This document shows positions 1-27,761 of a stretch of DNA of 27,761 nucleotides, piece after piece. The notes beneath the pieces were generated by a model that made no database searches, was not told the DNA's origin, and worked only from the letters and a program-made list of their open reading frames with translations. Source of the DNA: Longimicrobiales bacterium (GTDB lineage Bacteria > Gemmatimonadota > Gemmatimonadetes > Longimicrobiales > Gaopeijiaceae); NCBI GenBank assembly GCA_965197725.1, contig CBDANQ010000044.1:1-27761 (forward strand). The letters run 5' to 3'. The translations under genes and the position numbers were made by a program. How positions within the stretch are numbered: position 1 is the first letter of the stretch; the number at the start of each line of letters is the position of its first letter.

Positions 1-1
1 G

Positions 2-313
2 TTACTGTCCGCCATCAGAAGCCGGGGCGAGATCGACAATCCCGATGAACGAGAAAGGGTGTTGCTGCAACGCCGACAGGAACTCGCTGATGCGGCTCAC
101 GACATCCAACGATCTACCCGACGAACACTCGGTAAGAACTTGGCATCGTGGTCTCTCGGGATCGCAGGCAGCGTCTTGTCAGTGGCCGCTCGTGACCCAC
201 TCGGCTTGGTGCTCACCGCAGCTGGCGTCATTTCCGAGATGGTTCCCAGCGGCCCCAAGAGGGTTAGCGCCTATTCCTACCTGTTCGCAGCCGATCACAC
301 ATTCGGAATGTAG
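2..313 (+). CDS. 3' part of a hypothetical protein entering from the window edge, with a hydrophobic C-terminal region
   Basis: Frame is open from nt 2 (LLSAIRSRGEIDNPDERERVLLQRRQELADAAHD...SAYSYLFAADHTFGM*). It has two glycine-rich hydrophobic stretches and converges on the defence-like locus. Confidence 0.6.
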   Translation, partial: LLSAIRSRGEIDNPDERERVLLQRRQELADAAHDIQRSTRRTLGKNLASWSLGIAGSVLSVAARDPLGLVLTAAGVISEMVPSGPKRVSAYSYLFAADHTFGM

Positions 314-401
314 GTTGCGCGCATCGTACTCGCGGCGATGGCCGTCCGGCATGCGGCCGGGAACACGGGTGGGGGCCACCCGCGCCGGCTTTCGCCCGGC
401 T

Positions 402-557
402 TCACGCTTGCGGCTTTCGGGCCAGTACGAAGTCGGAGATCTTCTGTGCGTCGGCCGCGGCTCGGCGGATCTCCCTGGGATCCTCCTTGAGGGCCGCGAC
501 CCAAACCTCGACTTAGGCGGCGCCCCAGCTCGGGTCGTGGCCTACGGCCACCCCCTC
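402..557 (-). pseudogene. C-terminal remnant of an ArdC-like (MPTase/zincin) antirestriction protein
   Basis: Not in the ORF track. Manual translation gives EGVAVGHDPSWGAA*VEVWVAALKEDPREIRRAAADAQKISDFVLARKPQA*, resembling the ArdC tail (AAYxxxWxxxLKxDxxxIxRAAxDAQKxxDF). An in-frame TAA at 513-515 replaces the expected Tyr. Confidence 0.65.
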
Positions 558-568
558 CCATGGCGCTG

Positions 569-3500
569 TCAGTCGCTGAGCAAATACTGAGTGACTAATG
601 CTCGTGTGATTGCTTGGCCGCGTGCGGAGAGCCGCCTGATGTTTTCCACCGACATCGCTGAGAAGTCAGTTGGGTAGTGGATTACCTCCTCGCGATCCAC
701 CCAGTTGGCGGGTTTAAGAGGTACACGACGGTCAATCTGGCCGAGAGCCGCGTAGATGAAGCCGTCTATGCGTCCGGACTCAGCGTGATCGTGGAGGCGC
801 GCCTTCGTCGCATCTTGAACCTTCCGCATGACCGCAGATACAACCTTCGTCATTCGCTTCGGCCAACTGCGCGGCATCGTCTCGCCAGTAAATTGCCCGG
901 CCCCGGCGTCGCTCGCGATGATGATGTCGGGGTTGTATGCGATTGCGCTGAGTAGGGAATCTCGGCCCGGTTCCATCACGCTGACCCCGAGGTTCTCGAA
1001 GACGCCGCCGTCAGTCACAATGACGCGATCCGTCGAGATTTTCCCCTGTTGCTCGAACGACCGCATCCATTCGAACGGCGGCAGGAACGGAGGATAGGCA
1101 GCCGAGGCCGCCACCGCGTCGGCAACTGGGAGTTCACTCGCGGATGCCCAACCGTATCTCCAGCTTCCGAAGCGTTCGTTGCTCATACGGAACGCGGTCC
1201 CGGTTCGAAGCTCGCACGCGTTGAAGACGATCGACTTGCCTTGGCGCGTGGGCGCATCGCAGTTCTGCGTGCCTACCGCGTCGGCGATGGCGTCGGCGAT
1301 GACGTGTGTGCGCGAGTACCGGCTTCGGATCGGCCAGGAAACGCGTGATACGGCGTCGACAGCGGGGCGGAGTGTGGGAAAGAGTGACCCGGCGAAACTA
1401 GCGATCCATGCTACCGAATCGGTCGCTAGGGTGGGCAGAGTCACAACGAGGAAGTTCCACAACAGCAGCAGAACGTGCGTGGGGTGGAGGAGTTGCTTCA
1501 GTGCGGGCCATACCAAACCGCGACGCAGGAACTTGACTGCGTTGCCGTCGATGTCGGCGAAGGGGGCTTCCGTATAGCCGAACAAACTGGTCATGACCGA
1601 TCCGCCGGAGACACCGGAGATTATATCTACTTCATCAAGGAGCTTGAGGTCTTCGAGCGCGCGTAGAGTGCCGAGATGAAACGCAACGGCGCGTGATCCG
1701 CCTCCGGACAGCGACAACCCGATGGCCTTGTCGAGTGCGGCTACCGGGGGTGGCGTTGTCAAGCCACCGCGGACGTTGATCGCCATTTCGATTCCGGTCC
1801 AGTGTGCGACTAAGTCGCGTTTCTCGAACGCGTATGCTCCCAGTTGCGGTCGCTCTCCAGCGGCATGTCCGACAATTACCATCAACTGATGCGCGCTGTC
1901 CACGTCTGCTGTGGCGAAGATGGTGCCGATGCCCGCGTAATCCGTCGCGCTGGGCTCGGCCCGGCTGACGGGATGGGAGTGCCAGGTTCCAACGTAACGC
2001 ATGATGCGGTGTGTGCGGTCTTTGTAGCCCTGGCACAGGTCGCTGGTGCCCTCCGTTCCGCAGACGAAGAGCTTGGTGGAGAACGTGCTGTCCCGCGGTG
2101 GTCCACTGACGTTGGTGATCCACGCTATCCCGAGGGTCTCGTCGAAGTCGCCGAAGAGCAATCCCCCGGTTTCGTGTTCCTCGGACCGTTCGCGTGCCCC
2201 GGCGTGAATCCAGCCGGTCATGTCCCGCCACGCGTTGGCTGACATGCGGAAGTCGATCCCGTCGGCCACCCAACGAATGTCGGGACGATACCGGATATCG
2301 TGTTGGTCGTGATCGGGCGACTGGGAGAAGAGGAAGCCGCTGGCGGTGTCGCCGGGCTCGGTTAGTCGGTCGGCCAACGCATTCAGTGCTCGGGCGGAAA
2401 GGCTGGCCACGTCGGCATGCGAGGCGACGAACGTTGGATCGGAGCATCCCGGTTCGGGCTGGCGGAGAGCTGTGCTGGCGTCGCTTGTCCAGAAGGCATG
2501 TGCCCAATTGCTCAGCCAAGGTCGATTGAGGGCCGTGAGGCCGAGACGACGAAGCACGTCGAGGGGTCCAGCTTTGTGTCCGAGTGGCGCGAGAACGGCG
2601 ACGGCGTACTGCGCTGTGGGGCTGACCATGATCGCAGCGACGGGGACACGCGGCGGGTGGTCCTTGAGTACGACCTCAAGCTTGCTTCTCACTCGTAGCG
2701 ACGCGGTCGCGTCGATAACGATATCGATGTCGGCGTCCCAGTCTGACCTGTTCAGTGTCTGGGAAATGATATTCTCTGCCTTGGTCGTCACCTTGAGGCC
2801 GGGCGCGACGGCGTGCAGCCGCCGCGCGAGTGCCTCGACCTTGGCGTCGTTGGTATCGATGGCGGAGAAGTTCTGGCGCACCAGTACACCGGGGGTGACG
2901 CGGGCTTGGTCGTAAAGCGTGAGTTCGCCGGCTCCGGCTCGCGCGAGGTGCTCCGCAATGAGGCCGCCGATCGCTCCGCAGCCCCAGAGTGCAACGCGTT
3001 TTCCGTGAAACCAGTCAACGGCCGTGCCCTTGTCTCGGCGCGTAATGATCTCGGGCCGATTTTCAAACACTTGGCACCAACGCACGCGTGCTTCGCTCCG
3101 CCAACTAATCAAGATCTGCCACACGGAGTCGATCAGGGCCTGGATCTGTTCAGGCGTTTCGCGACCCCTGTAGTGATTGCTAATGTCGCAGGCGAAGGAA
3201 GCATCGCGCAGCTTGGTGACGTCAGACGGTTCGATTTCCCAAAACGTGAGGTGTTGTCGTCGCTGAGAGAGGTCGCCGGCGACCCCCCGCGAGGGGGTGC
3301 CGATGCCGACATACAACGGCGCACCTTGGGAGACGCGCTCAGAGGCCAGCATCAGGTGCGCGAGTACGCGACTGCTTGGGACGCCCCTGATTTCAAGGTA
3401 TAGAAGCAGGTGGTGGACGGTTCGGGGATATTCGTACGGGAGTTCGAAGTCCAGCAAGACGGTTGGTGCGAACGAGACATCGTTCGGCACCGTGTAGACC

Positions 3501-3610
3501 GGCTGCCAGGCGTCGACCTCGAGGAGGTGGGGTTTGGTCCGCGTTAGCACGGCGGCGCCGAACCACGGCCAGTGGCTGCGATCCGGCGTGTCGGCGTTTA
3601 CACAGATGGA
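569..3610 (-). pseudogene. C-terminal ~1013 codons of an IS256-interrupted E2-E1(ThiF)-JAB-patatin fusion protein
   Basis: ThiF/E1 motifs KRVALWGCGAIGG, D..VTPGVLVRQ, DATAS and PEPGCSDPTF (Cys at 2444-2446). JAB motifs ETGGLLFG and WHSHPVSRAEPSATD. Patatin motifs LSGGGSRAVAFHLG, GVSGG and DGG. The first ~127 aa of the listed 1140-aa ORF are IS-derived. Confidence 0.9.
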
Positions 3611-5068
3611 GATGGTGTCCCGCTGACAGTTGAAGGTGGTGGCTCCAGAGTAACTCTTGGTTAACCTGCCTTCCTCATTTGGGCAACTGGTTCGTGGTCG
3701 TCGAGGTGGGCTTTGAGCATCCAGAGCTGGTCGAAGCCGATGATGCGGCGGTAGCTCTTCTCGGTCTCCACGAACGAGGCCGCCGCCCATCTGAGGGCCA
3801 TCGCTCCGTTCTTCCAATTCGTCACCCTGCGGGTCTTCTGTCTCACACCCGAGTGGGTGCTGTCGATCAGGTTGGTAGAGCCCAGGCATTTCCTTAGCCG
3901 GGGCGGTAGGCCGAGCCGGTTGATCGTGAACATCTCGCTGAGGCCTTCGCGTAGGCTGGCCGCGGCCGAAGGGTGATCTCGTTCGAGCCATCGGGCGAGC
4001 TGCTCGAGCTTCTGCTCGCCCTCCTTCGCGTCCAGCTTCATCGCTGCCCGGAACACCGCCTTCACCTGAGCGTGCTGATCCTTCGGCAGATGACCCAGCA
4101 CGTTGCGGAGCTTGTGGTTGCGGCAGCGCTGGATGGGGTGACGTTGGCCGAACACCTTCTCGATCGCCTTCCTGAGCGCTTTCGAGCCATCGATCACGAA
4201 CAGCCGCCGCCTGCCCGGGTCCAGGCCGCGCTCGACCAGATCCTCTAGGAGCGCGCTGGTCACCTCGGCGTTCTCACTCGCTCCTTCCCTCACGCCCAGC
4301 ACGTGCTTCTTTCCGTCTGAGTCCACGCCTACCGCAGCAAGCACGTGGTGCGAGCCCATCTGGATCCCGTCCAGGTAGATCACCAGGAGGTCCCACGCAT
4401 CCAGCCGGCGCTCCATCAGCTCCTTCAGCACGCGCTCCGAGGCCTCGACCGTCTCACGGCTCACCGCCGACTTGCTCACCCCGACCGTGTCGGCCATCTC
4501 ACCGATCACACGGCCGTACTTCCGCGTGCTCACCCCCGCCATCAGGACCTCGAGCATCCGATCCGCCACGGCGCCCGGTCTCCGCATCGCTGCGTACGCC
4601 GGCACCTCGACCTCGCCACCCTCCCCGGCGCCCCGGCGCCTGAGCCGTGGCCGCTCCACACGCACCTTCCGGTCCGACAGGTAAACCACACCACCCTGCC
4701 GGCCATACCACACCGTGTCGTCTTCCGCTCGTGACCGACCTGCCTGCTTCACGCCTGCCACACCCTCGGCGCTCATCTCCAGCACCGCTTCGATCGTCGC
4801 TCGTCCCATCACCTGGATGACTTCGGCGATCGCGACCTCCGTCTGCTCCACGAGATCAAGCATCGGAAGCAGAAACTGCCCCTCCCGCTTCAGGAACTCC
4901 CTGATCGCGCGCTTGTCCGCCCGATCCCTTACCTCGTACGTTCTCTTCATCGTGGTGGCTCCGTGTTGGGGGTTTTTCCCTGCCCGATCCTACCTGGATC
5001 GGGTCCCCCGGAGCCACCACTTCTTTTCTCCCCTATCAGGGACCTTCAACTACCGACGGGACAGCTTC
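3611..5068 (-). mobile_element. IS256-family insertion sequence, copy 1 (1458 bp)
   Basis: Imperfect 27-bp terminal IRs (GAAGCTGTCCCGTCGGTAGTTGAAGGT / GATGGTGTCCCGCTGACAGTTGAAGGT). 8-bp direct repeat CAGATGGA at 3603-3610 and 5069-5076. Near-identical to 19426-20883. Confidence 0.95.
3661..4950 (-). CDS. IS256-family (Mutator-like) DDE transposase
   Basis: 429 aa with GVSTRK, YLDG, VIDGSKAL, QRCRNHKLRN and STNLIDS motifs. The catalytic Glu position reads D in NLIDS. Confidence 0.95.
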   Translation of the reverse strand: MKRTYEVRDRADKRAIREFLKREGQFLLPMLDLVEQTEVAIAEVIQVMGRATIEAVLEMSAEGVAGVKQAGRSRAEDDTVWYGRQGGVVYLSDRKVRVERPRLRRRGAGEGGEVEVPAYAAMRRPGAVADRMLEVLMAGVSTRKYGRVIGEMADTVGVSKSAVSRETVEASERVLKELMERRLDAWDLLVIYLDGIQMGSHHVLAAVGVDSDGKKHVLGVREGASENAEVTSALLEDLVERGLDPGRRRLFVIDGSKALRKAIEKVFGQRHPIQRCRNHKLRNVLGHLPKDQHAQVKAVFRAAMKLDAKEGEQKLEQLARWLERDHPSAAASLREGLSEMFTINRLGLPPRLRKCLGSTNLIDSTHSGVRQKTRRVTNWKNGAMALRWAAASFVETEKSYRRIIGFDQLWMLKAHLDDHEPVAQMRKAG

Positions 5069-5535
5069 CAGATGGATGTCGAGGCGACAGTGTAGGCGAT
5101 GGGGGGATGCAGGGGCTCTTCTGGATGACCGAGCTCGTTTCGGGCGCCGCGTCGTAGCCATTCGTCGAGCTGGGCGATGAAACCGAACATGCCCAGGGAC
5201 GGGTTCCACTGGGTCTCGGGGGAGACGTACAGGCACAACCAGTGCCCCCAGTGAACGTGCCCAAAGCCGTGGAAGCGGGTGTGGGCGGTGACCGCACTAG
5301 GGGGGTTGAACGGGAATTCGGCCGGGATCCACAGCGTGATGCCTTCCCGGTCGTGCAGTCGCAGACCGCCTTCGACGTGCTCGTGACCGGTGCAATCGAG
5401 GGTGACGTGGACGACTAACGAGGCACCGGGGTCGGCGCTTTCCTCGACCCCTATAATCCGAACGGGTGATCGATCAGTATCTGCGATCCGTCGCAACTGG
5501 TCGAGTGCGGTGCGCTGGCCTTCACTCAGTGCCAC
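5069..5535 (-). pseudogene. N-terminal prokaryotic E2 (UBC-fold) domain of the IS-split fusion gene
   Basis: IPAEFPFNPP...HVHWGHWLCLY...WNPS...LDEWL fits an E2 fold with a catalytic Cys. The GTG start overlaps the MBL 3' end. Removing the IS and one TSD joins ...VASTSI to CVNADTP in frame. Confidence 0.88.
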
Positions 5536-6292
5536 GACCGAACCCGACAGCCGTCGCGGGCGGGATGGCCGCTCCGCTGGCAGCCTTTAGCGTCTGACTA
5601 ATCGACTTGCTGGATTCGGTCTCGCCGACATACGCGAAGCCGTTCGGGCTGACCTCGAAGATGATGGGCTCGGAGTTCTTCTCGTTCCGATGCTCCTGAG
5701 TGCAGATGAACTCGTTCGGGACGATGCGCTCGTACTGCACCTTCGCCTTGGCGTGCGGCGGGTTGTCGCCCGGATCGTTTCTGGCCGGCACTGGTTCAGA
5801 GCTCGAGACCACGTATCCCGGGTCGAGGGCAGCGTTGCCGAGGTCGCGAACGATGTCGTCCTTCCGCGTCTCGTCCTCCTCTCCGTCATCCTTCCAGTAC
5901 ATGACGGACTTGGAGCAATGATGGGGGGCGAGCAGTGCGTTCCACTGGACGGTCGCGGGCTCGCTGCGGTCAAAGATCCGTCGGATGACGGGATAGCTGA
6001 GGTCACCCATGAGCAGTGCCCGGCCGCAGCCGTTCCCGGTGTAGAGTGAGATTTGGAAGGCTAGGCTGCAGTCGTTGCGGTCGCCGAAGCTGTCGTCCTT
6101 GAACGGCGCGTGCACGAACACCTCGAATACATGGGAGAGATCGTCACCGTCTAGGATCGTGACAGTTTGGCCGGGAATGGTCAGGAACTCCTCGGGGAAA
6201 CCTTCGAAATCGGGTTTTTGCAGCAATTCGTCGTAGCCGATGATACGGATCCGATGACCGCGGCCGGGGTCACCTCCCGCGTCAATGGCCCG
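5522..6292 (-). pseudogene. 5'-truncated ComEC/Rec2-like metallo-beta-lactamase fold protein
   Basis: C-terminal MBL motifs RNDCSL, LLMGD and APHHCS. The frame extends upstream of the listed TTG (RAIDAGGDPGRGHRIRIIGYDELL) to a stop at the IS1595 junction (6293-6295). The N-terminal HxHxDH-type motif is absent. Confidence 0.8.
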
Positions 6293-6426
6293 TCAAGCAC
6301 ATGGACCGCTACCTGGAAGAGCTGGAGTGGCGGTTCAACAACCGGAACAACCCCTACATCTTCCACGACACGCTGGCCCGCATCATGAACACCGATCCGC
6401 TGGAGTACAGAGACCTGGTAGCCTAG
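6292..6426 (+). pseudogene. C-terminal fragment of an IS1595-family (ISXO2-like) transposase
   Basis: Manual translation VKHMDRYLEELEWRFNNRNNPYIFHDTLARIMNTDPLEYRDLVA* matches the KHLxRYLxExxxRFNxR signature. Confidence 0.8.
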
Positions 6427-7639
6427 TGTCACGTCATGCTTGTAGTGTCGTAATATAGATCGTATCTTCTCTGCATCCCCCACGCGGGAGGAATGCAGAT
6501 GAAGAAATACGTCGTGACGCTGCTCGAGGAGGAGCGCGAAGCTCTTGGCGCACTCACATCGAAGGGCAAGCACAGATCCCAGAAAATTCTCAACGCACTG
6601 ATCTTGCTGGGGTGTGATGCGGGCGAGTTTCAGACGGAGCGCTCGACGAATGAAGAGATCGCCCGCGTGCTGAAGATCAGCATGCGGAAGATCGATCGAG
6701 TGAAGAGGCGCTTCGTCGTTGACGGTCTTGAGGTGTGCCTGAACGGGACGAAGGGGAGCCGCGTCTACGCGAAGAAAGCGGACGGGGACCTTGAAGCTCA
6801 TCTGGTGGCGCTGAGTTGCAGTGACCCGCCGGAAGGCTTTGCGAGGTGGTCTCTGAGGTTGTTGGCGGACCAAGTCGTCGAGCTCGGCTACATCGACAGC
6901 GTCTCGCACGAAACCGTCCGTCGCGTTCTAAAAAAAACGAACTCAAGCCCTGGCGGCGGAAGGGATGGGTGATTCCGCCGGAGCACAACAGCAGTTTCGT
7001 CGCTCATATGGAGAGGGTGTTGGACGTCTACAAGCGACCGTTCGATCCCCTGCGTCCCGTGGTCTGCATGGACGAATCTCCCAAGCAACTGATCGCCGAG
7101 ACGAGGGTCCCGATTCCTGGGTTGCCGGGACGGGTGGCCAGACACGACTACGAATACAGGCGCTGCGGTGTATGCACGGTGTTCCTCGCAAGCGAGCCCT
7201 TGGCCGGAAAGCGCATGGTCAGGATCACGGAAAGAAGAACAAAGCGGGACTGGGCCCATTTCCTTGAGGAGATCGCAGACCAGTACGAAAGCGCGGAGAA
7301 GATCACGCTGGTCATGGACAACCTGAATACCCACGTGCCGGGATCGCTGTACGAGGCATTTGCCCCGGACAAAGCCAAGGCGCTATGGGATCGCTTCGAT
7401 TTCGTCTACACCCCGAAGCACGGAAGCTGGCTGAATGTGGCCGAAATCGAGTTGAACGTGCTCAGCACGCAGTGTCTGGACAGGAGAATCGACGACATCA
7501 ACGTGGTCCGACGCGAGGTCGAAGCGTGGCAGTCCTTCCGAGACAACAAGAACGCACGCGTCAATTGGCAGTTCACCACACCCGACGCACGGATCAAGCT
7601 CGCTCGGCTCTATCCGACATTCGATGAGTGACGCGACAC
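6426..7639 (+). mobile_element. IS630-family insertion sequence (~1214 bp) inserted at CTAG
   Basis: Terminal IRs GTGTCACGTCA / TGACGCGACAC, flanked by duplicated TA at 6424-6425 and 7640-7641. Confidence 0.9.
6499..7631 (+). CDS. IS630 transposase, made from HTH and DDE ORFs joined by a -1 frameshift
   Basis: The HTH ORF (RWSLRLLA, SHETVRRVLKK) overlaps the DDE ORF (CMDE, VMDNLNTH, SWLNVAEIE) at the A8 run 6930-6937. SD GGGAGG precedes ATG 6499. Confidence 0.9.
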
Positions 7640-7672
7640 TAGATAGGTTAGCGAAGTTCGGGGCCAACGCGG

Positions 7673-8126
7673 TCACTTGATACCCTGATTGACCAGAAGC
7701 TTGCGCGCCCGCGCAAGCTTTTCCATGAGCAGCAAGGTTGCCTAGCCCCTCGAGAAACGGTTCCCACATTTCGATATCGCTGTCCGGTAGGGGGATACCA
7801 AGTTCGTCGAGGGCAAAGGCGAGGCTCCTTATCTCTTGGGCGTGGTGTGGGTTGCTGGCAAGACCGGCGAACTGATAAAGCATGGCAGCCATCGATTCAA
7901 ACCTGTAGACCTTCCGGCGAGACCATTCCCAAACAGACCCACCCAGCCAGATTCCGCCACCCGTTGCCCCGGCAAGGGCGATGATGGGCAGCAAGGCGTC
8001 AATGAGCGGCCACATGGCTCCCACCTTGGATGCCGCTCCTTTGAAGTCCACCAACAGACCGGAGAACGCCGCCACCGTCGCGCACGGTGGCCAGAATCGC
8101 CGCCAAGCTTCGCGTCTCGTGTTCAT
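7673..8126 (-). CDS. Hypothetical membrane protein, probable IS1595 passenger, possibly frameshifted near its 3' end
   Basis: Hydrophobic helices (LIDALLPIIALAGATGGGIWLGG). As sequenced the frame runs on into IS630; removing one base from the 4-base run at 7719-7722 gives the plausible ending AHGKLARARKLLVNQGIK*. Confidence 0.45.
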
Positions 8127-8172
8127 TCCCCATGGTAACGGCCCCCATGCCTTGTGTCAATTAGATAATACC

Positions 8173-8528
8173 TAGGTCTCGCGTCGCTGGCTCAGGCCGA
8201 GGCGCGAATCGACGCGCTGGTGGAGGCCGGATACCACTACGTCCCCGAGTACGAAGACGATTTACCGAACCGGCGCTATTTCCGGAAACCCACCTTCCGA
8301 CCCCGCACGCATCACCTCCATTGTGTGGTGTTCGGCGGCGACTTCTGGGCGGCCCACATCGCTTTTCGTGACCATCTCAGGGCCCATCCGCCGAGGGCTC
8401 TGGAGTATGGCCGGTTGAAGCGTGAGCTGGCCCGCCTGCACGGATCCGACAAGCGAGCGTACACGGAGGCGAAGAGCCCCTTCATCGAGGCTATGCTGGC
8501 AGATGCGTCCACGGAAAACGGAGAGTAA
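8173..8528 (+). pseudogene. 5'-truncated GrpB-family (UPF0157) protein
   Basis: GYHYV...RRYFRK...THHLH...HIAFRDHLR...EYGRLK..LA...YTEAKSPFI. The frame is open back to the IS1595 end (GLASLAQAEARIDALVEAG), but the N-terminal HxGSTxV/KPxxD part is missing. Confidence 0.8.
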
Positions 8529-8548
8529 CCGCATGCCGCGACGCCGCT

Positions 8549-9091
8549 TCAACCGACCACGCCGGCTTCTCGATACCGATCGAGCCCCCTCTTCGCGTGC
8601 CCGATGAGCTTTCGGTCTTCCTCTTCGGCCAGTACACGCTCGAAGGTCGGAACAGCTCTCGCGTCCAGAAACTCGGACCCGAGCATCGCCACTGCCATCC
8701 GCCTCACGCGTAGGCTCTCATCGACCTCCACCCGCTCGATGAGAAGGGGCACCACGTCGACAGTGCACTTCGCGTCGGTGCAATGCTCACACGATATCGA
8801 GTGGACTGCCCAGAGCCTGGACCTTGGCCTTCGGATCGTCCAGGAGCGGTACCAGCGCATCCAGCGCCTCCGGATCGGCGATCTGATCCAGGCACATCGC
8901 ACACCAACGCCGCACCTCCAGTGAGCGTGCGCCAGGCCGTCGCGTATTGCCGGCACGGCATCGGCCCCCATCTCCACGAGCGCTAGGTAGGCGTCGAACC
9001 GGGTCTCGCCGTCCACGAGCGCACGAACGAGGTTGTGTCCGGTCGGATTCAGCGTGGGCTGCTTCGCTTCGATTGACCCCATCCTCTTCAT
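8549..9091 (-). CDS. HEAT-repeat (PBS lyase-like) protein with two compensating frameshifts
   Basis: HEAT-like segments LVEMGADAVPAIRDGL, VVPLLIERV and RVRRMAVAML. The central repeat EVRRWCAMCLDQIADPEALDALVPLLDDPKAKV lies in another frame between ~8920 and ~8820. Confidence 0.75.
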   Translation of the reverse strand: MKRMGSIEAKQPTLNPTGHNLVRALVDGETRFDAYLALVEMGADAVPAIRDGLAHAHWRCGVGVRCAWIRSPIRRRWMRWYRSWTIRRPRSRLWAVHSISCEHCTDAKCTVDVVPLLIERVEVDESLRVRRMAVAMLGSEFLDARAVPTFERVLAEEEDRKLIGHAKRGLDRYREAGVVG

Positions 9092-9135
9092 TCCTCAGCT
9101 TGACTGCACCACGATTCTCTGGCGAAGGAGCACGC

Positions 9136-9492
9136 GTGATCAAAGGCGTCCATACGACGTTCTACTCGTCCCAGGCCGATGAGTTCAGGGCGTTCATACG
9201 GGACAAGCTCGGTTTCTCGTTCACCGACGTCGGCGACGGCTGGCTGATCTTCGACCTGCCCGAGGCCGACATGGGATGTCACCCCGCAGAGAACAAACCT
9301 GGCGGGTCCTCCGGTACTCATGCCGTCTCCTTCTATTGCGATGACATTGAGACGACGGTTGCGGAGCTGAGCGCCCGAGGCGTCGAGTTCACAGACGAGA
9401 TTACCGACGCCGGCTACGGTCTGGTGACGCACTTCAAGGTGCCGGGCGACTTCGCCCTCCAGCTGTACCAGCCCCACTACGGCAAGGGCTGA
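9136..9492 (+). CDS. VOC/glyoxalase (extradiol dioxygenase-like) family protein
   Basis: GTG start after SD AAGGAG. Sequence AFIRDKLGF..DVGDGWLIF...SFYCDDIETTVAELSARGVEF...GYG...LQLYQP. Confidence 0.85.
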   Translation: MIKGVHTTFYSSQADEFRAFIRDKLGFSFTDVGDGWLIFDLPEADMGCHPAENKPGGSSGTHAVSFYCDDIETTVAELSARGVEFTDEITDAGYGLVTHFKVPGDFALQLYQPHYGKG

Positions 9493-9524
9493 CCCAACCC
9501 GCGCGGCCGTCGCGCCTCTGACTA

Positions 9525-10040
9525 CTAGTTCACGGGTCTGTCGTCGCTCAGCCATCCGGCCGGATCGACCCACCACCGCTCGCCGTAGGGCTTCGGCTTC
9601 GGCCACACTTCGTCGAGCGTGTCCCCATCGTACACGACGCCTCCCTGCACCACGTATCGGATGTCCGTCGTATTCCGGATGTCGTCCAGCGGATTGGAGT
9701 TCAGCACGACGAGGTCCGCGAGCTTGCCGACGGCGATCGAGCCCAGATCATCCTCGGCCCCGAGGAAGCGCACCCCCTGGACGGTGGCGACCTCGAGCGC
9801 GCCCAACGGACCCGTCGCCGACGCGGCCATCCAGATCTCCCAGTGCGACCCGATGCCGTGCATCTGTCCGTGTGAGCCGATGGCGCCACTGCCCCCTTCG
9901 GCGATCACGTCCGCCATGCCTTGGGCGACGAGCGGGAAGCTGTAATCGGTCACCGGCCTCAGAACTCGACGGCGCGTGTGAGGAATCACTTGCCGCCACG
10001 GCATCCACGTCTGCTGCTTCTCGTCCTCCCAGACGTTGGA
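9525..10040 (-). pseudogene. C-terminal fragment of an amidohydrolase-family protein
   Basis: IGSHGQ..GIGSHWE, ALEVAT..G, GSIAVGKLADLVVLNSNPLDDIRNT. The N-terminal metal-binding region is absent and the frame closes at 10107-10109. Confidence 0.8.
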
Positions 10041-10108
10041 CCATCCGACGACGTTTGGGGAAGCACCCAGAGTCGTGCGGCCGATGGTCGCAGCGCGTCG
10101 CGTTGCCT

Positions 10109-10822
10109 ATGATGGCGGTTCTGTTGGTTCCGAGGCCCTTACCCCCGCGACGAATGGCCATTTTCGCATCGTTGACCGTTTGGCTGAGCGCCCTCGTCGT
10201 CGCGCCCGGGGCAAGCGTACCCGGCTCCGAACCCGTGCAGGTGGTCGTGCGTACGAGCCTTGGCGACATCGTGCTCAGCATCGACCAGGATCGCGCCCCG
10301 ATCACGGCGGCGAACTTCCTTCGATACGTCGACGCGGGCCTGTACGACGGCGGCACCTTCTACCGCACGGTGACGCAGGACAACCAGCCGAACGACAGCA
10401 TCCGTATCGCGGTCATCCAGGGCGGCGTAGACAGGGAGAAAAGGGATCAGCTTTCCGATCCGATCCGCATGGAGGGAACCGACGAGACGGGTCTCAAGCA
10501 CCTGGACGGCACCATCTCGATGGCACGCGGCGCTCCGGACTCGGCCCGCGGGGAGTTCTTTATTTGCGTCGGCGCGCAGCCGGAGCTCGACGAGGGAGGA
10601 CGGCGGAACCCGGACGGACGGGGGTTCGCCGCCTTCGGAAGCGTCCTTGAAGGAATGGACGTGGTCCAGCTCATCCACCGACAGCCGGTGGACGCCCAGA
10701 CGCTCGAGCCACCGATACGGATCCTGACCGTCTCGCGGGCCTCGCCCAATCGGTTCGAGAGGTCGCGTCGGCATGGGGCGATCGCTGGACGAGAGTCCGT
10801 TGTGGGACGCGCGGCGAGCTGA
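10109..10822 (+). CDS. Cyclophilin-type peptidyl-prolyl cis-trans isomerase with signal peptide (start uncertain)
   Basis: TSLGDI..APITAANFLRYV..GLYDGGTFYR, IQGG, HLDGTISMAR, FFIC and GFAAFGSVLEGMDVV motifs, after a hydrophobic leader. Confidence 0.9.
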   Translation: MMAVLLVPRPLPPRRMAIFASLTVWLSALVVAPGASVPGSEPVQVVVRTSLGDIVLSIDQDRAPITAANFLRYVDAGLYDGGTFYRTVTQDNQPNDSIRIAVIQGGVDREKRDQLSDPIRMEGTDETGLKHLDGTISMARGAPDSARGEFFICVGAQPELDEGGRRNPDGRGFAAFGSVLEGMDVVQLIHRQPVDAQTLEPPIRILTVSRASPNRFERSRRHGAIAGRESVVGRAAS

Positions 10823-10846
10823 TCCCCGGCCGGGCGCACCTGCTCA

Positions 10847-11806
10847 ATGACACTCGCTGCCAACCCCATCGAGCGGTTCGTGCGGCACCAGGGAGTGATG
10901 GTGCTCGACGGCGGGATCGCGACCACGCTCGAGTCGCTCGGGCACGACCTCGACGACCCGCTCTGGTCGGCCCGTGTCCTCTTGGACGCACCAGAAGAGA
11001 TCGCGCGGGTGCACACCGAGTTCCTCGAGGCCGGTACCGACTGCATCGCAACGTCCACCTATCAGGCGACCCTGCCCGGTTTCCGGAATCGCGGACTGGA
11101 CCAAGATGAGAGCGTCGCCCTGCTGCGTTTCTCCGTCGGGCTCGCCATCGACGCTCGCGACGCCTTCTGGAAGACCCACGGTCACCGCTCTCCGCGACGC
11201 CTGAGGCCTATCGTGGCGGCCAGCGTCGGTCCGTATGGCGCCTTTCTCGCGGACGGGTCGGAGTACACGGGGAACTACGGGCTGGACGAGGACGCGCTGT
11301 ACGACTTCCACCGGGAACGGTGGGCAGTGCTGGCCGCCTCCGGGAACGATCTCCTGGCGTGCGAGACGATCCCTTCCGCGCCTGAGGCTCGCGTACTCCT
11401 TCGTCTTCTCGACGAAACGCCGGGCCAGTGGGCATGGATCAGCTTCAGCTGCCGAGACGACGGCCACTTGAGCGACGGAACTCCCCTGGTGGACGCGGCT
11501 CGAGAATGCGATGCCGTGGCTGGGGTTGCCGGCGTCGGAGTCAACTGCGTGTCGCCCGACCTGATCGCGTCGCTCGTCTCCGCGATCCGTGAGGGGACCG
11601 GGAAGCCCGTCGTCGTTTATGCCAACTCGGGAGAGCGGTACAATCCGGCCGGGAAGACCTGGCATAGCGAGCGGACAGAATCGAGCTGGCTGGCGAGCTC
11701 GCTCGAATGCGTGGCGCTGGGCGTTGCGAGCATCGGAGGCTGTTGCCGGATCGGCCCTGATGACATCAGGGCTCTCCGGAGCCAGCTCGCGGCAAGCTCC
11801 GCTTGA
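10847..11806 (+). CDS. mmuM: Homocysteine S-methyltransferase
   Basis: LDGG, LWSA, SVGPYGAFLADGSEYTG, ACETIP, GVNC and IGGCCR zinc-binding motifs. Confidence 0.92.
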   Translation: MTLAANPIERFVRHQGVMVLDGGIATTLESLGHDLDDPLWSARVLLDAPEEIARVHTEFLEAGTDCIATSTYQATLPGFRNRGLDQDESVALLRFSVGLAIDARDAFWKTHGHRSPRRLRPIVAASVGPYGAFLADGSEYTGNYGLDEDALYDFHRERWAVLAASGNDLLACETIPSAPEARVLLRLLDETPGQWAWISFSCRDDGHLSDGTPLVDAARECDAVAGVAGVGVNCVSPDLIASLVSAIREGTGKPVVVYANSGERYNPAGKTWHSERTESSWLASSLECVALGVASIGGCCRIGPDDIRALRSQLAASSA

Positions 11807-11894
11807 TCGGCATCGTCAATCGGAGCTCGCGGACACATCGATGCGAGGGGGGGCAACGCCCCCAGTGCCGGATCAGCGTGACAAGCGCCTTGAA

Positions 11895-12935
11895 CTAGAC
11901 GTTGAAGCGCACGTGCATGATCTCGCCGTCGTCGACGATGTAGTCCTTCCCCTCGACCTGTAGCCGGCCCGCCTCCTTCACGGCTGCCTCGGACCCATAC
12001 TCCATGAAGACATCGTAGGGGATGACCTCGGCGCGGATGAAGCCGCGCTCCAGGTCCGAGTGGATGCGCCCGGCGGCCCGGCGCGCGTTGGTCCCCCGGC
12101 GGATCGTCCAGGCGCGCACCTCGTCCTTGCTCACCGTGAAGAAGGACACGAGGTCGACGAGCTCATACGCCGTTCTGATGAAGCGCGCCAAGGCCGGCTC
12201 GGACAGGCCCATGTCCTCCAGGAACTCCGCTTGCTCATCGTGTTCGAGGGCGGCGATGTCGGCTTCGACACCTGCCGAGAGCGTCAATCCAGCCGCTTGG
12301 ATCTCGGACAGCCGTCGAGACAGATCCTCCGGCATCGGGCTCGCGGCCGAAGTCTCTTCGAGGTTGAGGGCCACCAGCAAGGGCTTGTCCGTGAGCAGCG
12401 AGTAGCCGCGCACGAGGGACCGATTGAGCTCGGTAGCGGAAAGGGAGCGAACGGGACGTTCGGCCTCGAGGGTTTCCTTGATCAGCGCGAACGCAGCCAC
12501 TTCCTGTGCCTCGGCACCCTCCTTCCGCGCCCGCTCCAGTCTGCGCTCCGTGATGTCCAGGTCCGCCAACACGCATTCGGCGTGAAAGGCTTCGAGGTCG
12601 GCGGCAGGGTCGGGAGCCCCCTCGAGCGCTGGGTTCGCGAAGCCGCGCAGCACGAGGCAGAGCGCTTCCTGATCCCGAATCTGCTGCAATCCGGCGGGAG
12701 ATAGGCCCCGCTTCTCGGACCCGTGCTCGCCGGGCAAATCGCAGAAGCTCATCTCGGCGTAGGTCGTCTTCTTGGGCCGATAGATGCGGGAGAGCTCGTC
12801 GACTCGTGGATCGGGCACTCTGACCATGCCCAAGCGAACGTCCCCCCCGTACCCGACCGGCGCGTCCTGGCCGGTCATGGTGTTGAAGACGGTAGTCTTT
12901 CCCGAGCCCGCGAACCCTACGAGCCCGACCTTCAT
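11895..12935 (-). CDS. ychF: YchF/Obg-family ribosome-binding ATPase (YchF-like, DUF933 C-terminus)
   Basis: P-loop GFAGSGKT, VPDPR, DLPG, FFTV..EVRAWTI, AGRIHSDLERGFIRAEV, EGKDYIV.DG..HVRFNV. The divergent P-loop suggests a paralog. Confidence 0.85.
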   Translation of the reverse strand: MKVGLVGFAGSGKTTVFNTMTGQDAPVGYGGDVRLGMVRVPDPRVDELSRIYRPKKTTYAEMSFCDLPGEHGSEKRGLSPAGLQQIRDQEALCLVLRGFANPALEGAPDPAADLEAFHAECVLADLDITERRLERARKEGAEAQEVAAFALIKETLEAERPVRSLSATELNRSLVRGYSLLTDKPLLVALNLEETSAASPMPEDLSRRLSEIQAAGLTLSAGVEADIAALEHDEQAEFLEDMGLSEPALARFIRTAYELVDLVSFFTVSKDEVRAWTIRRGTNARRAAGRIHSDLERGFIRAEVIPYDVFMEYGSEAAVKEAGRLQVEGKDYIVDDGEIMHVRFNV

Positions 12936-13221
12936 CCAGCCTCGTCACTCATGCTTAGCGTTCCTCTTCGCCGTGTCCAGAGAGCTTCCGACACCCCACC
13001 GATCCGGTCTGGGCCGGCACACTTTAGGGTTCGCCGCGCGAAGCATCAATGCGATGGCGAGCAAAGCCGGGCCACCGCGAAGTTGCAGTCGGACTCTTCG
13101 GGATCGGAGGTCTCCCTCGTGCATCTCCTTCCGGAGGCGTCGCTTGCGGGCTTTGCCGCGATCCTGTCAGGTTGATCGCCCCGTGATCACCGAACGACCA
13201 CCTCCGTCGAAGGAGTGAGCG

Positions 13222-13662
13222 ATGCAGCCCGAGATCTCTGTCAACTACCTCGCTGTCGCGGTATGCGTTCTCGTCGCGATGCCCGTCGGGTTTCTGTGGT
13301 TCGGCCCCCTCTTCGGTAAGGCGTGGGCCAAGCATATGGGCATGGAAGACATGGAGCAGCCCGATGGTGCGGCCATGAGCACGTCGATGGTCATTTACGC
13401 GCTGGGGTCGCTTCTGATCGCGGTGGTCCTCGCAAATACGATGGGGGCCTTTCGTCCGTCCTCCTGGAATGTCGGGCAGGACCAGGCCGGGTGGGTGTAT
13501 GGCCTCAACGGCGCCTTCTGGACCTGGTTGGGCTTTTTCCTTCCCCTGCAGATGGGTCGCGTCGCTTGGGAGCAGAAGGGTTGGGGACTCGTGGCGATCA
13601 ACTCGAGCTTCGATCTCACCCGACTCCTCCTCTTCGGGATGATCCTCGGGTATTGGACGTGA
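13222..13662 (+). CDS. DUF1761-family membrane protein
   Basis: INYLAV-like start, GFLWFGPLFGKAW, four hydrophobic segments, SD AAGGAG. Confidence 0.8.
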   Translation: MQPEISVNYLAVAVCVLVAMPVGFLWFGPLFGKAWAKHMGMEDMEQPDGAAMSTSMVIYALGSLLIAVVLANTMGAFRPSSWNVGQDQAGWVYGLNGAFWTWLGFFLPLQMGRVAWEQKGWGLVAINSSFDLTRLLLFGMILGYWT

Positions 13663-13675
13663 GGATGGTCGCGCC

Positions 13676-14194
13676 ATGCGCGTGGAGTTGACGAAGCGAA
13701 CCGACGGCGGCGCCGTGCTGAAGTGTGTCCGGGGCGACGGCACCAGCACGTGGCAGCGGCACGAAGGGGCTCAGGCCGGCTTCTTCCCGTTCCACGACCT
13801 AACCCACTATGCCGTAGAGACCAGGTTGCGATTCAGGGATGGCTTCTTCGGCCTGGTCGCGGCCGGCTGGGACATCGCCGATGCGACCGGAAAAGGCACG
13901 CGCGGACCGCTCGGGGATGAAGCAGTGGCGGTGGAGCACCTCGTTGGCCTGATCGACCTCGAGCGCTCCGGGGGAGCGAAGCTCGACGCCCGAGATCTCA
14001 ACGCCGAAGCCACGCGCTTCGCTGTTGCTGGTGGGCGACAGCCACCAGCGCCCCTGACCGACGAGGACCTCGACCGCGTTCGCGGCTGTGTCTGCTCGCT
14101 GTACGCCCGCTGGGTGGCCGTCGTCCCCGGCTCTACCCTCGTGCTCGACTTCGACCCTTCCCAACCGACGGCATTGGCCGAGCCGGACTTGTGA
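13676..14194 (+). CDS. Conserved hypothetical protein (PxHDLxHYAVE motif)
   Basis: Co-oriented with neighbours and overlapping the next gene (GTGA). Contains HDLTHYAVE...GFFGLVAAGW. Confidence 0.65.
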   Translation: MRVELTKRTDGGAVLKCVRGDGTSTWQRHEGAQAGFFPFHDLTHYAVETRLRFRDGFFGLVAAGWDIADATGKGTRGPLGDEAVAVEHLVGLIDLERSGGAKLDARDLNAEATRFAVAGGRQPPAPLTDEDLDRVRGCVCSLYARWVAVVPGSTLVLDFDPSQPTALAEPDL

Positions 14195-14784
14195 CGGAGT
14201 TCACATCGCTGTTGCACGAGGTCTTGGCGTGCCGGATCTGCGAGGCCGAGCTGCCGGCTGGGCCGCGCCCGGTCCTCCAGGTCCATCCTGCAGCGCGAAT
14301 CCTCATCGCCGGCCAGGCACCTGGCAGAAGAGTCCACGAGTCGGGCGTTCCCTTCGACGACCCGAGTGGAGATCGGCTTCGCGAGTGGCTCGGGATCGGT
14401 CGGGAGGTGTTCTACGACGCGCGTGCTATCGCCATTCTGCCCATGGGGTTCTGCTATCCGGGGACGGGCAAGTCCGGCGATCTCCCGCCCCGGCCCGAAT
14501 GCGCTCCGGCCTGGCGACGCCCACTGCTCGACCAGCTCGCGAACGTCCAGCTGACTCTGGTGCTTGGCCGCTACGCCCAAGCATATCACATGAGCCTGGG
14601 TCGCCAATCCCTGACCGAAACCGTGCGAAGCTGGCGAGACTTCTGGCCCTCGACGCTCCCGCTTCCTCACCCGAGTCCGAGGAACCAGGGGTGGTTCAAG
14701 CGGCATCCATGGTTCGAGGAGGAAGTGCTTCCCACGCTGCGGGAACGTGTGTCCGCGCTGCTGGCTACACCGGACGCGGGCTGA
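14191..14784 (+). CDS. Uracil-DNA glycosylase superfamily protein
   Basis: CxxC, LIAGQAPG, PFDDPSGDRLREWLG, GFCYPG, DLPPRPEC and LPHPSPRN motifs. Confidence 0.9.
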   Translation: MTEFTSLLHEVLACRICEAELPAGPRPVLQVHPAARILIAGQAPGRRVHESGVPFDDPSGDRLREWLGIGREVFYDARAIAILPMGFCYPGTGKSGDLPPRPECAPAWRRPLLDQLANVQLTLVLGRYAQAYHMSLGRQSLTETVRSWRDFWPSTLPLPHPSPRNQGWFKRHPWFEEEVLPTLRERVSALLATPDAG

Positions 14785-14813
14785 TCGCAGCGCCGAACGA
14801 GCGTTGATCGGTT

Positions 14814-15875
14814 GGTGGAGGCGGGAGTACGGCGGGATGAAGGTGAGCCAGGCACGGCGCCTGAAGGAGCTCGAGCGCGAGAACGGGCGCCTGAAGCGAG
14901 CAGTGGCGGACTTGACACTGGACAAGCTGATCCTGGAGGAAGCGGCCAGGGGAAACTTCTGAGCCCCGAGCGCCGACGACGTTGTGTGGTGCGTGTACGT
15001 CAGCAGCTCGGGGCGTCGGAGAGGAGAGCGTGCCGGGTGCTCGGGCAGCCACGCACGACCCAGCGCCGGGCGAGGAAAGTGGCGAGTGACGAGGGGGCGC
15101 TCCGAGGTGATATCGTGCGACTCGCGAGTCGATTCGGCCGCTATGGCTACCGACGCGTCACGGACATGCTCCGCATCGAGGGCTGGGGGGTGAAGCACAA
15201 GCGGGTGGAGCGGATCTGGAGGCAGGAGGGGCTGAAGGTTCCGGAGCGGCAGCCGAAGAGAGGTCGGCTGTGGCTCAACGACGGATCGTGCATCCGGCTG
15301 AGGCCGCTGTATCGGGGCCACGTCTGGTCGTACGACTTCGTGGCCTCGAGGACGCACGACGGGCGTGCGCTGAAGCTGCTGACAGTGCTGGACGAGCACA
15401 CGAGGGAGTGCCTGGCGATCGTGGTGGCTCGCAAGATCCGCTCGCACGACGTGCTCGAGGTGCTGGCCGATCTGTTCGTCCGACACGGGCCTCCCGAGTA
15501 TCTGAGGTCGGACAACGGACTGGAGTTCACCGCGAAGCTCGTGCGGTGGTGGTTGGGGCGCGTGGGCGTCGAGATGCTCTTTATCGAGCCGGGCAGCCCG
15601 TGGGAGAACGGCTACAACGAGAGCTTCAACGGCAAGCTCAGGGACGAGCTGTTGAACGGGGAGATCTTCTACTCGTTGGCGGAGGCGGCCGTGCTGGTCG
15701 AGCAATAGAGGCGCGAGTACAATACCGTTCGACCCCACAGCGCCTGCGGCGGCTTTCCCCCGGCCCCTGAGGCGATTAAGCCGTCGCCCTGGTTCCTGAG
15801 GATGCCCGTCCTTCACGGCCCTCCACAGGTGCTGGGACTAACATAGGATGTGGTACCACTCTTGGGGGCAGGTCA
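14814..15875 (+). mobile_element. IS3-family element, 5'-truncated and inactive copy
   Basis: Matches 22559-23620 and lacks the first 208 bp including the left IR. It has TGG>TAG at 15706-15708 and Pro>Leu at 15521. The right end is ...GGGGGCAGGTCA. Confidence 0.93.
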
Positions 15876-15904
15876 CTCCGGCGCGGCCCGGTCGCTATCG
15901 ACCT

Positions 15905-15994
15905 GCTACGGCTCTGCTGGCTACGGCTCTGCTGGCTACGGCTCTGCTGGCTACGGCTCTGCTGGCTACGGCTCTGCTGGCTACGGCTCTGCTC
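15905..15994. repeat. Tandem repeat, 6 x 15 bp (GCTACGGCTCTGCTG)
   Basis: Five perfect units plus one with a final mismatch, lying between the IS3 end and the deaminase stop. Confidence 0.95.
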
Positions 15995-16033
15995 GCTCCC
16001 GCTCGACTCGCGCGGACCACACCTGTGCGGGCT

Positions 16034-16603
16034 TTACCCGTTATAGACGATGCCCCCCTTCTCGGCGTAAAGATCCATCACAGCGGCTGCTTCCTCGCGC
16101 CGGACGCCCCTCACGAACTCGATGCCGCGCTCTGCCATGTACCCGTGGGACCGCTGGAAAACGGGGCCCTCATCGAAGGAGATGGCCTTCGCGTCCTTGT
16201 GGCTCGCCGAGCACAAGACGCGCTCGACACCGGACCACAGGACGGCGGCAAGGCACATCGCGCATGGGTCACACGAGGTGGCCAGCTCGTGGACCGGCCT
16301 CCCGTCACCGGCCAATGTGTAAGTGCCGAGCTTGGCCTCGGCCATCATGAACGCAACGACCTCGGCGTGCAGGATCGAGTTGTTGCGGGGCACCACGAGG
16401 TTCATCCCCACGGCCACGAGCGCGCCCGACTCCCGCTCGAACACGGCGGCCCCGAACGGACCGCCGGTTCGGTGCGTTACGTTTTGGCGGGCGAGATCGA
16501 TGGCCAGCCCGATCTTGTCGTCGTCGCTCTCGTAACGAAGCTCGAAGTCGACGTGCCCCCTTACCCACTCGGGGTACTCGATGTGGATGGACGGGAGCCC
16601 CAT
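16034..16603 (-). CDS. Nucleoside/nucleobase deaminase (cytidine deaminase superfamily, guanine deaminase-like)
   Basis: GGPFGAAV, HAE, SCDPCAMC and FDEG motifs. Confidence 0.9.
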   Translation of the reverse strand: MGLPSIHIEYPEWVRGHVDFELRYESDDDKIGLAIDLARQNVTHRTGGPFGAAVFERESGALVAVGMNLVVPRNNSILHAEVVAFMMAEAKLGTYTLAGDGRPVHELATSCDPCAMCLAAVLWSGVERVLCSASHKDAKAISFDEGPVFQRSHGYMAERGIEFVRGVRREEAAAVMDLYAEKGGIVYNG

Positions 16604-16606
16604 CGG

Positions 16607-17014
16607 CTATTCGATCGCCGGCGGAAGAACGAGAGTCCGCCACGAGACCTGCCAGCGACCGTCCGTCCTCTGAAGCACGAGTATCTCCGAGCCCGTCTCT
16701 TCATACCTTACGCCGGCCAGCTCGTAGTCGGTCTTCCACTGGTAGGTGACCACCGCGACGTCACCGATGACGTCGACCCGAGCATGAGTTGGCTCGAAGG
16801 CGTGAACGGTGGCCTGATTCAAGAACTCGGCGTAACTGCCCACGATGGCCTCTCGCCCCTGCGCCCGCTCGACGAGGCCCGGCATCGCCATGACGACGTG
16901 TTCGTGGAAGAAGGGCTTGAGGTCTTGGGGGCGCCCTTCGAGCCAACACGCGTTCAGGGCTTGGACCGTTTGCCAGATCTCTTCGGCTAGTCGTGAATCG
17001 AAAGCAGCGGACAC
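16607..17014 (-). CDS. NTF2-like (SnoaL/DUF4440) protein
   Basis: GREAIV..Y, VIGDVAVVTY and DGRWQV patterns; tightly packed in the operon. Confidence 0.8.
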   Translation of the reverse strand: MSAAFDSRLAEEIWQTVQALNACWLEGRPQDLKPFFHEHVVMAMPGLVERAQGREAIVGSYAEFLNQATVHAFEPTHARVDVIGDVAVVTYQWKTDYELAGVRYEETGSEILVLQRTDGRWQVSWRTLVLPPAIE

Positions 17015-17023
17015 GGCAGTCCT

Positions 17024-18052
17024 CTACGCATGGATAGCGTCCATGAGCACCTCGCTGTACGCAAACAACGCGGGTGTGCCACCGGTATGGAGAAACACGA
17101 CGTTCGAGCCCGGTCCGAGGACGCCGGATCCGATCAGTCCTATGAGGCCGGCGAAGACCTTGCCGGTGTAGACCGGATCGAGCACGAGACCCTCTGTACG
17201 AGCGCCGAGCTCGAGCGCCTCGAGCGTGTCACCCGACGGGTGTCCGTACCCAGGGGCCAGGTAGTCGTCCACGGTGAGGATATCCGCCTCCTCGACGAGG
17301 GGATCCATCTCGAGGAGCTCGGCAGTCCGGGTGGCCCATTCGAGGACGCGCGTCGCTTGTGCCGCTCGGTTCCGCCGCACGCAGATGCCGTATATGGCGA
17401 CGTCCTTCCGGCCCATGCGCCTCAAACCGACCAGGATGCCCGCGTGCGTCGTCGCGCTCCCGCTGGCCAACACGATCGCGTCGAGGTCGATGTCGGCGGC
17501 CTCCGTCTGTGCGAGGAGCTCGTCTGCCGCTTCCACGTAGCCGAGCGCTCCGAGCGGCGGATGGGCGGCAGACGACGGAATCACATAGGGTCGGCCGCCC
17601 TCGCCGCGCACCCGGTCCGCGATCGCCTGGAGGGACGCGTCGGCGCCCCGCTCGTCCTCCCCGTCCGGATAGGAGTGTACCGTGGCTCCGAACAGATGGT
17701 CGAGAAGCACGTTGCCTGATCTGCGATATTCCGACCCCATTCCTGCGACCCGCTCCTCCAACTGCACCTCGCATCTCAAGCCCAGCTTCGCCGCCGCCGC
17801 CGCCGTGCTGCGCACGAGATTCGACTGGACCGCCCCGGAGATGATCACGGTCGTCGCGCCGCGCGCCACGGCGTCGCCGAAGTAGAACTCCAGCTGGCGG
17901 GCCTTGTTGCCGCCCAGGGCGAGACCCGTGCAGTCGTCACGCTTCACATAGAGATCGGGACCGCCCAGGGTGCGCGTGAGGTTCGGCATCGCCTCGAGGG
18001 GGGTTGGACGATGCGCGAGTTGAACGCGAGGAAAGTCGGAGAGGTTCTTCAT
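17024..18052 (-). CDS. D-cysteine desulfhydrase / ACC deaminase family PLP enzyme
   Basis: PTPL, YVKRDD, GGNKARQLE, QSNLVR, GSATTHAG, LDPVYTGK and FLHTGG motifs. Confidence 0.9.
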   Translation of the reverse strand: MKNLSDFPRVQLAHRPTPLEAMPNLTRTLGGPDLYVKRDDCTGLALGGNKARQLEFYFGDAVARGATTVIISGAVQSNLVRSTAAAAAKLGLRCEVQLEERVAGMGSEYRRSGNVLLDHLFGATVHSYPDGEDERGADASLQAIADRVRGEGGRPYVIPSSAAHPPLGALGYVEAADELLAQTEAADIDLDAIVLASGSATTHAGILVGLRRMGRKDVAIYGICVRRNRAAQATRVLEWATRTAELLEMDPLVEEADILTVDDYLAPGYGHPSGDTLEALELGARTEGLVLDPVYTGKVFAGLIGLIGSGVLGPGSNVVFLHTGGTPALFAYSEVLMDAIHA

Positions 18053-18056
18053 CCAG

Positions 18057-18818
18057 TCAACTCGACAAGGTGGTTACGAGAACGTAGGCGGCGGCCACGG
18101 CGATCAACAGCAGCACGATGGTCCGGAAGCCGCGCTCGGGCACGTGTGGCGCGGCCCTGTGGCCGACCACGGCTCCAACGGCGGCCAACGGGACCAGGAC
18201 GACTGCCGCCTCCCACACACGTCTCTCGAATCCCGTCGTCGCGGCCATCAGCATCGCGGTGATCCCGTACGCGAATACGAAGAAGCACAGCGCGGAGGCG
18301 CGCAGGGCGTTCTTGTCGGAGCGAAGCGCAGTGAGGTAGAGGACCAACGGAGGGCCGGCCATGCCGATGGAGGACGTCATGGCCCCCGCCAGGAATCCCG
18401 TGGCGACCGCGGACCGCGACCGGAATTCGAGGGGGGAACCTGCCGTCTCGGAACGCGACTGGATCCCAAGCACTACCGCCGAAGCCAGGATCGCCACCGC
18501 GATCGCGAGCCGCATCGTCTCGAGTCCGGCGCTCACGAAGCCCAGCAGACCCACCGGAAATCCGACGAGAGAGCCTAGGAGGAGTCGGCCTAACAAGCCT
18601 CTCGGAGCGTGTCGCCACAATCGAGCAACGAGCACGAGGGAGATGGCCAACGAGATGAGGACCAGTAGCTGTACGGCGTCGCGAGGTCCAAGAACCAGGA
18701 GAAAGAGGGACAGCGCCAAGAGTGAGAAGCCGAAACCGGCGAGCCCTTGGACGGCGGCGGCCAGAAGCGTAGCGATGGAGAGTTGAAGCCACGCGGTCGA
18801 TGTGAGGTCGGCGAGGAT
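18057..18818 (-). CDS. Sulfite exporter TauE/SafE family protein (apparent ATC start)
   Basis: AAAVQGLAGFGFSL lies upstream of the listed TTG. Also GMAGPPLVLYL and about 8 TM segments. SD GGAGG precedes an ATC at 18816-18818. Confidence 0.8.
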   Translation of the reverse strand: MLADLTSTAWLQLSIATLLAAAVQGLAGFGFSLLALSLFLLVLGPRDAVQLLVLISLAISLVLVARLWRHAPRGLLGRLLLGSLVGFPVGLLGFVSAGLETMRLAIAVAILASAVVLGIQSRSETAGSPLEFRSRSAVATGFLAGAMTSSIGMAGPPLVLYLTALRSDKNALRASALCFFVFAYGITAMLMAATTGFERRVWEAAVVLVPLAAVGAVVGHRAAPHVPERGFRTIVLLLIAVAAAYVLVTTLSS

Positions 18819-18895
18819 CCGGCTCCTCCGGGAAGTGAGCGCGCGTCAGGGTAAGGGCTTCTGTGAGGCCGCGAAAGCGTACGCCTGGTCAGCGT

Positions 18896-19170
18896 TCACT
18901 GTGTGGAGTCGCCCTCCACGAGCGGAGGGCTGCCGATGGGCCGGGCCTCCTGGACCCGATCGCTTCGCCACGTGCGTGACTCTCGTCCAGCTCCCGCGCG
19001 TCGTCGAGTGCGCGCGACGACAGCGTTACAACTGCGTTCACGGCGTCGTTGTGTCGCTCGATGCGGTCCAATGCGGCCGACACGACCTCCGCCGCCGATA
19101 CGGCTCCGACCCCGATCAGACGGCGAAGCTCGGCGGCGGGTACGAAGGCCAGGTCGTCGTTCGTGCTCAT
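18896..19170 (-). pseudogene. Amidase (amidase signature family) with a large internal deletion
   Basis: N-terminus MSTNDDLAFVPAAELRRLI..VSAAEVV..ALDRIERHN..VNAVVT after SD AAGGAG. It is joined at ~18960, in another frame, to an amidase-like tail RVQEARPIGSPP...*. Confidence 0.75.
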
Positions 19171-19425
19171 GAACTCCTTCGTTGTGGAGTTGTTGGGCGC
19201 TTCCTGGAAGCCCGGCATCGATCGTAGGATCCCGAAGGGTATGGGTGTCTGAATCGTGCGGGCATCTCTTGCGGTCGGCGGCCAAGGTAACATGGGCTTC
19301 ACCACGCGGCGCGGGGCACGAGCGCCCGCCCATCAAGCAGCTCGTCTAGCCGCGTGATGTAGAGGCCTAGTGTCCCGTTTGGAAAAGCGCGTGTGAACCG
19401 AGAGTGCCGAGCCACTGCTAGGGAG

Positions 19426-20883
19426 GAAGCTGTCCCGTCGGTAGTTGAAGGTCCCTGATAGGGGAGAAAAGAAGTGGTGGCTCCGGGGGACCCGATCCAG
19501 GTAGGATCGGGCAGGGAAAAACCCCCAACACGGAGCCACCACGATGAAGAGAACGTACGAGGTAAGGGATCGGGCGGACAAGCGCGCGATCAGGGAGTTC
19601 CTGAAGCGGGAGGGGCAGTTTCTGCTTCCGATGCTTGATCTCGTGGAGCAGACGGAGGTCGCGATCGCCGAAGTCATCCAGGTGATGGGACGAGCGACGA
19701 TCGAAGCGGTGCTGGAGATGAGCGCCGAGGGTGTGGCAGGCGTGAAGCAGGCAGGTCGGTCACGAGCGGAAGACGACACGGTGTGGTATGGCCGGCAGGG
19801 TGGTGTGGTTTACCTGTCGGACCGGAAGGTGCGTGTGGAGCGGCCACGGCTCAGGCGCCGGGGCGCCGGGGAGGGTGGCGAGGTCGAGGTGCCGGCGTAC
19901 GCAGCGATGCGGAGACCGGGCGCCGTGGCGGATCGGATGCTCGAGGTCCTGATGGCGGGGGTGAGCACGCGGAAGTACGGCCGTGTGATCGGTGAGATGG
20001 CCGACACGGTCGGGGTGAGCAAGTCGGCGGTGAGCCGTGAGACGGTCGAGGCCTCGGAGCGCGTGCTGAAGGAGCTGATGGAGCGCCGGCTGGATGCGTG
20101 GGACCTCCTGGTGATCTACCTGGACGGGATCCAGATGGGCTCGCACCACGTACTTGCTGCGGTAGGCGTGGACTCAGACGGAAAGAAGCACGTGCTGGGC
20201 GTGAGGGAAGGAGCGAGTGAGAACGCCGAGGTGACCAGCGCGCTCCTAGAGGATCTGGTCGAGCGCGGCCTGGACCCGGGCAGGCGGCGGCTGTTCGTGA
20301 TCGATGGCTCGAAAGCGCTCAGGAAGGCGATCGAGAAGGTGTTCGGCCAACGTCACCCCATCCAGCGCTGCCGCAACCACAAGCTCCGCAACGTGCTGGG
20401 TCATCTGCCGAAGGATCAGCACGCTCAGGTGAAGGCGGTGTTCCGGGCAGCGATGAAGCTGGACGCGAAGGAGGGCGAGCAGAAGCTCGAGCAGCTCGCC
20501 CGATGGCTCGAACGAGATCACCCTTCGGCCGCGGCCAGCCTACGCGAAGGCCTCAGCGAGATGTTCACGATCAACCGGCTCGGCCTACCGCCCCGGCTAA
20601 GGAAATGCCTGGGCTCTACCAACCTGATCGACAGCACCCACTCGGGTGTGAGACAGAAGACCCGCAGGGTGACGAATTGGAAGAACGGAGCGATGGCCCT
20701 CAGATGGGCGGCGGCCTCGTTCGTGGAGACCGAGAAGAGCTACCGCCGCATCATCGGCTTCGACCAGCTCTGGATGCTCAAAGCCCACCTCGACGACCAC
20801 GAACCAGTTGCCCAAATGAGGAAGGCAGGTTAACCAAGAGTTACTCTGGAGCCACCACCTTCAACTGTCAGCGGGACACTATC
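19426..20883 (+). mobile_element. IS256-family insertion sequence, copy 2 (1458 bp), intergenic
   Basis: Same IRs as copy 1. 8-bp TSD CTAGGGAG at 19418-19425 and 20884-20891. Confidence 0.95.
19544..20833 (+). CDS. IS256-family transposase
   Basis: Protein identical to 3661-4950. Confidence 0.95.
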   Translation: MKRTYEVRDRADKRAIREFLKREGQFLLPMLDLVEQTEVAIAEVIQVMGRATIEAVLEMSAEGVAGVKQAGRSRAEDDTVWYGRQGGVVYLSDRKVRVERPRLRRRGAGEGGEVEVPAYAAMRRPGAVADRMLEVLMAGVSTRKYGRVIGEMADTVGVSKSAVSRETVEASERVLKELMERRLDAWDLLVIYLDGIQMGSHHVLAAVGVDSDGKKHVLGVREGASENAEVTSALLEDLVERGLDPGRRRLFVIDGSKALRKAIEKVFGQRHPIQRCRNHKLRNVLGHLPKDQHAQVKAVFRAAMKLDAKEGEQKLEQLARWLERDHPSAAASLREGLSEMFTINRLGLPPRLRKCLGSTNLIDSTHSGVRQKTRRVTNWKNGAMALRWAAASFVETEKSYRRIIGFDQLWMLKAHLDDHEPVAQMRKAG

Positions 20884-20982
20884 CTAGGGAGGCGCGCCGG
20901 TGGCAGTGCTTTTCTCCAGCGACCGTCGAGCCCACATTCCCTATCCTCTCCGACAGAGACGGCAACGACCACCGGAGGCCCG

Positions 20983-21972
20983 ATGAAGACTCGCCCGATA
21001 ATGCTGTTACCACTCGGCGCAGCCATCCTCGCAGTAGTGTCGTGCGCCCCGGTGGACCAAGCGGAAGGCGCAGCGCAGTCGTCGGACGTCGAGCCCGCTT
21101 GGAGATGGTCCGACGAGCGTGTCCTCGAGACCGTGAACGCGGTGCGGGCTGGGCGAAGCCTGCAACCCGCCAGCTGGCCCGGCGGGGCCCGCGTCGCGGT
21201 CGCCCTCTCGTTCGACGTCGACAACGAGACCCTTTCTCTGCGCACCGGCCAGCCGAGCGTCGGCGCGCTTTCCCAGGGCGAATATGGAGCGCGGCGAGCA
21301 CTCCCCCGTGTCATCGAGCTACTGGCGAGTCACGACATCCCGGCGTCGTTCTTCTTTCCCGCCGTGAGCCTCTGGCTCGACCCCGGCATGGCCGACCTGA
21401 TCAAGCGCGAGGGCCATCACGAGTTCGGCGTGCATGGCTGGATCCACGAGACCAACTCGGCGCTCGAGGCGGCCGAGGAGCGGGCCTTGCTGGAGCGCGC
21501 CGTCGAATACATGACCGAGGCCACGGGAGAGCGTCCGGTCGGTTACCGGGCTCCGTCCTGGAACTTCAGCGCGAACACCCTGGACATCATTCGCGACATG
21601 GGCTTCCTGTACGACAGCTCTCTGATGTCCGACGACCAGCCCTACGAGCTGATGGCCGACGGTCAGCCGACCGGAATGGTCGAGTTGCCCGTCGAGTGGA
21701 TTCTCGACGACGCGCCTCTGCTCAACCCTCGGGGCAACAGTTATAGCGCGCCCCGTGAGGTGTTACAGGTCTACGTCGACGAGTTCGATCGGGCGTATGA
21801 CGAGGGGACTATGTTCCTCCTCACGATGCATCCCCATTATATCGGTCACCGGTCCCGAATCGTGATTCTCGAGGGCTTGATCGATCACATCAACGAGCAA
21901 GGAGACGTCTGGTACGCCACGCATAGGCAGATCGCCGAATACGTGAGCGCGCAGGCCGGCCTCGCCCAATAG
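20983..21972 (+). CDS. Polysaccharide deacetylase (CE4, PuuE/PgdA-like) lipoprotein
   Basis: SD GGAGG, then MKTRP with lipobox VVSC. Motifs WPGGARVAV.LSFDVD, HEFGVHGWIHE, GYRAP, YDSS and LTMHPH. Confidence 0.88.
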   Translation: MKTRPIMLLPLGAAILAVVSCAPVDQAEGAAQSSDVEPAWRWSDERVLETVNAVRAGRSLQPASWPGGARVAVALSFDVDNETLSLRTGQPSVGALSQGEYGARRALPRVIELLASHDIPASFFFPAVSLWLDPGMADLIKREGHHEFGVHGWIHETNSALEAAEERALLERAVEYMTEATGERPVGYRAPSWNFSANTLDIIRDMGFLYDSSLMSDDQPYELMADGQPTGMVELPVEWILDDAPLLNPRGNSYSAPREVLQVYVDEFDRAYDEGTMFLLTMHPHYIGHRSRIVILEGLIDHINEQGDVWYATHRQIAEYVSAQAGLAQ

Positions 21973-22023
21973 CCCCCCGGACCGGAGTGGTTTCACGCAG
22001 TCTCACTCGTAGGAGGTAGGAAG

Positions 22024-22353
22024 ATGGCTACGCAGGATGTCGCACAGGGTCTCGTCAACCTCTGCAACGAGGGTCGCTTTACGGACGCCGTCGAGCAGTA
22101 CTACTCGCCCGACATCGTCAGCATCGAGGCGATGGGGAACGAGCAGATGCCGGCGCGCATGGAAGGGATCGACGCGATCCGCGGAAAGAACCAGTGGTGG
22201 ATCGACAATCACGAGGTCCACGGCATGGAGATCGCCGGCCCATTCATCAATCAGGATCAGTTCGCCGTGCGGTTAAAGTTCGACGTGACCGCTAAGGAGA
22301 GCGGCGAACGGATGCAGATGGAGGAGGTCGGCATCTACACGGTCGTAGACTGA
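22024..22353 (+). pseudogene. SnoaL-like protein, C-terminus cut by IS3
   Basis: SD AGGAGG; YYSPDIVSIE, GIDAIRGK, MEEVGIYTVVD*. The stop codon is the TGA of the IS3 left end, and the usual GKI..E.F tail is absent. Confidence 0.8.
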
Positions 22354-23620
22354 CCTGACCCCCTGAAACGAGACCAGGTGCAATGTTAGGATCGACCTGG
22401 TCTGAAGCTTTTCAGCGAGGAGGTCAGGATGGGAAGGAAGCGACACACTCCGGAGCAGAGCATCACTGCACTGCGGGAGGCAGAGGTCGGTCTGGCCCGC
22501 GGCAAATCCGTGAAGCTGATCAGCCGGGAGCTGGGCATCACCGAGCAGACGTACTACCGGTGGAGGCGGGAGTACGGCGGGATGAAGGTGAGCCAGGCAC
22601 GGCGCCTGAAGGAGCTCGAGCGCGAGAACGGGCGCCTGAAGCGAGCAGTGGCGGACTTGACACTGGACAAGCTGATCCTGGAGGAAGCGGCCAGGGGAAA
22701 CTTCTGAGCCCCGAGCGCCGACGACGTTGTGTGGTGCGTGTACGTCAGCAGCTCGGGGCGTCGGAGAGGAGAGCGTGCCGGGTGCTCGGGCAGCCACGCA
22801 CGACCCAGCGCCGGGCGAGGAAAGTGGCGAGTGACGAGGGGGCGCTCCGAGGTGATATCGTGCGACTCGCGAGTCGATTCGGCCGCTATGGCTACCGACG
22901 CGTCACGGACATGCTCCGCATCGAGGGCTGGGGGGTGAAGCACAAGCGGGTGGAGCGGATCTGGAGGCAGGAGGGGCTGAAGGTTCCGGAGCGGCAGCCG
23001 AAGAGAGGTCGGCTGTGGCTCAACGACGGATCGTGCATCCGGCTGAGGCCGCTGTATCGGGGCCACGTCTGGTCGTACGACTTCGTGGCCTCGAGGACGC
23101 ACGACGGGCGTGCGCTGAAGCTGCTGACAGTGCTGGACGAGCACACGAGGGAGTGCCTGGCGATCGTGGTGGCTCGCAAGATCCGCTCGCACGACGTGCT
23201 CGAGGTGCTGGCCGATCTGTTCGTCCGACACGGGCCTCCCGAGTATCTGAGGTCGGACAACGGACCGGAGTTCACCGCGAAGCTCGTGCGGTGGTGGTTG
23301 GGGCGCGTGGGCGTCGAGATGCTCTTTATCGAGCCGGGCAGCCCGTGGGAGAACGGCTACAACGAGAGCTTCAACGGCAAGCTCAGGGACGAGCTGTTGA
23401 ACGGGGAGATCTTCTACTCGTTGGCGGAGGCGGCCGTGCTGGTCGAGCAATGGAGGCGCGAGTACAATACCGTCCGACCCCACAGCGCCTGCGGCGGCTT
23501 TCCCCCGGCCCCTGAGGCGATTAAGCCGTCGCCCTGGTTCCTGAGGATGCCCGTCCTTCACGGCCCTCCACAGGTGCTGGGACTAACATAGGATGTGGTA
23601 CCACTCTTGGGGGCAGGTCA
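22351..23620 (+). mobile_element. IS3-family element, full length (1270 bp)
   Basis: TG...CA ends with IRs TGACCTGACCCC / GGGGGCAGGTCA. No target duplication (GAC versus GGG). Confidence 0.93.
22429..23591 (+). CDS. IS3 transposase OrfAB, via -1 programmed frameshift
   Basis: OrfA 22429-22707 (HTH and leucine zipper), slippery G GGA AAC at 22695-22701, and OrfB with WSYD, SDNGPEF and NGYNESFN DDE motifs. Confidence 0.92.
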
Positions 23621-23809
23621 GGGGAGCCTCGAGGATCCCCTGAGACCGCGAATATGTTCAGTGCCGTCGCGTTCCGCAAATCGATCCAAGTGGTAGGATC
23701 AAGGGGCGTGAAAAAGGGGAGGCGACGAACGTTACGACGTAGGGCCGCAGTCTGGCGTTCGGGGTCAGCACCCCATGGGAGCGGTGGCGGTGGACCGGCG
23801 GAGACTCTC

Positions 23810-24178
23810 GAGACGAACGGGAGCTCGTTCTCCGCGAAGTCACGTCTACGCCAGCACTTCAGGAACTTCCGGAGGTTGCCCTTCGGGCTGAGCGAGTCGG
23901 TTGTCCGCTTGGTCTGGACATCGAACGGCCTGCCCACAATGAACGCCGGGGTCTCGATGATCTCACCGCGTCACCGGGTGGGAGTACTTGGCAGGTACGC
24001 TGGTACCGACCAACTGGAACTCATAGACCCCTGGTCCACGAACGACTTCTCCCCCTGCCGCTCCTTCTCCTGGTTGGGCAGCTTCGGGATCTCGCACAGG
24101 ACGGCCCCGTGGTACCCCGCCGTTGGGATGGTTGGCGTCCGGCGTCCGGCTCCCGCCGCCGCCTTCGTAATGGGCCAC
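23810..24178 (-). pseudogene. Degraded phage gene resembling NGO0469-like replication/ssDNA-binding proteins
   Basis: One frame across a TGA at 23971-23973 reads TIPTAGYHGAVLCEI..LPNQE..RQGEK...GRPFDVQTKRTTDSLSPKGNLRKFLKCWRRRDFAENEL, resembling the SLxxKxNLRKxLxxWRGRxFxxxEL pattern. Confidence 0.45.
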
Positions 24179-24586
24179 TCGGGCTCGTCGTGTACCATGT
24201 CGCGACGCGCCTGGACGAGAACGTTTGATTGTTGACGGACGACGCACCGATCATGTACGGAGCCTCGACCTGGTGGGTGGGGTCCACGGACTTCGGAACG
24301 ATCGGCATCCGGAACATCCGTGAACTCAGAGAAGCTGTACTTGATGACGTTGATGAGTTTGCCAACGCATACCTGTCCGTGAATCGACGCTAGAACGTGA
24401 GACGAGACCTGCAGCACACCTGAGAAGAAGCGCCGGTTCAGAAAGCGACCGCAGCGAAACCAGTCTCGACCAGCTCTCGCTTGTCGTGGGCCGCCGCTAA
24501 GACGTCCGGGAGGTCAGAAGACCGACTAAGTCGCGAGCGAATGTCGTCCTTTGACTCGACCTGGGCGAGCCCCCTCGGGGGTCGGC

Positions 24587-24881
24587 TGGCTGACGGCGCA
24601 CAGCGGCCGGGAACTGTTCTTTGTGGACCCGAACCGCAGGATGGTGGCTGTCCGCGTCGCAACGGATGGGGACTTCCGGGTTGACGGACAGGAAACATTG
24701 TTCAGGATTCCGGCCAGGTATGTATTGGCCGCCAACGGCGGTTGGAACCTGTACGACGTCTCGCTCGACGACGAACGGTTCCTGATGGGACGAAGGGTCG
24801 GGGGGGGGGAACGCTTACCAGAATCTCATCCTCGTCCAGAACTTCTTCGAGGAGCTTCGCGAGCGGGTGCCGAACGAATGA
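24587..24881 (+). pseudogene. C-terminal TolB/PD40 beta-propeller fragment of a Ser/Thr kinase-type protein
   Basis: SGRELFFV...MVAVRV...LF...YDVSLDDERFLM, then, after a shift at the G10 run (24800-24809), NLILVQNFFEELRERVPNE*. Confidence 0.7.
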
Positions 24882-25006
24882 CCCGTCGGAGCCCCTGGCT
24901 GCGCGTCTTCGCGGATGGTGCCGGATTGACCCCTCAGATCCCGTGGCCGTGGCGTACCGGCCCATCCCTGCCATCCTGACACTATCAATCCGGTATACAC
25001 CCCATG

Positions 25007-25033
25007 AAAAAGCCCCCGGCATCGCCGAGGGCT
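25007..25033 (-). terminator. Intrinsic terminator of the tRNA operon
   Basis: Minus strand reads AGCCCTCGGC-GAT-GCCGGGGGCT then TTTT, about 30 nt after tRNA-Ser. Confidence 0.75.
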
Positions 25034-25065
25034 GAATGGGCCGGAAAGCCCGTCAGGAGCGTAAG

Positions 25066-25150
25066 CGGAGGCGGAGGGACTCGAACCCCCAAGGGTGATT
25101 AACCCGCCGCATTTCGAGTGCGGTGCCTTACCAATTAGGACTACGCCTCC
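25066..25150 (-). tRNA. tRNA-Ser(CGA)
   Basis: GGAGGCG/CGCCTCC acceptor stem, anticodon arm CCGCA-CTCGAAA-TGCGG, long variable arm, GGTTCGAGTCC T-loop, discriminator G. CCA is not encoded. Confidence 0.92.
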
Positions 25151-25216
25151 GAACGATCGAAGTAATCGGCCAGATGGACCCAACCTATCATCGGGACCGC
25201 CCGGTGGTCCCACCAA

Positions 25217-25290
25217 TCGGGGCGCCCGGATTTGAACCGGGGACCTCTGCGTCCCGAACGCAGCGCTCTACCGGACTGAGCCACGCCCCG
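25217..25290 (-). tRNA. tRNA-Pro(CGG)
   Basis: CGGGGCG/CGCCCCG acceptor stem, anticodon arm CTGCG-TTCGGGA-CGCAG, GGTTCAAATCC T-loop. CCA is not encoded. Confidence 0.95.
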
Positions 25291-25333
25291 TACACCGATC
25301 GACCCTCAGCTGTCAGTGGACCAACGCCCAACA

Positions 25334-25465
25334 AGGTCGCGATTCGAACCTCGGCGGCTTGCCGCCGAGGTGGCCGAGGTGCGCAGCACCGCAGGCCCAC
25401 CCACGCCAGAAGTCGGTGCGCCTCGCGCACCGGCTTCCGTGGGTTTGAATCCCACCCGAAGACCT
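25334..25465. repeat. Multi-hairpin REP-like element in the tRNA leader
   Basis: Hairpins ACCTCGGCGGC/GCCGCCGAGGT and GAAGTCGGTGCG/CGCACCGGCTTC are enclosed by complementary GATTCGAACC/GGTTTGAATC and AGGTC/GACCT. Confidence 0.6.
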
Positions 25466-25546
25466 CTCAGCTGCTGCCCACCCTCGCGCCGACGCGACCG
25501 CAAGGGGTCAATCCAACATAGCGGACGGGGTGTCCCTTTTCTAGGG

Positions 25547-25575
25547 ATTCTATAGGGTGCCACCCAGGTCCGCAA
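25547..25575 (-). promoter_or_regulatory. Putative sigma70 promoter for the tRNA-Pro/tRNA-Ser operon
   Basis: Minus strand TTGCGG-N17-TAGAAT. Confidence 0.55.
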
Positions 25576-25615
25576 TGGTTACCTAAGCCACTGTAAACGT
25601 GTGATTTACCCGACA

Positions 25616-25674
25616 TTGACTTGTCATGCCGTTCCGCTTAGTATCACTCTAAATCTGATAACTGGAGTGATACT
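25616..25674 (+). promoter_or_regulatory. Putative sigma70 promoter of the integrase with an overlapping inverted repeat
   Basis: TTGACT(25616)-N17-TAGTAT(25639). Perfect 10-bp IR AGTATCACTC (25640-25649) / GAGTGATACT (25665-25674). Confidence 0.7.
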
Positions 25675-25678
25675 CTAC

Positions 25679-26839
25679 ATGAGGCGACCGAAGCAACTGA
25701 GCGGTGCGTTCGTAAAGACCGTCACGCAGCCCGGACGGTATGGAGACGGACGCGGCGGGCATGGCCTTTCCCTGCTCGTAAAGCCCACAACTACCGGGCG
25801 CCTGTCAAAGACTTGGTCCCAAAGGCTACAGATTCACGGAAAGGCGGTCAACATCGGGCTCGGTTCCTTCCCAGTGACGACGTTAGCCGACGCCCGGAAG
25901 AAGGCTCTCGCCAACCGCCGGACCGTCGCGCGAGGGGCCGATCCGCTTGGGAGCGGCATACCAACGTTCGCCGAGGCCGTCGACAAGGTGATCGCGATTC
26001 ATCGGGGCTCTTGGAGAGCGGGCAGCAAGAGCGAAGTCCAATGGAGAGCATCACTCCGGGACTACGCGACACCGGGCTTGGGCGACAAGCGCGTAGATCA
26101 GGTCACTACGGCTGACGTGCTGTCCGTCTTGGTCCCGATCTGGAACATCAAGCGCGAGACGGCGCGGCGGGTGCGTCAGCGAGTCGGAGCTGTAATGAAG
26201 TGGGCGGTCGCGAAGGGCTACCGGGAAGACAACCCGGCCGGTGACGCGATCGGCGCGGCGTTACCCCGGCACGGAGGCTCTACCCGGCATTTCCCCGCCC
26301 TGCCGCACAGTCAGGTTAGTTCGGCCTTGGCGATTGTACAAGCTTCCGGGGCGTGGATCGGTACCAAGTTGGCCTTCGAGTTTCTCGTCTTGACAGCTGC
26401 ACGATCCGGCGAGGCTCGCAATGCGCGGTGGGAGGAAATCGACCTGGAGAACGCAACATGGACGGTGCCAGGGGAACGCATGAAAGCTGGCCGGTCGCAC
26501 CGGGTGCCGCTATCGCCGCAGGCGGTCGCCGTGCTCCACACGGCACGTGTGATCGTCGACGGTGGTGCGTTGATCTTCCCGGCCAGCACGGGGCGCGCCC
26601 TGTCCGCCATGACGATGACCAAGCTGGTTCGCGAGCTCGGGATCGAGGCGGTCCCCCACGGATTTCGCGCCAGTTTCCGGGACTGGGCGGCCGAGGAAAC
26701 GGACCATCCTCGCGAGGTCATCGAGGCAGCATTGGCGCATGTGGTCCGGAACAAGGTCGAGGCGGCTTACAGGCGCACCGACCTTTTCGAGCGCCGGCGT
26801 CGGCTCATGGACGACTGGGCAGCCTATCTGGCCGACTGA
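25679..26839 (+). CDS. P4-like tyrosine integrase with arm-DNA-binding domain
   Basis: N-terminal PGRYGDG..GLSLLV...IGLGSFP..TLADAR. Catalytic residues TAARSGE, MKAGRSHRVPL, HGFR, LAH and AY are all intact. Confidence 0.93.
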   Translation: MRRPKQLSGAFVKTVTQPGRYGDGRGGHGLSLLVKPTTTGRLSKTWSQRLQIHGKAVNIGLGSFPVTTLADARKKALANRRTVARGADPLGSGIPTFAEAVDKVIAIHRGSWRAGSKSEVQWRASLRDYATPGLGDKRVDQVTTADVLSVLVPIWNIKRETARRVRQRVGAVMKWAVAKGYREDNPAGDAIGAALPRHGGSTRHFPALPHSQVSSALAIVQASGAWIGTKLAFEFLVLTAARSGEARNARWEEIDLENATWTVPGERMKAGRSHRVPLSPQAVAVLHTARVIVDGGALIFPASTGRALSAMTMTKLVRELGIEAVPHGFRASFRDWAAEETDHPREVIEAALAHVVRNKVEAAYRRTDLFERRRRLMDDWAAYLAD

Positions 26840-27118
26840 AGTCCGTTAGCGGTAGCCATTGGTTGTACCGGCGCGTTTACCATTCGCCTCGCTCCCCGCC
26901 GCTCAAACCTGGGTCGGTGCATCCAAGATAAGAGCATTCCAATCGGTCACCGGCCCGTCGTGCAACACACGGAGTATCCCTTTTCGGCAAACCATCTGCG
27001 CGTTCGCGAGGAGTTCCTTGTTGTCGCCATTCTGCTTCACTTTGCCGTGGTGTACTGACCTGACCCCAATGGAGAAAAGTAGTAGCGTTCAGCAGCGTGC
27101 AGCACCAACAAGAGACGA

Positions 27119-27761
27119 CTAACCGTTCGGCCTCACCCGCCGCTTCACATCCAGGTCCACCCGCGTACCGTACGAAGTGATGCCGGACAGCCGGGAGAAG
27201 TAATCGTAGGCCGCCGCAGAGGCTGCCTCGACGACCGCACCGCCATTCCCGCCGTAGTTGGACATCACGGAGATCACGTACGGTCGGTCCGGTACGTCGA
27301 CCAGGCCCCACACGGTCGAGACTCCCGTGATCCCTCCCGGCTTGAACGCGATCGGCACGTCTCGGGGAACAGGGGTCCGGATCGGTCCGCCCTTGTAGAT
27401 CTCGAGAATCTCCCGAACTCGGACGCATCCCGCGGTCGTCATCGGGAGGTCACAGGCTGCGATCTTCTCCATGATCAGAGCCGCGTCCCGAGGCGTGGAG
27501 ATGTTCTCGTTTCCCCGCGCTGACTCCTCAGGCCGGATCATCTTCCGCTGCAGCTTCGTCCGCGTGGCTCCCAGCGAGGCCGAGAGCGCGTTGACGGCGT
27601 CCATCCCCAACGCGTCGATGAGCACGTTGGTGGCCGTGTTGTCCGAGTACACGACCATGTAGATCGCGTAGTCCTCGAGGGACAGCTCCGAGCCACCGTC
27701 GGTCAGGTGATGGAGGACGCCGCTCCCTCCTGTGCGCACTTCGTCGTTGAGCTCCAAGCGA
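27119..27761 (-). CDS. Class A beta-lactamase-like serine hydrolase (5' part outside the window)
   Basis: GGSGVL, SDNTATNVLI, ENISTPRD and KPG motifs. Confidence 0.85.
   Translation of the reverse strand, partial: RLELNDEVRTGGSGVLHHLTDGGSELSLEDYAIYMVVYSDNTATNVLIDALGMDAVNALSASLGATRTKLQRKMIRPEESARGNENISTPRDAALIMEKIAACDLPMTTAGCVRVREILEIYKGGPIRTPVPRDVPIAFKPGGITGVSTVWGLVDVPDRPYVISVMSNYGGNGGAVVEAASAAAYDYFSRLSGITSYGTRVDLDVKRRVRPNG

Follow-up and report, generated by a model that had tools for sequence, protein, structure and literature searches.

The fused gene in the analysed window (the whole 27,761-nt stretch of DNA from a Longimicrobiales bacterium) almost certainly represents a branch of the anti-phage system 6A-MBL that carries a patatin. 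Intact relatives consist of two genes, encoding an MBL-fold protein and then a single-chain E2-E1-JAB-patatin protein, whereas the window's copy has been inactivated by insertion sequences. This copy is a broken, non-functional version of a genuine and widespread 6A-MBL variant, inactive twice over because an IS256-family element splits the fusion gene and because the MBL gene lacks its first third. In the classification of Iyer, Burroughs and Aravind 2006 (PMC1779556), 6A-MBL is operon type 6a; PMC13276650 attributes the anti-phage system to van den Berg et al. 2024.

Both pieces of the fusion gene lie on the reverse strand. The 5' piece (5077–5535) begins with a GTG codon, overlaps the MBL stop by 14 nt and encodes a Prok-E2_A domain whose catalytic cysteine codon is located at 5233–5235. 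The 3' piece (569–3610, 1013 aa) encodes a linker, E1, JAB and patatin, followed by the stop codon. Its E1/ThiF adenylation domain, up to the predicted catalytic cysteine (PGC codon, 2444–2446), occupies 2444–3001, with the Pfam match at 2675–3001 and a weak sequence match of the E1 region to the Cap2 structures 7TSQ/7TO3; the JAB/JAMM peptidase core (E...HSH...S..D) lies at 1928–2194; and the patatin-like phospholipase domain (GGGSR, GxSGG, DGG), which contains an amphipathic helical insert, lies at 569–1726. The Prok-E2_A match in the 5' piece and the ThiF, Prok-JAB and Patatin matches in the 3' piece were all above the Pfam cut-off, and the E1-E2 and JAB models of PADLOC also matched the fusion protein.

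The element that separates the two pieces (3611–5068, reverse strand, 1458 bp) encodes a Mutator-family transposase (PF00872, E 1e-39) at 3661–4950, has imperfect 27-nt terminal inverted repeats (3611–3637/5042–5068) and is flanked by the 8-bp target-site duplication CAGATGGA at 3603–3610 and 5069–5076. A second copy, 99.9% identical, is present at 19426–20883. As the earlier note had proposed, removal of the element and of one repeat yields a single frame of 3501 nt (1166 aa) with its sole stop at the end, and the motifs HWLCLY, GCGAIG, PGC, ETGG, HSH, GGGSR, GVSGG and DGG follow one another in the order given there. Both pieces align without gaps, in one block each, to residues 1–153 and 154–1166 of an intact 1166-aa relative (P0373), with identities of 89% and 95%, respectively. 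In addition, all four runs examined among public contigs (three samples) contained the empty site, joining 3602 to 5069 and skipping exactly 1466 nt.

The four-domain fusion that the earlier note read from a single interrupted gene was found to be genuine and conserved. There are 214 distinct full-length relatives (36–100% identity), and the E2 and E1 cysteines, the JAB E/H/H/S/D residues and the patatin serine and aspartate are invariant in all 214. A fused copy is also encoded by the cultured Stieleria neptunia (WP_145388357.1). The 214 relatives, the gap-free alignment to P0373 and the empty-site contigs rule out a stop-loss or assembly artefact. In the window's own family the spread is patchy (8 of 70 genomes).

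Assignment to 6A-MBL rests on the NCBIfam cut-offs, which are 320 bits for NF058523 and 220 bits for NF058524. Five intact fused proteins scored 353–370 bits against the former and two partner MBLs scored 287 and 293 bits against the latter, which agrees with the tie to 6A-MBL and a neighbouring MBL suggested previously; the window's broken pieces scored 282 and 151, below both. As in 6A-MBL, an MBL gene with a conserved near-terminal glycine precedes a single polypeptide carrying E2, E1 and JAB in the same order, and no Ubl or cyclase was seen in the loci. The branch differs from other 6A-MBL in that a patatin, catalytically intact as judged from its motifs, is fused behind JAB or encoded by a third gene, and in that a short tail (GFG-xxxx) usually covers the MBL glycine, which would make JAB a maturase as well. 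NF058523 scores of about 350–370 bits in the branch, versus 530–700 bits in randomly drawn two-gene loci, also indicate a separate branch of 6A-MBL. The view that this fusion is not recognisable from characterised systems therefore holds in part: the fusion is a variant form of a system that already has a name, and in the searchable literature outside the primary 6A-MBL reports and supplements no description of a patatin with 6A-MBL was found.

The MBL-fold gene directly adjoins the fusion gene in every full-length locus with upstream DNA. In the window only its 3' two-thirds remain (5522–6289, reverse strand), ending in VGFG-RGTE; codons 1–129, which include the HPDxDH metal motif, are gone, and the corresponding residues (1–129 of 384) were not found anywhere in the 89%-complete assembly. 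Among the matches listed, 119 of 120 MBL relatives end in xGFG followed by 3–4 residues, and the GFG glycine falls in the same alignment column as the glycine that terminates PRAG- and xHG-ending MBLs. The tail bearing this glycine was modelled as disordered, and the GFG/YG glycine with its short tail is likely the conjugation site of the branch MBLs, which would apparently be controlled by C-terminal conjugation. In the clade to which the window's copy belongs, the tail behind GFG shares nucleotides with the start of the next gene, and it could be partly a by-product of that overlap. No solved structure of the MBL or patatin family of this branch was found by sequence search. Among solved structures, the ComEC nuclease domain (9IC4) comes nearest to the MBL fold, lower fold matches include the phosphocholine esterase Pce and NAPE-PLD, and weak profile matches to Avs1a, LmuA and RTasMBL were obtained. 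The branch MBL shares a ComEC-like fold and an HPDxDH-type motif with the protease-gated MBL nucleases (HamM, Avs1a, Lamassu/DRT MBL), but a trypsin-like or caspase partner does not accompany it.

Loci of the branch occur on plasmids and in defence islands, and flanking genes include restriction, DrmD/BrxH-like, ZorD-like, IetA and capH/capP genes. The cyclase that the earlier note had failed to see, and whose presence upstream of intact loci would have pointed to ordinary CBASS, was also missing here: none of 136 flanking ORFs from 20 loci, picked by a greedy script, matched a PADLOC cyclase model (E 1e-6), which covers CD-NTases as well as the pyrimidine cyclase PycC, and SMODS had no match in the window's own genome (89% complete). 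Ordinary CBASS or Pycsar was rejected on these grounds. No conserved small gene for a ubiquitin-like modifier was seen among the ORFs of at least 90 aa screened in the loci.

Patatin was present in all 26 assessable loci of the GFG/YG-tail branch (18 fused, 8 separate), after the automated call for two loci was corrected by locus inspection. Directly downstream of E2-E1-JAB in ten randomly drawn loci of other branches (PRAG/xHG MBLs), it was present in one and missing in nine. What follows E2-E1-JAB varies with the locus: a patatin, a second MBL or a membrane-type protein can occupy this slot. The separate patatins mostly overlap the preceding gene at the stop and start codons. Patatin is not always a separate ORF, being fused in many relatives, and the single chain is dispensable, since in sister loci this patatin is the product of an overlapping gene of its own. 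Three-gene loci are found in Rhodococcus pyridinivorans (WP_252174513/12/11) and Ruegeria (WP_223118687/88/89). Tree distances of E2-E1-JAB and patatin were correlated (Spearman 0.84; 43 rows, in which kin share history). A tree of 26 rows, from which 16 of the 43 paired rows and the long-branch row L058 had been removed by hand, required two changes only, one gain of the fusion and one later split. Several independent fusions were rejected, as the trees need 2–3 changes and fit one old fusion followed by a split. Separate patatins occupy at least two parts of the tree, and the branches nesting them have moderate support (81–94, unstarred).

For a patatin encoded separately in a sister locus, fold comparison gave PlpD, CapE, CapV and cPLA2 as matches, with 13–16% identity to CapV/CapE, and secreted effectors and the protein-bound patatin VipD-Rab5 (4KYI) are also among the matches. 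Against the CBASS phospholipase models of PADLOC the best E value was 0.006. The patatin clade extends beyond the branch: one member carries a kinase (P0215) and another a terminase-like domain (P0170) on the same chain, and of 17 plasmid matches 15 immediately follow E2/E1/JAB genes, one neighbours a ThiF operon and the last, the weakest, is found elsewhere. One patatin, 74% identical to a 6A-MBL one, adjoins a different MBL in a split, apparently unnamed operon encoding a 57-aa peptide ending in LGGEY, E2, a Phd-E2-like protein, E1, JAB, MBL and patatin. The JAB of this Mesorhizobium operon matched its own plasmid only.

We tentatively favour a relay in which conjugation activates the MBL, the MBL product switches on the lipase and the infected cell is killed. 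JAB would trim the short tail after GFG and expose the C-terminal glycine, which E1 would adenylate and pass via the E1 and E2 cysteines, intact here, to a target amine; by homology, JAB would also reverse this conjugation in uninfected cells. Upon infection conjugation would prevail and the ComEC-like MBL phosphodiesterase would become active; its product, probably a short or cyclic nucleotide, might then, in the least certain step, switch on patatin, which would hydrolyse membrane lipid and abort the infection. The main role of the fusion would be to secure co-inheritance and stoichiometry.

Such a relay would follow the logic of type II CBASS, with the MBL replacing the cyclase. Cap2 conjugates CD-NTases via E1-E2 chemistry. 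The E2-E1 and JAB domains are homologous to Cap2 and Cap3 with catalytic residues kept, the partner has a patatin fold, the variable slot resembles CBASS effector slots, and the likely substrate, rather than ubiquitin, is an enzyme whose C-terminal tail is flexible; in contrast to type II CBASS, an MBL stands in place of the CD-NTase, which was not found, JAB and patatin are on the ligase chain, and the patatin falls outside the CapV/CapE sequence families. The E1, E2 and JAB enzymes are shared with Bil/Bub, but E1 and E2 are fused here, no ubiquitin-like gene was seen, and the catalytic cysteines are kept where Bub has serine. In PMC11601596, the JAB of Bil/Bub unmasks a C-terminal glycine, and MBL pathways are counted among those conjugating their 'signaling enzymes'.

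The relay is favoured by the constant presence of patatin in the branch, the correlated tree distances and CBASS-like slot, the conserved near-terminal glycine, the ComEC-like fold, the close patatin behind a different MBL, and the defence-type neighbours together with the passed cut-offs and invariant residues. Against it stand the nine loci without patatin, the poor match to CBASS phospholipases, and the GFG tail being possibly in part a by-product of gene overlap. According to PMC12799240 and PMC12642450, related defence MBLs are themselves DNA-degrading killers, so that a relay is not needed. A diffusible signal would also leave the lipase-ligase fusion in most of the branch unexplained. 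It is possible, if rather unlikely, that the ligase chain instead keeps patatin inactive until contact switches it on, once the MBL has been loaded on or conjugated to the E2-E1 scaffold, or to patatin itself, and clusters it; MBL catalysis would then be a parallel killing arm. ExoU is activated by ubiquitin, VipD-Rab5 is a protein-bound patatin, the fusion is ancient and prevails within the branch, and the separate forms mostly overlap; yet separate patatins recur in the tree, and a close patatin that has moved into an operon whose E1, E2 and MBL are different proteins ill fits a fixed interface. The control of the lipase by conjugation or deconjugation that the earlier note suggested would be one among several possibilities.

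Alternatively, an ATG7/ATG3-like E1-E2 could place the MBL on a membrane lipid in the style of ATG8, patatin remodelling or releasing the anchor or opening a phage-made membrane vesicle, which would let the MBL nuclease get at the phage DNA while the cell survives; this we consider improbable. It is equally doubtful that the chain forms an ATG8-like immune module, lipidating a nuclease onto the host inner membrane or a jumbo-phage lipid vesicle and opening the membrane or editing the anchor with its own phospholipase, which would unite conjugation, deconjugation and lipid hydrolysis in one enzyme. One report likens Cap2 to ATG7 and ATG3/ATG10, its target then being unknown (10.1101/2022.03.31.486616), and another lists 6A-MBL as a jumbo-phage defence, other such systems targeting the early infection vesicle (10.1101/2025.09.30.679545); accessory genes are membrane-directed, and Pce and NAPE-PLD are among the MBL fold matches. 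These two matches, however, reflect the common MBL fold, the sequences give no sign of a lipid target, and the branch spans many phyla. That patatin acts as an additional effector, responding directly to some phage factor and linked to 6A-MBL only through co-expression and fusion, seems unlikely: the loci outside the branch and the kinase and terminase-like fusions would suit such a passenger, but not its position behind E2/E1/JAB genes in most plasmid matches or its retention throughout a deep branch. A role outside defence, whether as a housekeeping or as a host-directed lipase-ubiquitin enzyme, is highly improbable, and so is an artefact, as the patchy spread, plasmid and defence-island sites, passed 6A-MBL cut-offs, 214 independent sequences and cultured S. 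neptunia copy outweigh the secreted effectors among the folds and the uncultured, IS-rich origin of the closest relatives.

In this branch the effector is evident and easily read out as lipid hydrolysis or cell lysis, and the two genes with six mutable active sites leave the order of events open to epistasis; intact relatives, not the window's copy, are suited to such study. It bears on the conjugation targets of bacterial E2-E1 enzymes and on how 6A-MBL stops phages, and could tell whether a cyclase-free system uses an MBL signal enzyme, a conjugation-gated lipase or nuclease lipidation. Serving a second operon too, the patatin clade would be a general partner of bacterial conjugation systems.

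The closest relatives of the window's fusion are from uncultured, IS-rich genomes. At the MBL break, the 3' tail of a transposase (6292–6426, forward strand), which matched no Pfam or NCBIfam model and which by motif we take to be IS1595-like, has a partial second copy on contig C57, and an IS630-like element with HTH and DDE_3 in two frames is located upstream (6423–7642, forward strand).

When the element at positions 3611-5068 of the window was removed together with one of the two copies of CAGATGGA present on either side of it, a minus-strand frame (5535-569) of 3501 nt and 1166 aa with a single terminal stop was obtained. Both pieces of the gene (5077-5535 and 569-3610) align gap-free to an intact 1166-aa relative, at residues 1-153 and 154-1166 respectively, and 3602 is joined to 5069 in contigs from 4 of 4 sequencing runs (3 samples) of close relatives. 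The element ends in 27-nt imperfect inverted repeats, encodes a Mutator-family transposase and has more than 20 related full-length copies in the genome, one of them 99.9% identical and inside the window. The pieces match Prok-E2_A, ThiF, Prok-JAB and Patatin above the Pfam cut-offs, and the rebuilt frame contains all motifs that the earlier note had named, in the order E2, E1/ThiF, JAB and patatin. The earlier note's claims that IS256 splits one uninterrupted ORF and that this ORF has four domains in that order are thus upheld.

The 3' piece matched 390 proteins among 8000 scored candidates, and most of the 120 listed were 1160-1180 aa long with all four Pfam domains. When a separate sister patatin was used as the query against longer proteins, 894 matches were found, and nearly all of the 120 listed were E2-E1-JAB-patatin fusions. 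The organism names among them belong to Verrucomicrobiota and Planctomycetota, and one is that of the cultured Stieleria neptunia. Named genome records with the fusion are from Gammaproteobacteria, Alphaproteobacteria and Vicinamibacterales, and the ligase model matched in 8 of 70 genomes of the window's own family. Among 214 distinct listed fusions of at least 1100 aa (36-100% identical to the reference protein P0004), E2 His93 and Cys101, the E1 glycine motif and Cys542, JAB Glu633, His697, His699, Ser707 and Asp710, and patatin Ser821 and Asp1020 were invariant. As judged from these sequences, the fusion is a protein family.

The MBL gene is located directly upstream in every full-length locus with upstream DNA. 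Five fused proteins scored 353-370 bits against NF058523 (cut-off 320), and two MBLs scored 287 and 293 bits against NF058524 (cut-off 220). The patatin fusion system almost certainly belongs to 6A-MBL, whose arrangement of E2-E1-JAB beside an MBL the earlier note had recognized. The two-gene operon corresponds to type 6a of Iyer, Burroughs and Aravind, and the main text of that paper contains neither "patatin" nor "lipase" (PMC1779556). The absence of a CD-NTase or cyclase, noted previously for the window, extended to 20 loci, in which none of 136 flanking ORFs (148 picked, with 12 from two near-duplicate loci dropped) matched such models; many matched other defence genes. In the literature that could be searched, no account of a patatin accompanying 6A-MBL turned up. 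Ledvina 2023 reportedly covers operons of the MBL group, and phospholipase effectors may be among those it lists; the three-gene form would then be known already and the single chain would be the new part.

The C-terminus is xGFG followed by 3-4 residues in 119 of 120 listed close MBLs, and in a wider alignment the GFG glycine aligns with the YG, PRAG and xHG ends of other MBLs. The last 30 MBL residues were modelled as disordered, a predicted likeness to the CD-NTase tail of type II CBASS, which is described as adenylated by Cap2 and cleaved by Cap3 (10.1101/2022.03.31.486616). A tree of E2-E1-JAB gathers the GFG/YG loci, which include that of the window, into a single branch with full support; the branch has 40 rows, and patatin is present in every one. 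After de-duplication, all 26 assessable GFG/YG loci had patatin, 18 fused and 8 separate; five more loci without downstream DNA were excluded, and L064 and L065 were counted as patatin-bearing from their annotation, though automated scoring gave "none". Fusion is not obligatory in the branch, nor is patatin always a separate ORF. Since many GFG/YG loci were retrieved with patatin-containing queries, unbiased subsets matter: with the 6A-MBL models only, 7 of 7 GFG/YG-branch loci were fused, and patatin was directly downstream in 1 of 10 PRAG/xHG loci. Patatin pieces were found near two further PRAG/xHG loci (L057 and L081). The MBL matched 279 plasmid records, and patatin was a separate gene in all seven at 43% identity or more. 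In the trees, 2-3 switches between fused and separate patatin suffice, and a group of separate genes from soil and sediment is nested among the fused forms with moderate support.

The MBL model (pLDDT 85) best matched the ComEC nuclease domain, followed by the phosphocholine esterase Pce, and related defence MBLs are gated DNases (PMC12799240, PMC12642450). The patatin model (pLDDT 90), built from a separate sister gene, had fold matches of similar strength (Z 20-24, 13-22% identity) to PlpD, CapE, CapV, plant patatin and cPLA2; it shares the CapE/CapV fold of type II CBASS, but profiles placed it in no CBASS effector family. Fifteen of 17 plasmid matches of the patatin, including three near-identical Rhodococcus plasmids and two from one Bradyrhizobium strain, lie directly behind E2/E1/JAB genes; of the two weakest, one is beside a divergent ThiF operon and the other in an unrelated setting. 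By this gene context, the patatin is tied to conjugation systems.

The architecture, the intact active sites, the co-inheritance and, around the loci covered, the lack of a cyclase are established here. For the control of the patatin, a relay through an MBL product is tentatively ranked first, at somewhat under an even chance, because the patatin-bearing operon is laid out like type II CBASS, different genes can occupy the accessory slot, and patatin stands behind MBLs across architectures. JAB would unmask the MBL glycine, E1-E2 would conjugate the MBL upon infection, and the patatin would act downstream. Physical gating of the patatin on the ligase is ranked second and is perhaps a one-in-four prospect; lipid conjugation or vesicle opening is unlikely, a patatin that is an independent passenger equally so, and a role outside defence very improbable.

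One of the 15 plasmid matches behind E2/E1/JAB genes is in a differently built conjugation operon on Mesorhizobium sp. AR10 plasmid NZ_CP080523.1 (L070:1264-6170). It encodes a 57-aa peptide ending in LGGEY, E2, a Phd/YefM-E2-like fusion, E1, JAB, an MBL and patatin, with E2, E1 and JAB as separate genes. Its MBL is ComEC-type without a glycine tail, and its patatin is 74% identical to a 6A-MBL patatin. Except for the Phd domain, no NCBIfam system model matched at cut-off, and the operon is apparently unnamed. A shorter second ComEC-type MBL often follows 6A-MBL loci (L007:8820-10814, L002:11866-12732, L072:3587-5007, L078 and L079), partnered by a second patatin in L007 and a membrane-type protein in L072. 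In two proteins the same patatin clade is joined to other partners, a Ser/Thr kinase in P0215 and a terminase-like ATPase domain in P0170; each is a single record and may be a chimera.

Upstream of the fusion gene in the window is an MBL remnant (5522-6289), in which a transposase tail and an IS630-like element take the place of residues 1-129 of 384, the HPDxDH motif among them. The rest of the assembly (completeness 89%) did not yield the missing residues, and no second copy of the system was found in the genome. Because the fusion is split and the MBL lacks its first 129 residues, both genes are dead in the window. Frameshifts or IS insertions also disrupt the copies in L014/L037, L062, L063, L068 and L092, which points to frequent loss of the system, although some frameshifts may be sequencing errors.

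A second IS256 copy (19426-20883, 2 differences) and two IS3-like copies (14760-15816 and 22383-23591) are present in the window, and IS elements are greatly expanded across the genome. At 2-313 (plus strand), a convergent ORF is cut by the contig start; its remaining C-terminal part has a hydrophobic hairpin and had no Pfam or PADLOC match. A tyrosine integrase-like ORF (25601-26839, plus strand) adjoins a tRNA-like sequence near 25150-25230. Divergent capH/capP-like or ImmA/IrrE and HTH regulator pairs are located upstream of several 6A-MBL loci (L014:3709-4643, L023:2823-4632, L066, L095 and L096), an arrangement shared with CBASS operons, and WYL genes are present at L067 and L097.

Follow-up and report, generated by a model that had tools for sequence, protein, structure and literature searches.

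In a 6A-MBL anti-phage operon, the MBL-fold enzyme probably ends in a flexible tail whose Phe-Gly is adenylated and joined to a target by the adjacent E2-E1-JAB protein after the JAB peptidase has cut off the residues RGTE, and the broken copy described here is itself probably inactive; we put the probability of this reading at roughly 0.8. The copy lies in a stretch of 27,761 nt (contig CBDANQ010000044.1, assembly GCA_965197725.1, Longimicrobiales bacterium), hereafter called the window. The evidence at the level of sequence comprises a flexible tail, a conserved aromatic-Gly, a variable extension set by a gene overlap, and intact catalytic motifs in the partner protein. The idea of conjugation for MBL operons has been stated already in the Discussion of PMC11601596. 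Our analysis adds comparative support to that mechanism, places the probable cut site after GFG, and traces the extension to the overlap of the two genes. The features of the window that bear on this are as follows.

569 to 3603, minus strand: 3' piece of the fusion gene, with linker, E1 (ThiF), JAB and patatin phospholipase in one frame (PF00899, PF14464, PF01734)
3611 to 5069, minus strand: IS256-family element splitting the fusion gene (PF00872)
5070 to 5535, minus strand: 5' piece of the fusion gene, an E2 domain with the His and Cys of HxxWxxxLC (PF14457, E = 9e-18)
5522 to 6289, minus strand: C-terminal two thirds (residues ~129 to 384) of the 6A-MBL MBL-fold enzyme, 94% identical to the relative P0002
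5522 to 5536, minus strand: variable extension RGTE (5525 to 5536) and stop codon (5522 to 5524), read from the sequence; 0 to 7 residues across 97 loci
5537 to 5545, minus strand: conserved Gly-Phe-Gly, its last Gly (5537 to 5539) being the putative mature C terminus and conjugation site
5546 to 5626, minus strand: Ala/Ser/Gly-rich linker, predicted to be flexible (pLDDT 36 to 53 from residue 351 of P0002)
6290 to 6426, plus strand: probable remnant of an IS1595-family transposase (PF12762, E = 0.026, below the cut-off)
6423 to 7643, plus strand: element upstream of the truncated MBL gene with HTH and DDE_3 domains (PF13565, PF13358), a pair that we take to mark the IS630 type

The C-terminal end of the MBL frame, on the minus strand, reads ...SGAAIPPATAVGFGRGTE, and its last part, AIPPATAVGFG-RGTE, occupies positions 5522 to 5569. 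The fusion gene starts with a GTG at 5535 and overlaps the end of the MBL gene by 14 nt, and 14 of the 15 nt that encode the extension and stop are shared with the start of the fusion gene. Both the GFG-RGTE tail and this overlap had been noted in the preliminary description and are confirmed in the sequence. The tail was also described there as low in complexity; the last 38 residues of the MBL have only a moderate bias (A7 G5 S5 T4) and are predicted to be flexible (pLDDT 36 to 53). The tail was modeled in P0002, a full-length relative of 384 residues, 94% identical to the window MBL, that served as a stand-in. Its AlphaFold2 model has a mean pLDDT of 91.2, with a confident core and a low-scoring tail (53, 52, 40 and 36 in blocks from residue 351). 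A proline near the end of the linker is moderately conserved (81/97 loci).

Operon type 6a, an E2-E1-JAB protein encoded beside an MBL, was described by Iyer, Burroughs and Aravind in 2006 (PMC1779556); PMC13276650 credits the anti-phage activity of 6A-MBL in P. aeruginosa to a study by van den Berg et al. 2024, and 6A-MBL or MBL operons are named in that article as well as in PMC13373217, PMC13700489 and bioRxiv 2025.09.30.679545. The MBL was identified via NCBIfam, profile and fold searches, with no match in Pfam for the window fragment or P0002, no match in PADLOC for the fragment, and no match for the MBL in a single-sequence PDB search. P0002 scores 291.8 bits against NF058524 (6A-MBL enzyme; cut-off 220) and the window fragment scores 160.7, while against NF058523 (6A-MBL cap2_3; cut-off 320) the intact fusion protein of locus L001 scores 356 and the window pieces score 62.6 (5' piece) and 282.3 (3' piece). 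The window proteins fall below both cut-offs because they are fragments; full-length relatives pass both. The operon resembles 6A-MBL also in having two genes, an MBL followed by a single-chain E2-E1-JAB protein, and no separate ubiquitin-like protein, and differs in carrying a patatin C-terminal to the JAB in the same chain and in that both genes are broken in the window copy. Judged from sequence, we assign both genes to the anti-phage system already named 6A-MBL and regard the window copy as a decayed representative of it.

The decay has affected both genes. The window MBL lacks its first ~129 residues, including the metal motif THPDLDH (HxHxDH; residues 74 to 80 of P0002). When P0002 was searched against the window's genome (G000; assembly 88.9% complete), a single match was obtained, covering residues 129 to 384, and the N-terminal piece was not found there. 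Alignment with intact loci breaks off at 6288-6289, next to the probable IS1595-family remnant. The IS256 element in the fusion gene is flanked by a 7-bp duplication (3604 to 3610 and 5070 to 5076), and the two pieces of the gene sum to 1167 codons, with intact fusion relatives measuring 1136 to 1169 aa. Contigs of related strains carry the fusion gene free of the element in 4/4 runs. That the element might be an assembly artefact was considered and is unlikely given the duplication; no contig from these runs spans the whole stretch, and both junctions are unbridged by reads. In L001 to L006 and others, both genes are intact and the MBL has the HxHxDH motif, unlike in the window copy. Since both of its genes are interrupted, the window copy is probably inactive, and it is for the same reason a poor test subject. 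The truncation of the MBL gene, the split by IS256, and the element-free form in related strains lead us to regard the tail as the remnant of a recently working system. The MBL or fusion gene is also in pieces at L007/L122, L008, L126, L010 and L120, and these broken related loci suggest frequent inactivation of the 6A-MBL operon.

A gene encoding E2, E1 and JAB lies next to the MBL gene in 89/89 loci with at least 400 nt downstream. The His and Cys of the E2 are invariant across the complete partners (65/65), as are the glycines, Arg, Lys and Cys of the E1 (65/65) and the Glu, His, His, Ser and Asp of the JAB (65/65). Among solved structures, Cap2 (7TSQ, E = 4e-20) is closest to the E1.

The tail is conserved well beyond the window. 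Among close relatives, taken as the best 120 of 1084 homologues with the window protein counted in, GFG is present in 116 and the other four lack the motif; it is followed by four residues in 110 of these proteins and by three in six. For more distant proteins, we considered 150 of 585 50%-cluster representatives, 68 of which are 345 to 415 residues long. In that set, [FYWH][GA] occurs within the last 12 residues of 63/68, the C terminus falls exactly on it in 33/68, and 5/68 lack the motif as defined. The corresponding background among long frames of the window's genome is 183/1080 (17%), or 23/1080 (2%) in the terminal position, and a control on the linker segment of the same 68 proteins found the motif in 11/68. 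Hence, an aromatic or His residue followed by Gly or Ala exceeds chance at this position, the motif class having been set post hoc with the tails already inspected. The C termini have the conserved FG and variable extension that the preliminary description had proposed to look for, and there are also natural forms that stop at the Gly. Ledvina 2023, in its Nature version, reportedly examined the tails and JABs of MBL operons. Two 6A-MBL-like enzymes that are longer than typical MBL homologues, P0256 and P0267, carry a C-terminal AGS-C domain (PF18134) in place of the Gly tail.

Conservation of the tail could also arise if it were a docking peptide only, one that binds the E1 or the JAB and regulates the complex without being trimmed or transferred, with E1 and E2 acting on some other substrate. 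This would sit comfortably with the nearer set of loci, where most tolerate an extension and only 6/97 end at the Gly. However, 33/68 distant proteins stop exactly at Gly or Ala, a feature that docking would not require but that the need for a free carboxylate accounts for; both the E1 and the E2 cysteine are conserved in 65/65 partners, and the operon has no other small partner. We therefore consider docking alone unlikely and suggest that it is probably the MBL that is conjugated, as the CD-NTase is in type II CBASS, and that the JAB likely matures it.

Under this conjugation reading, the MBL would be made as a pro-form that the JAB cuts after GFG, by analogy with BilC/BilA and with Cap3. 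By analogy with Cap2 and the CD-NTase, the E1 would adenylate the new terminal Gly, which would pass via the cysteines of the E1 and then the E2 and be ligated to an amine of the target, and the JAB would also reverse the link between MBL and target. More tentatively, conjugation might switch the activity of the MBL as a ComEC-like nuclease or phosphodiesterase, with the patatin perhaps acting as a membrane-damaging output. The proposal that E1 and E2 ligate the MBL to a target is thus supported insofar as its C terminus is, on comparative evidence, a likely substrate of E1 and E2; no evidence was found that this target is the patatin or a phage protein, as had also been suggested. A substrate matured by a JAB is expected to combine a conserved small residue near the C terminus, a flexible tail and a non-conserved extension, and the MBL has all three. 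A precedent is BilA (bioRxiv 10.1101/2023.09.26.559546), which has up to nine non-conserved residues beyond its Gly and is trimmed by BilC; removal by the JAB before E1 activation is a property of BilABCD that we would extend to the MBL. BilA differs from the MBL in being a beta-grasp ubiquitin-like protein with E1, E2 and JAB encoded by separate genes, whereas the carrier here is a 384-residue ComEC-like hydrolase. MBL goes unmentioned in the available portions of the bioRxiv versions of the Cap2 paper (10.1101/2022.03.31.486616) and the Bil paper (10.1101/2023.09.26.559546).

Conservation of the JAB is equally compatible with trimming and with deconjugation, and the MBL might be conjugated untrimmed, by transpeptidation at GFG or through its terminal Glu, leaving the JAB only to deconjugate. 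In V. cholerae, CBASS defence does not depend on Cap3, whose demonstrated role there is deconjugation (bioRxiv 10.1101/2022.03.31.486616), which fits such a scheme. It is nonetheless very improbable: E1 chemistry requires a free C-terminal carboxylate at a small residue, the terminal residues of the MBL vary freely, and BilA with one extra residue is not adenylated until BilC cuts it (bioRxiv 10.1101/2023.09.26.559546). Trimming followed by conjugation is thus the reading that we retain.

Where the JAB would cut can be judged from the extension itself. Loci were collected with queries from the window's own clade and for that reason are not independent; the 126 loci gave 116 MBL frames with a C terminus, of which 97 were left after removal of 11 that were repeated or ended early and 8 with identical tails. 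The extension in these 97 loci is absent (0 residues) in 6, one residue long in 13, two in 36, three in 18, four in 21 and five to seven in 3, and entropy after the Gly is 3.0 to 3.75 bits versus 0.9 at the aromatic position. In the 11 loci with a 14-nt overlap, the first residue of the extension is His where the next gene starts with ATG (3/3) and Arg, Ser or Gly where it starts with GTG (8/8). The apparent conservation of Arg-Gly after GFG (of the 116 close relatives, 93 have the R and 92 the G) is therefore dictated by the start of the next gene. As the extension varies and tracks the start codon of that gene, all of RGTE, rather than TE, is likely the piece removed by the JAB, with the cut after GFG. 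The preliminary description had left the choice between RGTE and TE open, and it is the former that comparison favors. Removal of TE only, exposing the second Gly, would be in keeping with the Arg-Gly of most close relatives (R 93/116, G 92/116), but we reject it, and give it hardly any credence, because that Gly is missing from 24/116 close and 71/91 wider extensions and the first extension residue is set by the next start (His with ATG, 3/3; Arg, Ser or Gly with GTG, 8/8). The notion that GFG is conserved only as a ribosome-binding site or coupling signal for the next gene draws on the G-rich codons that, in the window's clade, precede the next start by a few bases and is almost certainly wrong, since the Gly is encoded by all four Gly codons and the aromatic by Phe as well as Tyr codons across the 97 loci, the spacing between the Gly codon and the next start varies from -5 to +20 nt (88 loci; starts picked by rule), and the aromatic or His position is left unexplained.

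Natural variation also supplies material for experiments on the preferred mechanism. The MBL of locus L016 has GFG as its very last residues and forms the sister lineage of the group with four-residue extensions (SH-aLRT 100; quick tree with 58 rows). L016, without an extension, and L001, with one, hence form a natural pair for testing whether trimming by the JAB licenses defence.

We modeled the L001 E1 dimer with ATP and a Gly-ended form of the MBL of intact L001. The model scored 0.39 versus 0.00 for the best control, weakly supporting a complex, and gave no interface; the runs agree in at least 46% of contacts, and the partner pLDDT is at least 80. The mark for this score is reached by 116/157 solved and 2/215 mismatched pairs, and, at scores of 0.60 or under, by only 18/157 solved pairs but both of the mismatches. 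The score of 0.39 may be partly due to likeness to solved Cap2 complexes.

The MBL had been cast as a ubiquitin-like modifier, and of this idea the likely role as E1/E2 substrate stands, while the term itself is imprecise. Instead of a beta-grasp fold, the MBL has a ComEC-like one: the P0002 model is closest to the beta-lactamase-like domain of ComEC (9IC4, E = 1.8e-11), and a profile search agrees. The metal ligands are conserved in intact copies; the MBL would therefore be a conjugated enzyme, a metallo-hydrolase of the ComEC type that parallels the CD-NTase, not a ubiquitin-like tag. The likeness to type II CBASS extends to the E2-linker-E1 enzyme with Cap2 as its nearest solved relative, the JAB peptidase, a phospholipase nearby, and a large enzyme whose disordered tail with an aromatic-Gly/Ala is the likely substrate. 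Unlike in type II CBASS, the ligase shares one chain with the JAB and patatin, the tail bears an extension, and there is no nucleotide cyclase; no CD-NTase or cyclase match was found among the scanned operon proteins, and the upstream gene is the MBL.

Among 60 loci with 3.7 kb downstream, 28 have the patatin fused in a single chain, 1 has it in a fusion gene that is split, 20 encode it separately and 11 have no detected patatin, shares that are not family-wide because the loci were found with clade-specific queries. Of the 1164 residues of the fusion, the NF058523 match extends no further than residue 732. Among solved structures, the patatin matches only cPLA2-delta and, weakly, ExoU, over the catalytic N terminus, and has no CapV-type match at E values up to 0.1. 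A fusion of patatin to E2-E1-JAB was not found in print in our literature search, and patatin is not mentioned with operon type 6a in the available part of PMC1779556.

Other proteins occupy the corresponding position elsewhere. At L040 (8905 to 10122, plus strand), a 1165-residue E2-E1-JAB frame includes a calcineurin-like phosphoesterase (PF00149, E = 2e-7) at the patatin position, and L041 to L043 have an MBL tail in common with L040. At L046 (5871 to 6536), L063 (4483 to 5142) and L034 (8385 to 9095), all on the plus strand, no patatin is present and the E2-E1-JAB gene is followed by one for a hydrophobic protein of ~220 to 240 residues with three or four predicted membrane segments. These three proteins have no match in Pfam, NCBIfam or PADLOC and are possible alternative effectors. 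These arrangements hint that the slot after the JAB may hold interchangeable effectors. Separately, at L016 (10716 to 11621) and L037 (8441 to 9547), both on the plus strand, the fusion gene is immediately followed by another MBL-fold gene that is more distantly related. A SIR2 gene directly 3' of the 6A-MBL operon in L081 (4620 to 7172, plus strand) was considered as an effector and dropped, as it matches Argonaute-associated models.

In CBASS, conjugation has been reported both to activate and to sequester the enzyme. A tentative and, on balance, doubtful extension of our reading is that patatin-bearing 6A-MBL operons might constitute cyclase-free immune signalling, in which the JAB would license the pro-MBL by removing the overlap-derived extension, conjugation would switch the MBL on or off, and the conjugate or its product would trigger an interchangeable effector encoded after the JAB: the patatin here, the calcineurin-like phosphoesterase at L040, or the predicted membrane proteins at L034, L046 and L063.

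The surroundings of the operon are rich in mobile elements. A second copy of the IS256 element, 99.9% identical, lies at 19425 to 20883 of the window, and IS256 relatives are numerous in the genome. The probable IS1595-family remnant has matches of 80 to 95% elsewhere in G000, and the IS630-type element has a 99.8% copy on contig C9. Another transposase segment is present in two 99.7%-identical copies (window positions 14814 to 15875 and 22559 to 23620). Also in the window, an ORF at 25601 to 26839 (plus strand) resembles a tyrosine integrase and sits beside an apparent tRNA sequence near 25150 to 25480, both read by eye.
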